Of a stretch of 64,000 nt of DNA, positions 1 to 64,000 are shown in pieces. The translations under genes were made by a program, and so were the position numbers. The stretch spans positions 8,356-72,355 of the forward strand of contig CAXTYQ010000007.1 in NCBI GenBank assembly GCA_964248505.1, read 5' to 3'. Origin of the DNA: an uncultured Acidobacteriaceae bacterium. Its GTDB lineage: Bacteria; Acidobacteriota; Terriglobia; Terriglobales; Acidobacteriaceae. The notes below the pieces were generated by a model. It was not told the origin of the DNA. It did not search any database and saw only the letters and a program-made list of their open reading frames with translations. Every line of letters starts with the position of its first letter. The stretch's first letter is position 1.

Positions 1-452
1 ATGTTGGACTGCCTAGGTCTGGGTGCCCGCGAAGCATTCTGCGGGTTATCTCAGGCGCTCGTAAGGATCTGCGGGCGTTGCCGGCCTCTGGGAGTTAAGA
101 CGGCAACGCGCTCAAAGGGGCAGCGTGCCCCATGAGCGCAAGGTCGAACTTGTGCACTGAATCGATAGTAAAAATCGTAATGCCTGCCGCCCTATGGGAG
201 CTCGCCATGCCCCAAAGTTGCTGCCGCTGTCTGGTGCCTGATGACATCCTGGGTATCCGCCGCCCGAACACAGGATGACCGGCTCCGTAGCCTGCAAGTT
301 TTGACAGGATGAGCCGGGGTGACGCTGAGTCTACTGCCTACCGCGATATCTGATTATGTTGAAGCCAGCCGATTCCATGCAGACCCGGGCGGATGGCATC
401 CCTAGATATTTGAGGATAGACCATCTCGCCCGTGTTTGCAAGCACGACGGGC

Positions 453-830
453 TTACTTGATTTCGACGCTCGCGACGCCTTCGAACTTCTTGGCGATGGC
501 AGCGGCGTCGTCCTTGGAGATGTTCTCCTTGAGCGGCTTGGGTGCGCCATCGACGAGGTCTTTGGCTTCCTTGAGGCCGAGTGCGGTGACTTCGCGAACT
601 GCCTTGATGGTGTTGATCTTGTTGGCGCCGGCGTCTTTGAGGATGACCGTGAATTCGGTCTTCTCTTCGACGGGAGCCGCGGCTGCGGCACCGCCGCCTG
701 CAGGAGCTGCAGCTGCAACGGCCGCGGCGGCCGAGACGCCGAGGCGCTCTTCGAGCTTCTTGACCAGGGCCGAGGCCTCAAGGAGGCTGAGGCTTACGAT
801 CTGATCTTCCAATTGCTGGATGTCTGCCAT
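453..830 (-). CDS. rplL: 50S ribosomal protein L7/L12
   Basis: 125 aa; [29 protein letters not shown] signature, Ala-rich hinge; follows rplJ. Confidence 0.98.
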
Positions 831-997
831 GATGATTTCTCCGATAGGTTTATGTGCTGCTTAGAACTTTGTGGTGCGACTGCATGTCATGAGGCCATAA
901 CGGGAGCGCCTCGGGGTGCATCTGATCCGGCCGGGTTTCCGCTGCGCCCAGACTGGCGCACCCGGATGGATCGGAGGCGAACTTGGATTGGGGCGGC

Positions 998-1828
998 CTA
1001 GCCCTCGACCGGGTCGGTGGTGGCGGCTTCTCCGGCCTGGGAGCTGGTTCCGTTTTCAGGCTGCGCCGGATCGGCTTCGGAGCTTGACGCGACAGGGTCG
1101 GCTTCGGAGGCCGGGTGCTCGGCGATCTGCTGCTCGGGTGTCGGCGTGGGCGACGCTTCGAGCACCGGCGCGGGAGACTCGATTGCGTGTGTCTCGGCGA
1201 CGAGCTGGCCGTCGACCGGAGCAGCTGCGGCCTCCGGTGCAGCCTCTTCCGCGGGCGCCGTGCTCCCTGCCTGCGAAGCGGGAGCAGTTGCGGTCGAAGC
1301 CGAGGAGAACTTCTCCTTTTCGACCGCCTGATTGATGACGACGGCGAGGTCGCGGCCGGTGGCGTTGATGACAGTCGCGAGGCGCTGGGCGGGCGAGTTG
1401 ATCAAGAAAAGCAGCTTCGAGAAGAGCTCTTCCTTGCCAGGCATGGTGGCGAGAGCGCCGATCTCTTCGACTGAGATGACTTTGCCGTCGATGATGCCGA
1501 GCTTGAAGGTAAACTCTGCGTTGTCCTTGACCCAAGTGGAGAGGGCCTTGGCGAGCGCGACGGGGTCGCCGGAGGTGTAGGCGACCGAGGAGACGCCTTT
1601 GAGACCCTGGAGCGCGGCCTCGATCTGGGTGCCTTCGCCGGCCTTGGCGGCGAGCTTGTTTTTGACGACGTGGTAGGAGCCGCCAGCGCCTCGAACGGTC
1701 TTGCGGAGGTCGACATCTTTAGCGGCCGTGAGACCGGCAAAGGTGCCGATGATGGCCGAGGTCGAGCTCCTGAGTTCACCGGCGAGCTTTTGGACGTTTT
1801 CGGTCTTTTTCGTACGAGAGAGTGCCAT
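998..1828 (-). CDS. rplJ: 50S ribosomal protein L10 with ~100-aa acidic Ala/Pro/Glu C-terminal extension
   Basis: VVKNKLA, LATMPGKEELFSKLL motifs; position between rplA and rplL. Confidence 0.95.
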   Translation of the reverse strand: MALSRTKKTENVQKLAGELRSSTSAIIGTFAGLTAAKDVDLRKTVRGAGGSYHVVKNKLAAKAGEGTQIEAALQGLKGVSSVAYTSGDPVALAKALSTWVKDNAEFTFKLGIIDGKVISVEEIGALATMPGKEELFSKLLFLINSPAQRLATVINATGRDLAVVINQAVEKEKFSSASTATAPASQAGSTAPAEEAAPEAAAAPVDGQLVAETHAIESPAPVLEASPTPTPEQQIAEHPASEADPVASSSEADPAQPENGTSSQAGEAATTDPVEG

Positions 1829-1945
1829 GAGGACGTTACCTTTTCGCTGCTGGGTCTGAGTTACCAGCTCTTTTGAGACGCGTTCGGTCTCGCGGTCAGA
1901 TATGGATTGCGGCAGGCGGATGCCGGCAAGGGGAGACAGATGCCT

Positions 1946-2662
1946 TTACGCCTGGGCTTTGCCGGCGAGTTCCGCCGCGGCGAAGTCGAGATCGATGCCT
2001 GGGCCCATGGTGGAGGAGAGCGTGATGGCCTTGATGTATTTGCCTTTGGCCGCTGACGGCTTGGCCTTGACGACCGACGAGATGATGGTCATGGCGTTGT
2101 CGACGAGCTTTTGCGGCTCAAACGAGAGTTTGCCGACTGGGACGTGCACGAGCGCGGTCTTGTCGGTGCGGAACTCGACTTTACCGGCCTTGATCTCGCG
2201 GATGGCGCCTGCGACGTCGGCGGTGACGGTGCCGGTCTTTGGATTGGGCATGAGGCCGCGGGGTCCGAGGACTTTTCCGAGGCGACCGACGGAGCGCATC
2301 ATGTCGGGGGTGGCGATAAGGGCGTCGAAGCCGGTCCAACCCTCTTTCTGGATGCGTTCGACCATCTCTTCGCCGCCGAAGAAGTCGGCGCCGGCGGCTT
2401 CGGCTTCGCGCACCTTGTCGCCTGAGGCGATGACGGCGACGGACTTCGATTTGCCGAGGCCGTGCGGGAGGACGACGGTGCCGCGGACCATCTGATCGGC
2501 GTGTTTCGGGTCGACTCCGAGCCGCAGGGTGAGGTCAACGGTCTCGTCGAACTTGGCGTACTTGGCTTTCTGCAAGAGAGGTACGGCCTCGGTGAGGACG
2601 TAAGGACGTGGCTCAACGAGCGAGCGCGCCTTTTGGAGATTTTTGGAGATCTTCTGGGACAT
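1946..2662 (-). CDS. rplA: 50S ribosomal protein L1
   Basis: [43 protein letters not shown] motifs. Confidence 0.98.
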
Positions 2663-2759
2663 GGCTTCCTTTGTCTTCCACCCCTGGGAAGCGAGATTGC
2701 GGGCTTCGGGCGTGGTGTATGGGACAGGCGCTCAACGCTGGCGTTGAGGCAGTCTTATG

Positions 2760-2789
2760 AGTATGCAGCTAAGTGGATGGGTGCGTCAA
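2760..2789 (-). promoter_or_regulatory. sigma70-type promoter for rplA-rplJ-rplL
   Basis: Minus strand TTGACG (2789-2784), 18-nt spacer, CATACT (2765-2760), ~100 nt upstream of rplA ATG. Confidence 0.6.
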
Positions 2790-2805
2790 GGGGTGGGGCG
2801 GAGGT

Positions 2806-3402
2806 CTAGCTCCAGATGCGGTCCAGCACCAGATCGAAGCCGGCGACGGGACCGGTGCCTTGCACGGAGGTTGGGTCGGTGTGGAGCTCGGTTGGTTCGC
2901 CGGGCCGATAGACGCTGACAGCCTTCTGCCCGGGGTCGATCAGCCAGGCGAGCTGGACTCCGTTGCGTATCCATTGCCTGAGCTTTTCCTCAAGATCCGG
3001 GAGGGAGTCGCTGGGCGAGCGGAGTTCGATAACGAAGTCGGGGCAGACAGGTGCGTACCTCGACTGCTCGGCGGGGGAGAGCGCATCCCAACAGGAGAGA
3101 CGCAGCCATGCGGCGTCGGCGGCGCGAACCGAGCCATCGGGGAGCTTGAAGCCGCCGTTTGAGTCAAAGGTGACGCCGCGGCCGTCTGCTTCGGCCCACT
3201 CATCCAGAAGTCGGCCGATCCTCATGTTCATTCTGCTGGTCCCACTCCCCGCCGGTGTCATGACGACAATCTCTCCACTCTCCTCGCGCTCCACCCGCAA
3301 GGGATCGTTTGCTGCGCAGAAGCGGAGCAAGTCATCGTCGGTCATCGGCGTCGCGGGTCGAAAGCGAAGCGGGAGCGGAGCGTTCGCGATCGTAAAGGTC
3401 AC
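2806..3402 (-). CDS. Uma2-family (PDDEXK-like) putative endonuclease
   Basis: ESGEIVVMTP, GGFKLPDGSVRAADAAW, PDFVIELRSPSD, GVQLAWLIDP; GTG start. Confidence 0.9.
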   Translation of the reverse strand: MTFTIANAPLPLRFRPATPMTDDDLLRFCAANDPLRVEREESGEIVVMTPAGSGTSRMNMRIGRLLDEWAEADGRGVTFDSNGGFKLPDGSVRAADAAWLRLSCWDALSPAEQSRYAPVCPDFVIELRSPSDSLPDLEEKLRQWIRNGVQLAWLIDPGQKAVSVYRPGEPTELHTDPTSVQGTGPVAGFDLVLDRIWS

Positions 3403-3425
3403 TTCCGGATTCTAAAGGACGGCGC

Positions 3426-3481
3426 TTGACGAAGAAACTACTCCAGAGTAACTTTAGCACAAGAGGCGAAGAAAAGGCGAA
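3426..3481 (+). promoter_or_regulatory. promoter plus 11-bp-period direct repeat (candidate SOS/LexA-type operator) upstream of radical SAM gene
   Basis: TTGACG 3426-3431, 17 nt, TAACTT 3449-3454; AGGCGAA at 3464-3470 and 3475-3481 directly before ATG 3483. Confidence 0.5.
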
Positions 3482-3482
3482 T

Positions 3483-4667
3483 ATGCGTGCTGTGACAAAT
3501 AGGGATTCTCTCTTTCCGATCCTCTCTTCCGCGCCGGTTGGGATCGCTCGTGCACCGGTGGGGATCGCTCGGCTGGCGGCTGAGGCGGAGCACGCGGACG
3601 ACGGTCATTTGGTGGAGTTCCGGGCGATGGAGGTCCGCAGCATCTTGAACCGGACGGTTTCGAAGCGGCGTCTTTCGTTGGCGTACGGCATCAATCCGTA
3701 CCGGGGATGCGAGTTTGGGTGCAAGTACTGCTACGCCCGGTATACGCACGAGTTCCTTTTGCCGGATGCGCCGGAGCAGACGGAGGAGGAGGTTGCGGGC
3801 GGGGGCGAGACTCTGGGCAGAGGTGAGCGACCGGCGTGCGGTCAGGGTGAGCGCTTGGCGCCGGGTCCGGAGCTGCGCTCGACGGGCAGACCGGAGATGT
3901 TTGAACGGCTGATTTTTCTGAAGAAGAACGCGGCGTGGCTGCTGGAGCAGGAGCTGCGCAAAGTGGATCCGGCGGAGGAGATTGCGATTGGGACGGCGAC
4001 GGACCCGTACCAGCCGATCGAGCGGCGGGCGCGGGTGACGCGGAGTTTGCTTGAGGTGTTCCGGCGGAGGTCGGGGTACCGGATCGGGATTGTGACGAAG
4101 TCTCAGCTGATTTTGCGGGATCTGGACCTGCTGGTTGAGATTGCGCGGAAGAACACGCTGGTGGTGCATCTGACGATCACGACGGCGGACGCTGTGCTGG
4201 CGCGCAAGTTGGAGCCACGTGCACCACGACCGGATCTTCGATTTGCGGCGGTCGGTCAGCTGAGGGATGCGGGGATTTGTACGGGTGTGCTGTGTTCTCC
4301 TCTGCTGCCTGGGATTAGTGACAATGAAGGTGCGCTCGCGGGCGTTGCCCGGCGTGCGGCGGAGGCGAAGGCGAGCTTCTTTGCGGCACAGCCGCTGTTT
4401 CTGAAAGCGTGCTCACGACCAACGTACCTGAGCTTTGTTCGCGAGCACTTCCCTGCCCTGGAGGGCGAGTATGCGGCGCGGTTTGCGACAGCGGACTTTG
4501 CCGCGCGGCCGTATCGGGAGGAGATGGAGGCGCTGGTCTCAAAGGTTTGCCGCAGGTATGGTCTCCCGCAGCGGTCGACAGACGCTCTGCTGACGCGGGA
4601 TGCGGGACGGAGGCCGCCGGCGAGCACTGGTCCCGAATCACCGAGTCAGCGACTCCTGTTCGGCTGA
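3483..4667 (+). CDS. radical SAM protein, spore photoproduct lyase-like (Rv2578c-type)
   Basis: INPYRGCEFGCKYCYARYTHE (CxxxCxxC), GTATDPYQPIE, IVTKS, LEPRAP. Confidence 0.88.
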   Translation: MRAVTNRDSLFPILSSAPVGIARAPVGIARLAAEAEHADDGHLVEFRAMEVRSILNRTVSKRRLSLAYGINPYRGCEFGCKYCYARYTHEFLLPDAPEQTEEEVAGGGETLGRGERPACGQGERLAPGPELRSTGRPEMFERLIFLKKNAAWLLEQELRKVDPAEEIAIGTATDPYQPIERRARVTRSLLEVFRRRSGYRIGIVTKSQLILRDLDLLVEIARKNTLVVHLTITTADAVLARKLEPRAPRPDLRFAAVGQLRDAGICTGVLCSPLLPGISDNEGALAGVARRAAEAKASFFAAQPLFLKACSRPTYLSFVREHFPALEGEYAARFATADFAARPYREEMEALVSKVCRRYGLPQRSTDALLTRDAGRRPPASTGPESPSQRLLFG

Positions 4668-6460
4668 GTTTTGTCGGCCTGAGGCGGCGGGGGCTGGTCC
4701 ATCGAGGACGTCTCGGACGGGATGGGCGCCCAGATGCGGTATCCAGGAAGCGGTGAAGAGAGTGTGAGCGATGGGCGATAGTGGGTCTCGATGTAGTCGC
4801 AGAGAGGCATGTAGATGTTGGTGGTGTGGCGTACGGGCGGAACGAAGGGCGTCATGAGAACGAAGCGGAAGGATCGGGAGGCAAGGTTGAAGTGGCAGGT
4901 GAAGGAGCCGGGAAGGAGGAGATCTTTCTCTGGCTCTCTCCGAAGTTCGTCGAGTTTTTGCTGAATCTGGACTGGTTGTGCCACGTTATCGAAGGCGTTG
5001 TAGAAGCCGGTGTCGGCGGTGTTTGGGCCTAAGGTGTCGAGGTTTGGGATGGGTTTCCCCAGAGGTGCAAGGATTGGATCGGCGCCTCCGTCGCGAGAGA
5101 GTGGAACGAGGAGCGGGGCAATGGGCGGATTCCGGCGCTGGGTCCGAACGAAGCGGAAGAGCGAGAGGGGGGCGGGAACAGCGATGAGGAGGATCAGGTA
5201 CGCCGTTAAGGTCCGCTTGATGAGGTGAGGGTGGGGTGCCAGCACGACCCACCCGGCGAAGAGAAAGCCGGTGCTGCTGACGAGCAGATGTCCGACGTCG
5301 CTTCGACCGAATGCTTCGGGGAGCAGGCAGAGGCTGAGCAGGGTGAGGTATTGGGCCGCACCGCCTCGTCCGTGGCGGCTCTGAGGCGAGTTCTGGCGAA
5401 GAGAGTTCATGAGCGCGCACACGGCAACGAGAGTTAGAGCAAAGATGGGGATCTGCTGAAGAGCGGGAAGTAGAGGAAAGTTGAATCCGCCGCCGCCCAT
5501 CATGCGCAGGGTGCGGAAGGATCCGGCGTGTCGGGCGAGGAGCAGAAGAGGTCCGGAGCCCGCGACGAAGAGGAATGAGGGAGATCGTCGCCGGCCGGAT
5601 CTGCCGAAGAAGAGGAGGTAGAGAACTGTGGCCGCGGCGAAGGCTACGGCCTGCTCCGGGGAGACGAGGAGAAGAAGGAACTCCGAGGCTAAAGCGTAGA
5701 GAGCGCCTCGGTGTGCGGAGGTCGGGGTAGAGAAGTATGGGAGCACAACGAGACAGAGAAAGGGCGCCAGGGCGAAGCGAGCCGGCGTGCTGTTGAGGCC
5801 GAAGTTGAGGATGCCGGCCCACCAGGTGAGTGCAGTGATGACGAAGATGGGTGTTCGGAGGTGGGGAGGAAGGGGTAGACGGGCGACGATCTGCCAGAGT
5901 AGGAGGACACCGAGAAGGAACTCGATGAGCCATGCGGCGTAGTAGCCGTCCGCGAGCGAGAGGTGGAGGAGTTTCGAGAGCAGGAGCGGCGGGTAGAGGA
6001 GGAGGGGTCCGTAGGCGAACTCGAAGTCGAGATAGATCTTCTGCCCACGCGCAAGGTGCTGGAGCCGGTCGAGGAAGTAGATGGCCTCTTCGGTTGCGAA
6101 ACGAGGACGAACGAAGATCCACTCGGCTGCCATGGCGGCGGCGTATGCGAGGAGGGCAGCGTAGAGGGAGGTACGCGATAGACCGGCGCCGCGCGGGTGT
6201 GCTTCCTGTTGTGAGGTCGGAGGAAGGAGGTCCAGGCCGTTGCTCCACCAGGCGAAGGCGCCGAAGAAGGCGATAAAGAGCAAGAGGCAAGCCTGGTTGT
6301 TGAAGCCGACCAGGTACGACACGGAGATGGAGGGTGTGACGGGAAACAAATAAGGGAGCAGAAAGACCGCAGTGAAGCCGACACCGAGAAACAGGGCGAT
6401 AGCTCCAGGCGATCTGCGGTGTGCGACGGTTACTGGTTCGGCAGTTGGGGAGTTCAGCAC
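4646..6460 (-). CDS. polytopic membrane protein, possibly GT-C fold glycosyltransferase
   Basis: 604 aa, >10 hydrophobic segments, DFEFAYGPLLLYPP loop after early TMs, soluble C-terminal domain. Confidence 0.65.
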   Translation of the reverse strand: MLNSPTAEPVTVAHRRSPGAIALFLGVGFTAVFLLPYLFPVTPSISVSYLVGFNNQACLLLFIAFFGAFAWWSNGLDLLPPTSQQEAHPRGAGLSRTSLYAALLAYAAAMAAEWIFVRPRFATEEAIYFLDRLQHLARGQKIYLDFEFAYGPLLLYPPLLLSKLLHLSLADGYYAAWLIEFLLGVLLLWQIVARLPLPPHLRTPIFVITALTWWAGILNFGLNSTPARFALAPFLCLVVLPYFSTPTSAHRGALYALASEFLLLLVSPEQAVAFAAATVLYLLFFGRSGRRRSPSFLFVAGSGPLLLLARHAGSFRTLRMMGGGGFNFPLLPALQQIPIFALTLVAVCALMNSLRQNSPQSRHGRGGAAQYLTLLSLCLLPEAFGRSDVGHLLVSSTGFLFAGWVVLAPHPHLIKRTLTAYLILLIAVPAPLSLFRFVRTQRRNPPIAPLLVPLSRDGGADPILAPLGKPIPNLDTLGPNTADTGFYNAFDNVAQPVQIQQKLDELRREPEKDLLLPGSFTCHFNLASRSFRFVLMTPFVPPVRHTTNIYMPLCDYIETHYRPSLTLSSPLPGYRIWAPIPSETSSMDQPPPPQADKTQPNRSR

Positions 6461-6557
6461 GTGTGAGGTCTGCTTTACCCAGAGTAGCCGGAGACGCGCG
6501 AGTTGGGGGGGCAGGTCGCGGAGGCGAGCAGGCGAACCTGAGTGGAGACGTAAGACG

Positions 6558-6587
6558 AGCGAAGCCCGGCCGAGGCCGGGCTTCGCT
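6558..6587 (-). terminator. GC-rich hairpin just downstream of rplK
   Basis: 13-bp perfect stem agcgaagcccggc/gccgggcttcgct with 4-nt loop; only weak U-tract. Confidence 0.55.
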
Positions 6588-6609
6588 TGGAGGGTCTGAG
6601 GAGTCGAGT

Positions 6610-7044
6610 CTAAGCGGTGACTTCGATGCCCATGGACCGGGCGGTTCCACGGATGCTTTTGGCGGCTGCTTCGACCGAGGCGGCGTTGAGGTCAGGGAGC
6701 TTCTGGGTAGCGATCTCGATGATCTGCTTTTCGGTGACCTTGCCGAGCTTCTCTTTGTTGGGAGTGCCGGAGCCTTTGGGGATGCCGGCGGCTTTGAGCA
6801 GGAGGACGGCCGCGGGTGGGGTTTTGGTGATAAAGGAGAAGGTGCGGTCGGCGAAGACGGTGATCACGACGGGGATGGTGAGGCCAGCCATGGCGGGGTC
6901 TTTGGTGCGTTCGTTGAATTGCTTGCAGAACTCCATGATGTTGACCTGGGCCTGACCGAGCGCGGGGCCGATGGGAGGGGCGGGGGTGGCCTTGCCGGCC
7001 ATGACCTGGAGCTTGACGTATCCGTTGATCTTCTTGGGTGCCAT
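6610..7044 (-). CDS. rplK: 50S ribosomal protein L11
   Basis: [32 protein letters not shown]. Confidence 0.98.
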
Positions 7045-7131
7045 GTTGCTTCCTCTTTTGCGTCTAGAGCGGCGGGCGCGGGGCCAGCGGCTGAGATGGG
7101 GGTGAAAGTTGGGTCGGGTGAGGGTGCGGTG

Positions 7132-7773
7132 TTATGCCTCGACCTTGTCAACCTTGGAGAATTCGATTTCGACGGGGGTGGACCGGCCGAAGATGGAGAC
7201 CATGACTTTGAGGGTCTGGCGATCTTCGTTGACGTCGTCGACGGTACCAGTGAAGTTGGCGAAGGGGCCCTCGTTGATGCGGACCTGTTCGCCTTTGCCG
7301 AACTTGATGGTGAGGCTAGGCTTGTCCTTGGAGGCGTCGGTGCGGAAGAGGATCGAGCTGACCTCTTGTTCGGAGAGCGCGACGGGGTTGTCGCCGGTGC
7401 CGAGGAAGCCGGTGACGCGGGGAGTGTTTTTGATGACGTGCCAGAGATCGTTATCGAGCTCCATTTCGACCAGCACATAGCCGGGGAGGAAGACGCGATC
7501 GGTGGTGTATTTCTTGCCGTTGCGGAGTTCGGTGACGGGCTCGGTCGGGATCATGATGCGGCCGATGCGGTTTTCGAGGCCAAAGGCACGGATGCGGCTT
7601 TCGAGCGATTCGCGGACTTTGCGCTCGAAGCCGGAGTACGCGTGAATGATGTACCACTTGAAGTTTTGATTGACGGGCGGAGCGAGTTGTTCGCCGGGAA
7701 GTTTCGGGCCACCGTCGCCGGCGGGTGTGCCGTCTGGATTGAGGTCGCCTGATATGTGCTCGTCTGCCGCCAT
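7132..7773 (-). CDS. nusG: transcription termination/antitermination factor NusG
   Basis: WYIIHAYSGFE, PGYVLVEM, TPRVTGFLG, KOW GPFANFTG, SIFGRSTPVE; start 7773 or 7794. Confidence 0.97.
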   Translation of the reverse strand: MAADEHISGDLNPDGTPAGDGGPKLPGEQLAPPVNQNFKWYIIHAYSGFERKVRESLESRIRAFGLENRIGRIMIPTEPVTELRNGKKYTTDRVFLPGYVLVEMELDNDLWHVIKNTPRVTGFLGTGDNPVALSEQEVSSILFRTDASKDKPSLTIKFGKGEQVRINEGPFANFTGTVDDVNEDRQTLKVMVSIFGRSTPVEIEFSKVDKVEA

Positions 7774-7855
7774 GAGGGTGCCTTTTTCTTGCATTGTTGC
7801 GCTCTTTCTCTTAGTAAGAAGTGGCTCTGAAGCTGGCCGGAGAGGATCGGCGCGT

Positions 7856-8116
7856 TTAGTGCTGGATCAGGCTGTGGAGCAGACGCTCGATCAGGTTGCC
7901 GATGGCGGTATCGATGAGCCAGAAGTACGCGGCAAAGATGAAGACCGTGATGATGACGACGGTTGTGGTTGCCTGGACCTCGGTGCGCGACGGCGTGATG
8001 ACCTTGCGCATTTCGCTGCGGACGTCTTTGAGGTAGGCGACGAAGCGTTCCGGCTGCGATTTGATCTGCTGGATGCCGGTGGTGGGCTGATCGGCGACGA
8101 CGATGGTTTTAGCCAT
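7856..8116 (-). CDS. secE: preprotein translocase subunit SecE
   Basis: EMRKVITPSR motif followed by one TM; between tRNA-Trp and nusG. Confidence 0.95.
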   Translation of the reverse strand: MAKTIVVADQPTTGIQQIKSQPERFVAYLKDVRSEMRKVITPSRTEVQATTTVVIITVFIFAAYFWLIDTAIGNLIERLLHSLIQH

Positions 8117-8183
8117 GGTGCTCTCTCGGGAAGCTGGTACTACGGTATTTTCGCACGTTGTCCGGGTGAGGGCACGGGCTGTT

Positions 8184-8259
8184 TGGCAGGGGCGCTCGGA
8201 TTCGAACCGAGAAGTTCGGTTTTGGAGACCGACAGTTTAACCGTTGAGCTTACGCCCCT
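8184..8259 (-). tRNA. tRNA-Trp (CCA)
   Basis: 76 nt, acceptor AGGGGCG/CGCCCCT, anticodon loop CTCCAAA, TTCGAAT T-loop, encoded CCA. Confidence 0.96.
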
Positions 8260-8326
8260 GTGATGGGAGGCGGGCTTTCTGGCCCAACCTCTAAGCGACC
8301 AAGCCGGTCTGGTGTTTTGACCGGGG

Positions 8327-8476
8327 TTACTTGGTTTCTTTGTGATCTGTGTGCTTGCGGCAGGTGTTGCAGAACTTTGAGAACTCGAGCCGGCCAGTGG
8401 TGGTTTTCTTGTTTTTGGTGGTCGAGTAGTTCCGGTTCTTGCAGGTCGGGCACTGGAGTGTGATGATTTCGCGCAA
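8327..8476 (-). CDS. rpmG: 50S ribosomal protein L33 (zinc-binding CxxC..CxxC type)
   Basis: TTG start after AAGGA; [22 protein letters not shown]...[16 protein letters not shown], 49 aa. Confidence 0.96.
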
Positions 8477-8650
8477 TTTGGTTTCCTTTCGGGTTTGGCC
8501 AGCCACCTCGGCTGGCAAGCAGCGTGGTTCCAATGTGGCGACCACGCCGCAGGGCTTGAGGCCTGCTGCCGGATCCTGAGTTGTGTCCGAGGAGAGAGCG
8601 GTCAGGCCACGCTGATCCTAGCTAATTATCGCTTAAATCGGCGTTTCCGA

Positions 8651-8690
8651 AAAGTACGGACAGGGGATCCAAAGTACGGACAGGGGATCC
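8651..8690. repeat. perfect 20-bp tandem duplication
   Basis: aaagtacggacaggggatcc x2 in the rpmG/yggS divergent intergenic region. Confidence 0.9.
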
Positions 8691-9055
8691 GTATACCAGG
8701 CAGGCGGTGCTATTCGTTCCAGAGCTTGTGTGTGGTCAGACGAAAGCCAACAACTACTTCGTCTGCCTGAACCGAATCTGGATGATGGAGCAGATCGATG
8801 GAGCCGTCCGCGCGGTAGACGCGAATCGTAGCTGCATACGGGTCGATGAGCCAAGCCAGCTGCGCACCGTTGGCGATCCACATCTCCATCTTCGCTTCGA
8901 GAACAGCGCGCGAGTCACTGTCGGAAGAGACGCCCCGCCGACATGGGTTTTCTGTGGCAAGTGAGGCCCAGATCTAAATGAACTTTCTTGGGTACGAGAA
9001 CATCGGCCATCCTCTTTTCAACCTGCAGCCTCTGTGAGCCCGGTAGACTTACGCC

Positions 9056-9787
9056 ATGTTAATTGGCGAAAACCTCTCGCGCGTAGCAGAACAGATCGAC
9101 CTTAGCTGCCGTCGGGCGGGGCGAGCCCGCGGGGATGTCGCGCTGATGGCTGTCAGCAAGGTGCATCCGGCTGAAGCCATTCTGGAAGCTTACGCGGCGG
9201 GCCACCGGCTCTTTGGCGAGAACCGCGTGCAGGAGTTCGCGGCGAAGCAACTTACGATTAGCGAGTTGGAGGATGCCCACTTTCATCTGATCGGTCCTCT
9301 CCAAAGCAACAAGACCGCACGCGCTGCTGAACTTTTTACTTCCATCGACACCGTCGACAGCCCGAAGATCGCACAGCGCCTCGAGGCTGCGGCGACGAGC
9401 CTGGGTAAGACCTTGCCTATCCTGATTGAAGTTAAGCTCTCGCCCGAGGAGGCCAAACATGGGATCGCGCCGGAGCACCTTTCCGGCCTGCTCCGAGCGA
9501 TCGAGCCTCTGTCTCACCTCGAAGTGCGGGGGCTCATGACGGTTCCACCCTGGTCGGAGGAGCCGGAAGCCGCACGTCCCTATTTCCGGCGGCTTCGCCA
9601 GCTCCGGGACGGCTTGCAGCCGCTTTACCCCAGCCTCACTGAACTGTCGATCGGCATGTCCAACGACTTCCAGGTTGCTATCGAAGAAGGATCTACTACC
9701 GTGCGGCTCGGCACTGCGATCTTCGGCCGGCGTCCCCCGCCCTCTACTCAAGCCTTGATGACGGACGAAGAGCAGGCATCCCGGTAA
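9056..9787 (+). CDS. yggS: PLP homeostasis protein YggS family
   Basis: AVSK, FGENRVQE, HLIGPLQSNK, GLMT, MSNDF..AIEEGST.VRLGTAIFG. Confidence 0.95.
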   Translation: MLIGENLSRVAEQIDLSCRRAGRARGDVALMAVSKVHPAEAILEAYAAGHRLFGENRVQEFAAKQLTISELEDAHFHLIGPLQSNKTARAAELFTSIDTVDSPKIAQRLEAAATSLGKTLPILIEVKLSPEEAKHGIAPEHLSGLLRAIEPLSHLEVRGLMTVPPWSEEPEAARPYFRRLRQLRDGLQPLYPSLTELSIGMSNDFQVAIEEGSTTVRLGTAIFGRRPPPSTQALMTDEEQASR

Positions 9788-9884
9788 CCCCGAACGGGTT
9801 CTGCATACTGGAAAGACAAATAGAAATATCCAGAGCCCTTGTTGGCATCGTCCGGCATCAAATAACAAAGAATCGACAACTATT

Positions 9885-10547
9885 ATGGACATCCTGGAAC
9901 AGCAGCAGATCTCTCCTCTCCCGCAGGAAAGTGCTTCCCGTACAGAACTCGACATCGTGGATGCGGATAAAGTCGAGCAGTACCTCGAAGAGAAGATGAT
10001 TGGCGATCGGATCCGCCGCCTTCGTCTGAAACGCTCGATGGGTCTGGTCGAGCTCGGCACGCGCACTGGCCTATCTGCCAGCTTTCTCTCACAGCTCGAA
10101 ACAGGGCGTGTCGTTCCGACAATACGCAATCTCGCAAAGCTTGCGCTCGTCTTTGAAAAGGATCTCTCCTATTTCTTCCGTCAAGAGAAGAACATAACCT
10201 TTCGTCACCTCCGCCAAACCGATCGCGTCCGTTTGAATCGCGAGGTCAAAGGCGGTGCGCGCTTTGTCTCCGAAAGTCTGAGTTCTCTCATACCAGACCA
10301 CCGGATGGTCCCTTGCCTGGCAGAGTTTCTGCCGGGACGCGAGCAGTCCACCTTTTCCCCCAAGATCTTCTCAGGTCTAGAGTTCCTCTACGTTCTGCAG
10401 GGCGAGCTTTGCCTGGTGACGCCAACTGAGCGCGAGCCCCTACATACGGGCGATGTCGTCTGGATCGATGCTCGTACAAAGCGCGAGTACAGTTCGTCTG
10501 CCGGGTCCGTTGCGAAGGCTCTGATTGTCACTTTTCCTAAGGAATAG
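9885..10547 (+). CDS. XRE-family HTH regulator with C-terminal cupin
   Basis: IRRLR..LSASFLSQLETGRVVPTI HTH; EFLYVLQGEL..GDVVWID cupin strand. Confidence 0.88.
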   Translation: MDILEQQQISPLPQESASRTELDIVDADKVEQYLEEKMIGDRIRRLRLKRSMGLVELGTRTGLSASFLSQLETGRVVPTIRNLAKLALVFEKDLSYFFRQEKNITFRHLRQTDRVRLNREVKGGARFVSESLSSLIPDHRMVPCLAEFLPGREQSTFSPKIFSGLEFLYVLQGELCLVTPTEREPLHTGDVVWIDARTKREYSSSAGSVAKALIVTFPKE

Positions 10548-10648
10548 GGTAAAAGCAGTGCGCTCTACGCGTAGCACCCCGTGAGTGCCTGTTTTGAGGG
10601 TCTCGGGTTCCGGGCAAAGAGATCTGCCTGGGACCCGAGTGGACAGGT

Positions 10649-11299
10649 TTATGCGCGCGACCGCAGCCTGCGAGAGAGCGTTCCAGCAGCGCCCAGCAGA
10701 CCCGTTCCGAGTAACATCAGGCTGTTCGGCTCGGGCGTCGTTACTGTCCCGGCGTAGTCCAGACCAAACGATGCGCCGCCGCCCTGCACGACATCGAATT
10801 GCAAGGTGTTCACGCCCGCGACAAAGTACGAACCAGGCAACGCGATCGTCAGGGGTGTGAGGCAGTTCGGCGTTGCGGTCGCGCAATGTGGGTATCCGCC
10901 CGCCATTCCTTCCCCAATAACCTGATGGCCGTTGAGCAGGATATCCGTTGTGTCGTCCGCCATAACCGTCAGGAAACCGGAAGAGTCAATGGGGTCGGTG
11001 TCGACGAATGTAGTGAAAAACGTGTAGGTGCTGTTCGGAGCGACGTAGCTCCCACCTGGAGCAGTATTCGGGTTGAAAGAAACCCAGCTTGAGTTGGCAA
11101 CCGGATTCGCCCAGACGCCGGCACCCGAGCCGATGTCATAGGTCGCGCCTGTGGCGCCATAGGTCGTCGCGGTGTTGCCAACGCCGGCCGGAGCTACCGC
11201 CGTGGTTCCATAGCTGGCAAGTTGAATGGTTTTTGCTGATGCGAAGGTCGCAGCAGCAACCAGAACCGAGAGTGCAGACAGTTTTACAAGGACGTTCAT
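10649..11299 (-). CDS. PEP-CTERM sorting domain secreted protein
   Basis: ATG 11299 after AAGGAG; signal peptide; C-terminal TPEPNSLMLLGTGLLGAAGTLSRRLR. Confidence 0.9.
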   Translation of the reverse strand: MNVLVKLSALSVLVAAATFASAKTIQLASYGTTAVAPAGVGNTATTYGATGATYDIGSGAGVWANPVANSSWVSFNPNTAPGGSYVAPNSTYTFFTTFVDTDPIDSSGFLTVMADDTTDILLNGHQVIGEGMAGGYPHCATATPNCLTPLTIALPGSYFVAGVNTLQFDVVQGGGASFGLDYAGTVTTPEPNSLMLLGTGLLGAAGTLSRRLRSRA

Positions 11300-11520
11300 T
11301 GTTTTCTCCTTCGCCCCGATCTTTGCGGGTGCGATCGTTGTTTGGGAGATCTCTGTGGCACGCTGGTTAGAGCCGGGCCACTGTAGAGATCTCGTTCCTG
11401 CACATCGTCTAAAGCAGGTTAGAGACCAAAGAAGTTCCCTTATTTGGCGCAACTCTTTGCGAAGAACGTCCTTTTTCGCGACAGGCGAGCCCCATCCGAG
11501 AGAACAGGATTGCGCACAGG

Positions 11521-11558
11521 AGAAAAACCTTGCCCCTCCGAGTTGGAGGGGCAAGGTT
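11521..11558 (-). terminator. intrinsic terminator after aldo/keto reductase
   Basis: 14-bp stem aaccttgcccctcc/ggaggggcaaggtt running into TTTTT on minus strand. Confidence 0.8.
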
Positions 11559-11637
11559 GCTTGGCAGCAGGGAAGAGCGCAAGTTGATGGAACGCAATCG
11601 GAGTACAAACCCCGACGCTTGAGGGGAAGTTGGCTCG

Positions 11638-12519
11638 TTACCGCGCTGCGTCTTCGATCTGTTTCCACTCCGCGTCGCTGAGTTCGACCCCTGCCGCACC
11701 GACGTTTTGCTCGAGATGCTCGACGCTGGATGTGCCCGGGATCGGCAGAATTACTTTGCTCCGGTGAAGCAGCCAAGCCAACGAAAGCTGGCTCACGGTC
11801 GCGCCATGACGCTTTGCAGCATCGTCCAGCTTGCCTCCGGGCTGCGCCAGTTTGCCTGCAGCGACGGGAAACCATGGGATAAACGCGATGTTGTTCCGCT
11901 CGCAGTAGTCGACCACGTCCTCGTGCCGGCGATCGCCGAGGTTGTACTGGTTCTGCACGCTGACGATGTCGATCACCTTGCGCGCCCGTTCGATTTCTGC
12001 CGGTTTCACCTCGCTCAGGCCGACATGCCGGATCTTCCCCGCCTCTTGCAGATCGGCGATGTTTACCAGCGACTCTTCGACCGGTACCAAAGGATCGATC
12101 CGATGCAACTGCCAAAGATCGATCCGTTCGGTCCGGAGCCGCCGCAGGCTCATCTCCACCTGCTGCTGGAGGTACTCTGGCCTGCCCACGGGCAGCCACT
12201 GGTTCGGTCCCTGTCGGGTCAGGCCGCCCTTGGTTGCGACCACCACACCACCGCTGTACGGCGCCAGCGTCTCGCCGATCAGGCGCTCGCTCACGTCCGG
12301 TCCATAGCTGTCGGCCGTATCGATGAAGTTGACGCCGAGTTCCACTGCTCGCCGCAGAACCCGCTTCGCCTCTTCCGGGTCGCGTGGCTCGCCCCAGATG
12401 CCCTCACCTGTGAGGCGCATCGCTCCAAATCCAAGACGGTTCACCACAAGGTCCCCGCCGATCGCAAACGTCCCGCTTGCCCCCGCCTGCACTGCTGTTG
12501 CTGTCGCTTGGTTAGCCAT
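11638..12519 (-). CDS. aldo/keto reductase
   Basis: [36 protein letters not shown]. Confidence 0.93.
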
Positions 12520-12572
12520 AAGCAATAGGATGTTTGTCGTAGACTGAGGTCGCATCACGCAACCGCCTGCGC

Positions 12573-13565
12573 TCAGCCGAGAACCTCTCGAGAGATAGAC
12601 CCGAGCAATTGGTCTGCAGCCGCCGACGATCCGAGCCGCAGCATCTCGCCTTCCTGAAGGACCTTTACGCGATCCCGAATGCCGAGCCGCTCTGCCTCGG
12701 CGACCAAGCGCACCGGAGGCTCAGACATCGGTTCGCAGCCCAGGCGAAACGTGCCGAAGTGCATCGGCACCATCACGGCGGCCCCGGTTTCCTGGAACGC
12801 CTGCAGCGCCTCCTCCGGACTGGTGTGGACCGCGCGATAACTGTCCGGGAAGTATGCCCCGATGGGCAAAAGGGCGACCTCCGGCGAGAGTTTGCGACCG
12901 ATCTCGCGAAAACCCTCGAAGTACGCGGTATCACCCGAGTGGTAGACGCTGTGACCGCCGCCCGCAACGACGTAGCCTCCAAACTGCCGAAATGCGTCCT
13001 TGAACATGCGTGCGCCCCAATGCTTCGCGGGTGTCATGGTCACATGGACACCCGCGACCGGCGCCTCCTCCCACCACGAGAGTCGATGGATGCGGGCAAA
13101 TCCGAGACGGCCCACCAGATCCTCCACACCTTTTGGAACGACTACTTCGGGGGTACGCCCTGTCACCTGTCGGGTTCGCCGAATCACCCAACGCAGCGAT
13201 GGCAGGTTCAGATGGTCCATGTGGGCGTGGGTGAGAAGCACGACATCCACCGCCGGAAGTTGGCGCCAGGCCAGACCTGGCCTCCTTTGCCGCCGCAAGA
13301 GCACCAGGCGCTTCGCGAACACGGGATCGACCAGAATCTTCTTACCGGCGATCTGCAGCAAAAACGACGAGTGGCCGATAAAGGTAACGCCAAGCTCTGT
13401 ATCACCGACTGCCTCAAAGGCGCGTGACCGTCCCTGGATCGGTTGCGCATGGCTCTCGCGCACTAGCCGCAACAGCTGCCGCAGCTTGGTGGCCACAAAC
13501 GGCGTTCCTCGTCCCCAACGTGTTCCCATTCCTGATCGCGATCTCGTACTTCGTGCCATCGTCAC
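12573..13565 (-). CDS. metallo-beta-lactamase-fold hydrolase (NAPE-PLD/RomA-like)
   Basis: THAHMDH, GHSS, HSGDT, LPIGAY, PMHFGTF. Confidence 0.9.
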
Positions 13566-13779
13566 CCTCCCTTCTATAGATGAGTGAGGAGCGCGTCAGG
13601 ACGCGAGGAGCGGCTTTGTCACAAGCAACCGTTGCTTCTTCGGAGGCCAGACGTCGGGCGTCCTTCCGCATCTATAATTACGGGTGGCTTCGCGGATTTT
13701 ACGTGGCTTCAAGGCTGATCCGCGCGGAGCTGCCCGCAACCGCCTCGATCTCCTCAGCGCCACTTTGGAGTTCTGCCGT

Positions 13780-14874
13780 ATGGCCGACAATCAGACCGCA
13801 CATCTCCGCTCCTCAAACGTATCGTCCGATGTATCGGCCAAAGGAGACAAAGGCGAGATGGGCCATGCGATCGGGCACATCGACCCGCTCCGGAAGCGCA
13901 TCTGGGAGCACGTCTCCCGATCTCCGCTGCACTCCCTTTGGAACCTGGAAGACGTTCCGCCATGGACGATCGCGAAACGCACCTTCAATGCGTTTATGGA
14001 GGACAATCTCTTGTCGCGCGCGGCCGAGCTCGGCTACTACTTCCTTTTTGCACTGTTTCCGACTCTGGTATGCGCCTCGAGCATTCTTGGACTTGCGGCC
14101 AAGTCTGCATCCCAGATCTATGTCCAGCTGTTGAACTACCTCGCCCTGGTGGTCCCACCCTCCGCCATGGGAATCGTAATGGAGACCTTCAACCAGACGA
14201 CCGCCGCGTCGAGCGGAGGCAAGATCACCTTTGGTCTGGCGGCCGCGCTCTGGGCGGCTTCGGTCGGCTTTGTGGCCATCCAGGACACGCTGAACATAGT
14301 TTACAAAGTGAAGGAGACCCGTCCCTACTGGAAGGTTCGCGGCTCGGCCATTCTCGTCACTGTGCTCTTGGCGATCATCGTTACACTCACGCTGGGATGT
14401 CTGCTCGGCGGCGACTTTTTGGCGCGCTACTGTGGGTCCCGCCTCGCCTACCACCCACTTCGCATGGTGGCTGTCGGCCTTACTCGGGGAGCCTCTTGGG
14501 TCATCGCAGCCTTGCTCCTGATGCTGCTTTTTGCGGTGATCTACTACTTCGCCCCAGATGTCAAGAACAAGCGCTGGCATTGGCTGACCCCGGGAAGTGC
14601 GATCGGCATCGCCTTCTGGATTCTTGCGTCAGTCGCCCTACGGGTGTACCTGCATTACTTCGACAACTACTCCGTTACCTACGGCTCACTCGGCGCCGTT
14701 ATCATCCTTCTTACCTGGTTCTACATCACGGGGTTGATGCTTCTGACGGGCGCGGAGATCAACAGCGAGATCGCCGCATCGGTCATCGAGCAAAAGCTGA
14801 AGGAGTCCGGCCAGCTCCCACCCCATGCGACCGCCGATCCCGAACACCCCATCCCGGCAGCTCCCCTCGCCTGA
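13780..14874 (+). CDS. YihY/BrkB family membrane protein
   Basis: AAELGYYFLFALFP, YYFAP, YSVTYGSLGAVIILLTWFY, GAEIN. Confidence 0.92.
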   Translation: MADNQTAHLRSSNVSSDVSAKGDKGEMGHAIGHIDPLRKRIWEHVSRSPLHSLWNLEDVPPWTIAKRTFNAFMEDNLLSRAAELGYYFLFALFPTLVCASSILGLAAKSASQIYVQLLNYLALVVPPSAMGIVMETFNQTTAASSGGKITFGLAAALWAASVGFVAIQDTLNIVYKVKETRPYWKVRGSAILVTVLLAIIVTLTLGCLLGGDFLARYCGSRLAYHPLRMVAVGLTRGASWVIAALLLMLLFAVIYYFAPDVKNKRWHWLTPGSAIGIAFWILASVALRVYLHYFDNYSVTYGSLGAVIILLTWFYITGLMLLTGAEINSEIAASVIEQKLKESGQLPPHATADPEHPIPAAPLA

Positions 14875-14896
14875 CCTGGGCGGGGAGGGGGAGAAG

Positions 14897-15658
14897 CTAC
14901 ATCCCATTGTCAGCGGGGAGCAATCGAGCGCGCCTCCGATGTTTGCCGTTTGCGGGATGGTAGCCCTCCGGGATCGTGAAGAGCATGGGGTCCGGCTCAA
15001 CCCGGAGGATCTCCGTCAGATGAACCTCGGTCTCCTCTCCGGCCGCGGGATGACGAGCCATCACCCGTATCGGAATGCCCAGATCGACTGAAAGCCAGAT
15101 CTCGCAGACCTCCTGTGCAGGCGCGCTCCCGGTCGCTACGCTGCTCGGTGGCCGTTCCTCCTCGATCCAGCCCACAGCCTCGAGACCGCTCACGCGATCC
15201 TTTCCGAGCCGCCGAAAGACCACGTCTTTGCCGACAACAGACTCATGCCAGGATCGATCGCGCTCCTGGTCGGCCCGGCGCAGCTCCGTCAGCTCCCAGT
15301 CGAGCGGCAGGGGGCGCGCCTGCAGCTCCGGAAGCGCGACGATGCTGTACTCCTTGCGATCGGGATCGAGATTGACACGCCGCCGATGGGGGACGTCCAG
15401 GATCACGATTTCGGCCTGGGTTCCTGAGCGTGGGTCGACTACTTCGACAAAGGTGGATCCGGCAGAGTTGCGCGCCATGCGGCCGCGCGTCGACCATACG
15501 CCCGAGGGCAATGTGCGTTCAATTACCTCGGTCGCCTGAAACGGCACGCCTTCTCTTTGCGTCACGCGCTCGGCTGCCGGAAGAGCACATTGAGCGTGGA
15601 TCTGCTGAGGGAGTGTGAGGAGAAAGAGAGCGGCGGGAATGGCTCGAACCCAGGACAT
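14897..15658 (-). CDS. hypothetical exported protein
   Basis: Signal peptide, beta-rich; RNSAGST, EPDPMLFTIPEGY C-terminal motif. Confidence 0.65.
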   Translation of the reverse strand: MSWVRAIPAALFLLTLPQQIHAQCALPAAERVTQREGVPFQATEVIERTLPSGVWSTRGRMARNSAGSTFVEVVDPRSGTQAEIVILDVPHRRRVNLDPDRKEYSIVALPELQARPLPLDWELTELRRADQERDRSWHESVVGKDVVFRRLGKDRVSGLEAVGWIEEERPPSSVATGSAPAQEVCEIWLSVDLGIPIRVMARHPAAGEETEVHLTEILRVEPDPMLFTIPEGYHPANGKHRRRARLLPADNGM

Positions 15659-15871
15659 GGAGCGACCTTTTCGTGTACGGCAGACGCTTTACGGCACCGA
15701 GGGTACGTGCAGCGTCCCGGTCCGGATTCCGTCCCTGCGGAGGTCGAGCCACCCATAACTGCACTTCCGTAACGTGGGAGCCGGGGCCGATCGGTCTGCG
15801 CCGTCTCGCCCCTTCCATCCGGAAACTCTCCGCGCCAACCCATCGCTCAGCTACAATTCCGGCACCCCTTC

Positions 15872-17446
15872 ATGAATCTCTACGTCGTCGTCCTCTCGGT
15901 TATCGTCCTGAGTCTTCTTTTGGTGTCGGTCGCTCGCCTGGGCAAGACCAAGACAAAGGCCGACTACCTCGTCGCCGGGCGTTCGCTTCCCGCGTTTGTG
16001 CTGGTCTTCACCCTCCTCAGTTCCTGGATCGGCTCAGGATCTCTCTTGGCCGGCGCGGAGAACGCGTACAGGCACGGATTTGCGGCGCTCTGGCAGGCAG
16101 CCGGTGGGTGGCTTGGCCTCTTTCTGATCTACTTCATCGCTCCGCGCGCACGGAAGTTCGCCCGCTACACCATTCCCGACCTCCTTGAAGCGCGCTACAA
16201 CCAGACCGCACGGATTCTCGGCGTCATCGCCATTCTGCTTACGTACACCGCCATCACCTCGTACCAGTTCATCGGTGGTGGCGACATCCTCCACCTCATC
16301 TTTCCGGAGGAGATCGGGCCCATCACTGGCCGTTACGTTATCGCGGCGTTCGTGATCCTCTTTACGGCGATTGCAGGTATGAGTTCGGTCGCCTACATGG
16401 ACCTGTTTATCGGCATTTTTGCAACGGTGACACTATGCCTGGCGCTTCCCGTTCTTCTGGAGCAGGCGGGTCACTGGTCCGGACTTGCGACCGGTTGGGC
16501 AACGCTGCGTGCGGCGCTCCCACCGACGCACTTCCAGGTGCTGGGAGACTTCACTCCGGTTGAGGCTGCCGAGCTCTTTCTGCCTACGTGCCTGCTCTTG
16601 CTCGGCAACCAGTCCATGTACCAGAAGTTCTTCTCGGCGCGCTCAGAGAAGGACGCCTCGCGAGCGGTCGTCGGCTGGATCATCGGCACCGTCGTGCTCG
16701 AAAGCGTGATCGTCGCGATCGCGGTGACCGGGTCAGTGCTCTTCCCCACGGGAGAGGTGAGCCGCGCACCCCGCGAGATCCTCGCCTACTGCGGTCTGCA
16801 TGGCTTTGACCCGCTCCCCGCCGCCACGGTCATCGTCGGCGATAGCGGAAAAGTTTTGAGCGTCACGCACGCCGGACAGGTCGCGGCGATGTCCGTTCAG
16901 GCAGTATTCTTTCTGCATCTCCTCGGCGCGCTCTTGATGGGCGCCATCTTCGCGAAAGTCATCTCGACCGCGAATAACTGGCTGTTTTCGCCTGCAACCA
17001 ATCTGGTCAACGACATCTTTGTCCGCTACATTCAGCCAGACGCATCGAACAAACGCATCCTCATCGTCTCTCGCCTGACAGTCGTCTTTCTGGGGCTCTG
17101 GGCGCTCTACCAGGGTCTTCATACCGAGTCCGTTCTGCGCAAAGCCCTTTATGCCTACACGATCTACGCCGCCGGCCTTACACCCGTCATCCTTGCGGCC
17201 TTTTTCTGGAGACGAGCCACGGCCAGCGGAGCCGTCGCATCGGTCGCCGCCGGCACCGTCGTCACCGTAGCTTGGGATGCGGTCCGCGTGCATCTTCCAC
17301 CTGCTGTAGGCAACCGCGATGCCATCTTTCCGGCTCTCTTTGCCAGTGTCCTGTGTCTGCTCGTCGTCAGCCTCCTCACAAGGAAGTCCGACGCGGCTCA
17401 CATGAATATGGTCCCGGAGAGCAGTACAGAGTCAAAACAGATCTAA
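15872..17446 (+). CDS. sodium:solute symporter family protein
   Basis: DYLVAGRSLP, TIPDLLEARY, GMSSVAYMD, ~13 TM segments. Confidence 0.92.
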   Translation: MNLYVVVLSVIVLSLLLVSVARLGKTKTKADYLVAGRSLPAFVLVFTLLSSWIGSGSLLAGAENAYRHGFAALWQAAGGWLGLFLIYFIAPRARKFARYTIPDLLEARYNQTARILGVIAILLTYTAITSYQFIGGGDILHLIFPEEIGPITGRYVIAAFVILFTAIAGMSSVAYMDLFIGIFATVTLCLALPVLLEQAGHWSGLATGWATLRAALPPTHFQVLGDFTPVEAAELFLPTCLLLLGNQSMYQKFFSARSEKDASRAVVGWIIGTVVLESVIVAIAVTGSVLFPTGEVSRAPREILAYCGLHGFDPLPAATVIVGDSGKVLSVTHAGQVAAMSVQAVFFLHLLGALLMGAIFAKVISTANNWLFSPATNLVNDIFVRYIQPDASNKRILIVSRLTVVFLGLWALYQGLHTESVLRKALYAYTIYAAGLTPVILAAFFWRRATASGAVASVAAGTVVTVAWDAVRVHLPPAVGNRDAIFPALFASVLCLLVVSLLTRKSDAAHMNMVPESSTESKQI

Positions 17447-17560
17447 GCGAAACTCTTCCACAGATCACTTTTCCACGGAGTTGAGTCCATCCCGCCGGTG
17501 AGCCGTGCATCCAATCGTGGCAAGACAGACGACAAGCAAAACCTTGGAGGACAGTTAGAC

Positions 17561-17941
17561 ATGGCAACCGTAGATAACGCGCTCAATGGAGATCTTCACG
17601 AGATCGTAGGTCCGGATTCCACCGCCACCCTGGAGACGGGCGGCAGCTTTGCCGCGAGCGATCCAACAAGAACAGGGAGCAGTGAGAACCTCTATGCCGC
17701 GGGTAAAAGCAACGCCGCCCGAAGCACGGACGATGACCTGGACGAAGATGAGGATGAAGATGACGATCTGGATGACGACGATCTGGACGACGAAGATGAA
17801 GACGAAGACGAAGACCTCGACGACGAGGACGAAGATGAGGACGACGAGGACGATGAAGACGACGACGAGGACGACCTGGAGGATGACGACGACGATCTAG
17901 ACGATGATGACGATGATGACGAGGACGAGGACGACGCATAG
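17561..17941 (+). CDS. small hypothetical protein with 70-residue poly-Asp/Glu tail
   Basis: GGAGG SD, ATG 17561; 126 aa; in-frame GAY/GAR run ending in TAG. Confidence 0.75.
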   Translation: MATVDNALNGDLHEIVGPDSTATLETGGSFAASDPTRTGSSENLYAAGKSNAARSTDDDLDEDEDEDDDLDDDDLDDEDEDEDEDLDDEDEDEDDEDDEDDDEDDLEDDDDDLDDDDDDDEDEDDA

Positions 17942-18116
17942 AGACGACGGCGGCGGTGGAGGCGAAAAGACGGAGTTCCGACGTCTGAGAGTCGAAGCCA
18001 TCACAGCTGCAGGCCTTGGGTAGGCCGATAGCAAACGAGGCAGGAATCCGTCACCCGGGGTGGATGGTGGCGGGTTCTGTCGGAAGATTCTGCCGGGGGC
18101 TAGCGTTTGTGGCAGT

Positions 18117-18689
18117 TCAGAGCCACGCCTTCACCAGAGGACCGTCGGCTCCGACGACCGGATCGGAGGCAGGAAAGGCGACGTCGCGCATCCGCTGAGC
18201 ACGAGCTTTGTCGGGCGCGTCGCGGCAGATGTCCCAAGTCTCTCCCGGTGGGTAGGCGCCGATCACAAGGAAATCATCGCTCGCCGCTAACCGGCAGTGC
18301 CCCGTTCCGGCGGGCAGAACGGCGACGTCGCCGGCGTTCACCACGATCTCTCGACCGCCCTCTCCGCCCAGCACCAGGCGGCCCCCACCGCGCGCAAAGC
18401 CGAGCACCTCATGAGCGGTTGAGTGGTAGTGATGAAAGCTGTACACACCGTTGCGCCACTGTGGCGGCCACCCATTCCGGGTAAAGGCCGTCTCCATCTG
18501 ACCGGCGAGGTCGCCGAGCTTGGCCCCATCTCCGCCAAACGCCTGCCGGTAAAGTAGAACAGGAAGCCGCGAGTTGTTGGGAACCCAGCCATTCGGGCCC
18601 AGATCCAGACGTTCGGGAGCTCTGCTGATGCCGAACATCTCTCTTGCTCCTCCAATCGTTAGCCCAGCCACAAAGCTTCGTCGGTTCAT
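18117..18689 (-). CDS. cupin protein (YjlB-like)
   Basis: [35 protein letters not shown]. Confidence 0.85.
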
Positions 18690-18888
18690 GGGTTGTTTGC
18701 ACCTGGTGAAAGTGTGGCGTTCGTCAGACTAGGTGGGAAAAGCGGGACCGCTCGCCAGTTCCGGAGCAGCGACTTGTACAAGCTCGACCTTAAGCAAGAC
18801 TACATCCGGCCCTCTTGCGCCAGACGCCTATCGGCGGCAAAACAAGGTGTCAAACTCGACGCGCACCGATGCTAGACTCAGGCTGAAG

Positions 18889-20508
18889 ATGCCGGAGCAC
18901 GAGGATAAACCGTTTACGCTTGCCGCCCTGCGCTCTGGCAGAGCTCAACGCAACTCACCAGCCTGGCCGTCCACCGCACCGTTCCGCGTACCTGACCCTA
19001 GCGGCACTGAGCTAGGCAGGAAACATCCTTCTGGCGAAACCCAGATGGGTCTGCTCTTCGCTCCCAAGTCTTCAGGCAAACTCGACGCTGCAGGAGCTCC
19101 AGATGCTCCGCCGAGCGGAGCGGTCGCCCACATCCCCCGGCCCATGCCTGCCGTACTCCACGCGGAGCGCCGCGTCTGGAACGTCCGCTCCCTCGTGGCC
19201 GACATCCGCCAACGCGTTGAGGTCGGCTACACGGACCTGTGGGTTGAAGGTGAGATCTCCGCCTGCCGCCCCGCAACCTCGGGCCACATCTACTTCACGC
19301 TCAAGGACGGCGAAGCTCAGTTGCCAGTTGTGCTGTTTCGTCGCGAAGCCCAGCTGCTCCGCTTCCGCCCAGCCGACGGCCTCCATGTGCTCGTTCGCGG
19401 ACGACTCTCGGTCTACGACACGCGCGGCCAGCTCCAACTCATCGCTGACACGGTCGAGCCTCGCGGTGCGGGTGCCCTCCAGATCGCCTTCGAACAGCTG
19501 AAGGCGCGCCTCACTGCCGAAGGCCTCTTCGACGCAAGCCGGAAGCGCCCACTCCCCGCGTTCCCAAAGTGCATCGGCATCATCACCTCACCGCAGGGAG
19601 CCGTCCTTCAGGACATCGTTACCATTGTCCGCCGACGGCACGCCGGCCTGAACCTGCTGGTCTACCCCGCCCTGATGCAGGGGCCGACCTCTGCCGGCAC
19701 CATCGGCCGGGCGCTGCGTTGGTTCGCCCGCAATCCCGCCCGGGTTGATCTCATTCTCCTCGCGCGCGGGGGCGGCTCCCCGGAAGACCTCGCCGGCTTC
19801 AACGACGAGGCCCTGGCCCGCCTGATCGCATCCTGCTCCCTCCCCCTCGTCTCGGCCATTGGCCACGAGACCGACTTCACCATCGCCGATTTCGTGGCGG
19901 ATCTTCGCGCGCCCACGCCGTCCGCCGCAGCAGAGCTCATCACCGCAGAGGCCTACCAGGTGGGCGCCCGCGTCGATCGGCTGCGCCGGTCCGCGTTCCG
20001 CTCCATTCACCTCTGCCTTTTGCAGGCTCGTCAGAGCTACGGCCGCATCTCCGCCGATCAGGTCCTCCGCCGCCTGCAGGACCAGGTCGCCCTTCGCCAG
20101 CAACGCCTCGACGACCTCCGCCAGCGCCTCGACCGCGCTGTCAGCCGGCGTACGCGCACCTCCGCCAGTCGCCTTCAGGTCCTCACCATACGACTTCGCG
20201 AGCAGGACCCCGCACTTCGCCTCTCCAACAGCCGGCATCGCCTCGAAATCACTGGAGAGGGCCTTGAACGCGCCCGTCGATACCTTTTGGCTCAGCGCCG
20301 GACGCATCTGAAGCATACCCACATTCGGCTCCAGGCACTCTCTCCCCTCGCCGTCCTTTCGCGCGGATATGCGCTTGTTTATCTCGAAACCGGCGCAGAA
20401 CCGACCCTCCTCCAATCCGCCAGCGACGCCAAACCCGGACAGACGATCCGCGCCCACCTCGCCCAAGGCACCCTCAAAGCTGAAGTCCTGGAGCTTGATC
20501 CCTCATGA
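18889..20508 (+). CDS. xseA: exodeoxyribonuclease VII large subunit
   Basis: WVEGEIS, SGHIYFTLKD, ARGGGS.EDL..FN, AIGHETD, PTPSAAAE, LSRGYA; start uncertain (18889/19045). Confidence 0.93.
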   Translation: MPEHEDKPFTLAALRSGRAQRNSPAWPSTAPFRVPDPSGTELGRKHPSGETQMGLLFAPKSSGKLDAAGAPDAPPSGAVAHIPRPMPAVLHAERRVWNVRSLVADIRQRVEVGYTDLWVEGEISACRPATSGHIYFTLKDGEAQLPVVLFRREAQLLRFRPADGLHVLVRGRLSVYDTRGQLQLIADTVEPRGAGALQIAFEQLKARLTAEGLFDASRKRPLPAFPKCIGIITSPQGAVLQDIVTIVRRRHAGLNLLVYPALMQGPTSAGTIGRALRWFARNPARVDLILLARGGGSPEDLAGFNDEALARLIASCSLPLVSAIGHETDFTIADFVADLRAPTPSAAAELITAEAYQVGARVDRLRRSAFRSIHLCLLQARQSYGRISADQVLRRLQDQVALRQQRLDDLRQRLDRAVSRRTRTSASRLQVLTIRLREQDPALRLSNSRHRLEITGEGLERARRYLLAQRRTHLKHTHIRLQALSPLAVLSRGYALVYLETGAEPTLLQSASDAKPGQTIRAHLAQGTLKAEVLELDPS

Positions 20509-21851
20509 AGAAACTCTTTGGCACCGACGGCATTCGTGGCGTCGCCGGCACCCCGCCCCTCGATCCACCCACGGTTCACGCCATCGGCCTCGCATTGGCC
20601 GCTACGCTCCGTCAGACCACGCACCATCCCAGAATTCTGCTCGGGATGGATACGCGCGAGTCGAGTGAACCCATCGCCGCGACGCTCACCGCCGGCCTCC
20701 TCGCCGGGGGCGCCTTGGTCGAATCCGCCGGCGTCATCACCACGCCTGCCATCGCCTTTCTCACGCGCTCCCACGGCTTCGCTGCCGGCATCGTCATCTC
20801 CGCCTCCCACAATCCTTGGGAAGACAACGGCATCAAGCTCTTCGGACCGGACGGCTACAAACTTCCCGACGCTCTCGAACTGGCGATCGAAGCCGAGATC
20901 TTCCGGCAGCTCGATCAGCCCACCGAAACCCCCACCCAGCCGCTCCAGCCGCCCGTCAACGAAGCCGACCGCGCCGACTACGTTCGCGCTTTACTCGCCA
21001 GCGTGCCCGGCCTCTCGCTCGACAACCGCACGGTTGTGATCGACTGCGCCAATGGTGCGGCCTCCGCCGTCGCACCCCAGCTCTTTTCCGATCTCGGGGG
21101 CGATGTGATCGTCACCCACGCCTCCCCGAACGGGCGCAATATCAACGAGTATTGCGGCGCCCTTCACCCGGCCGTCGTCGCCGCTGAGGTCACGCTCCAC
21201 CAAGCCTCCGTCGGCATTACTCTCGACGGCGACGCCGACCGCTGCCTCTTCGCCGACCAGAACGGCCATGTCGTCAATGGCGACGCCGTTCTCCTGCTCG
21301 CCGCTCGCGACCTTCAGGCCCGCGGCTTGCTCACCAACAACGTCGTCGTCGCCACCACCATGTCCAACATGGGCCTCGAGGCCGCTCTCCGCCGCTCCGG
21401 CATCCGAATGCTCCGTGCCCCGGTCGGGGATAAATACGTCCTCGAACAGATGCTCGCGACCGGAGCAGCGCTTGGCGGCGAACAGTCGGGCCACATCCTC
21501 TTTACCGGACGGTCCACCACCGGCGACGGCCTGCTCACGGCTTTGCTCGTCCTCGATGTGATGCACCGTTCCGGCAAATCCCTCGCCGAGCTAACCGCAG
21601 ACCTTAAGGTCTTCCCGCAGATCATCGTCAACGTCAAGGTCCGCGATCGCCGTCCGCTCGACGCTATCCCTGCCGTCGCTCAAGCCCTCCAAACCGCTGA
21701 AAAAGAACTCAGCGATCGAGGACGCATCGTTCTCCGCTACTCCGGAACAGAACCCCTGGCCCGTGTCATGGTCGAAGCCGAAACCGAGTTGGAGATGCGC
21801 ACGCACGCAGACCTGATCGCCAACGCAATCAAGGCCGAGATCGGTCTATAA
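20505..21851 (+). CDS. glmM: phosphoglucosamine mutase
   Basis: FGTDGIRG, ISASHNP, DGDADR, GGEQSGH, RYSGTEP; ATGA overlap with xseA. Confidence 0.95.
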   Translation: MKKLFGTDGIRGVAGTPPLDPPTVHAIGLALAATLRQTTHHPRILLGMDTRESSEPIAATLTAGLLAGGALVESAGVITTPAIAFLTRSHGFAAGIVISASHNPWEDNGIKLFGPDGYKLPDALELAIEAEIFRQLDQPTETPTQPLQPPVNEADRADYVRALLASVPGLSLDNRTVVIDCANGAASAVAPQLFSDLGGDVIVTHASPNGRNINEYCGALHPAVVAAEVTLHQASVGITLDGDADRCLFADQNGHVVNGDAVLLLAARDLQARGLLTNNVVVATTMSNMGLEAALRRSGIRMLRAPVGDKYVLEQMLATGAALGGEQSGHILFTGRSTTGDGLLTALLVLDVMHRSGKSLAELTADLKVFPQIIVNVKVRDRRPLDAIPAVAQALQTAEKELSDRGRIVLRYSGTEPLARVMVEAETELEMRTHADLIANAIKAEIGL

Positions 21852-22221
21852 GACGACCGCAGCTCCGCCCACACCGTTACAGCGGTTCTCCCGTAGGTGT
21901 ATAGCGAAAACACCGCTCATGGCCGCTTCTTCCTCAATGGAACGGCACTCCCACACTGTATCCGACTCACAGCGACAGGAGAACCACTGCTAGTCGACCC
22001 GTGCTCTTCAACCATGATGAATGCTATATCGGCACAGGCCCACGGCCGCAGTTCAGAATCAACCCCACCTCAAAAGCCTCGCTCGAGCAGCAAACCGTGG
22101 GAATCTGCTAAATCAGATCTTCATCACGACCCACTGCGCACATCTTCTACACGTACAGGTCCGACTACCAATTCGCTCAATCCCCTTTTACACAGCGAAA
22201 AACGACATAGATTATGCCTGC

Positions 22222-22443
22222 TTAGGTGAGCTCGTATTTTCGCAGGACCTCAGGAACATGGGCACCCCCGCGCATCAGTCTCGCTTCCAGCACGGCATTC
22301 ACACAGAAGGAGCCCGAGAAGCTGGTCCCATCCGTGAAGTCGATCTGCAACTCGGCCCCATCGCCCTCGTCCTTGTAGATCCGAAGCATTTGGATCGTCT
22401 TGCCGCTAAGTTCTGGACATTCAATGTACTCATCGGGAATCAC
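22222..22443 (-). CDS. small hypothetical protein (73 aa)
   Basis: GTG start after AGAGG; protein-like beta-strand pattern (GKTIQMLRIY, ELQIDFTDG). Confidence 0.55.
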   Translation of the reverse strand: MIPDEYIECPELSGKTIQMLRIYKDEGDGAELQIDFTDGTSFSGSFCVNAVLEARLMRGGAHVPEVLRKYELT

Positions 22444-22653
22444 TGTGAGACCTCTACTTTCTTTTCTAGGGTGGCCCCCAGTTGGGGATTCGTCAACCCG
22501 ATCGAAAACTTGTGATGCGTTCGCGGCAGGAACCGTAACCCTAGGATGGCGGCTGATATCGTGCAAAATTGGAAGCTGCAACAAATACCTCCTATGGACA
22601 ATCTCCACTAACATTGCCAGTAGAACATCTAAATGTGGCTGCTTCGCACCTGC

Positions 22654-23196
22654 TCAGGCATGGTCGAGCATTTGGTTCCGGTACAGGGGCGCTAGCTTGT
22701 TCATCTTCTCGATCTGCGCCTCTTTCTGGTCGGCCGGTGGCGTCGACGTTCGTGTCGGCAAGGGAATACCCACGCGCCCGAAATAGTTTTCTTGCCCGGC
22801 CGGAGAGCATAACAGCAGCGCACGGGCATTCTTGCTGGAACTGTTGTGGAACTGGTGCGGTGCATTGGAGGGGATATTGACCGTGGTCCCCGCGCCCGCG
22901 GTTATCTTGTTCCCACGAAAGGTCACTTCAATCTCGCCATCCAGAACAATAAAGCTTTCCTCAAAGTCGTGCCGGTGGGGCGGAGGTCCACCCCCGGGAA
23001 GGAGCAGCATGTCGAGCAGACAGAAGCGGCCGTTCGTGTCGTCGCCTGTGATCAGGGTCGTGTAGGTGTCGCCGGCAATTCCCAGGTGTTGCAGGCTTTG
23101 GTCAGTATCAGGTCGCGCCACAACCATCATGCGCTGCAGATCGTCGGGGGGCAGACCGGTGTCGGGTCTGGAAGAGATGCCAGTTCGCTCGGCCAT
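22654..23196 (-). CDS. cupin domain protein (quercetinase-like)
   Basis: GPPPHRHDFEESF, IPSNAPHQF, SPAG.E.YF. Confidence 0.88.
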   Translation of the reverse strand: MAERTGISSRPDTGLPPDDLQRMMVVARPDTDQSLQHLGIAGDTYTTLITGDDTNGRFCLLDMLLLPGGGPPPHRHDFEESFIVLDGEIEVTFRGNKITAGAGTTVNIPSNAPHQFHNSSSKNARALLLCSPAGQENYFGRVGIPLPTRTSTPPADQKEAQIEKMNKLAPLYRNQMLDHA

Positions 23197-23256
23197 ATGT
23201 TTTTCTCCGTCTGCTTTTCAGCGAGGTTTTTGTTGCCGTTCGAGTTTAGGTTGCCG

Positions 23257-24207
23257 CTATCCGACGAGGCTACGGCGGGCATCCCGATCTACCGCCGCTC
23301 TCTTCAATGCGAAGTCCTCGAAGTGCTTCATGAGTTGATCCGGTGCTTCTTCAGGAATGAAGTGGCCGCAGTTCGAGATCTCTCCACCAGTCACATCGTC
23401 CGCCACCATTTCCATCATCTGCTTCACCTTGCCGCCCAGCGACTTGTCTCCGCCAAACGCAGCGATCGGCACCTTCACCTTGTCCTTCGTCAGCGGCTCA
23501 GTCAGAGCAATCGTCTCGAAGGCAGTTCGGTAGAGACCCAGGGCGCCGAGCACGCCGGCCGTCCCTGAAAAGGTACGCAGATACTCGTTGACTGCTTCCA
23601 GTGTGAAGGCACTCGGATCGGCCGTCGCGAACTCATAAAACCACGTCAGAAAAGCTCGCTCGTTGCCAACGATAAGACGCTGCGGCACATCGTTGGCCAA
23701 TGGCAGAATCCACCACCACATCGATCCGTTCTTCATGGCTTCAGGCGTATACGAGATGATTGTAGAAAGTATGTCGGAAAGCATGACCGGAGCTTCGAGG
23801 TACATGAGGCCGGCAATCTCATCCGGGTGGTGCGCTGCCCAGAGCAGGGCCGGTGGAGCACCCATATCGTGGGCGATGACCAGAAGCGAGTCTCCGGCGC
23901 CGAAGCCGATCTGCTGCGTCAACAGGCGGAAGTCGTCCGCTAACGTCTTTCCGTCGTATCCGGCGTTGCCAGCCGGTTTGGAGGAGTCGCCATACCCGCG
24001 CATGTCGGGCGCCAAAACAAAGTAACCGGCTTTGGCGAGCAGCGGCATGACCTTATGCCAGGAATAACTGCTGCCAAGAAAACCATGCCAGAGAAGAACG
24101 GGCACACCTTCCGGATTGCCCCCGATCCAATACTGCAGGCTTACGCCGTTCACCTGCTCTGTCCTGGACTCAAAGTTTGGTATCTCCGCTCGAATCTGCT
24201 CCGGCAT
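23257..24207 (-). CDS. alpha/beta hydrolase, epoxide hydrolase/haloacetate dehalogenase-like
   Basis: HGF, DMRGYGDS, nucleophile AHDMGA, CGHFIPEE; start 24207 or 24258. Confidence 0.88.
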   Translation of the reverse strand: MPEQIRAEIPNFESRTEQVNGVSLQYWIGGNPEGVPVLLWHGFLGSSYSWHKVMPLLAKAGYFVLAPDMRGYGDSSKPAGNAGYDGKTLADDFRLLTQQIGFGAGDSLLVIAHDMGAPPALLWAAHHPDEIAGLMYLEAPVMLSDILSTIISYTPEAMKNGSMWWWILPLANDVPQRLIVGNERAFLTWFYEFATADPSAFTLEAVNEYLRTFSGTAGVLGALGLYRTAFETIALTEPLTKDKVKVPIAAFGGDKSLGGKVKQMMEMVADDVTGGEISNCGHFIPEEAPDQLMKHFEDFALKRAAVDRDARRSLVG

Positions 24208-24358
24208 TGTCCACCCCTCGAACTTTAGATCAAAGGTCCCTTCTTCTCGCTCCCGCACAATGTTGTCGCGCAGCGCAGTGTAGCTATATATACGCGGCCC
24301 TTTTCACATCACATCGACCCAAAAGCAATCAACGAGGTCAGAGTACATCCGATACCGG

Positions 24359-24373
24359 TTGCACAAGCTGCAA
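24359..24373. promoter_or_regulatory. TTGCA-N5-TGCAA palindrome (candidate LysR box)
   Basis: TTGCAcaagcTGCAA upstream of the alpha/beta hydrolase. Confidence 0.55.
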
Positions 24374-24789
24374 ACAAAAATCGCTTCCCATGTAGTGAAG
24401 ACGGCCTGTCGTAAATGCCGCAACGCCAAATATAGAGTGTCGGCTTAGCTAACTGTCGTTCCCTCAGAACGTCTTGAACGCGCGTGCCCAGCCCGGTTTG
24501 TGTCGAGCTTGCTCCGTTTGCAAACTAGCCTTGCATTTCAAGTGGGCGGACATTTACAGAACTAAGGTGCATTCTTGTTTTAGGACAAATGCGGATGATC
24601 CATGTTTGATATGACTTCGAATCATTGAAGACTTGCAGCCGCCCCAAAAGGGCGTGCAAAGCGTCATCCGGGCTTACTTCAGATAACTAAAGAGAACCGT
24701 AGGATCCTAAGCAAGATTGGATAACCGAACGCTACCTGCAAGCCAGTCTCCCCATAGATTCTGTCTACAGCTTGCTCTTCGAGGTACTC

Positions 24790-25197
24790 ATGTCAAGTTA
24801 CACAGTCGATCTCCTCTTGGTAGAAGATGATCCGCAATTGCGTTTTCTGATTGACGCAATTCTCACTGAGTCTGGATATTCGATTCGGTCTGCTCACGAC
24901 GGCTGGTCGGGACTGGCAGAAATCCGAAAAGCGGTGCCGGATTTAATCCTGTCCGACCTTCATATGCCCGGCATGTCAGGTTTCGACTTCCTGTCGGAAG
25001 TTCGCGAGAGATTCCCGCATATTCCTTTGATCGCCATGAGCAGCGCGTACTCCGGCACCGAAATCCCTTTAGGTGTCGTCGCCGACGCCTTCTACGAAAA
25101 GGCGACATCGATAGATAACCTGTTGCACGTCGTCGAAAGACAAAATTCGAGGGCAGAATCGACTGGGATCGGTCACCCAAACCGATCCTACGCCTAG
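24790..25197 (+). CDS. stand-alone response regulator receiver protein
   Basis: VEDD, DLHMPGMSG, MSS, YEK; GAGG SD. Confidence 0.88.
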   Translation: MSSYTVDLLLVEDDPQLRFLIDAILTESGYSIRSAHDGWSGLAEIRKAVPDLILSDLHMPGMSGFDFLSEVRERFPHIPLIAMSSAYSGTEIPLGVVADAFYEKATSIDNLLHVVERQNSRAESTGIGHPNRSYA

Positions 25198-25248
25198 CAA
25201 TTGATCTTAATTGCGCCTGAACAGGACTTCAGGACAGACTTACATTAT

Positions 25249-26256
25249 CTATAGGCTGCTGTGCACGAAGAACTCGTTGTGGTCCATGCCTGCGCACCTC
25301 GGGTCTTTCGGTCCACCCAGAATAGAAGCCATGTAGTTCAAGAAGGCACCCTCTTTTGAGGCCGGACGGGGACGACCACTGTATAACGCACAAAAGAACA
25401 TTGGTTCCACAGTCCACTCCGGAAGCATCTGCACCAACGCCCCTGTGTTGACGTGCTCCCGTGCGACCCAAACCGGTAAAACGCTGATTCCAGCCGAGTC
25501 GACGGCGAGCCGGGTCAGAACGTAGGGATCGGGAACGATGATGCGCGTGGCGGGATTTACCGAAAGATGCTCGCCATCCTTCCAGAACTTCCAATATGCG
25601 CGGTGCCCGGCTTCGGTAAGCGCAAGGCACTCATGGCCTTCGAGATCGACCGGATGCCTCAGTTCAGGATGACGGGCTAGGTAGGCTGGACTTGCGAATA
25701 AGCCCTGCCGTATCGGCGGGAACAGCTTCATCTGGTACCGGGATTCCTCGGGTGCTCGCACTTTGAAAAACACATCATGGCTCGCTTTGGGCTCCTGGTT
25801 CCAATCAGAGCAGTAGAGAGAAAGTTCGACCCTTAGCTTAGGGAACAAGGTCAAGAAGTCACTTAGTACGTGCGAGAGTACGTCTTGAACAAAGGTCACA
25901 GGCGCTGCCACATGTAACACGCCCTCCGGCTCCAGCTGACGAGCGAGGAGAACCTCCATCGCGGCTTGATGTGCCAAGAGAACGGATTGGCACGCTTTCA
26001 GGTACTCCTGACCCACCTCGGTCAGATGCAGACCCGACTCACCTCGCCGGATCAGCGCGAGTTGCGCTGTATGTTCTATCCGTTTGAGGGCACGACTGGC
26101 AGTGAAGAGAGGCACCTTGAGCACTTCCGCGGCTTCCGTCAGAGTTCGCGCGCGCCCGATCGCGACGAAGATGCGCATGTCCTCGGGACGTATTCTTAAA
26201 TCAATCTTTCGCGTTCTTTTTACCGCCACGTAGCACCTGCTCTGCCCTGAGAGCAA
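25249..26256 (-). CDS. LysR-family regulator (CrgA-like effector domain, atypical HTH)
   Basis: N-terminal wHTH (TLTEAA..LTEVGQEY), GLFASPAYL, GISVLP; start uncertain (26178-26256). Confidence 0.88.
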   Translation of the reverse strand: MLSGQSRCYVAVKRTRKIDLRIRPEDMRIFVAIGRARTLTEAAEVLKVPLFTASRALKRIEHTAQLALIRRGESGLHLTEVGQEYLKACQSVLLAHQAAMEVLLARQLEPEGVLHVAAPVTFVQDVLSHVLSDFLTLFPKLRVELSLYCSDWNQEPKASHDVFFKVRAPEESRYQMKLFPPIRQGLFASPAYLARHPELRHPVDLEGHECLALTEAGHRAYWKFWKDGEHLSVNPATRIIVPDPYVLTRLAVDSAGISVLPVWVAREHVNTGALVQMLPEWTVEPMFFCALYSGRPRPASKEGAFLNYMASILGGPKDPRCAGMDHNEFFVHSSL

Positions 26257-26970
26257 ACGGAATTTGGTAAGTGCTAAATCGTGCTGAACCGCGTCACGCA
26301 GACGAGCTTCGAAGTAGCGCTATTGTGGGCGAACCATGAGCCTTCTGGCGCATTTCCTACAATTGTTAACCATACATAGATACATAGATGTGGAGACAGG
26401 AGTCCCCCATCGCACATGAACATCAGCTCAATAAGTACGCGCTCGAAGCGCCTAAATGGCACAATGATCGTATTCAGGCGGGGAAGAACTAATAAGAACA
26501 AAAAACGACGCCCAAAGGTGTTTGCTCATTGAGGTCCTGTCGTTCACCGCCTCGGTCGTCTGCCCCGAATTGTTGCTCGAGGCTGAACATCGCCCCGTAA
26601 AGTTTCAGAATAAGTTTTATCCCGAGCCTGTTCAGGCAGGCTGAAACCTTTCATCAATGCTTACCAGAGTAATCTAGTCCCTGAATCTCGGAACAGATTT
26701 TACTCTCATGGCTGTGGCGTGAATCGTTGACGATCGCAACTCCCTACAACTCAACCGGAGTTCTCGCAACCGTGCGCCGCAAAAATACCTACGCGTAAGA
26801 GTTTCCCACACGATTCGCCACAATGCAACTCCGGACCCTCTCGCCTGTATAGTCGTGCACGCCCGCCCGAGATGCTACAGGCAGCAAGAACAATTCGAGT
26901 CCAGGGTGCCACGGCCGAAGATGTTCATCTGCTGTGACATGGGCAGACTTACATTGAAAGCGATTTTCAT

Positions 26971-27002
26971 TTGCAACGGATGCAAGTAGCAACGGATGTA
27001 AG
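26971..27002. promoter_or_regulatory. TTGCA-N5-TGCAA palindrome with a second degenerate copy 16 bp downstream
   Basis: TTGCAacggaTGCAA 26971-26985; gcaacggatgcaag / gcaacggatgtaag direct repeat. Confidence 0.55.
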
Positions 27003-27247
27003 CTGGCTTCTCGTCATTCGACCCCAAGCGTCTGGGACAAACAGAGCGGCGCACTGAACGGACCTACCCAGCTTTCGATTCCGTATAAAACCTGAAAAAC
27101 ATGAGTCGCGTAAAAGCCTGTAAACATCCTTGATGTCTAACAGCTTCCTCAGAAGCAACGCCCGGTCTTGATTGCTTAGGTTTACACGCCTGCAGCTTTC
27201 CCCAGACGGTTTACCTAGGCAGCAATTGTCAATCACGGGATCAATGG

Positions 27248-28849
27248 ATGGTCATGGAGCAAGTACACCGGCCAAGTTCGTATGGTGCGTTTCTGATTAG
27301 AAGTGCTCTCCGTGAGAGAGCAACGAGATCTCATGGAGGCGCGATGTTATGGCGCTCCAAAGGAAGCAGCCGTGACCTGATCTCTCTAAGCGTGGTTCTC
27401 TTTTCCTACGTCTTTATGTCGTCCGCAGGGGCGCAGACCGGTGCCCCCGTCACACCTGCGCAGCACGCGCCCGCCGAGAAGATGGTTGGACCGCATACGC
27501 CAGTTCCACAGATTCCAGACGCGGGTACGACCACTACGTACACACTGCCCCAGTTGATCGATATGGGCGAGCGCGCCAATCCCCAGACCCGCACAGCCTG
27601 GGAGCGCACCAAACAGGCCGCGGATCAAACGATTATTGCTCGCAGTTCCTTGTTTCCGACCATCGCCCTCACGACCGTGGCCTTGCGCGGCGATCTGCTC
27701 TTCGGTCTGCCTCCCAACATATCGTCCGAAGGAGTTGTAAAGCTGAACAGCACCACTGTGGAGCCGGCCGTGAAGCTTACCTGGACGCCGATCGATTTTG
27801 GAGGATATCTTGCAACTTATCGGGCGGCTAAAGAAACCCAGGCGGCAACGGGCGAAGAGGCAACTGCGACGGAGCAGCAGGTGGCACTAACAATTTCACA
27901 GGATTTCTACGCGCTTGTCGCTGCCAAACAAGCGCAGCAATCCGCAGAATCGAGCTACGCCGCTGCCAAAATCGAGGAAGCCTCCAGCGAGTTGAGCTAC
28001 GTGCATGGCCTGATATCGGTGATCAAGCGAGACCAGACGAAAGCGCAGACTCTCTCAACCTACGCCAGCCTGGTAAGCGCCAAGGCAAAGCTGCAGCAGG
28101 CGAAAGTTACTTTGGCTGCCGATGTGAACCTGAAGGCGGAGCAGGCCTTCGACGTTCCTCCGCTTGGAGACGATATCGATACACGGTGGGTGAACGCCTC
28201 GGTGCAGGAGCTGGTGAAGACCGCGACAGCGCGCCGCCCGGAGCTGCACGAGGCATTTGATCAGATAAAGGCGGCGCAGCAGCAGGAAAAGAGCGCGCAT
28301 GCGGGCTTGTTTCCAACCGTCTCGATCACTGCGCAGGAGCAATATACGCATAGCACGAGCTCGACGCCCACCTCGGGTAACGCCTTGACGGCTGCCAGCA
28401 CTCCTGACACAAACGGCAACACGTATATTGTCGCGGCCAACCTCAATTGGGACATATTTACCGCCGGCGCCAAGCGTGCCCGGGTGCGCGAAGCGGCGTC
28501 GCAGGTTCGTCAGTCGCAGATCCATCTCGATCAGCTCACGCTCGATGTGCAGCAGCAGGTCTGGCAAAGCTACACCAATGTCGAGGCGGCTTTGAGCCAG
28601 CAGCAGGCAGCCGAGGCCTCGCTTCTAGCCGCGCGCGAATACTTCAACTCGGCCAAGCTCGCCAACGCGAACGGCTTGGGAAATGAGGTGCCGCTTACCT
28701 CGGCGCAGGCCTCGCTTGCACAGGCCGAGAGCGCGTTAACCAGCGCGCGCACAAATACCTTGCAGCTTGCTGCAAAGCTTGCCTACAGTACCGGACAGTT
28801 GCTCTCGTTCGGGCCCATGATCCCACGTCCCGCAGGAGGGAAGCCTTGA
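27248..28849 (+). CDS. TolC-family outer membrane efflux protein (cassette 1)
   Basis: ANP..R, LFPTI/LFPTV internal repeat, RRPEL, WDIF.AG; start may be 27344. Confidence 0.88.
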   Translation: MVMEQVHRPSSYGAFLIRSALRERATRSHGGAMLWRSKGSSRDLISLSVVLFSYVFMSSAGAQTGAPVTPAQHAPAEKMVGPHTPVPQIPDAGTTTTYTLPQLIDMGERANPQTRTAWERTKQAADQTIIARSSLFPTIALTTVALRGDLLFGLPPNISSEGVVKLNSTTVEPAVKLTWTPIDFGGYLATYRAAKETQAATGEEATATEQQVALTISQDFYALVAAKQAQQSAESSYAAAKIEEASSELSYVHGLISVIKRDQTKAQTLSTYASLVSAKAKLQQAKVTLAADVNLKAEQAFDVPPLGDDIDTRWVNASVQELVKTATARRPELHEAFDQIKAAQQQEKSAHAGLFPTVSITAQEQYTHSTSSTPTSGNALTAASTPDTNGNTYIVAANLNWDIFTAGAKRARVREAASQVRQSQIHLDQLTLDVQQQVWQSYTNVEAALSQQQAAEASLLAAREYFNSAKLANANGLGNEVPLTSAQASLAQAESALTSARTNTLQLAAKLAYSTGQLLSFGPMIPRPAGGKP

Positions 28850-29130
28850 AATATCTGCCCCAAGGTGTGAAGCTTCGATTGGTTACAGGATGGCTTGGAT
28901 TGGCGTCGTGCAGCTCGTTAACCGGATGTGGTGGATCGCATGTTGTCAATGTGCTCGGCTCGTACTTTCCGGTCTGGCTGCTGTGCATGATCGTGGGGTC
29001 AGTGGTTTGTTTCGTTGTCCACTCCCTCTTCCTGCGCTTCAAGATCGAGCCCTATGTGGGCCCACTGCCGCTGATCTATCTGTGTGTTGTGGTCGCGGTA
29101 TCGTGCCTGATGTGGCTGCTCATTTCCTAG
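28846..29130 (+). CDS. YtcA-family lipoprotein (cassette 1)
   Basis: Lipobox LTGC, VLGSYFP.W motif, two TMs; overlaps TolC stop. Confidence 0.85.
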   Translation: MKYLPQGVKLRLVTGWLGLASCSSLTGCGGSHVVNVLGSYFPVWLLCMIVGSVVCFVVHSLFLRFKIEPYVGPLPLIYLCVVVAVSCLMWLLIS

Positions 29131-29144
29131 AAAGGAGAAAAACT

Positions 29145-30410
29145 GTGGACGAAGACAAGTATGTGAACAAGCTGGCGGGAGATCCTCCCGAAGATCCGGC
29201 AGTAAAGAAGCGCCGCCTGATCGGTCGGCTCATTGGAGCGGTCATCGTGATCCTCACCATCGTGGTCGTTGTCCTGACCTGGATTCGTATGACCTACAAT
29301 CCTCGCACCCAGGACGGAAGTCTCGGCGCGCACTACATCGGCATGGCACCCGAGGTTGAAGGTCGCATCATCTACCTGAACGTCCGCGATAACGATTGTG
29401 TTCGCGCAGGAACGCTGCTGGCCGCACTAGATCCAAGGCAATATGAGTACTCACTGCAGTCCGCGCTCTCCAATCAGGCCAAGCTCGAACAAGACATCAT
29501 CCAGGAAGAGAGATCGATTCGGGCATCCCGAGACCAGGTGGCTGCGAGCAAAGACAGCGTAGCGAACAGTCAGCTGAATGTGCTCAAGGGAAGCGACAGC
29601 GTGCGGGAGGCTGCGGATCAGTTGACAGAGTCGCGTGCCTCGCTCGGAACCGCTCGGGCGAACCTGGCCATCGCCGATCTGAACCTGGAGCGGAACACCC
29701 CCCTCGCCGAACGGAACTACATATCGCGACAGGATTACGACCAGTTGCAGGCCAATCAGAAGAGTGCGGCGGAATCGGTTCGAAGCGCCGAGGCTCAGGT
29801 GCGCGCCAGCGAATCGAAGCAAGCAAGCGCTTCGACCAGCCGTGCGCAGGATATTGTCAGCGTCAACCAATCTGTAAATGAGCTGCGCAAATCGAGAAAC
29901 GAAACCCCGGTGCTCGGCACATATCTCTCCCAGCGGCCGGCGTACCAGGCATCGGTAGACCAGGCCAGGCTCAACTTGAGTTGGACAAAGGTCTACGCTC
30001 CGTTTGACGGCTGCGTTACCTCGATGAATATAGCCCGCGGCCAGTACGCCAAGACGGGTACGGCGATGTTCACTCTCATCGACCAGAACTCCTGGTACGT
30101 CAGAGCCGATTACGACGAAGGCCAACTGCGGTATGTTCGGCCAGGCATGCGGGCCGACGTTGTTCTGATGACCGACCCGCACCATACTCTGCCGGGCGTT
30201 GTGGAAAGCATCAGCACCGGCGTTACCTCGTCCGACAGCTCCGACGTCGGCGGCATTCCTGGAACGCCGGGCAACCTGCCCACGGTAGAACGGTCTCTCG
30301 ATTGGGTTCGTCTGGCCGCTCGCTATCCCGTCCGTATCCACATCGAGCCTCGCGACCCCCGTCTTCTGCTGATCGGGACTACGGCAGAAGTTTCGGTGCA
30401 CGACCGATAA
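29145..30410 (+). CDS. HlyD/MdtN-type membrane fusion protein (cassette 1)
   Basis: GTG after AAGGAG; PRTQDG, APEVEG, APFDG, WVRLAARYPVRI. Confidence 0.9.
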   Translation: MDEDKYVNKLAGDPPEDPAVKKRRLIGRLIGAVIVILTIVVVVLTWIRMTYNPRTQDGSLGAHYIGMAPEVEGRIIYLNVRDNDCVRAGTLLAALDPRQYEYSLQSALSNQAKLEQDIIQEERSIRASRDQVAASKDSVANSQLNVLKGSDSVREAADQLTESRASLGTARANLAIADLNLERNTPLAERNYISRQDYDQLQANQKSAAESVRSAEAQVRASESKQASASTSRAQDIVSVNQSVNELRKSRNETPVLGTYLSQRPAYQASVDQARLNLSWTKVYAPFDGCVTSMNIARGQYAKTGTAMFTLIDQNSWYVRADYDEGQLRYVRPGMRADVVLMTDPHHTLPGVVESISTGVTSSDSSDVGGIPGTPGNLPTVERSLDWVRLAARYPVRIHIEPRDPRLLLIGTTAEVSVHDR

Positions 30411-30436
30411 CCGCAATAGCTTTCCCGAGATCTCAC

Positions 30437-32467
30437 ATGGCAACTAGCACCGTACAACTTGGCGCAGATGCGGGCACGCACAACCGCATGCAAGCGATCT
30501 GGGCCTTCTTTCGGGAGGAGCTGAAACCCTCTCCGGGCCGCTATGCCCTCTTGTTTCGCCTTACTGCCTCTGTGCTGATCGCGCTCTGGATCGATATGGC
30601 ATTCGGCCTCAACGAGATCGGGCTCGGCCTGTATATACCATTCTTCGTGCTTCAGGGAAGCGTGAAGAAAAACTTCATTAGCGTCCTGATGATCGCGGGG
30701 ACCTGCGGTTTGTCGGTGTTGTACATGCTGTTTGTCATGGATGTGCTCAGTGGATCGCCGCCCGTACGCTTTGTCGCACAAACGCTGATCACCCTTGTTG
30801 GCGTGTACTTGATCAAGGCTGCGAAGATCTCGCAGCCTTGGCTCGTTGTTTCGCTTTTTGGCGCGAATTTCGTGCGTTCCTGGGATTCGACCAAAACCGC
30901 TAACTCAATCGTCTCTGGCAATCTCAGCTTCGTTCTGACCATCCTCGTGGGGGCGGCGAGCACCGTCTTTGTGCAATACATCATCTCGCTCAAGAGACCT
31001 CTGCAGGAGCTGCAGGACAGCTTGGTTGCTTCTCTTGAGACGGTCGTGGGCACGCTCAGCGCGCATACGGACCAGCGTTCGCCGAAGGAGGGTCAAAATC
31101 AACTCAAGAAACTCTCCCTTGAGGGCGGAGCAGCGTCCAAGGCGCTGCTGGCCGATGCAGGGAAGCGGAACGATCGCTTGAAGCTTGTTCAGGCCCGGCT
31201 CAGCGGCGCAATAGAAACGCTGGTCGTCCTGGTGGATCAAACGTTGTATTTTTCGCTCTGCGGCGATAAGGCCGCCTCCGCCGTGGATCAGGAGGCACTT
31301 CGAACCGTTCAGGCGCAGCTTCGCGATCTCGAGAACGTCATACGGAACGGCAAGTCGCCGGCCGCCTTCTCCTATCCCCCACACGAACATCTGTTCGAGC
31401 CGGTAGCAGCTTTGGTCGGAACCGTTCAAACGCTGGCGGCAGTTCTGCAGGGAGATCGTGTGCTCCCGGAGGCGCATGAGGAGAAAGCCAAAGGCGGCGG
31501 ACTTCTGAAACCGGGTGCTTTGCAGGACAAAGACAACCTGATCAGCGCGTTCAAGACCACGCTCGCAGCCACGATCTGCTATGCCGTGTACACCGGGGTC
31601 GATTGGCCGCAAATCAGCGCCAGCGTCACCACCTGCATCATCACTACCGAAGACTCCGTCGGTATGGAGCGCCAGAAGCAAGTGCTTCGCTTGATCGGCG
31701 ATTCCCTCGCCGGTATCTGCGCGATCGGCGCAATCTGCTTCGTCCTGCCGTACTTTACCAGCATCGCAGGCTTGACGATCGTTGTCGCTGTGATGACACT
31801 TGTCGGTGGCTACGTGTACCTGGGAAGCTACAAACTCTCCTATGCCGGCCGGCAGCTCTCCTATTGCTTTTTCCTCGCAACTCTCACCGGCACCAGGACA
31901 CCAAACTCCCTCAACGAGGCACGCGATCGAGTGGTTGCTGTAATGCTCGGAGTTTGTATGATGTGGCTTGTGTCCGACCTGATCATGCCCGTTCGTACCA
32001 CCTCTAAAATGCGCGAGGCAGTCGTTGGTGCCTTGGGGGCTCTGGGAAAACTCTGCCCCTTGCGGAACGCCTCGTCCAAGCCGGAAGATAAGCTGGGGGA
32101 GCTGATCAAGATTCGCTCCGCTTTCGGCAAGGATCTGCAATCACTACAGATGAATACTGAATTGCGAGCGTTCGAGAGAACGATGCAAGACGCAGATCAC
32201 AAGCGACGGCTACCTATAATCCAGCAGATCACTCAATTGCTCTTGGAGGTCTTCTTGCGCGATATCACCGCAGTGGAAGGAGACATCCTCGATCTAGAAA
32301 CAGCGAAACAAAGGAAGTGTTCTCCAGAAGAGAGCATGCGCAAGTTGCAGGATCTCTCAAAGGTTCTCTCGGACCCGTCCAAGTCGCCGCCCCCGGATAA
32401 GCCAGAGGAAGAGGATGCGTTCTTGGACCAGGTCCGGAGCGCGCTTCAGGAATCCCTGGCCGTCTAG
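30437..32467 (+). CDS. FUSC/MdtO-type inner membrane efflux protein (cassette 1)
   Basis: EELKPSPGR, FKTTLAATICY..Y..VDWP, LSYAG.Q, RDR motifs. Confidence 0.88.
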   Translation: MATSTVQLGADAGTHNRMQAIWAFFREELKPSPGRYALLFRLTASVLIALWIDMAFGLNEIGLGLYIPFFVLQGSVKKNFISVLMIAGTCGLSVLYMLFVMDVLSGSPPVRFVAQTLITLVGVYLIKAAKISQPWLVVSLFGANFVRSWDSTKTANSIVSGNLSFVLTILVGAASTVFVQYIISLKRPLQELQDSLVASLETVVGTLSAHTDQRSPKEGQNQLKKLSLEGGAASKALLADAGKRNDRLKLVQARLSGAIETLVVLVDQTLYFSLCGDKAASAVDQEALRTVQAQLRDLENVIRNGKSPAAFSYPPHEHLFEPVAALVGTVQTLAAVLQGDRVLPEAHEEKAKGGGLLKPGALQDKDNLISAFKTTLAATICYAVYTGVDWPQISASVTTCIITTEDSVGMERQKQVLRLIGDSLAGICAIGAICFVLPYFTSIAGLTIVVAVMTLVGGYVYLGSYKLSYAGRQLSYCFFLATLTGTRTPNSLNEARDRVVAVMLGVCMMWLVSDLIMPVRTTSKMREAVVGALGALGKLCPLRNASSKPEDKLGELIKIRSAFGKDLQSLQMNTELRAFERTMQDADHKRRLPIIQQITQLLLEVFLRDITAVEGDILDLETAKQRKCSPEESMRKLQDLSKVLSDPSKSPPPDKPEEEDAFLDQVRSALQESLAV

Positions 32468-32665
32468 ATCTCCCGCTGGTAAGTCGCGTAAATGAGCCAC
32501 GCGGTCAGGCTGGCGGCCCCAAGCGCTGACTCTGCATCCTAAATCGTCAGGCCCTTTGCATCAGGAACTTGCAGTCCAATCAGCAGCGATAAAGCATGTA
32601 ACCATGCCACAGCAACGATTCGTGTGGTTGACGTGCCGGAACGGGTCGTCGTAGCAACCGACGGT

Positions 32666-33259
32666 TTAGAAGACGTTACCCACCCGAAGTTTAGCCAACA
32701 GGTCTAACGGATGTATCGGCTTTGTCATAATCTCAAAATCATGGCCTTGTGTCCGAGCTACCTGCAAAAGATCAGATGTTGCGGCTTGACCCGAAAATAG
32801 CAGGATTTTGCAGCTTGGTCGTTGCGAGCGAAAGGTGATCGCTGCGTCTATTCCGCTCATCCCGCCCATGACGACGTCACAGATAAGTACGTCCGGTTGA
32901 AAGCTGCCGAGCGACTCAACCGCCGCCTCTCCGCTATAGACCGCGCGTGCCTCAAAACCCGAAGTATTCAGAATGATCGTTAGCGTGTTCGCGATAACCT
33001 GTTCATCGTCGACGACAAGAACCTTAGTCCGGGACGCGTCGCGACCCCTCGGTGCGGAAGTGCTCCCTTGACCAAAGGTTTCGTTAGGAGTTATGTTTCC
33101 CGTACTAAAACGGTGTGGACCAAAGCACACATTGCGACGCAGAGGAACATAGCAGCTCTCAGTTGCCTCTTCGTTGAGCGTTGATATCATCATATTTCTC
33201 CTCAATAGCTTATGGATCAAACGAGCAGATTCAAAAGCGGAGCCACTCTCGATCACCAT
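32666..33259 (-). CDS. stand-alone response regulator receiver protein
   Basis: VLVVDDE, DVVMGGMSG, LFSG, KP; start uncertain, N-terminal extension. Confidence 0.85.
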   Translation of the reverse strand: MVIESGSAFESARLIHKLLRRNMMISTLNEEATESCYVPLRRNVCFGPHRFSTGNITPNETFGQGSTSAPRGRDASRTKVLVVDDEQVIANTLTIILNTSGFEARAVYSGEAAVESLGSFQPDVLICDVVMGGMSGIDAAITFRSQRPSCKILLFSGQAATSDLLQVARTQGHDFEIMTKPIHPLDLLAKLRVGNVF

Positions 33260-33934
33260 GAAGCGGGTCTTACGTATCTACATCTTTGTGCTGCTGTGTG
33301 ACCTTCCCATGGTTGCGTCTCAGGCAATTTCATAGCGCGACCCAGAGGACGCGTGGGCTCTTGTGCAGTTCATCGTCCTGAAGCGCCAAGCAACTTCAAT
33401 TGCAAACTTCGGTTTCAGTGCTGGCGCAGCATTGACAAGATAAGACCTTGAGGACCTGATCCAGATTCGACTTCGGCAGCCGTAATGTGGCCAGGGTCCT
33501 GTCCTGGTTCTTGAGGGCAGAGCCATTCCTATGCATCGTTTCAGCCTCGAACAGTCGAACGTTTATGTTATGCAGGCGCCCCGCACCGATCGGCTCACAA
33601 CAAGAATGCACCTAAATTCGCTAAATTCCTTCAGCTTCGAGAGCAAAGCAGGTTTGCAATACACGCAAGTAACCCACCGACTTAAATGGCGAGCTGTGCG
33701 GATGCACGCTGAGACATCAGAGATAAACGCCCGTGGCACTCACCTTTGGCTTTAGGCAGCACAAGCCGCTCATGCTCGGACGAACTCCTCCATTTACCAA
33801 GTCCGCTCCTACGCAGCTCCGGTAGTTGCGTCTGGATACGGCCTGGATCTGCTTTCATATCAATGGGTTTACGCCCAACGGTAACAAAAGGAATCGGTAC
33901 AAAATCGCGTTCCGTAGCGCCTGCAGCAATCCTA

Positions 33935-33953
33935 GTTTGCAGCGCGTGCAAAC
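33935..33953. promoter_or_regulatory. extended GTTTGCA-N5-TGCAAAC palindrome (candidate LysR box)
   Basis: GTTTGCAgcgcgTGCAAAC ~190 nt upstream of SDR. Confidence 0.6.
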
Positions 33954-34140
33954 GACATCAGATGTACGCTCGCACAGTCGGCTGATCTTCCGTCTAGTCG
34001 GGACCTGCGGGTTCCGACGACCCAGTGACGGGCGGCTAACACCTAGCATTGCCGTGACATCGATGTTCTGAAGCATGGCGAGCCGATAAGACTAAACGAA
34101 ATAACCCATACTTTCAACCAGGTCTACGAGGGAATGTAAC

Positions 34141-34890
34141 ATGGCGGATCAAGGGAAAAAGCTCGGAAAGGTTGCCGTAGTCACAGGAGCGGCAATGGGA
34201 ATTGGGCAAGCGTACGCAAAGCGGCTCGCCGAAGACGGAGCCGACATCGCGATCGCGGACATCGTCCCAGCCACGGAGACGGAAGACATCATTCGAGGGC
34301 TGGGACGTAAAGTGAAGACGATGCATTGCGATGTGACCTCAGAGAGCGATGTCAAAGCCTTTGCGGCCTTTGTCCAACAAGAGTTCGGGCGCTGCGACAT
34401 CCTCATCAACAACGCGGGCATTTATCCTTACACTTCCTTCGACGACATGACCTTCGAGCAGTGGAGGCACGTGCTCAGCGTTGATCTCGACGGCCCCTTC
34501 CTAGTGTGCAAGTACATCGTCCCAATGATGCGGCGCCAGAAATACGGCCGGATCATGAACGTGTGCTCAGCCGAGTGCTGGACCATCGCCCAGAATAACC
34601 TCCACTACATTTCGGCGAAGATGGGGGTGCTCGGGCTCACCCGTGCACTTGCAAACGAGGTCGGGGACGACAACATCATCGTCAATGCGATTGCCCCAGG
34701 CATTACGGACACGAAGACGGTCCAGCGGGATGCGCCGCAGTACCTGACTTCTCTTCCGAAGTTGCAGGTTATTCACCGTCCAGGGCACCCGGTGGACATG
34801 GCGAACGTGATGTCGTTCCTGACGTCGGACGATGCGCAGTTTATGACCGGCCAAGTTCTGGCAAACGACGGCGGTTGGGCACGTCTCTAA
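34141..34890 (+). CDS. SDR oxidoreductase, (S)-1-phenylethanol dehydrogenase-like
   Basis: TGAAMGIG, GADIAIADIVPA, FGRCDILINNAGIYP, HYISAK (YxxxK), DGG. Confidence 0.9.
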   Translation: MADQGKKLGKVAVVTGAAMGIGQAYAKRLAEDGADIAIADIVPATETEDIIRGLGRKVKTMHCDVTSESDVKAFAAFVQQEFGRCDILINNAGIYPYTSFDDMTFEQWRHVLSVDLDGPFLVCKYIVPMMRRQKYGRIMNVCSAECWTIAQNNLHYISAKMGVLGLTRALANEVGDDNIIVNAIAPGITDTKTVQRDAPQYLTSLPKLQVIHRPGHPVDMANVMSFLTSDDAQFMTGQVLANDGGWARL

Positions 34891-35033
34891 GGCTTGCCCG
34901 ATGACCCCGCGTCGCTAGGCCCTTCTATGCGTGGCGGGGTGGCCTGGCCCCCCCCTCGGCCCCCCGCTCGGAAGACGGCAGCGCGATATGCGCACGAGTG
35001 AGCCGATGAGGAAGCAGTCGCAAAGGAGCGGCC

Positions 35034-36392
35034 ATGAAGGCACCCCGCCTGGTATCCCCAATACGATTTCGCCGCGGAAACTATCGTAAAAACGCTCAGA
35101 TGTATGCAGGTATGTTGTGCTGCCTCATGTTGGGTGGGCTCGTGCCCTTGCACGCGCAAAATGGACGCACGCCGGCAGGCTCCTCACCACCCCTCGATGC
35201 CACCGGCGCCAAACCGCAGCCGGACGTTGTGCGCCCGAATTGGCGGGAAGAGTTGGAGCGCAAGGGGATCACGATCACGATCGAAGACATCTATGACTTT
35301 CAGGGCAACCCCGCCGGCGGCAGGACCCAGATGGGCACCGTCTTTGGCCGGTCGACCGGGTCCATGACCCTGGATCTGCAGAAGCTGCTTTCTTGGCAGG
35401 ATGCAAGCGTCATCGTCAGTGGCATCTTCCAAACCGGCTCGGATCTGGCGACTACTTATATCGGCTCGTGGGACTTCACGAGTTCGATCGCTGGTACCCA
35501 CACCTTGCGCTTCAACGAGTATTACCTCCAGCAAAAGCTGTTCCATGACAAGCTGACCCTTCGCATGGGACAAATGGATGCGCAGAACGAATTCGACAAC
35601 CAGGTTATCGGCGCCGATGATCCTGCAGCTGCCTTCAAAACATGGATCAACAATTCGCTGTGCTGTAACCTCCCCACCACCATCCAGACATATGCCTCCT
35701 TTTCTCCGGCAGGCAAGCCGGGCTTCTTTGTTCGGGGCGATCCAACCAAGCACGTCTTCTACAAACTGGCTGTGTTGTCATCACCGCATAGCCCGTTTGT
35801 AGGCGACCCGAGCGGCATCCGCTTTGACCTTCGCAATGCGCCTGACGAGGCATCTACCTTCGGGTATCTTCGCGGAGATGATTCCTCCGCGCACCCCGGC
35901 GTCTACAAGATCGGCCAAATCCATAACTTCGGTCACTTCAATAGCTTCATTTCGCATAAGCCCTCACATGGAAATGACGAGTACTTCGTCGATGTCGGAC
36001 AGGCGCTCTGGCGACGAAAGGTGGGCGGCCACTACGTCCACCAGGGAGTCGACTACCAGTTCAGCATCAGCGCCACGCCTCGGCGTCTTAATGTAAATGA
36101 CTGGGAGGCGCTTACTGGCATCCGGCTTGTTGGACTGACTTACAAAAGGCCCGCTGACATCGTCGCAATCGGAGTGATCAACTCTCACTTCAGTCGCGAC
36201 TACAGTCAGGAACTCGCATGTTTGGGTCAACCCGGTCGAGCCTCTCAGACCACCATGGAGGCAGGTTACAAGTTCGTCATACGACGCTGGATCACTATTT
36301 GGCCCGATTTTCAATACATATGGAAGCCGAGCGGCGACAAGCGTCTAGGCGATGCGCCCGTCCTCGCGCTTCGGCTCGTCTTCGATCATTAG
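35034..36392 (+). CDS. OprB-family (carbohydrate-selective) porin
   Basis: Signal peptide, LERKGI, GNPAGG, EYYLQQKL, PDFQYI..PSG, terminal beta strand. Confidence 0.85.
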   Translation: MKAPRLVSPIRFRRGNYRKNAQMYAGMLCCLMLGGLVPLHAQNGRTPAGSSPPLDATGAKPQPDVVRPNWREELERKGITITIEDIYDFQGNPAGGRTQMGTVFGRSTGSMTLDLQKLLSWQDASVIVSGIFQTGSDLATTYIGSWDFTSSIAGTHTLRFNEYYLQQKLFHDKLTLRMGQMDAQNEFDNQVIGADDPAAAFKTWINNSLCCNLPTTIQTYASFSPAGKPGFFVRGDPTKHVFYKLAVLSSPHSPFVGDPSGIRFDLRNAPDEASTFGYLRGDDSSAHPGVYKIGQIHNFGHFNSFISHKPSHGNDEYFVDVGQALWRRKVGGHYVHQGVDYQFSISATPRRLNVNDWEALTGIRLVGLTYKRPADIVAIGVINSHFSRDYSQELACLGQPGRASQTTMEAGYKFVIRRWITIWPDFQYIWKPSGDKRLGDAPVLALRLVFDH

Positions 36393-36560
36393 AGCTTTCG
36401 TAAGCTGATTTGTTGCATACACATTGGAACTCCCGAAGCAAGTCTGGTTTGCATCAGGCGCTATTTACGAATGCACACAGCGCACCTAGCATTCCCTAAA
36501 GGCCGAGGCAAATAAATTGACGCCCGCCAGCTTTCATTCTAAGGAAATAGGAGATGCACT

Positions 36561-37457
36561 ATGAGCAGCCTTCTTCAGGTCGCACCCACGACCGCCAACG
36601 GAACAAGCCATAAGTTGAAGGTGCTGGCCGTAGGAGCAAGCGGTAAGTTCGCCGGCCTAGTCATCCCGGAGCTGGCCAAGCGGGGCGTAGAGGTCCGTGG
36701 GCTGGTTCGCGAGAGCAAGGAAGAGAATGAGGTCCGGCAACACGGTGCTTCCGAGATAGCGGTGGCCGATCTTCGAGACCGGGCGAGCATGGATGCTGCT
36801 CTCCAGGGTATCGATTCAGTGTTCTACATTGCGCCGGCCTTCATGCCAAACGAGGCCGAGGTCGGCAAAGGCGTAGTAGAGGCGGCCAAACAGGCCGGCG
36901 TGCGCCGCTTTGTGTTCTCATCCGTAATCCATCCCATCCTGAGTGTATTGAGCAATCATGCAGCCAAGGCTCCGGTCGAGGAGGCGATCCTTGCTTCGGA
37001 TATGGAGTACACCTTCCTTCAGCCGGCCATGTTCCTGCAGAACTACGCCGAGAGCTGGCCCAACGTCGTCAAAACCGGAGTGTTGGCGGAACCATGGTCG
37101 ACCCAGACTAGCTTCTCACGAGTGGACTTCCGCGATGTGGCTGAGTCTGCGGCCATTGCCTTGACGGAAGACCGTTTACTGTACGGCACCTTTGAACTAT
37201 GCTCCGAAATCCCCCGAAACCGGATCGAGGTCGCGCAGATCATCAGCGAGGTTCTGGGACGTGAGGTCAAGGCAGAAAAATTAGAACCGAAGAGCGACGC
37301 GAAAGAGTCTCAAGACCCACAACAAGCTGCGATGAAGCCCATGTTGGAGTGGTATGACAAACACGGTCTGATGGGAAACGCACTTACGCTTCAGGCCATC
37401 TTGGGGCGGCAACCTAGAACCATGGAACAGTACTTCGAGGAGCTTGCTTCGACCTAG
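36561..37457 (+). CDS. NmrA-like NAD(P)-binding protein
   Basis: GASGKFA, AKQAGVRRFVFSS, LQPAMFLQN, VDFRDVAE. Confidence 0.88.
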   Translation: MSSLLQVAPTTANGTSHKLKVLAVGASGKFAGLVIPELAKRGVEVRGLVRESKEENEVRQHGASEIAVADLRDRASMDAALQGIDSVFYIAPAFMPNEAEVGKGVVEAAKQAGVRRFVFSSVIHPILSVLSNHAAKAPVEEAILASDMEYTFLQPAMFLQNYAESWPNVVKTGVLAEPWSTQTSFSRVDFRDVAESAAIALTEDRLLYGTFELCSEIPRNRIEVAQIISEVLGREVKAEKLEPKSDAKESQDPQQAAMKPMLEWYDKHGLMGNALTLQAILGRQPRTMEQYFEELAST

Positions 37458-37618
37458 AAAACAGCCGAAACAAGCGCTGGCTCAGCGCTCCAGGAGCTCT
37501 TCGCTAATTACAGGGACCGAATAGCCCATAGGAAGGACACCCACAAGCATCATGCAGTAGATGCATCGCCATCTTTGAAGCGACGAGGGACACGGTAGCT
37601 CGTATTGGGAAGGCTCGA

Positions 37619-39157
37619 ATGAAGTCTGGCTCGCACAACAACGGCCACCGCACGGGGAGAAAAAGATTGGTGATGGGAGCCACTGTTCTATGTTCGGCGG
37701 CGGTGGTTCACACATCCGCTCAAGTCGCGACAGGGCAGCTCCCCTCGGCTCCCTCTGCTCAGCTCGGATTCTCCTCGCAGACGAGCCAGCATAACGCGGC
37801 GCCATACGTGAGCGACTTACGGCGCATGCCGCGTACCTACCCCGCCACAGACACGTCGAAAACATACGCCTTGTTCGAATTAATCGACATCGCGGAGGAA
37901 CAGAACCCTACCGCACGTGTCGCCTGGGAGCAGGTGAAAGAACAAGCTGCCGCTGTCAAGGTGGCTCGCAGCGCGCTCTTTCCCACGCTCTCCCTCAGTG
38001 CGCCAACATCGGAGACGCGCGAATTTCTAGTCTTCCCCAACGCTGACGGCCCCGTCCTGGGAGGACCTTCATTGCGTGAAGACGATACAACTGTGAACCC
38101 GGTGCTGGCATTGAACTACCTGCTTCTCGACTTCGGCAACACGCGCGCCGGCATCAACACAGCCGCCACGAACCTGTTTGTCACGGGCGAGTCCCTGAGT
38201 GCAACGCATGAGCAGATCGCGCTTGATGTAACTCGGAATTATTACCGCGTGGTCAGCAGCAAGGGCCTGGTCACCTCAGCGCGGGCTTCCCTAAACGATG
38301 CCCAGGCGATTGAAGAGCAGGTGCAGGCCCGCATGGAGCATGGCCTGGCCACCCTTCCCAACTTCCTGAGCGCGAAAACACAACGGCAACAGGCGGAATA
38401 CAACCTCGAAAATGCGATCGGCGCGGAGCTGACTGCGGAATCCGACCTGGCCAGAAGCGCAGGCCTCAACCCAGCCCTGCCCATTCAGGTCAAAGACATC
38501 TCGCACATGCCTGAGAGCAGTGAACTCGAGGATTCGGCGGAACAACTGATCGGAAAGGCCTTGGAGCGACGGCCCGATCTGCTAGAGGCGGTGGGACGCA
38601 TTCGTGGCGCTGATCAGTCCATCAAGGCCGCACGATCGGCTCTCTTTCCCACCCTCACCGTCCACGCGCAGGCTGGCGAAGATCTGCTATGGACGACTAC
38701 GAGCGCCGGCGCCGCGCCGTTTCTGCATCAGGGAAATTGGCAAGGTCAGCTGTCGTTTACCTGGACCATCCTGGATGGCGGACGCCGCCGGTACCAGATC
38801 GTCGAGGCCGAAGAACAAAAACGTATCGCCCAGGCGCAGCTTCAGTCGGCTCAGGATCTTGCGACCAATCAAGTGTGGTCGAGCTATATCAACACGAAAG
38901 TAGCCTTTCGCCGCCTGGAGATCTCTCAGGGCCTCCTGCTTTCCTCACAAACATCCTTCGAGGCCGCGCAGGAATCGTTTGCGCTCGGTCTGGAGACATA
39001 TATCGACCTCTCAAACGCCGAGCAGACCCTAGCGCAATCACGAAACGAGCAGGTGCAAGCCGCATCCGAAGTCTTGACCGACCTCGCGCAGCTGGCATAT
39101 TCCACGGGCGACCTGTTAGGGTCCCGATTTCTAAAGGCGAACAGAAATGCGAAATAA
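37619..39157 (+). CDS. TolC-family outer membrane efflux protein (cassette 2)
   Basis: QNP..R, ARSALFPTL x2, RRPDL, LDGG; paralog of 27248. Confidence 0.88.
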   Translation: MKSGSHNNGHRTGRKRLVMGATVLCSAAVVHTSAQVATGQLPSAPSAQLGFSSQTSQHNAAPYVSDLRRMPRTYPATDTSKTYALFELIDIAEEQNPTARVAWEQVKEQAAAVKVARSALFPTLSLSAPTSETREFLVFPNADGPVLGGPSLREDDTTVNPVLALNYLLLDFGNTRAGINTAATNLFVTGESLSATHEQIALDVTRNYYRVVSSKGLVTSARASLNDAQAIEEQVQARMEHGLATLPNFLSAKTQRQQAEYNLENAIGAELTAESDLARSAGLNPALPIQVKDISHMPESSELEDSAEQLIGKALERRPDLLEAVGRIRGADQSIKAARSALFPTLTVHAQAGEDLLWTTTSAGAAPFLHQGNWQGQLSFTWTILDGGRRRYQIVEAEEQKRIAQAQLQSAQDLATNQVWSSYINTKVAFRRLEISQGLLLSSQTSFEAAQESFALGLETYIDLSNAEQTLAQSRNEQVQAASEVLTDLAQLAYSTGDLLGSRFLKANRNAK

Positions 39158-39407
39158 AAAAAGCATTCCTGCCTCCACCCTATTGTTGCTGCTGTGCGGC
39201 TGCTCGCGTTCGCCCTCGATTGATGTTCTCGGCTCGTATTTCCCGGCATGGATCGTCTGCTGCATCATCGGTATTGTTTTGGCGCTGGTCACGTATTTCA
39301 TTCTCGTGCGCCTCCAACTCGAACCGGCGATCCCGATGAAAACCGTTGTCTATCCCTGTGCGGCTGCAGCGTACACCTTTCTAGCTTGGATCATCTTTTA
39401 CAGCTAA
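39147..39407 (+). CDS. YtcA-family lipoprotein (cassette 2)
   Basis: Lipobox LCGC, SPSIDVLGSYFPAW, two TMs. Confidence 0.88.
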   Translation: MRNKKSIPASTLLLLLCGCSRSPSIDVLGSYFPAWIVCCIIGIVLALVTYFILVRLQLEPAIPMKTVVYPCAAAAYTFLAWIIFYS

Positions 39408-39435
39408 GTCGACCAGTTCGTTGTAGCGAGGTCTC

Positions 39436-40731
39436 ATGGCGGAGATACCAAAGTCGAAGTTACTCGTAGGAAAGATCATCGCCGTTGCGTTCGTTCTGGC
39501 GGCGGTTGTGCTCGGGGCCATTACCCTGTGGGCCACAAACGTAGACCCTCGCACCGATGACGCCAATGTCGTCGCCAACTATATCGGCATCGCCCCAGAG
39601 GTGAACGGGCCCATCGTCTCCCTGCCGATCCGCGACAATCAGCTCGTTCACAAGGGAGACCTGCTCTACGAGATCGATTCGCGGCCGTACCAGTACCAGC
39701 TGCAGCAAGCCATATCGGCAAAGAACAATCTCGAGCAGCAGATCATCGATGAACAAAGGAAAATAGCATCCCAGACCCTCAACGCGGAGATCACGACGGC
39801 AGGCAGGCAGTCGAGCGCAGAGTCCGTCAACAGCCAGCAGGCTAACTCACTGGCTACAGAGAAGGTGATCCAGACCCAGGAGGCTACCCTCAAAAACGCC
39901 GAAGCTCAATTTCGCCTCGCCGTGGATACCCTTGCCCGGACCGAACCTCTTCTACCGCGCCATTTTGTCACCGCGCAACAGATCGATCAGCTAAGGACGA
40001 ACGTCCGATCGGCGCAGGAGAGCGTTACGCAGGCACAAACGACGCTGGATGCAGATCGTGCAAGGTTTCTGCAAGCGCAGGCAGAGGTACGACAGGCGGC
40101 CGTCGCGGGTAAACAGCAGAAACTCCGTGCGGAAGCAGCGTTTCTAGACATAGATCGCCTGCAGACGTTGCTTTCGCAACTTCCCGCAAAGGAGGCCCAG
40201 GTCAAATCGGCGGCCTACGATGTCCAGCGCTGCCGGGTTTATGCACCCTTCGACGCCCGGGTCACCGATCTCACAATCTCGGTCGGGCAGTACGCCAGAA
40301 CAGGCGGCCAGGTGTTCACGCTCATCGACACGACAGCATGGTGGGTGCTGGGCAACTACAAGGAGACGCAGCTGCGACATCTCGCGCCGGGCATGCCGGT
40401 CGATGTCTACGTGCTCAACCATCAGGGCATTCGCTTCAGGGGAGTGGTCGAAAGTATCGGCTTCGGCGTCACACCCGAGGACATCACACCGACGCAGGCC
40501 GGCGGCCTTCCGTCGACCACGCGAACCCTCAATTGGGTAAGACTGGCGCAACGTTTTCCCGTGCGCGTCCGCGTGCTCGACCCATCGCCCGATCTGTTTC
40601 GTCTTGGCGCCTCCGCGACAACCATCGTTCGCAGCGGGCAAACCCCGCTCGCCATCCCCCCTGACCCTAACGTCTACAACCGAGCCGTCTACGAGAGTTC
40701 CAATGGCAACAGCCAGCCAGCCGCTCAGTAA
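39436..40731 (+). CDS. HlyD/MdtN-type membrane fusion protein (cassette 2)
   Basis: PRTDDA, APEVNG, APFDA, NYKET, WVRLAQRFPVRV. Confidence 0.9.
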   Translation: MAEIPKSKLLVGKIIAVAFVLAAVVLGAITLWATNVDPRTDDANVVANYIGIAPEVNGPIVSLPIRDNQLVHKGDLLYEIDSRPYQYQLQQAISAKNNLEQQIIDEQRKIASQTLNAEITTAGRQSSAESVNSQQANSLATEKVIQTQEATLKNAEAQFRLAVDTLARTEPLLPRHFVTAQQIDQLRTNVRSAQESVTQAQTTLDADRARFLQAQAEVRQAAVAGKQQKLRAEAAFLDIDRLQTLLSQLPAKEAQVKSAAYDVQRCRVYAPFDARVTDLTISVGQYARTGGQVFTLIDTTAWWVLGNYKETQLRHLAPGMPVDVYVLNHQGIRFRGVVESIGFGVTPEDITPTQAGGLPSTTRTLNWVRLAQRFPVRVRVLDPSPDLFRLGASATTIVRSGQTPLAIPPDPNVYNRAVYESSNGNSQPAAQ

Positions 40732-42916
40732 ACCGGCGTTCAATCTCGACGCGACCTTGTCAGGGTTCGTCAAGCGCGAGCTCTGGCCCACCCCCGGCCG
40801 GCGCGACTGGGCCACGCGGGCAGCCATTACCGCGTGCATCACATTGCTCATCGGCGAGACATGCCGCAGTCAGAATCTCTTTATCGGGTTGTTTATTCCG
40901 CTTCTTCTCCCCAGGGATACCCCTCAACAAACCTGGGCCGGCGCCAAAGGCACCATGATCATCGCATGGTCCGCGTGCGCCTTCGCTATCGTCTTGACGC
41001 TTCTGACAGCGGACTTGCCGTGGTTGCGTGTGACGGCCCTGGCCTTCGGCGTTTTCGTGTGTGTGCTCCTGTCGAGGGGCTTGCATCAACCTCCGATCGC
41101 CGCACTCGGTTCCGTGACCGTCTCCCTGGTCCTTATCCGGATGGACAGCGTAAACAGCGCGGAGGCCGCCATCACTACCGGCCTGTGGCTGGCCTTGATG
41201 ATGAGCACCGGCTGCCTGGTTGCGACGGCCGTGGACTTCCTTTACCCTCACCCGAGCCCGCAGCAGCGCATCACCACGGCGATTGTGGATCGGCTGCAGG
41301 GGGCGGCCGCTGTGCTGAAGCGGAGCGGGGGCGCGGAGTTGAGCCGCGAAGAGCAGCAAAGAGTGGGCGCTCTGGGCAAGCTGGCCCTTGCCGGGACGGG
41401 CAGCTTACGACAGCTGTTTCCGGTGCTGTCGACACAACCCTCGATCGACCGGAACTACGTGCTGCGCCTCAGCGCCGTTTTGAATGGCATGGACCTTTTG
41501 TCCGATCAAGCGATACAGCTTTCCAGCCACGACACCACTCACTTCAACGAGGAGCAAAAGAGGCTGGTCGACCAGACGGCGCAGGGTTGCCTCGCCCTGG
41601 CGTGCAACGTCGAGCGCAATGTCACCACAGCGCGCGAAGACGACAAAGGTCACGACTCTGCTCCGAATCCCGTCGGCGGTCGGGGTCCAGGACAGCTGAT
41701 CGCCGATATGGGGTCACAGGTCAGCGATCTTTGGACGCTCTGGACTAGTGACGTCACAGCCACCAAGGATGCCGAACAACCGGCTGCCGAGAAGCCCTCC
41801 AAAGCCCCGCCAAAGTCCGGGCCCTTCGTTACGACCGACGATATCCGCTTCGCCGTCAAAGTCATGCTTGCGTGCATGATCTGCTACCTCATCTACAACG
41901 GGGTAGCGTGGCAGGGCATCAGCACCGCCCTGCTGACGTGTTATTTCACCGCAGAATCAACCATCGGCGGCACGTTCCGAAAGTTCGCACAGCGTATCGT
42001 CGGGGTGTTGATCGGCGGCCTGCTATTCGGCATTGTGGGCGTTGCATTGATCACCTCGCACATGGACAACATCGTCGAGTTCATGCTGTATGTGGCTGTG
42101 GTGTTTTTCACCTCGGGTTGGATCACAAAGGGCAGCCCGAGGATCTCCTACGCAGGTTCGCAGATCGCCATGTCCTACGGCCTGGCCACCCTGATGACGC
42201 CGGTGATCACGATTGGGATTGTGGAGCCTCGCAACCGCCTCGTCGGGGTGCTGCTGGGAACGATTGTGATGTGGTACGTCTTCACCCGGCTCTGGCCAGT
42301 CGACACGCTGCCCAGCCAAAAGCGGGCCGTTGCGAGTCTGATTGGAACGGCGAGGGACTTGGCACTACTGGCGGTGGACGATTCCCCCAAGGAGGCCAAA
42401 AGCCCCAAATTCCAAAAGCTCCGGGAAGCCATCAATAAGACGATCAAGCAGGCAGAGGATCAAGCGGATCTTTCGGAGTATGAATCCAAGGATGAGAAAG
42501 GCGTACAGGCCGCGCTCCGTAAATGTCTGGAAAGCACCCGCAACCTGTTAACTCTCGAGATGGCTCACGTCGAGTTGACGATCCGGTCGGCACACGAAAC
42601 CAGCACATCGCAACCCTTGGACAAGGAGGCCGCCCAAAAGGTTGCCGACTACTTATGTCTGTTGGCCAAACAGATCGTTGAAGGATCGAAGCCCGAGCTC
42701 AGACAATCTAAAGATAAGCGACGCCAGTTCGAAGTCACGAGCGCTGATAAGCTGCACGGCTCAGACTACCCGGAGCACGACCAGTCGCCTACGCACCAGG
42801 CATTTGTCAACGCCAGCACACATATCCGCGAGCGCCGAAGCGGCTTACTCGAAAACTTATCTCAGGCTGTAGAAGATGTGACTCTCTACTCTCCTAGCCC
42901 CCAGCCAGAACGTTAG
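40703..42916 (+). CDS. FUSC/MdtO-type inner membrane efflux protein (cassette 2)
   Basis: RELWPTPGR, FAVKVMLACMICY..Y...WQGI.TA, ISYAGSQ, LWP. Confidence 0.88.
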   Translation: MATASQPLSKPAFNLDATLSGFVKRELWPTPGRRDWATRAAITACITLLIGETCRSQNLFIGLFIPLLLPRDTPQQTWAGAKGTMIIAWSACAFAIVLTLLTADLPWLRVTALAFGVFVCVLLSRGLHQPPIAALGSVTVSLVLIRMDSVNSAEAAITTGLWLALMMSTGCLVATAVDFLYPHPSPQQRITTAIVDRLQGAAAVLKRSGGAELSREEQQRVGALGKLALAGTGSLRQLFPVLSTQPSIDRNYVLRLSAVLNGMDLLSDQAIQLSSHDTTHFNEEQKRLVDQTAQGCLALACNVERNVTTAREDDKGHDSAPNPVGGRGPGQLIADMGSQVSDLWTLWTSDVTATKDAEQPAAEKPSKAPPKSGPFVTTDDIRFAVKVMLACMICYLIYNGVAWQGISTALLTCYFTAESTIGGTFRKFAQRIVGVLIGGLLFGIVGVALITSHMDNIVEFMLYVAVVFFTSGWITKGSPRISYAGSQIAMSYGLATLMTPVITIGIVEPRNRLVGVLLGTIVMWYVFTRLWPVDTLPSQKRAVASLIGTARDLALLAVDDSPKEAKSPKFQKLREAINKTIKQAEDQADLSEYESKDEKGVQAALRKCLESTRNLLTLEMAHVELTIRSAHETSTSQPLDKEAAQKVADYLCLLAKQIVEGSKPELRQSKDKRRQFEVTSADKLHGSDYPEHDQSPTHQAFVNASTHIRERRSGLLENLSQAVEDVTLYSPSPQPER

Positions 42917-42980
42917 CCAACCACTACCAACAAAGCTCTATTAGTGCTTGTCTTTGCAAGGCGCCTTATAAGGAGGAAGC

Positions 42981-43361
42981 ATGAATGCTCATACTCTGTA
43001 CGTAATTGCTCGATGCCTTGTCGCGCTGATGTTTCTGATGTCGGCGATCGGAAAGGCTGGCAGCTGGAAACAATCCATCGAGCTTATGCAACAGCACCAC
43101 ATCCCTTTGGCGCCACTGGGCCTACTCGGTTCCATTGCCTTGGAAATTGTAGGAGGCACGATCTTGCTTGCCCTGGGACTCTTCATGCTTCCTCTCACCT
43201 GGATACTGGTCTTCTATGTCTTTGCGGCGACGGTCGCGGTTCCAGTGCAGGACATCCTGACAAACAAGGGCCGGGCTCAAGGGATGCAACTGCTCGGATC
43301 GAACCTGGCGATCATCGGCGGTCTTATCGCCCTCATGGCGTGCGCCGTCGCGGGTGTATAA
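42981..43361 (+). CDS. DoxX family membrane protein
   Basis: AR..VALMFL.SAIGK, LEIVGG, NLAIIGGL; AGGAGG SD. Confidence 0.85.
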   Translation: MNAHTLYVIARCLVALMFLMSAIGKAGSWKQSIELMQQHHIPLAPLGLLGSIALEIVGGTILLALGLFMLPLTWILVFYVFAATVAVPVQDILTNKGRAQGMQLLGSNLAIIGGLIALMACAVAGV

Positions 43362-43431
43362 AAAACCCGTTTTACCTGGGAGTCGCTGAATCATAAACGC
43401 AACAACGCGCCTTCAAAGCAAGGAGAAGCAA

Positions 43432-43875
43432 ATGCCGACTAACACCAACCAACTGTTTATCGATCATGCGGGTATGGCGGTTCCGGACCTCGAAGCTACC
43501 ATCGAGTGGTACCAGCGCGTCTTCGACTTCAAAGTGGTTCAGCGTTTTTCAACCCCACAGTTCACGGCGGCCTTTATGCAGTGTGAAGGTGGTCGCCTGG
43601 AGATCTTCCAGCCAACTCCGCCCCCGCCGGCTAAGCCGACCAAGCCGCTCACTTCGGCTGATCTCACACCCAAAATGTTGAAGTTGGGATTTACCCATGT
43701 TGCCTTTGGCGTTCCGGATGTCGACGCAGTGTACGAGCAAGCCGTATCCCGCGGAGCTACTTCGGTCAACCCCCCGAGCACGCAACCAGGAGGTACCCGC
43801 TTCGGACATATCGGCGATCTGAACCAGAACATCATCGAGCTGATCCACACAGTCCCATCCCCGCCGGAGAAGTAA
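43432..43875 (+). CDS. VOC/glyoxalase family protein
   Basis: DHAGMAVPDLE..WY, LEIF, HVAFGVPD, IIEL (H/E/H/E metal ligands). Confidence 0.9.
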   Translation: MPTNTNQLFIDHAGMAVPDLEATIEWYQRVFDFKVVQRFSTPQFTAAFMQCEGGRLEIFQPTPPPPAKPTKPLTSADLTPKMLKLGFTHVAFGVPDVDAVYEQAVSRGATSVNPPSTQPGGTRFGHIGDLNQNIIELIHTVPSPPEK

Positions 43876-44178
43876 GGTGTCGCCCGGCTTTGTAACTACG
43901 CCGACTCCTCACTTCTACTTCGCGCGCGAAGGCAATAAGCCATTTGCCGGTCCAGGCAGGAACTAAAGAGAAAACCTTACTTCAGCAATACAGCCTGGTA
44001 TTGGCCACTTCGAAATCTGCGGAGCTGCAGGCCCAAATCCCAACTTGGGTAATAAGCTGGGATAAAGCTCTGTCTTCAAACGGCCAGCAAGCGGAAGCAC
44101 AGATTTTGCCGAAGTGCATTAACGGCTCCAGGGAGCCGCAAAGCAGATGTTTGTACTCGTCACTCGAAAGGAACTGAA

Positions 44179-44550
44179 ATGCCTCCAAGCGGAAATGTCG
44201 CCCCTCCTTACGTCCCCACGCTCAGCAACAAACTGTACGCTGTTCTAACCAGGGTCACCGCCAGCCAAGCTGAAGCCGAACCCCATAAAATGGACCATAT
44301 AAAGTACATCACCGGTCTGGAAGCACAAGGAAAAGTGTTCGCCTCTGGCCCCTTTCCTATAAAAGGCGAAGGCATCGATCTGGGCCTGATCGTCTTCCGT
44401 GCTGCGTCGCTTGAGGAAGCCGACGGCTTCATGAAAGTCGAACCCATGACCTCTATGGGACTCAGTACTTACGAAATACACGAATGGGATCTGATCATCG
44501 GACATATCCCTATCACATTGAACGTCTCAACCAGCAGCTTCACTTTCTAG
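44179..44550 (+). CDS. YciI-family protein
   Basis: H..Y...L...G.VFASGP, GLIVFRAAS.EEA, EP..., IHEW. Confidence 0.82.
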   Translation: MPPSGNVAPPYVPTLSNKLYAVLTRVTASQAEAEPHKMDHIKYITGLEAQGKVFASGPFPIKGEGIDLGLIVFRAASLEEADGFMKVEPMTSMGLSTYEIHEWDLIIGHIPITLNVSTSSFTF

Positions 44551-44789
44551 ATCGCTGAAGCTAGGTCGCTGGAGCAGTACGTTTGACGATCTTCTAACAT
44601 TGTTCTCGCAAATTCGCGCCGTCCTCATGAGAGGACTACTACTCGCCTGGCGACGGCGCGACTGAGCAGTAGTTACAATCCATCACGCATCACCACATGC
44701 GCTGCGTTCTCATGGCAGAGACCACGCCAGCATTGCTCCTTGATCCTTGAACGAAGTTGATTTGTAAGCCTATCAACGAAAGGATTTAT

Positions 44790-45749
44790 ATGACGGAGAT
44801 ATCGAAACCTTTTAATCCAGCTGCTCTTCAGGATCTGCAGATCTTCCTCGCGATCAGCGAGGCGAAGACTCTCAGCGAAGCGGCACAGCATCTCGACTTA
44901 CCACTCAGTGTGATCGATCGCACGCTCAAGCACCTTGAGACCTCCGCGAACCTAACACTTGTGCGACGAGACGAGAACGGTCTTGAGCTGACCGAACTCG
45001 GGCGGCAATACTTACTTGCCTGTGTGAATGTTTTAGAGGCACATCGTCGGGCGGATGACGTCCTCCTCAACCACCATAAGCAAGGGTTAGCCGCTATAAA
45101 CATCAGCGTTCCCGTCGTCTTTGCCGCGCATGTGCTCAGTCCAGTGATCTATGAGTTCTTCCAACGCTTTCCTAAAGTCAGAGTTGATCTTGCCCTATAC
45201 GACTCGCATTGGGACCGTGAGCCAAAGGTCGGCTATGACCTTTGGTTACGAATCAGCCCACGGGGCGAACTACGTGACCACCTCAAGTTACTCCCGGGCA
45301 TACGTCAGGGTCTGTTTGCCAGCCCGCGATACCTTGCGAATCATACCAGCCCACAAGATCCTCGTGGACTCGAACAACACGTCTGTCTCGGCTATGACCG
45401 AACCGGAGTGTTATGGCCTTGGCATTTTTCCAGGGAGGGAACAAAACTTGAGATCCAACCAGATTTCGATCTCGTCGCGACGGACCCGTTCGTCCTTGCC
45501 CATATGGCTGCCGAGGGCGCCGGTATCGCACTGCTTCCCCTATGGCTAGCACATAGGTTAGTTCTGGCGGGAGAACTCGTTCTTTTGCTCGCCGAATGGA
45601 CTGTGGACCCGCTTGTATTCTGCATCTATCGAGGGCGCCATCATTACGATCCCAGAGTAGACGCCTTCGTGCAGCTCTTGGAGACCATCGTCGGAACAGA
45701 AAAGGACCCACGCTGCCAAGATCTATCCCCGTCCTCCTTCTTTGTTTAA
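44790..45749 (+). CDS. LysR-family regulator, paralog of 25249-26256
   Basis: TLSEAA..LTELGRQY, IRQGLFASPRYL, GIALLP, KDPRC tail. Confidence 0.88.
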   Translation: MTEISKPFNPAALQDLQIFLAISEAKTLSEAAQHLDLPLSVIDRTLKHLETSANLTLVRRDENGLELTELGRQYLLACVNVLEAHRRADDVLLNHHKQGLAAINISVPVVFAAHVLSPVIYEFFQRFPKVRVDLALYDSHWDREPKVGYDLWLRISPRGELRDHLKLLPGIRQGLFASPRYLANHTSPQDPRGLEQHVCLGYDRTGVLWPWHFSREGTKLEIQPDFDLVATDPFVLAHMAAEGAGIALLPLWLAHRLVLAGELVLLLAEWTVDPLVFCIYRGRHHYDPRVDAFVQLLETIVGTEKDPRCQDLSPSSFFV

Positions 45750-45949
45750 CTCAGCCCTCGCGGGCGCAGGGCCGAAGTTGCTTTCGCAGCATAAGGGTAT
45801 TGCATTCGCTGTGAACAACGCAGCCATCGTATTGAACCTCAGACAGAAGAACGACAAGTTAATTAGTCGCATTTCATGCGCGCCTTGCAAGCACCGGAAA
45901 AGCTAACAACCATTTCAGTTATCCCGTCTTCACACGCACGGAGGAAGTA

Positions 45950-47245
45950 ATGCCAACTCTACCACTCAATGTCATGAAACAATCTGAACGCCTGGACCAC
46001 CAACGCTGGTTGCTGGACTTGATGATTCAACTCGCGGGTCCGGAGTGGGACCAGGATCGGATCAACTACTACACCGGCGCCTGCGGCGCAAGCTCCGCAG
46101 GTGAGTTTCAAGCACTCAAACAACAGATCAAGAAGTACGACGATATGGCTCGAGTGTTTGCGCAGGGTGCCCGCGGACAAGAGTTGGCGGCCCGTGAAGC
46201 CCTCAAGCAACAACACAAGGTAACCGCTCGCAACCACTTCTTCATCGCGGCTATTATGTATGGTGCAGCGCAATGGCCGATTGATGCGAACACGGAGTTC
46301 AATCTAGTGCTCGCTCGTAAGAAGCGCGAGTGCTACGACAAATTTGCATCTCTCGCGGCGTGGCATGTCGAACGAGTAGATCTGCCATTCGATCGCAAAA
46401 CAGTAAGTGCCTACCTACACCTGCCGCCAGGTTATGAAAAAGGTCAACGTGTTCCCTGTATCGTCGACACCGCTGGCATGGACGGGTTCAAGGAGATGGT
46501 TGTCGCCTTGGAGGACGATCCGCTCCTGTCCCGCGGCTTCGCGGTCCTCGCGATCGATGTTCCGGGTCAAGGCGAGTCGCTCACAAGTGAAGTCTGGTGG
46601 GATCACAACACCTTTCCTCAGCTGGCCCCAACGGTATTCGATTATTGCAAGGGTCGCGCCGAAATCGATCCCAGCAAAATCTATGTGATGGGTAACAGCT
46701 ACGGAAGCTACTGGGCGTCACTCCTTGCTGCTTCCGAACCCCGCTTTGCTGCATGCGGCGTCCTCATGACCTGCTTCGAGCCGGGTGGATTTTCCATGAT
46801 GGACACAGCCAGCCCTACCTTTCGGCTGCGCCAGATGTACATGACCAACATCCACGACGAGGCCGCGTTTGATGCATATTGCAAGACGATGAACAACGAC
46901 GCCCTGATCGCCGGTCTCCGCTGTCCTTATCTTGTGTGTGCGGGTGAGGACGATCAGCTAAGCGACATCTCCGACACCTATACCTACATGAACGCAGTCA
47001 AGGCTCCGAAAACGTTAGTCGTCTATCAAGGTGAAAATCACGGATTACACTCGCGCAGCTCCGGCCAGATGGGACCTGAGGCCTTCACCGTTGTGGCAGA
47101 TTGGTTCCTCGCTCGGGCGGCCGGCGAGAAGGCGGAATCCTTGCACGTTGTAGTGAACATGCAAGGCAAGCCGACCGTGACACCGTGGAAAGGCGACATC
47201 ACGTATCAGGATGGGTGGCCTGAGCCATTTAGTTACTTCGATTAA
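45950..47245 (+). CDS. alpha/beta hydrolase, FrsA / 2,6-dihydroxypseudooxynicotine hydrolase-like
   Basis: GMDGFKE, DVPGQGE, nucleophile elbow GNSYG, GEDDQL, GENH. Confidence 0.82.
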   Translation: MPTLPLNVMKQSERLDHQRWLLDLMIQLAGPEWDQDRINYYTGACGASSAGEFQALKQQIKKYDDMARVFAQGARGQELAAREALKQQHKVTARNHFFIAAIMYGAAQWPIDANTEFNLVLARKKRECYDKFASLAAWHVERVDLPFDRKTVSAYLHLPPGYEKGQRVPCIVDTAGMDGFKEMVVALEDDPLLSRGFAVLAIDVPGQGESLTSEVWWDHNTFPQLAPTVFDYCKGRAEIDPSKIYVMGNSYGSYWASLLAASEPRFAACGVLMTCFEPGGFSMMDTASPTFRLRQMYMTNIHDEAAFDAYCKTMNNDALIAGLRCPYLVCAGEDDQLSDISDTYTYMNAVKAPKTLVVYQGENHGLHSRSSGQMGPEAFTVVADWFLARAAGEKAESLHVVVNMQGKPTVTPWKGDITYQDGWPEPFSYFD

Positions 47246-47300
47246 GTAATCTCACTCGCGGCGCGTTCTAACCAGCCGCACTACCTTAAATGACGTATCT

Positions 47301-47333
47301 AATGAGGCGGGTAGGCACCCGCCTCATTTATTT
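47301..47333 (+). terminator. intrinsic terminator after hydrolase
   Basis: 12-bp stem aatgaggcgggt/acccgcctcatt, 4-nt loop, then TATTT. Confidence 0.8.
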
Positions 47334-47443
47334 CATACGTACGCACGTGCTGGAGCCCTGAAACGAACGCCAAGCTGCAAAATTCGGGAGACGAACGGCT
47401 CCGGCAGATGAATATCATCGGTTTGGACATGACGGTCCATTTC

Positions 47444-47878
47444 TCAGCCACTCACAGACAAAGACTCCAGCAACGATGTGATCTGCTTCCGCTGTGCAAC
47501 CGTCAACTTTGAGATAAAACACCTCCTTACCGCTTCCGCGTGGACCGGGTCGGCAGATCTTCTGGCGCGATCTCCTCCTGCTGTGATCTTTACCAAAGTG
47601 CCGCCATCCTCCAACTTCGAGCGCTTCACCAATCCACGCCGCTCCATCCGTGTAACGTGATGGGAGAGGCGGGTCCGGTCCCACCGCATCGCATCACAAA
47701 GCTCCTGCTGGCGCATAGCGGTGGTTCCGCTCACGGCGAGCCTAGATAGAATGCCGTGGTCCGACCCAGACAGCTTTGCCGTCGCGATCAGGTCACGCTC
47801 GATGGCAGCACTAATCTCCTCCGCGCTTCTGCGAAAACTGCGCCAGAGCTCACGATCCGCAATGGATAAATCTGCCAT
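47444..47878 (-). CDS. MarR-family regulator
   Basis: RQQEL..WDRTRLSHHVTRMERRGLVKR winged helix. Confidence 0.9.
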   Translation of the reverse strand: MADLSIADRELWRSFRRSAEEISAAIERDLIATAKLSGSDHGILSRLAVSGTTAMRQQELCDAMRWDRTRLSHHVTRMERRGLVKRSKLEDGGTLVKITAGGDRARRSADPVHAEAVRRCFISKLTVAQRKQITSLLESLSVSG

Positions 47879-47900
47879 GATCAACAACTTACTTATAGAA

Positions 47901-47948
47901 AGTTGACGTGTCAACTAAATGAGGTATGATCATGTTGATAGATCAACA
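47901..47948. promoter_or_regulatory. two GTTGA-N4-TCAAC palindromes overlapping divergent promoter (candidate MarR operators)
   Basis: AGTTGACgtGTCAACT 47901-47916 and TGTTGATagATCAACA 47933-47948; TTGACG 47903 and TATGAT 47925. Confidence 0.72.
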
Positions 47949-47970
47949 GTACCTAAGGAGAATATGCTCC

Positions 47971-48642
47971 GTGTCAGCAACCATCACGAACAACGAACAA
48001 CGAAATGTGCCCGACAAGCCTGATTCGGCAAAACAGGTCGAGGTCACGCCCGGCAACGTCCATAACCTCGGCCTCCCCTTCGTTCTCCAGAACCAATCCG
48101 GCTTCAACTTCTGGGACATCAAGACCGGCGACCACTTCATCGAAATGGAAGGTCAATACTACGGCTGGGATAGCTCCACCGTGCAGGTCACGACGATGGG
48201 GCCCGGCCAGGGGCCGCCCATGCACACGCACCCGGTCGAGGAGATCTTTGTCCTGGTTGCGGGCGAATGCGCCTTCGCGATCGGCAGCGAGACCTTCCAT
48301 ATGAAAGCGCCGGCCCTCGTGCGCGTTCCTCCGCATACGCCGCATAGCCCTACTTCGCTTGGTCCGGGACGCAACATCATGGTCGATTTCTTCCCGTCGA
48401 GCGAGCCGGGCGCCGCTCCCATCGACGTCCCGGATCCATTTGCGCACCTCAAAGCAGGCGGCGGCAACGAGCGCAGGGTCATGATCGAAAACTTCAAAAA
48501 GATCCTCGCCGACTTCGACGCTGATGGTGACGGAAAACTTTCAAAAGACGAAGCTCCCATCATGCTCCGCGACTCCTTCGGACGCTACGATACCGATCAC
48601 GATGGCTTCATCACATTCGAGGACGCACTGGCTTGGGACTAA
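47971..48642 (+). CDS. cupin domain protein fused to an EF-hand pair
   Basis: GTG after AAGGAG; PPMHTHPVEE..PPHTPH cupin; DADGDGKLSKDE and DTDHDGFITFED loops. Confidence 0.85.
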   Translation: MSATITNNEQRNVPDKPDSAKQVEVTPGNVHNLGLPFVLQNQSGFNFWDIKTGDHFIEMEGQYYGWDSSTVQVTTMGPGQGPPMHTHPVEEIFVLVAGECAFAIGSETFHMKAPALVRVPPHTPHSPTSLGPGRNIMVDFFPSSEPGAAPIDVPDPFAHLKAGGGNERRVMIENFKKILADFDADGDGKLSKDEAPIMLRDSFGRYDTDHDGFITFEDALAWD

Positions 48643-48769
48643 GTGACGTGCGGGCATCTTGCGATGGGGCAACATTTACTTAGGTGCCGGCATCTTACGT
48701 TTTTGCAGTATCGCGGCGCATAGCGCCGCGCAACCTAACTCACTTTAGACGAACTCAGGAGCTCCCTCG

Positions 48770-49303
48770 ATGCGATCTCTCTCCAGGTTCTTCGCAGCTG
48801 TTTTCTTTTCCTCTGCCTGCGGCACCCTTCTGTACGCTTCCCCGTTGACGGACAACTTCGTCTTTCAAGGCGGCGGCGTCACAGCCACGTTCTCGCTTCC
48901 GGCGTCGCCCACACCGAGCGTCTTCGATCTCGATAACTTCTTTGAAATCCCAAACATCACCACCACCGCAGGCGGAGAAACCGTATCCGGCCCGGTCCAC
49001 TTCTTTGTCGACGCAGATGGTGGAGGCGCCTCCTGGACCAACGCAGACCTGTCTGGTCCACAGTTGTTCACCGGCACCACCGACTCGCCAACTTTTTCGC
49101 TCGGCTCCTTCGATCTGAGCGGAACCTATGATCTCGGCGACGGTTCAACCCCGATCAGCGGTACTTTGACCATCTCTCAGGGAATGCCCGTCAGCACAGC
49201 CATCCCCGAGCCGGGCTCATGGCTTCTGCTGGGCACCGGTGCGATAGCCTCTCTGGGATCGGTTCGGAGACGCATCTTCAGCGTCTCCCGCCTCAACACA
49301 TAA
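48770..49303 (+). CDS. PEP-CTERM sorting domain secreted protein
   Basis: Signal peptide; IPEPGSWLLLGTGAIASLGSVRRR. Confidence 0.9.
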   Translation: MRSLSRFFAAVFFSSACGTLLYASPLTDNFVFQGGGVTATFSLPASPTPSVFDLDNFFEIPNITTTAGGETVSGPVHFFVDADGGGASWTNADLSGPQLFTGTTDSPTFSLGSFDLSGTYDLGDGSTPISGTLTISQGMPVSTAIPEPGSWLLLGTGAIASLGSVRRRIFSVSRLNT

Positions 49304-49360
49304 ACACCGCTGGTCCGTGAACACGGCTGCGACTGCTGACAAAGTCGCGGCCGTGCCATG

Positions 49361-50314
49361 TCAGCGACCATGCGCTTCCAGATACTTCTCTGCTTCGAGC
49401 GCTGCCATGCAGCCTGAACCGGCAGCTGTGATGGCCTGCCTGTACCGCCGGTCTTTGATGTCGCCGCAAGCAAAGACGCCCGGGATAACCTCACCGTTGC
49501 GTGTCGTGTAGACATCGTCCCGCGTCAGAATATAACCATCCTCGTCTAGATCCAGAAGGCCGGTAAACGCGCGCGCGTTGGGAATGTGGCCGATGCCCAA
49601 AAACATAAACGACACCGGCAGCGTGCTGTGCTCTCCGGTAACGACGTTCTTGAGCCGCAGCCCCTTGACGTCTTTTTCTTCAACGCCAAGCACCTCCTCA
49701 ACCGTTGTGCTGGGAAGAAATCGGATCTTCTCGTTTTCCTGAGCGCGCCCCAGCATAATCGGTGACGCACGAAAGCGGTCCGTACGATTGATAAGCGTTA
49801 CCTTCGACGCGAAGCGCGTCAGAAATAGCGCCTCCTCCATCGCGCTGTCGCCGCCGCCGATGACAGCAATCTCTTTGCCCGACGCAAAAAATCCATCGCA
49901 GGTCGCGCAAGACGAGACACCGTGGCCGATCAGGGCCTGTTCCGATGGCAGATTCAGCCAGCGAGCGCTTGCTCCCGAAGCGATAATCAGCGTTCGGGTG
50001 TGGACGATCTCAGACCCAAACTGAAGCTCGATCGGGCGCTCCGAAAGATTGATCCGGTCAAGATGCCCCATGCGGAGCTCCGCGCCAAAACGAGTCGCCT
50101 GCTTCTTCATGTTCTCGATCAGCTCCGGGCCCTGGATGCCGTCAGGCCAGCCCGGAAAATTCTCGACCAGCGTCGTAATCGAGAGCTGGCCGCCCGGCTC
50201 GTGCCCCTCCAACACGAGCGGCCTCAGGTTCGATCGCGCAGCGTAGATGGCCGCGGTTAGGCCGGAGCAGCCGGAACCTAGAATAACTGTATCGCGCGTC
50301 ATAACTTCGGGCAT
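49361..50314 (-). CDS. trxB: thioredoxin reductase
   Basis: GGQL..T..VENFPG, CATCDG, GGGDSAMEE, RQAITAAG.GC.AA. Confidence 0.96.
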   Translation of the reverse strand: MPEVMTRDTVILGSGCSGLTAAIYAARSNLRPLVLEGHEPGGQLSITTLVENFPGWPDGIQGPELIENMKKQATRFGAELRMGHLDRINLSERPIELQFGSEIVHTRTLIIASGASARWLNLPSEQALIGHGVSSCATCDGFFASGKEIAVIGGGDSAMEEALFLTRFASKVTLINRTDRFRASPIMLGRAQENEKIRFLPSTTVEEVLGVEEKDVKGLRLKNVVTGEHSTLPVSFMFLGIGHIPNARAFTGLLDLDEDGYILTRDDVYTTRNGEVIPGVFACGDIKDRRYRQAITAAGSGCMAALEAEKYLEAHGR

Positions 50315-50416
50315 TCTTGGGATCTCTAAAATGGGGAATAGGTGGTGCGTGTAGGTGTTTCTTGAAAGCCTGAAGGGCAGAGTTAGCCCCTGCCGGCTGC
50401 TAGGACCAATGCCCGT

Positions 50417-50617
50417 CTAAATCTCCGGGTAAAAGTCAAAAAACGCATCGAGACTTAGCTTGAGCTGCGCTTCAATCTGCTCGCGGCTGCCCTCAAGAAC
50501 ATGCATGGTCACGCGCGCTTCATTGCCGTTCTTGAGCGTCAGCGGCGCGTCCCGCACCTCGGCGACCTCGTCGGCTGGAAGCAGCCGCATGCCGTAGACC
50601 AATGTCAGATTTGCCAT
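50417..50617 (-). CDS. small hypothetical protein (66 aa)
   Basis: ATG ORF co-oriented upstream of trxB, protein-like composition, aromatic C-terminus DAFFDFYPEI. Confidence 0.65.
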   Translation of the reverse strand: MANLTLVYGMRLLPADEVAEVRDAPLTLKNGNEARVTMHVLEGSREQIEAQLKLSLDAFFDFYPEI

Positions 50618-50784
50618 GGATCTATTCTTTCACTGATTTTGCGCGACCGACCTCCCCGACCGTATGCAGGTCAAGCAAAACCGTGCTCGAGCGAAGCATT
50701 GTGGTCAGAACTGTCTCAAAATCGGACACAGGTGAAGATTTAGCGAAATCTGACGAAATAGGAGGTAGAAGCGGAGGTCGGGCA

Positions 50785-51558
50785 ATGACTTGGCGTGTGA
50801 TCTTGCTTGGGGCACTACGAGCGTGGCTGCTTTGTGCATCCTGGATGGGCTTTGCTCAGGGAACCGTCACAGGCCAGCCAGCCCTGTCGGTTGAGGATTC
50901 TCTCCGTACTATGTCCGCGCAGGCCGGCGTCATCTTCGTCGGCACAGTGCTGCGAGTCACGCACAAGGGCGGTGGCGATGGTGCTTCGGCCGGTGTGGTC
51001 GAGGTCGACTTCGAGGTCAATCAGGCCGTGCGCGGGTGCACCTCCGGCTCGGTGTACACGTTGCGGGAGTGGGGCGGCCTATGGGCGCCAAACCAGTTCC
51101 GGTATCAGGTCGGTGAGACAAAGTTGATGCTGCTCCACGCTCCCGGAGCGTCCGGGATGAGTTCTCCCGTAAGCGGTATGGATGGAGCCATTCCAGTACG
51201 CGGAAACGTCGGTTCAGCCATTGAGAACGGGAGCACACCGACTTCTGAGCCGATCGTCGATCTACGCTGGGTCGCCGCAAAGGTCGGCCGCCCTTCGGTC
51301 TACGCGACGGTACAGCCCGGCCAGCATCTGCCGAACACTATCGCCAACGGCGGGCGCGAACAGACAGGGGCCGCCGAAGCGGCAAGCCCGAGAAGCATGG
51401 GCAGCGTGAGCGGCGCGAGGAGCATGGCAATTCACTCAACGGCAGACACAGACGCCACCGGCATCGCTTCCGTCTCGGTCGACACACAGCAAGCTTCCGT
51501 CTCAACCGTTCTTCATCTGATGGCGTCCTGGCAGGAGGGAACCAATGCATCGCGATAA
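50785..51558 (+). CDS. exported protein with putative TIMP-like OB-fold domain
   Basis: GGAGG SD, signal peptide, AGVIFVGTV...VDFEV..VRG...VGE..LMLL; overlaps next gene by 14 nt. Confidence 0.65.
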   Translation: MTWRVILLGALRAWLLCASWMGFAQGTVTGQPALSVEDSLRTMSAQAGVIFVGTVLRVTHKGGGDGASAGVVEVDFEVNQAVRGCTSGSVYTLREWGGLWAPNQFRYQVGETKLMLLHAPGASGMSSPVSGMDGAIPVRGNVGSAIENGSTPTSEPIVDLRWVAAKVGRPSVYATVQPGQHLPNTIANGGREQTGAAEAASPRSMGSVSGARSMAIHSTADTDATGIASVSVDTQQASVSTVLHLMASWQEGTNASR

Positions 51559-54500
51559 TCGCTCTCTGGCAGCAACTTCAGCCTTCACTCGGAGCGCATT
51601 CGTGGCGGCCGCGATCGTCATCGTCCTCCTTCTGTGTGGTTCACAGGCCCAGGCCGGCGGCCCACGTTGGGTAAGCGGCCCCCCCTACTTCAACCCAACC
51701 GGGCTTTCCATCGTCTGGTACACCAACCAGCTCCAATACTTCACCGATCCCGGCGATCTCAGCTCCAGCGTGAACCACCAAGCCGCGGATGCTCTGGTCG
51801 CCCGTGCCGCAGCGGTCTGGAACGTCCCCCAGAGCTCGCTTGTCCTCAACCAGGGCGGCTCGCTCAACGAGCACGTGAGCGCGCGAAACTCCACCATGGG
51901 CCCGAACGGTCCGGTTCTACCGACGGACGTGCAGCTCGCGAATTACCAGGCCGTCCCGCTCGCCGTCATCTACGACACCGATGGCTCGATCATCGATCTC
52001 CTGCTCGGGCAGGGGGGCAGCGATCCCTCCGGCTGCCTGCAGAACGGTGTTGTCGAGAGCGTCGACTCCTTCTCTCCCGGATCAAAGATCCTCCATGCGT
52101 TGCTCATCCTGAACGGACGCTGCACCGGTCCAGCTCCAGAGCTCCAGCTGCAGATGCAGTATCAACTGATGCGCGCCTTCGGTCGCGTCCTTGGACTCAG
52201 CTGGTCGCAGGTAAACGACAACGTCTTTACCAAAACGCCGACCCCGACCAACGACCAGTTCCTGAACTGGCCCATCATGCACCCGATCGACATCCTCTGT
52301 GGTCCGTACACCTACCAATGCCTCCCTCAGCCGTTCACGCTGCGCCCGGACGACATCTCGGCTCTCAGCCAGCTCTATAACAACGCAACCGGAGCTCCCG
52401 TCGGTCCCGGCAAACAGAGCACGTTGGCCCAGGCAGGAGCGATCTGGGGCGTCGTCAACTTCCCTGACGGCACCGGCATGGAAGGCGTCAACGTGACGGT
52501 GCGCCGGATGGAAAAGTTCTACAACGTCCCCGAGGCCTGGCAGACCGCATCCTCGGTCACCGGCTTTGCCTGGCGCAGCAAAGGCTGGACCCCAATCGCC
52601 GGCCAGGACAGCTCACCTCTCGGTAGCGTCGGCGCCTTCGAGTGGCGCGAAGGTTACTTTCGCATTCAGGCGATCCCTCTTCCAACCTTTGAGGACTGGC
52701 AAAGCCTTATCATCACCACCGAACCCGTCAATCCGCTCTACACCGGAACGTATTCGGTCGCGGCGTACTCCGGCACAACGATCGCGCCGGCCGGCTCCCC
52801 CGTCACGCAGGAGGTTTACATCGCTCCAGCGTACAGCGACACCTACGTGCCCTTTACAGCAACAGATGCTCCAGGAACCTGCACCAGCGCCACGGACGGA
52901 ACAGAAGGCGCGCCGCAAACTGTAGCTCCGAGCGGCCTCTGGACAGGGACCCTGTGCGAGTTCGGCCATACCGCCTGGTCAAGCATCACCGTGAAAGCGA
53001 ACCGCACCTTCACCCTCGAAGTCACTGCAAAAGACGCACAGGGCAGCGCAACTATGACGAAGATGATGCCCATCCTCGGTGTCTGGCAGGCGAGTGACGC
53101 GCCGGGGCAGCTTCCCACGGTCGCCTCGCAGGTCGCGGCTTTCAATACTGTCGTCGGTACGACCGCTCTCCGCGTGGCAAGCACCGCCTATAAGACCTTC
53201 CGATTCGCGGTCTCAGACCAGCGCGGAGGCGGCCGAAAGGATTACGCCTACGCCGGTCGCCTCTTGTACGCAGACTCGGTCTCGCCCATCAACGTCCCAG
53301 CTTCCGGAGGTGTGGTCACGATCTCCGGAATGGGCTTCCAGCAGGGAAGCACTGTAACTGTCGCCGGCCATGCCGCAACCGTGAACAGCACGACGGCCAA
53401 CAGCCTGGTCGTGTCCGTCCCAACGCTACAGACTATCGGCCGCGGTCAAGGTTTCTGGGCAGACATCACCGTGCGTGATCCCGCGACCGGTGCGACGACC
53501 ACAATGACCCAGGCGATCAGCTACGGTTCAGCAACCGACTCGCTCTCGCTTGTAAGCGCGCCGGCAGCGAAGGTCCAGACCGGTCTGAGCTCGGCAACCT
53601 CCTTTGCGGTTCGCGCCATCGCTCCCGATGCGGTCACTCCCATCGCAGGAGAATCGGTCGTCTTCTCGGCTGTGGGCGGTGCAGTCACCTTCGGCTGTGG
53701 ATCCTCCTCCTGTGCCGTACTCACAGACGCATCCGGTAAAGCAACAACCACCGTGACTCCGACGACGGCGGGGACAGTTACGCTTTCAGCATCCGGCCGA
53801 AGCGGCACGGTAACGTCCACGTTCGTTGCTGCAACACTGCCGGACCAAGTCCAGGCAACCAGCGCGCCTTCGGGCCTCCTTACGGTCGGCGTAGTCGCCT
53901 CACAAGTATTTGCCGTGACGATCACCGCAGGCGATGGCGTCACCCCCCGACCGGGCAGGATTGTAGCCTTCTCCTCTGCGCAAGGAACGGCAAACTTCGG
54001 CGCATGCGGCGGAACCTCCTGCACCGTCACGACGGATGCGTCGGGAGTTGCAAAGACAACCGTAACCCCTCTCGCCCCAGGATCTCTGACCCTGATTGCG
54101 TCCTCGAGCGCTGGTACAGTGGACGTGCCGGCCACCTCCGCGGCGCAGACGATCCGGCTTCTGAGCGCGCCGGCAACGGCAGCACCGGTCGGCGTTCCCA
54201 CATCGGCGAGCTTCGCCGTGAAGGTGCTCGGTCCGGATGGAACCACTCCCGTAGCCGGTGAGTCCGTCGCCTTTACTGCCAACGGAGGAGGTGTGCAGTT
54301 CGGTGCTTGTGGGCAAGCCACCTGCACCGTAATCACGGACGCAACTGGGACCGCCTCAACCCCTGTGCTGCCGACTGCAAGTGGAACGATCACCTTGACC
54401 GCGGCAAGCATCGCAGGCTCCGTCACCGCGAGTTTTGCGGCAGAGACCCACGTCCGATCAGTAACTGCCACGACACCCGCCGTTTACGTAGCCGCGGGAG

Positions 54501-55093
54501 CAAATGTCAGCTGGGTCTCCCAAGTCAACCTCTCGGACAACGTCGGAGCCGTAGCAAACGTTCCGCTGCAATGGCTGGCGCAAGGCAATGTCCAGCTTTC
54601 GGCGACCCAGTCAGTTAGCAACACGCAAGGTTCCGCGCAGATCTTAATAACTTCCCAGGCGCTCTCAGCCGGAGCTCAGGCGACGGTTACAGCCTGCGCC
54701 TGGAGTCTCGTGTGCGCGAAGATCGCCGTTCAAGGCGTAAGCCCAACGGACTGGCAAATCCTTCCAATAAGTGGAGCGACCCAGTCACTCAGCGCAGGGC
54801 AGGCCTTCGGTGCGGTTGTCCTTCAGGTGACTGACACCGCCGGACATCCAGTGGCGGGCGCGACCGTCAGGGTCTTCCAGACGAATGAGGGTTGGGCAGC
54901 ACCCTGCGTCAGTCTCGGGTCCTGCCCCTCGGTGCCCGTGTATGGAACTAGCGACATAGAAGTTAACTCCGATGCGAACGGACTGCTCTCGGTCACTCCA
55001 CTTGACACCCCTGTCGGAGCAGAAATCACCAAAATCGCCATCACCGCCGGCACCCGCAGTCTCTCGGAAGTCACTCTGGAAAAACATCCATAA
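51545..55093 (+). CDS. large exported protein: degenerate metzincin-like domain, IPT/TIG domain, tandem Big-like repeats
   Basis: Signal peptide; RAFGRVLGLSW/PIMHP/LRPDDISALSQLY; VSP..VPASGG.VTISG.GF; three ~100-aa repeats. Confidence 0.8.
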   Translation: MHRDNRSLAATSAFTRSAFVAAAIVIVLLLCGSQAQAGGPRWVSGPPYFNPTGLSIVWYTNQLQYFTDPGDLSSSVNHQAADALVARAAAVWNVPQSSLVLNQGGSLNEHVSARNSTMGPNGPVLPTDVQLANYQAVPLAVIYDTDGSIIDLLLGQGGSDPSGCLQNGVVESVDSFSPGSKILHALLILNGRCTGPAPELQLQMQYQLMRAFGRVLGLSWSQVNDNVFTKTPTPTNDQFLNWPIMHPIDILCGPYTYQCLPQPFTLRPDDISALSQLYNNATGAPVGPGKQSTLAQAGAIWGVVNFPDGTGMEGVNVTVRRMEKFYNVPEAWQTASSVTGFAWRSKGWTPIAGQDSSPLGSVGAFEWREGYFRIQAIPLPTFEDWQSLIITTEPVNPLYTGTYSVAAYSGTTIAPAGSPVTQEVYIAPAYSDTYVPFTATDAPGTCTSATDGTEGAPQTVAPSGLWTGTLCEFGHTAWSSITVKANRTFTLEVTAKDAQGSATMTKMMPILGVWQASDAPGQLPTVASQVAAFNTVVGTTALRVASTAYKTFRFAVSDQRGGGRKDYAYAGRLLYADSVSPINVPASGGVVTISGMGFQQGSTVTVAGHAATVNSTTANSLVVSVPTLQTIGRGQGFWADITVRDPATGATTTMTQAISYGSATDSLSLVSAPAAKVQTGLSSATSFAVRAIAPDAVTPIAGESVVFSAVGGAVTFGCGSSSCAVLTDASGKATTTVTPTTAGTVTLSASGRSGTVTSTFVAATLPDQVQATSAPSGLLTVGVVASQVFAVTITAGDGVTPRPGRIVAFSSAQGTANFGACGGTSCTVTTDASGVAKTTVTPLAPGSLTLIASSSAGTVDVPATSAAQTIRLLSAPATAAPVGVPTSASFAVKVLGPDGTTPVAGESVAFTANGGGVQFGACGQATCTVITDATGTASTPVLPTASGTITLTAASIAGSVTASFAAETHVRSVTATTPAVYVAAGANVSWVSQVNLSDNVGAVANVPLQWLAQGNVQLSATQSVSNTQGSAQILITSQALSAGAQATVTACAWSLVCAKIAVQGVSPTDWQILPISGATQSLSAGQAFGAVVLQVTDTAGHPVAGATVRVFQTNEGWAAPCVSLGSCPSVPVYGTSDIEVNSDANGLLSVTPLDTPVGAEITKIAITAGTRSLSEVTLEKHP
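53540..54440 (+). repeat. three ~300-bp intragenic Ig-like repeats
   Basis: Each unit: SAP...FAV...D..TP..G..V.F...FG(A)CG..C.V.TDA.G.A...V.P...G..TL.A; boundaries approximate. Confidence 0.8.
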
Positions 55094-55194
55094 GGAGGAA
55101 AGCTCAGATGGGACGTCGCAGCAACGTCGGCAAGTAACCATCAGAAGCGGTCAGCCCGGCATCTATAGTATTTGGACAGAAAGAGGGAGTCTTG

Positions 55195-56580
55195 ATGGCA
55201 GCAGCCAAGCCGGTTCTCGGGACATCCCGGAAACGTGTCGTCATTCTAGGCGGTGGATTCGCAGGGCTAAATGCAGCCTTGGGGCTTGCTGACCTGCCAG
55301 TCGCGGTTACCCTGGTGGACCGCAAAAATCATCACACGTTCCAACCCCTGCTGTACCAGGTGGCTCTCGCTGTCCTGTCTCCCGCAGAAATTGCGCAGCC
55401 AATCCGTTCCATACTTCGGGACAAGAAAAACGTCGAAGTTGTCATGGATGAGGCGGTCAGCTTCGACACCGGTGAAAGACACGTTTCTCTCAAGTCCGGC
55501 GCCTTACTCGAGTACGACTACCTCATCGTTGCTACCGGGTCGACTCACTCCTACTTCGGCAAGGATGAATGGGCAAAGCTGGCTCCAGGCCTGAAAACCG
55601 TCGAGGATGCTATCGAGATTCGCCGGAGAGTTTTACTGGCCTTTGAACTCGCCGAACGACAGATGCTCGAGGCCGGAACACATCCCGCATTAAACTTCGT
55701 CATCATTGGCGGAGGTCCCACCGGGATCGAACTTGCCGGTGCTATCTCCGACATCGCCAAACTCTACATGGCGAAAGACTTCAGGCATATCAAACCTTCG
55801 AACGCGGAGGTTTTGGTACTCGAGGGCTCGCCGAAGATACTCGGTGTTTATCCAGAAGACCTGCAGAAAAAGGCAACTGAGCAGCTTGCGCACCTAGGCG
55901 TGAAAGTCAGGACCGGCGCCCACGTCACGGATATTCAACCGGGTTACGTGATGGTCGGCAATGAGCGCATTGATTCCCTGGTCACCTTGTGGGCAGCAGG
56001 CGTACAAGCTTCGCCCTTGGGTAAACTCCTGGGCGCCGAGACGGACAAAAAAGGTTGCGTCCTGGTCGATGAGCATCTAAACCCGAAAGGGCATCCGGAG
56101 ATCTTCATCTGCGGCGATCTGGCCCATATCGAACAAGCTGGAAAACAGGTACCAGGAGTAGCCCAACCCGCAATGCAAATGGGCGACTTCGCAGCAAAGC
56201 GCATCCAGATGCTGATCGACGCCGAACATGGCGTCGCTTCGAAAGTCAAAAACACCCAACGTTTTCACTACCTCGACAAGGGGGACATGGCGACAATCGG
56301 CCGAAAGGCAGCAGTGGCCAATATCGTCTGGCCCTTCAAGGCGCACTGGAGTGGCTTCCCCGCGTGGGTCACCTGGTTGGTCGTTCACATCTTCTTTCTA
56401 ATCGGATTTCGAAACCGACTCTCCGTGTTTCGGCAATGGGCCTACACGTACATCTTTTTCAACGACGGAGCTCGTCTGATTACCGGCTCTCAAGAACTCC
56501 CGGGATGGAATGTCACAGACGGCCGCTACGGCGAGTTGACGACCCGCCCACTCGATCTAGCTTCACCAGTGAGCCGCTAA
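55195..56580 (+). CDS. ndh: type II NADH dehydrogenase family FAD oxidoreductase
   Basis: GGGFAG, FQPLLYQVA, GGGPTGIELAG, WAAGV, DKGDMATIGR. Confidence 0.9.
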   Translation: MAAAKPVLGTSRKRVVILGGGFAGLNAALGLADLPVAVTLVDRKNHHTFQPLLYQVALAVLSPAEIAQPIRSILRDKKNVEVVMDEAVSFDTGERHVSLKSGALLEYDYLIVATGSTHSYFGKDEWAKLAPGLKTVEDAIEIRRRVLLAFELAERQMLEAGTHPALNFVIIGGGPTGIELAGAISDIAKLYMAKDFRHIKPSNAEVLVLEGSPKILGVYPEDLQKKATEQLAHLGVKVRTGAHVTDIQPGYVMVGNERIDSLVTLWAAGVQASPLGKLLGAETDKKGCVLVDEHLNPKGHPEIFICGDLAHIEQAGKQVPGVAQPAMQMGDFAAKRIQMLIDAEHGVASKVKNTQRFHYLDKGDMATIGRKAAVANIVWPFKAHWSGFPAWVTWLVVHIFFLIGFRNRLSVFRQWAYTYIFFNDGARLITGSQELPGWNVTDGRYGELTTRPLDLASPVSR

Positions 56581-56771
56581 ATCTTAGCAACTGAATCATC
56601 GACAGGTACATCCTCTCAAAGCAGAGGAACTGGTTGATCGCCGAACTGGCCCTGATCTCGTAGCAGATTTCGTCTCTCGATCCTTCTGGCCATACTCTGA
56701 AACAAGCAAAGAGCTCCAAATAACTACATTGCGTGGTACTAGCCGTTTCCGGAACCCTAAAGGAGAAAAAG

Positions 56772-57791
56772 ATGCAGATCGGCATGGTAGGTCTAGGCAG
56801 GATGGGCGCCAACATGGTGCGGCGCCTGATGAAAGATGGTCATGACTGTGTCGTTTACGATCACAGTCAGGATGCGGTCGCCGCCCTGGCCAAGGAAGGC
56901 GCCACCCCGAGCAGCTCCCTTGCCGATATGACAAGCAAGCTGAAAACCCCACGGGCTGTCTGGCTCATGGTGCCGGCAGGAGCAGTGGATGGAACCGTCG
57001 AGGAGCTCGAAGGCTCGCTTCAGGCCGGCGACATCTTGATAGACGGCGGTAACTCGTACTATGTCGACGACATCCGCCGATCCAAAGAGGTCGCAAAAGC
57101 CGGGTTAAAGTGGGTTGACGTCGGTACCAGCGGCGGTGTCTTCGGCCTGGAACGCGGATACTGCCTCATGATTGGTGCCGAACCAGAGACATTTCAGCTG
57201 CTCGATCCCATATTCAAGACCTTGGCGCCCGGCCGCGGCTCTATCGACCGAACCCCGGGCCGTGACAAAGCTCCCGCTTCTACCGCCGAGGATGGTTATC
57301 TCCACTGCGGTCCGGCCGGCTCAGGCCACTTTGTCAAGATGGTCCACAACGGCATCGAGTACGGCATCATGGCCGCCTACGCCGAAGGTCTGAACATCCT
57401 GAAACACGCCAACGTCGGCAACACAAAGGAAACCTTCGACGCCGAAACCGCGCCCATGCGTGAGCCGGATCACTACAAGTACGACCTGCCAATTCCGGAT
57501 GTGGCCGAAGTCTGGCGACGTGGCAGCGTCATCGCATCCTGGCTTCTCGACCTCACTGCGGCAGCCTTGACCGAATCTCCCGACCTGGCAGACTACAGCG
57601 GTCGCGTGTCGGATTCAGGCGAAGGGCGTTGGACAACCATCGCAGCCATCGACGAGGGCGTGCCGGCCGATGTGCTGAGCGCCGCCCTCTTCGCCCGCTT
57701 CACCTCGCAGAACAACGCCGTCTTCTCCAACAAGCTGCTCTCGGCCATGCGCTTCCAGTTCGGCGGCCATAAGGAGAAAAAGGAAAGCTGA
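56772..57791 (+). CDS. gnd: 6-phosphogluconate dehydrogenase, decarboxylating (short type)
   Basis: [44 protein letters not shown]. Confidence 0.95.
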
Positions 57792-57809
57792 CATCCCGGT
57801 CGGAGACGG

Positions 57810-57846
57810 TCGAAGATGACCCGCTCGTCCAGGGGGTCATCTTCGA
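57810..57846. terminator. hairpin between convergent gnd and small membrane protein gene
   Basis: 13-bp stem tcgaagatgaccc/gggtcatcttcga; no clear U-tract. Confidence 0.55.
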
Positions 57847-57910
57847 TCGTCACGCCGACTCCAGTACGCCAGAACACCAAGTAACCCAGCTGTGCCTAAA
57901 ACAAATCCGG

Positions 57911-58057
57911 CTAAAACACATGTAACAACAGAAGCAGAATCAAAATCAGCAGGATCAAGCTGATCCCGCCGCCGCCATAATACCCAAGGCCGGGTCCCAT
58001 CCGGTATCCACCAAATCCAAACACCAAAACCAACACCAGCAGAATCAGCAGCAACAT
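57911..58057 (-). CDS. small two-TM protein (DUF3309-like)
   Basis: 48 aa; hydrophobic-GYYGGGGIS-hydrophobic; GGAG SD. Confidence 0.8.
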   Translation of the reverse strand: MLLLILLVLVLVFGFGGYRMGPGLGYYGGGGISLILLILILLLLLHVF

Positions 58058-58222
58058 AGCCTTCTCCGTTCCAAGTAGATTCGTCCGCGCCAGAGATCGT
58101 CGCATGACGTCTGCAGACGGTATACATGAAAGCAGCTACTTCCCGCACAGAATTCACCCCGCACTGCAACTTCACCTCGCTCATCCTTGCCCCACACCGT
58201 ATCCCCGTCTAAGCTGTTCACT

Positions 58223-58729
58223 ATGTATGAAGACTTCACCGTAACCGACAGCTGGACCGGCGATCCGCTCCACTGCACCTGGCGTGCCACGATGGTCGCC
58301 ATCGCCACACGCCACGCGGACGCCACCGATCTTCGCTTCGCCGTCAACGGTCGCCCTCTCTGGATCAGCCTCCCCAACCTCGCCTGGGTCGAGCACAAAC
58401 GTCGCACCGGCTATGTCATCACGGACTACCTAGCCGCGCAGATCGCCGGCCGCTACCTCAAACATGCCATCGAGTCCGGCTACGATAATGGCCGCGAGAT
58501 GTATACCATGACCGTCTCCGAAGTTCTCGAGCACGCCGACGCCGTCGTCCGGGAAGCCGGATCCACCGACAAGCTTCCCACGCTTCCGGTCATCAACGAC
58601 AACATCAAGCCTGAAACCTACCTTGGCGCTCTTCCCGCGGACCCCGGTAGCGGTGTCTACGCCGGCGCACCCACCGCCAATCGGAACGAAGCGGAAAAAG
58701 TCCCAAGCGGGAACAACGACTCACGTTAG
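58223..58729 (+). CDS. hypothetical protein
   Basis: 168 aa, GC3-biased codons; no recognised motif. Confidence 0.7.
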   Translation: MYEDFTVTDSWTGDPLHCTWRATMVAIATRHADATDLRFAVNGRPLWISLPNLAWVEHKRRTGYVITDYLAAQIAGRYLKHAIESGYDNGREMYTMTVSEVLEHADAVVREAGSTDKLPTLPVINDNIKPETYLGALPADPGSGVYAGAPTANRNEAEKVPSGNNDSR

Positions 58730-58812
58730 CAAGCAATATAAGGCCCGGCAAGCAGACCCAAACCATCAAGGTTTGAAGACCACGCTCCGAACCGCATCCA
58801 AACCACGGAGAT

Positions 58813-60030
58813 ATGACCCCGAACCGTCGAACTCTCCTCCTCACGCTCCCCGCCGCCTGGGCCACCGCCGCCCACGCCCTCGCCAATCCCTTTCGCCGCC
58901 CACGACCGACCTCCACTCCCATGCCCATGACCGTCTACATCGGTACCAACACCGGAAAGAACTCCTCGTCCAAGGGCATCTACCTCGCTCGCTTCGACGC
59001 CAAATCCGGCCAGCTCACCCAGCCGGAGCTCGCCGCCGCCACCACCAGTCCATCGTTCCTCGCCATGTCGCCTCATAGCGCCGTCGGCCGCATTCTCTAT
59101 GCCGTCAACGAAGGTCCCGACGCTGCCACCTCCGGCGTCGTCACCTTCGCCATCGACGCGAAATCCAGTGCGCTCCATGAGCTCGGCCGCGTCCCCTCCG
59201 GAGCCGCCGGCCCAACGTACGTCTCGGTCGACAGCACCGGGCACTCCGTCTTCACCGCCAACTATGCGGGCGGAAGCGTCAGCTCCTATCTGGTGCAGCC
59301 CAACGGAACTCTCTCCGGCCCCGTCGACCTAATCGACTTCAAGCAGGATCGCTTCGGCAAACTCGGCCCAAATACCGGACGCCAGGACGCCGCACATCCG
59401 CACTGCGCGAACCTCTCGCCCGATAACCGATTCCTCCTGGTCAGCGACCTCGGCAAAGACGCGATCACCGTCTTCTCCGTCGATCCAGGGACCGCTCAAC
59501 TCACACTCGGTCCTACTCCACAGTTCTCCAACGGCATCCCCGGTTCCGGCCCCAGACACCTCGCCTTCCACCCCAACGGTCGCTGGCTCTACACCATCAA
59601 CGAGCTCACCTCCACCATCGACCACTTCCTCTGGAGTACAACCCACACGCAGCCAGCCCAGGCTATGCTCGTTAAAACGCAGAACTCCGTCTCCACACTC
59701 GATCCCAAATTCGCCGGCAAGAGCACCGGCGCGGAGATCGCCATCGAGCCTAACGGACACTTCCTCTACGCCAGCAACCGAGGCGAGGACTCCCTGGTCG
59801 TCTTTCGCATCGATCAGACAAACGGCAACTTGCAGCTTGTCCAACGCATCAGCTCCGGCGGCAAGACACCCCGGCACTTCAGCCTCGACCCCACAGGCAA
59901 CTGGCTCGTCGTCAGCAATCAAACCTCCGCCAACGTCACAGCCTTTCGCCGCGATGGAGGAAACGGCCAACTCTCCGGCCCCGTCTCCTCTATCTCCGTC
60001 GACACACCCGTCTTCACCCTCTTCAGCTAG
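58813..60030 (+). CDS. beta-propeller lactonase (6-phosphogluconolactonase family), Tat-like signal
   Basis: NRRTLL, ANY.GG, HPH, DLG.D, GPRH, NEL, SNRG, TPR.F. Confidence 0.9.
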   Translation: MTPNRRTLLLTLPAAWATAAHALANPFRRPRPTSTPMPMTVYIGTNTGKNSSSKGIYLARFDAKSGQLTQPELAAATTSPSFLAMSPHSAVGRILYAVNEGPDAATSGVVTFAIDAKSSALHELGRVPSGAAGPTYVSVDSTGHSVFTANYAGGSVSSYLVQPNGTLSGPVDLIDFKQDRFGKLGPNTGRQDAAHPHCANLSPDNRFLLVSDLGKDAITVFSVDPGTAQLTLGPTPQFSNGIPGSGPRHLAFHPNGRWLYTINELTSTIDHFLWSTTHTQPAQAMLVKTQNSVSTLDPKFAGKSTGAEIAIEPNGHFLYASNRGEDSLVVFRIDQTNGNLQLVQRISSGGKTPRHFSLDPTGNWLVVSNQTSANVTAFRRDGGNGQLSGPVSSISVDTPVFTLFS

Positions 60031-60091
60031 AGCAGTTCCCTATACGGCTCAAAGGAACAGGAGAACTGCCTAAATCGCCACCGCGATCAAC

Positions 60092-61147
60092 TCAGTTCCC
60101 CAGCGTCGCCATATCGATTACAAACCGATACTTCACGTCGCCTTTGATGACGCGTTCGTACGCCTCCGACAGCTTGTCGACTGAGGTCATCTCAATGTCC
60201 GAAACAATGCCCTTCTCGGCACAGAAGTCCAGCATCTCCTGTGTCTCCTGCATTCCACCGATCATCGACCCTGACAACGAGCGCCGGTTCGTGACCAGCG
60301 AAAACGCCGAGATCGACTCAGGCTTATCCGGTAAACCTACCTGGCAAAGCGTTCCATCCAGCCGCAGCAAACCCATGTACTGATTCAGGTCGTGCGGTGC
60401 AGAAACGCAATCCAGGACGAAGTCAAAGCTCTTCATCACCTTTTTCATCGCATCGGCGTCTTTGGAAATCACGACCTGGTCTGCACCCAGACGTCGCCCA
60501 TCCTGGGCCTTGCTCTCGCTTGTCGTAAACAAAGTCGTCTCCGCCCCAAACGCATGCGCAAACTTCAGCCCCAAGTGCCCAAGTCCGCCCAGCCCAACGA
60601 TCCCGACCTTCTTTCCCGCCCCTGCACCCCAATGCCGCAAAGGCGACCACGTCGTGATCCCCGCGCACAACAACGGCGCCACCGCCGCAAGCTCCAGCTT
60701 GGGCGAGATCGTGTGGACGTACCGCTCCGGAGCGACGATGTTGTTCGCATAGCCGCCATAGGTAACCTCGCCCGCGTACGTCTTCGCGTTGTACGTGCCC
60801 ACCATCCCGCGCTCGCAGTACGGCTCCGCTCCAGCCCGGCAGTTGTCGCACACCTGGCATGTCTCAACCGTTACCCCAACCCCTGCTAGATCCCCTACGC
60901 GGAAACGCTGGACCTCTTCGCCCACCGCTGTCACCCGACCTACGATCTCATGCCCCGGCACCATCGGGTAGATCGATCCACCCCACTCATCCCGCACTTG
61001 GTGGATATCCGAGTGACAGATCCCGCAAAAAGCAATCTCCACCACCACATCCTTTGGCCCCGGCTCGCGCCGCTCAAAGGAAAAGGGCGCCAGCCCCGAT
61101 GTTGGATCCTGCGCAGCGTACCCCTTGGACTGAATCACTGTCATCAC
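60092..61147 (-). CDS. Zn-dependent NAD(P) alcohol dehydrogenase (cinnamyl ADH-like)
   Basis: CGICHSD, PGHEIVG, structural Cys cluster, PLLCAG, GLGGLG, YRFVID. Confidence 0.93.
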   Translation of the reverse strand: MMTVIQSKGYAAQDPTSGLAPFSFERREPGPKDVVVEIAFCGICHSDIHQVRDEWGGSIYPMVPGHEIVGRVTAVGEEVQRFRVGDLAGVGVTVETCQVCDNCRAGAEPYCERGMVGTYNAKTYAGEVTYGGYANNIVAPERYVHTISPKLELAAVAPLLCAGITTWSPLRHWGAGAGKKVGIVGLGGLGHLGLKFAHAFGAETTLFTTSESKAQDGRRLGADQVVISKDADAMKKVMKSFDFVLDCVSAPHDLNQYMGLLRLDGTLCQVGLPDKPESISAFSLVTNRRSLSGSMIGGMQETQEMLDFCAEKGIVSDIEMTSVDKLSEAYERVIKGDVKYRFVIDMATLGN

Positions 61148-61404
61148 CCTCTCAACCTGTTCGCTACATAGATGCGAGATGTGTCGGCAGCGTCAGACAT
61201 AGCTCTGAATCCGAAAGCGCGAAAAAATACTCAAATGAAATAATGGAGATATCCGAGGGATCGATCCTTGATCTCACGAGAAGTTTCTCGGGATTTCCTC
61301 AACTTGCTCAGGCTTCCCCGGACACAATATCACTTTCAGGTGATGCCCAGGTTCGGCAGGTGGGCTACGCTTTATTAGCGCTACTGCGCTCGAGGGAATT
61401 CCTC

Positions 61405-61644
61405 ATGAAATCTGCCATCCGTACATCGGTTCTCGCCACCGTCGCCGTCCTCGCCCTCTCCGCCAGCTCCGCCCAGATCGCTTCCGCGGATGTCATCGGT
61501 GGTGCATCCCAATCTGCGGGCAGCGCAGCCTCGGCGAATCACGTCGGTGGCTGCAATCCGTACCCCTATCCGCCACCATCACCTAAGCTGACCTTCAGCT
61601 TCGGGAGTATCATGTCGATCGTGGGGCTTTACTTTGGCCTCTAG
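61405..61644 (+). CDS. 79-aa putative secreted peptide precursor
   Basis: GAGGGA SD, ATG 61405; signal peptide ending ASA, polar core with GGCNPYPYPPP, hydrophobic C-tail. Confidence 0.75.
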   Translation: MKSAIRTSVLATVAVLALSASSAQIASADVIGGASQSAGSAASANHVGGCNPYPYPPPSPKLTFSFGSIMSIVGLYFGL

Positions 61645-61652
61645 GTGAGTGG

Positions 61653-62417
61653 ATGGGTCAGGGCATCGTTGATGAGATCCTGTGGGCGGCGGGCCTGTTC
61701 CTGGTCGTCGCCCTCTTCATCGTGCTTATCAGTCGCAAACGGTACCGGACGCTACCCTGGTTCACCACCTGGGTCGGTTTTCAGATGGTCGGGTCCGCGC
61801 TGCTCTTTGTAATTTGGCGCAATTTGCCCGGCCGTTACCAGGTGGCGTACTGGTGTTTTGGGGCGGTAGATACCCTCTTGCAGCTCCTGATTCTCAGCGA
61901 GATCGCCCGATCTGTCCTTTGCAGAAACGGTGTCTGGGTCCAGGGTGCAAAATCCCGCTTCCTCCTTCTCTCCGCTTTGGGGGCCGTCGTCGCCGCCGTC
62001 ATGGCCGCCTGGGTCAAACCGCTCGCCAACACTCCAATGGAAGCTTGGAGCGTGCGCGGAAATCTGTTCATCACGCTTCTGGTCTGCCTCACTTTTACAT
62101 CCATCCTCTCCGCCTCCTCACAGTTCGGCCTGCACTGGAGAAGCCATGTCATGCGCGTCGGCTACGGTCTCACCGTCTGGTCGCTCGCCTCGTTTGCCGT
62201 CGACGCCCTCCACGGATACTGGGGAGCCACGAATCACTTCAAGACCCTCGAACACTTTGACATTGCGGTTTGGGAGCTTTCCCTCGTATATTGGTCGGGA
62301 GCGCTATGGGTTCCAGAAGAAGAACCAAAAGAGATCCCCCCGGCCTTGATCGACAATCTGTCGCACATCCACGCTGACCTCAACCTCAGCCCTGAACATT
62401 CGCCCGGTCCCAACTGA
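61653..62417 (+). CDS. seven-TM membrane protein of unknown function
   Basis: 254 aa, seven hydrophobic helices by eye, short acidic C-tail; 8 nt after peptide gene. Confidence 0.8.
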   Translation: MGQGIVDEILWAAGLFLVVALFIVLISRKRYRTLPWFTTWVGFQMVGSALLFVIWRNLPGRYQVAYWCFGAVDTLLQLLILSEIARSVLCRNGVWVQGAKSRFLLLSALGAVVAAVMAAWVKPLANTPMEAWSVRGNLFITLLVCLTFTSILSASSQFGLHWRSHVMRVGYGLTVWSLASFAVDALHGYWGATNHFKTLEHFDIAVWELSLVYWSGALWVPEEEPKEIPPALIDNLSHIHADLNLSPEHSPGPN

Positions 62418-62430
62418 ACACGAGGACACC

Positions 62431-62958
62431 ATGTACCCACTCCTGGCGTTAGCTTCCCTCCTGCTCGTCGTGATCGCCTACCAGGGCGGATTCATTCTTC
62501 GCCGTCGCCGCCTCCTCCAACCCTGGCAGACTCTCGTGGCGGGCATCCAGCCCGTAGACTCCGATAAACTCATTGCCCTCGCTCGCACCTATCTCGAACC
62601 CGGAAAAAATCAGCTCGAAATCGAGCCGGAAGAGATGTGGATCCTGATCGGCGGCATGGACGGCCTGTCCAAGCTTCGCGCGAACTCCAAGGTCATGCTG
62701 GATCTCGCACAGCACGTCGAACGTTGGAACGTCGATGAGGGCCGCGTCGTAGCCGAAATGATGCGCCGCGATGCATTTCGCCTGCGCCAGGCACTCTGGC
62801 GTCTCACCGCCAGCCTCGTCCTCCGGCACAAAGCCTTCCGCGCCCCCTTTCACCTGCAAGAAGCGTCCGCTGCCTACTACCTCATGCGCCAGCGCCTCCT
62901 CGGCCTCTACGAGAACAATCATGCCGGCCTCTACCCACAGCTGGTAGCCGTTCTGTAG
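62431..62958 (+). CDS. membrane-anchored helical hypothetical protein
   Basis: GAGGA SD; N-terminal TM then RRRR and soluble helical domain; 13 nt after 7TM gene. Confidence 0.8.
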   Translation: MYPLLALASLLLVVIAYQGGFILRRRRLLQPWQTLVAGIQPVDSDKLIALARTYLEPGKNQLEIEPEEMWILIGGMDGLSKLRANSKVMLDLAQHVERWNVDEGRVVAEMMRRDAFRLRQALWRLTASLVLRHKAFRAPFHLQEASAAYYLMRQRLLGLYENNHAGLYPQLVAVL

Positions 62959-63123
62959 CCACTCCATCCTCATCGGCCGCCGACCGGAGCAGCGTTGCCG
63001 CGTGCCACGGCCTATGCTACCGTAGGAAAAGTGTTGCGAAGGTGCGCGTTTTGTCTCCCATCCCTCTCCTGGTCCGCATACAGATCAGGCTTGGATCCGA
63101 GATGCTCACTTTCGCCTGGAAGG

Positions 63124-63199
63124 GCTGGCGTAGCTCAGCTGGTAGAGCATCTGATTTGTAATCAGAGGGTCGGGGGTTCAAATCCCTTCGTCAGCTCCA
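63124..63199 (+). tRNA. tRNA-Thr (TGT)
   Basis: 76 nt cloverleaf, anticodon loop TTTGTAA, CCA end. Confidence 0.97.
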
Positions 63200-63279
63200 G
63201 ACCTCTTCAGAAACACGCAACATAAGTCGCTCTGCACCGGGTCATCGTCAGCCACGATCGGCATACCCGGGCAGACAGG

Positions 63280-63366
63280 GCACAGGTGGCCGAGTGGTTA
63301 ATGGCAGCAGACTGTAAATCTGCCACTCTATGAGTTACGGAGGTTCGAATCCTCCCCTGTGCACCA
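63280..63366 (+). tRNA. tRNA-Tyr (GTA)
   Basis: 87 nt, long variable arm, loop CTGTAAA, CCA end. Confidence 0.97.
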
Positions 63367-63394
63367 CCTCTTCTCCCAAGAGCCCACGCCCGCT

Positions 63395-63574
63395 ATGCCC
63401 TCCGACTTCAGCCCCGGCAGCAGCGGCCGCATGCTCATCGCTTTCGCAGTGCTCTCGGGCCTCGCTCTCCTCTCGGCGTACACCATGGAGCCCGGGCGAT
63501 ACCGTTCTCTCACCTGGGTGCTGCTCGGCTTTTTTGCCTTCCGCATCCTTCTCGGAAAGCTCCGGTCGCGTTAG
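63395..63574 (+). CDS. small two-TM protein inside the tRNA cluster
   Basis: 59 aa from ATG 63395; two hydrophobic helices, basic C-terminus, GC3-biased codons; no SD. Confidence 0.6.
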   Translation: MPSDFSPGSSGRMLIAFAVLSGLALLSAYTMEPGRYRSLTWVLLGFFAFRILLGKLRSR

Positions 63575-63599
63575 GATAGACGGGTTGGATATTTCTTTG

Positions 63600-63674
<75 letters not shown>

Positions 63675-63757
63675 CGTTCTTAAGCTGTTCTCTACCCTCA
63701 AGCGAGTGCACGGTACGGAGACAGTTCAATGAAAAGCTAGAAGCTAAAATCTTTCCC

Positions 63758-63832
63758 GCGGGAGTAACTCAGTGGTAGAGTCACAGCCTTCCAAGCTGTT
63801 GGTCGCGGGTTCGATTCCCGTCTCCCGCTCCA
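63758..63832 (+). tRNA. tRNA-Gly (TCC)
   Basis: 75 nt, loop CTTCCAA, CCA end. Confidence 0.97.
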
Positions 63833-63871
63833 GAATTCGGCCGTAAATCCCTCCATCGAAGCAGGAAACAC

Positions 63872-64000
63872 TTGGCAGCAATCTTCCAGCAGGCAGTTCT
63901 CGCCGTCGCCGATCCCAGTCGCTTCCGTACGATTCAGAGCGCGATCGACCAGTCCTTTGCCCCGGCAAACGTCGAGAAGTTCTTTCGCTCGCTCAGTCGC
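63872..64000 (+). CDS. hypothetical protein, 5' part only (runs off window)
   Basis: AGGA SD, TTG start, open to window end: MAAIFQQAVLAVADPSRFRTIQSAIDQSF... Confidence 0.45.
   Translation, partial: MAAIFQQAVLAVADPSRFRTIQSAIDQSFAPANVEKFFRSLSR

What the first reader, a model, noticed from the sequence alone, without database searches (positions are those of the whole stretch)
61405..62958. Candidate novel peptide signalling/processing cassette: secreted peptide + 7TM protein + membrane-anchored partner
Seen: three tightly linked co-oriented ORFs (gaps 8 and 13 nt). ORF1 (hidden in the ORF track as the tail of 60859..61644) has a tripartite precursor design: Sec signal ending A-S-A, a ~33-aa polar core DVIGGASQSAGSAASANHVGGCNPYPYPPPSPK with a single Cys, and a hydrophobic C-tail LTFSFGSIMSIVGLYFGL. 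ORF2 has seven TM helices with intramembrane polar residues (D/Q/E in helix 3, D/H in helix 6, D/E in helix 7), no kinase or HTH domain and no retinal Lys. ORF3 is a single-TM protein with a basic stop-transfer and a cytoplasmic helical domain. Known: peptide + polytopic membrane protein pairs define Agr (AgrD/AgrB/AgrC) and exosortase-type systems, but neither protein is recognisable as a member. Inference: ligand precursor + receptor or maturase + transducer, a module I cannot assign to any named family.
Basis: partly seen in the sequence, partly recalled or inferred. Interest (0 to 1): 0.78.

Follow-up and report, generated by a model that had tools for sequence, protein, structure and literature searches.

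The report
Bacterial peptide and GPCR-like receptor module
Soil Acidobacteria keep together three unannotated genes, for a small proline-rich peptide with an export signal, a seven-helix membrane protein predicted to fold like animal hormone receptors, and a membrane-anchored helical partner, which likely form an undescribed peptide-sensing system that has not been tested.

Summary
The three ORFs, the gaps and the anatomy are confirmed. The trio is not a one-off. ORF2 relatives occur in 166 of 251 genomes of the class, and this genome has three copies.

A signal-peptide ORF lies just upstream of 118 of 144 7TM genes, against 277 of 1720 control genes. Adding a proline-rich criterion gives 98/144 against 72/1720. 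A hold-out set picked by ORF3 alone gave 12 of 12. Two plasmids and a jumbo phage also carry peptide plus 7TM. Of 118 precursors, 36 hold repeated cores, as in neuropeptide or alpha-factor precursors.

ORF2 has no Pfam, NCBIfam or PDB sequence family. Its confident model is a GPCR-type 7TM fold with a variable outer face. ORF3 is one helix plus a generic four-helix bundle. Agr, sortase and protease hallmarks fail. An XRE regulator flanks 62 of 154 loci but was not found in this genome.

Best reading: ligand precursor, kinase-free receptor and adaptor (0.6). Binding, expression and output are untested. Some 7TM genes lack a peptide or a partner.

The parts
61329..61344 (.). ATCAC-N6-GTGAT inverted repeat, candidate operator upstream of the promoter
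   Evidence: Arms kept with a changed spacer in the 4 closest loci; 5 exact copies in the genome; not kept in more distant clade members, so weak
61366..61371 (+). Candidate -10 box TACGCT
   Evidence: TA[CG][GC]CT followed by the hairpin precedes 16 of 27 clade peptides, including the paralog on contig C14; the pattern has 22 hits in 3.85 Mb. The generic sigma-70 scan found no site
61377..61390 (+). GCGC-loop-GCGC hairpin just before the ribosome-binding site (predicted 5' mRNA stem-loop)
   Evidence: 23 of 27 clade peptides have it, with variable loop length; folds as a 5-bp stem
61405..61644 (+). ORF1, 79-aa peptide precursor
   Evidence: no Pfam hit; only an E 0.005 signal-region hit in NCBIfam
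61405..61488 (+). Predicted Sec signal peptide, residues 1-28, ending A-S-A
   Evidence: Sequence; A-x-A at the same place in all 4 close loci
61537..61572 (+). Conserved core, residues 45-56, containing G-x-N-P-x-P (predicted ligand)
   Evidence: NHVGGCNP kept in 4 of 4 close loci while the linker before it varies by 10 aa; motif in 19 of 27 clade peptides and in a plasmid copy found later
61588..61641 (+). Hydrophobic C-terminal tail, residues 62-79, ending G-L (predicted membrane tether)
   Evidence: 15 of 27 clade peptides; never together with repeats (0 of 4); no K/R in the last 8 residues in 15 of 15
61653..62417 (+). ORF2, stand-alone 7TM protein with a GPCR-type predicted fold, N-out/C-in, plus cytoplasmic helix 8
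   Evidence: 411 clusters at 50% identity with E<=0.001
62431..62958 (+). ORF3, single N-terminal membrane helix plus predicted cytoplasmic four-helix bundle
   Evidence: relatives in 104 of 151 family genomes; 15 of 20 blind-picked ORF3 loci have a 7TM gene just upstream

Best explanation
The trio is likely a peptide-sensing module: ORF1 is predicted to be exported and cut to expose a proline-rich core, which would bind the outer face of the 7TM protein ORF2, and ORF2 would pass the signal to the membrane-anchored helical bundle ORF3. Shown: gene linkage, conservation, precursor design, family distribution. Predicted by modelling: seven helices in a GPCR-type arrangement, N-out/C-in; ORF3 bundle in the cytoplasm. 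Inferred steps: (1) Sec export and signal-peptidase cleavage after Ala28; (2) in this copy the single core stays tied to the inner membrane by the hydrophobic tail or is clipped from it, whereas other lineages make many soluble copies from tandem repeats; (3) the core docks on conserved outer aromatics (W11, Y62, Y66, W67) with clade-specific polar residues (D73, Q77, R135) setting specificity; (4) the conserved inner face (loop 1 R..P.F, E83, W162/H165, helix 8) changes its contact with ORF3; (5) ORF3 binds or releases a cytoplasmic regulator, in many lineages probably the adjacent XRE-HTH protein and its 150-aa neighbour, and in this lineage an unidentified protein. Step 5 is the weakest.
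For: Upstream signal-peptide ORF at 118 of 144 7TM genes against 277 of 1720 long ORFs and 22 of 94 polytopic proteins of this genome; with a proline-rich window 98/144 against 72/1720 and 5/94; repeated 6-mers in 36 of 118 against 6 of 277. Hold-out chosen by ORF3 only: 12 of 12 assessable loci have such a peptide. Two plasmids and phage Tunturi_5, not used to build the profile, carry peptide plus 7TM. All 50 best structural matches are GPCR-fold proteins (best Z 14.0, rmsd 3.7, 192 aligned). Odd loops are K/R-rich and more conserved; even loops are poorer in K/R and more variable (entropy 2.6-2.9 against 3.2-3.5 bits). Peptide types follow 7TM clades on the tree, and the three paralogs in this genome have three different cores. 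No conserved catalytic residues. An XRE regulator lies beside 62 of 154 7TM genes in three different layouts and at 10 of 20 hold-out loci.
Against: No expression, binding or genetic data. Five 7TM genes of one clade have no adjacent peptide, and 40 of 152 have no partner; 3 of 20 ORF3 loci with full upstream sequence have no 7TM. Foldseek gave no match with E<=0.001, and the aligner warns that Z below about 13 for helical proteins can reflect a common arrangement. The paralog-controlled co-variation test was inconclusive (17 for, 10 against, 1 tie). The XRE regulator was not found in this 90%-complete genome or in 13 of 17 same-genus genomes, and 17 of 20 XRE loci chosen as unlinked have neither 7TM nor partner nearby. 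One clade has very short peptides with no Sec signal. Homology of the distant single-helix partners to ORF3 is not established (hhalign probability 2%, E 0.022).
Confidence: 0.6

Rival explanations
1. Self-monitoring envelope sensor: the peptide is not a message between cells but a reporter that stays in the producer's periplasm or membrane, and ORF2/ORF3 sense whether it has been exported, clipped or degraded.
For: The hydrophobic tail in 15 of 27 clade peptides would keep the peptide on the producing cell, and tailed peptides sit 8-64 nt from the 7TM gene. A diderm envelope confines Sec products to the periplasm (established knowledge).
Against: Most family peptides have no tail (15 of 122 do), and 36 of 118 are multi-copy precursors. 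Cores differ between clades and between paralogs, and a phage carries its own pair; a housekeeping sensor would not need this diversity.
Confidence: 0.15
2. Uptake route: ORF2 with its single-helix partner is a transporter that brings the processed peptide into the cytoplasm, where it binds the XRE regulator, as in RRNPP-type peptide signalling.
For: An XRE-HTH regulator flanks 62 of 154 loci. The GPCR-like OSTalpha/TM184 family includes SLC51A, which needs an obligate partner SLC51B (PMC13581589, section 5; that this pair is a transporter with a one-helix subunit is recalled).
Against: No transporter family is matched by more than 2 of 130 or 1 of 57 members. The XRE C-terminal domain matches no TPR family. 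The XRE gene was not found in this genome or in near-complete same-genus genomes that carry the trio.
Confidence: 0.12
3. Antimicrobial proline-rich peptide with a dedicated membrane immunity pair (ORF2 plus ORF3).
For: Secreted, proline-rich, often multi-copy peptides whose sequence follows the adjacent membrane protein; copies on plasmids and a phage. The likeness to apidaecin-type precursors is recalled.
Against: Cores are very short and mostly neutral or acidic rather than cationic. One clade is found at the same chromosomal place beside a ribosomal protein S1-like gene in 8 loci. No bacteriocin, CPBP/Abi or ABC exporter family is matched or recurs as a neighbour.
Confidence: 0.08
4. ORF2 is a maturase or sortase that cleaves or modifies the ORF1 precursor (AgrB-like or exosortase-like).
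For: Tripartite precursor with a hydrophobic tail beside a polytopic protein; D73, Q77 and E83 are conserved in this clade.
Against: No family-wide catalytic set: HExxH in 1 of 154, EExxxR in 0, no conserved intramembrane Cys, His or Ser; Cys in only 6 of 19 cores; no basic residues after the tail in 15 of 15; most family peptides have no tail.
Confidence: 0.05

Closest known systems
Yeast alpha-factor (MFalpha1) with Ste2, and animal neuropeptide precursors with GPCRs (recalled)
   Same: Signal-peptide precursor, often with tandem copies of a short core, paired with a seven-helix N-out/C-in receptor; ORF2's best structural matches are GPCR-fold proteins, including peptide receptors.
   Different: Bacterial operon; 5-13% identity to those structures and no sequence family match; no G protein or arrestin; a membrane-anchored four-helix bundle is the only constant partner; no dibasic Kex2-type sites as a rule.
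Agr (AgrD/AgrB/AgrC/AgrA) and ComC/ComD peptide quorum sensing (recalled)
   Same: Small peptide gene next to a polytopic membrane protein whose sequence varies with the peptide.
   Different: Sec signal rather than an AgrB or double-glycine route; Cys not conserved; no histidine kinase fused or adjacent as a rule; no AgrB; diderm host.
Bacterial 7TM sensor domains fused to kinases, cyclases or hydrolases (HisKA_7TM, 7TMR-DISM, 7TMR-HD; GPCR-like bacterial 7TM proteins noted in PMC13581589)
   Same: GPCR-like seven-helix fold used as a bacterial sensor.
   Different: Stand-alone: open frames of 384 aa or less in the listed full-length genome hits, and no relative among 560-2000 aa proteins (weak test); no match to those Pfam families; has its own peptide gene.
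RRNPP systems (Rgg/SHP, PlcR/PapR, ComR/XIP) and phage arbitrium (recalled)
   Same: Exported peptide precursor linked to an XRE-type HTH regulator; one phage-borne copy exists here.
   Different: Those use oligopeptide permease and a cytoplasmic TPR receptor; here a dedicated 7TM protein is the constant partner and the XRE protein shows no TPR match.
7TM proteins with single-helix accessory subunits: OSTalpha/OSTbeta, class B GPCRs with RAMPs (partly recalled)
   Same: Seven-helix protein with a one-helix partner.
   Different: ORF3's folded domain is predicted to be cytoplasmic; no sequence or specific structural link.

Membership tests
Agr quorum sensing | AgrD core with conserved Cys (or Ser) for ring closure | tested here: not met
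   C 6, T 11, G 2 of 19 cores
Agr quorum sensing | AgrB peptidase and AgrC kinase in the operon or matched by ORF2 | tested here: not met
   No such Pfam or NCBIfam match among 130 and 57 members; no kinase gene adjacent in the window
Exosortase/PEP-CTERM and related sorting systems | C-terminal signal of motif, hydrophobic helix and basic cluster | tested here: not met
   No K/R in the last 8 residues of 15 of 15 tails
Exosortase/PEP-CTERM and related sorting systems | Conserved Cys/Arg/His catalytic residues in the membrane enzyme | tested here: not met
   Columns conserved in at least 55% of 154 include no Cys or His
CPBP/Abi and other intramembrane metalloproteases | EExxxR or HExxH motifs | tested here: not met
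   0 and 1 of 154
Microbial rhodopsins | Conserved retinal-binding Lys in helix 7 | tested here: not met
   Only 14 of 154 have any Lys in residues 199-219; none conserved
GPCR superfamily | Seven-helix N-out/C-in fold | tested here: met
   Model pLDDT 93.9; 50 of 50 top VIA rows are GPCR-fold, Z 10.1-14.0; charge bias of loops. A predicted model; common ancestry is not shown
GPCR superfamily | Sequence similarity to a GPCR family | tested here: not met
   One member of 57 hits GPR180-TMEM145_TM at E 0.0005, none otherwise; no PDB sequence hit below E 0.3
GPCR superfamily | Coupling to heterotrimeric G protein or arrestin | not testable with these tools
   Bacteria lack these proteins (established knowledge); none among recurring neighbours
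7TM sensor domains of two-component and c-di-GMP proteins | Fusion to a catalytic output domain or match to HisKA_7TM/7TMR families | tested here: not met
   No Pfam match; best 150 representatives are 376 aa or shorter; the search of longer proteins found none but is weak
RRNPP / arbitrium | Cytoplasmic TPR peptide receptor | tested here: inconclusive
   The XRE neighbour matches only HTH families; its C-terminal domain has no Pfam, PHROG or PDB assignment; it was not folded
Any peptide-receptor system | Direct peptide-receptor binding and a downstream response | not testable with these tools
   Needs experiment

The most novel reading that the evidence does not exclude
Terriglobia run a lineage-wide peptidergic signalling network with eukaryote-like design: prepropeptides, often polyproteins of repeated proline-rich cores, act on a stand-alone GPCR-fold receptor that signals without a kinase through a membrane-anchored four-helix adaptor to an XRE regulator. 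Up to eight receptor paralogs per genome form private channels, and a jumbo phage has captured a peptide-receptor pair to join or jam the host's signalling.
Probability: 0.4. Interest if true: 0.92.

Novelty: categorically new. Interest (0 to 1): 0.78.

Why it matters
Known bacterial peptide signalling uses kinase receptors or cytoplasmic TPR receptors and comes mostly from Gram-positive bacteria (recalled). A dedicated peptide ligand for a stand-alone GPCR-fold protein in a diderm phylum would be a new signalling logic. It would also give a testable bacterial model for the pairing of multi-copy peptide precursors with seven-helix receptors, and a first handle on cell-cell communication in one of the most abundant soil groups. 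Identical proteins are on record in cultured Acidobacterium, Pseudacidobacterium, Tunturiibacter and Granulicella as 'hypothetical protein', the cores are short enough to synthesise, and a cultured phage-host pair carries a copy.

Tried and rejected
Complex prediction of ORF2 with ORF1 residues 28-79: no answer (score 0.01, mark 0.32); not evidence either way.

RNA evidence: no RNA holder listed. Laying four contig sets of unrecorded kind only showed the locus in other samples.

Pfam, NCBIfam and PDB sequence searches for ORF1-3 and their alignments: nothing consistent. Foldseek: no hit with E<=0.001 for either model. ORF3 VIA matches are generic bundles (best Z 9.6), so no FAT, vinculin or Rsd assignment is made. 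Atlas: only unnamed Acidobacteriota clusters.

Fused forms: none among 7996 scored candidates of 560-2000 aa, a weak test. Viral contigs: three scans, none confirmed. The metagenome collection was not scanned.

Peptide-receptor co-variation: rank correlation 0.22 against a permutation maximum of 0.08 over 110 peptides, but kin are not independent, and the paralog control was 17:10:1. Long 7TM tail as a substitute for ORF3: 29 of 40 partnerless genes against 1 of 112 partnered, but independent pairs give p 0.25.

A LexA/S24-like fold for the XRE C-terminus is suggested only by eye and by an E 0.003 hit to a repressor-like ORF on contig C1; it was not confirmed. The 150-aa neighbour has no assignment. 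The ATCAC-N6-GTGAT operator is not general. c-di-GMP-type neighbours were noticed but not verified by a family scan.

Literature: ten searches listed no paper on this system; most subscription papers are outside that library.

Full report
Observation. The closest relatives of ORF2 (78-89% identity) lie in records titled Acidobacteriaceae. In these three loci ORF1 keeps its start, the A-x-A at residues 26-28, the NHVGGCNP core and the tail, with only in-frame indels. The linker between signal and core can lose ten residues, and the 261-aa frame that hides ORF1 is not conserved. A TA[CG][GC]CT box, a GCGC hairpin and a ribosome-binding site precede ORF1. The box-plus-hairpin pattern precedes 16 of 27 peptides of the clade and has 22 hits in the whole genome, two of them at the two trio loci. 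ORF1 is therefore very likely a real gene; no RNA data were available.

Family. None of the three proteins has a Pfam, NCBIfam or PDB sequence family; sources call the relatives 'hypothetical protein'. ORF2 alone finds 411 clusters at 50% identity and 95 of 151 genomes of the family. Profiles find 166 of 251 genomes of the class, up to eight copies each, but only 30 of 301 genomes of the phylum, three of them outside the class (only 8 candidates were scored per genome). ORF3 relatives occur in 104 of 151 family genomes. These tallies include one or two genomes marked unpublished (G002, G025). This genome has three 7TM copies: the window's, a second full trio on contig C14 whose peptide has a GTNPRP core and a hydrophobic tail, and a third on C66 with a different Cys-containing peptide and no ORF3.

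Is the peptide gene a rule? I gathered 154 distinct 7TM genes from the top-ranked and spread hits (not all hits were fetched) and applied one fixed rule: co-oriented ORF of 30-220 aa ending within 260 nt, with a basic N-region and a hydrophobic core. It was positive for 118 of the 144 genes with enough upstream DNA, against 277 of 1720 long ORFs and 22 of 94 polytopic proteins of this genome. With at least three prolines in ten residues the counts were 98/144, 72/1720 and 5/94. Exact repeated 6-mers occurred in 36 of 118 against 6 of 277. The rule errs both ways. About eleven positives are wrong picks or the second gene of a tandem 7TM pair, and at least seven negatives have an obvious peptide just outside the rule. 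One ten-member clade has very short proline-rich ORFs without a signal peptide in 6 of 10 loci. True counter-examples remain: five genes of one clade with neither peptide nor partner, and several single cases. As a hold-out I fetched 20 ORF3 hits that had no listed 7TM hit beside them. Fifteen had a 7TM gene just upstream, all 12 with an intact 7TM gene and enough DNA had a signal-peptide ORF by the same rule, and three full-length loci had no 7TM. Two Acidisarcina plasmids carry peptide, 7TM and partner; the peptides are annotated CDSs with GGTNPRP and GGGAPRP cores and hydrophobic tails. Jumbo phage Tunturi_5 carries a 7TM member (gp204, E 3e-42 against the family profile) behind an unannotated 103-aa signal-peptide ORF rich in Pro and Asp, with no ORF3. 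The phage paper's main text does not mention gp204 (PMC11924767, passages seen; its supplementary tables were not read and may annotate it).

Peptide design. In the window's clade (35 7TM rows, 27 accepted peptides) G-x-[ND]-P-x-P occurs in 19, a hydrophobic tail in 15, repeats in 4, and tail and repeats never together. The x position is T in 11, C in 6 and G in 2, so the Cys is incidental, and no tail ends in basic residues. Other clades have their own cores (DG-led polyproline repeats, P-x-C-x-x-C, P-x-C-P-P-x-D-P-N-x-C), which follow the 7TM tree. This is suggestive only: kin share traits, and my paralog-controlled test was inconclusive.

ORF2. The model has seven long helices and a C-terminal helix (pLDDT 93.9). 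All 50 best VIA matches are GPCR-fold proteins, led by the 7TM domain of LYCHOS (Z 14.0, rmsd 3.7, 192 residues) and the vasopressin V2 receptor (Z 12.4), at 5-13% identity; Foldseek gave no match with E<=0.001. A GPCR-like fold is common among bacterial 7TM sensors fused to kinases and cyclases (PMC13581589, section 5 and passages read), so the fold by itself is not the novelty. Loops 1, 3, 5 and the tail carry 2.1-3.1 K/R on average and loops 2, 4, 6 carry 0.8-1.1, which gives N-out/C-in, and the outer loops are more variable. Family-wide conservation is limited to W11, P35, F37, Y62, Y66, W67, E83, G172 and W214. D73, Q77 and R135 are conserved only in this clade, and the helix 7 acids are not conserved. 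No protease, sortase or rhodopsin signature is present.

ORF3 and output. ORF3 is one membrane helix with a basic cluster behind it and a four-helix bundle that matches only generic bundles. By profile, 112 of 152 7TM genes have such a partner downstream, although the most distant partners are not shown to be homologous to ORF3. Partnerless 7TM proteins often have a longer cytoplasmic tail (29 of 40 against 1 of 112), but this rests on few independent changes. Two further genes recur: an XRE-HTH protein beside 62 of 154 7TM genes and an unknown protein of about 150 aa beside 55, in three layouts that survive rearrangement; many loci had only 1.5 kb of flank, so these are lower bounds. The XRE family is in 125 of 251 class genomes but was not found in this genome (90% complete) or in 13 of 17 of its genus, including near-complete genomes with a trio of the window's type, and it also occurs away from 7TM genes. 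It is the likely output in many lineages and cannot be assumed to be so here.

Verdict. The linkage of exported proline-rich peptide, stand-alone 7TM protein and single-helix partner is real, old and widespread in one class of Acidobacteriota. The best mechanism is ligand, receptor and adaptor (0.6). Rivals are a same-cell envelope sensor (0.15), a peptide importer feeding the XRE regulator (0.12), bacteriocin with immunity (0.08) and maturase (0.05). It works most like a prepropeptide-GPCR pair or an Agr-type system but fails membership of Agr, sortase, protease, rhodopsin and kinase-fused 7TM families. Ten literature searches (listings seen only, except the two papers named) found no description. 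Three earlier AI notes of this scan reached a similar reading in other genomes; they are repeats, not support.

Noticed in passing
L214:4577-5780 (PP885688.1, phage Tunturi_5): A jumbo phage carries a 7TM family member (gp204) behind an unannotated signal-peptide ORF rich in Pro and Asp; no ORF3 follows. It is the only phage record hit among 50,697.
   Followed up: partly
L215:3638-5616 and L216:3664-5628 (Acidisarcina plasmids): Both plasmid trios are followed by a related gene of 75-114 aa, not identified, that is absent from the window.
   Followed up: no
L113, L126, L127, L140, L141, L152 upstream of the 7TM gene: Very short proline-rich ORFs (about 20-60 aa) behind a strong ribosome-binding site but without a Sec signal; a variant with another export route or none.
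   Followed up: partly
L128:4877-6062, L023:2522-3656 and about 55 other loci: Tail-to-tail pair of an XRE-HTH protein with an unassigned C-terminal domain (invariant C-x-W-C-like motif) and an unknown 150-aa protein with conserved Y-x-H and H residues; it also occurs without 7TM genes.
   Followed up: partly
L193:5133 region (G000 contig C66) and 12 related loci: A same-family clade pairs a two-Cys peptide with a long-tailed 7TM protein and no ORF3, often next to a ribosomal protein S1-like gene; the peptide gene is duplicated in several loci (L055, L056, L058).
   Followed up: partly
L022, L046, L134, L148, L180, L231: Tandem pairs of 7TM genes behind one peptide gene and in front of one partner.
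   Followed up: no
L159-L192 and L111-L148 neighbourhoods: Small proteins that look like PilZ domains and GGDEF-like proteins recur within 1-4 kb in two clades (judged by eye, not verified), hinting at a link to c-di-GMP.
   Followed up: no
window 63124-63832: tRNA-Thr, tRNA-Tyr, a third tRNA and tRNA-Gly follow ORF3, with a 71-aa hydrophobic ORF (63359-63574) of no family between tRNA-Tyr and the third tRNA.
   Followed up: no
window 51545-55093: 1182-aa secreted protein with IPT/TIG and bacterial Ig-like repeats and an unassigned N-terminal region containing an ExxRxxGxxLGL segment, like a zincin motif that lacks its histidines (recalled).
   Followed up: no
G000 contig C1, about 42800-43700 on the minus strand: Repressor-like XRE gene next to phage capsid-like genes with a weak (E 0.003) match to the C-terminal domain of the module's XRE family.
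   Followed up: partly
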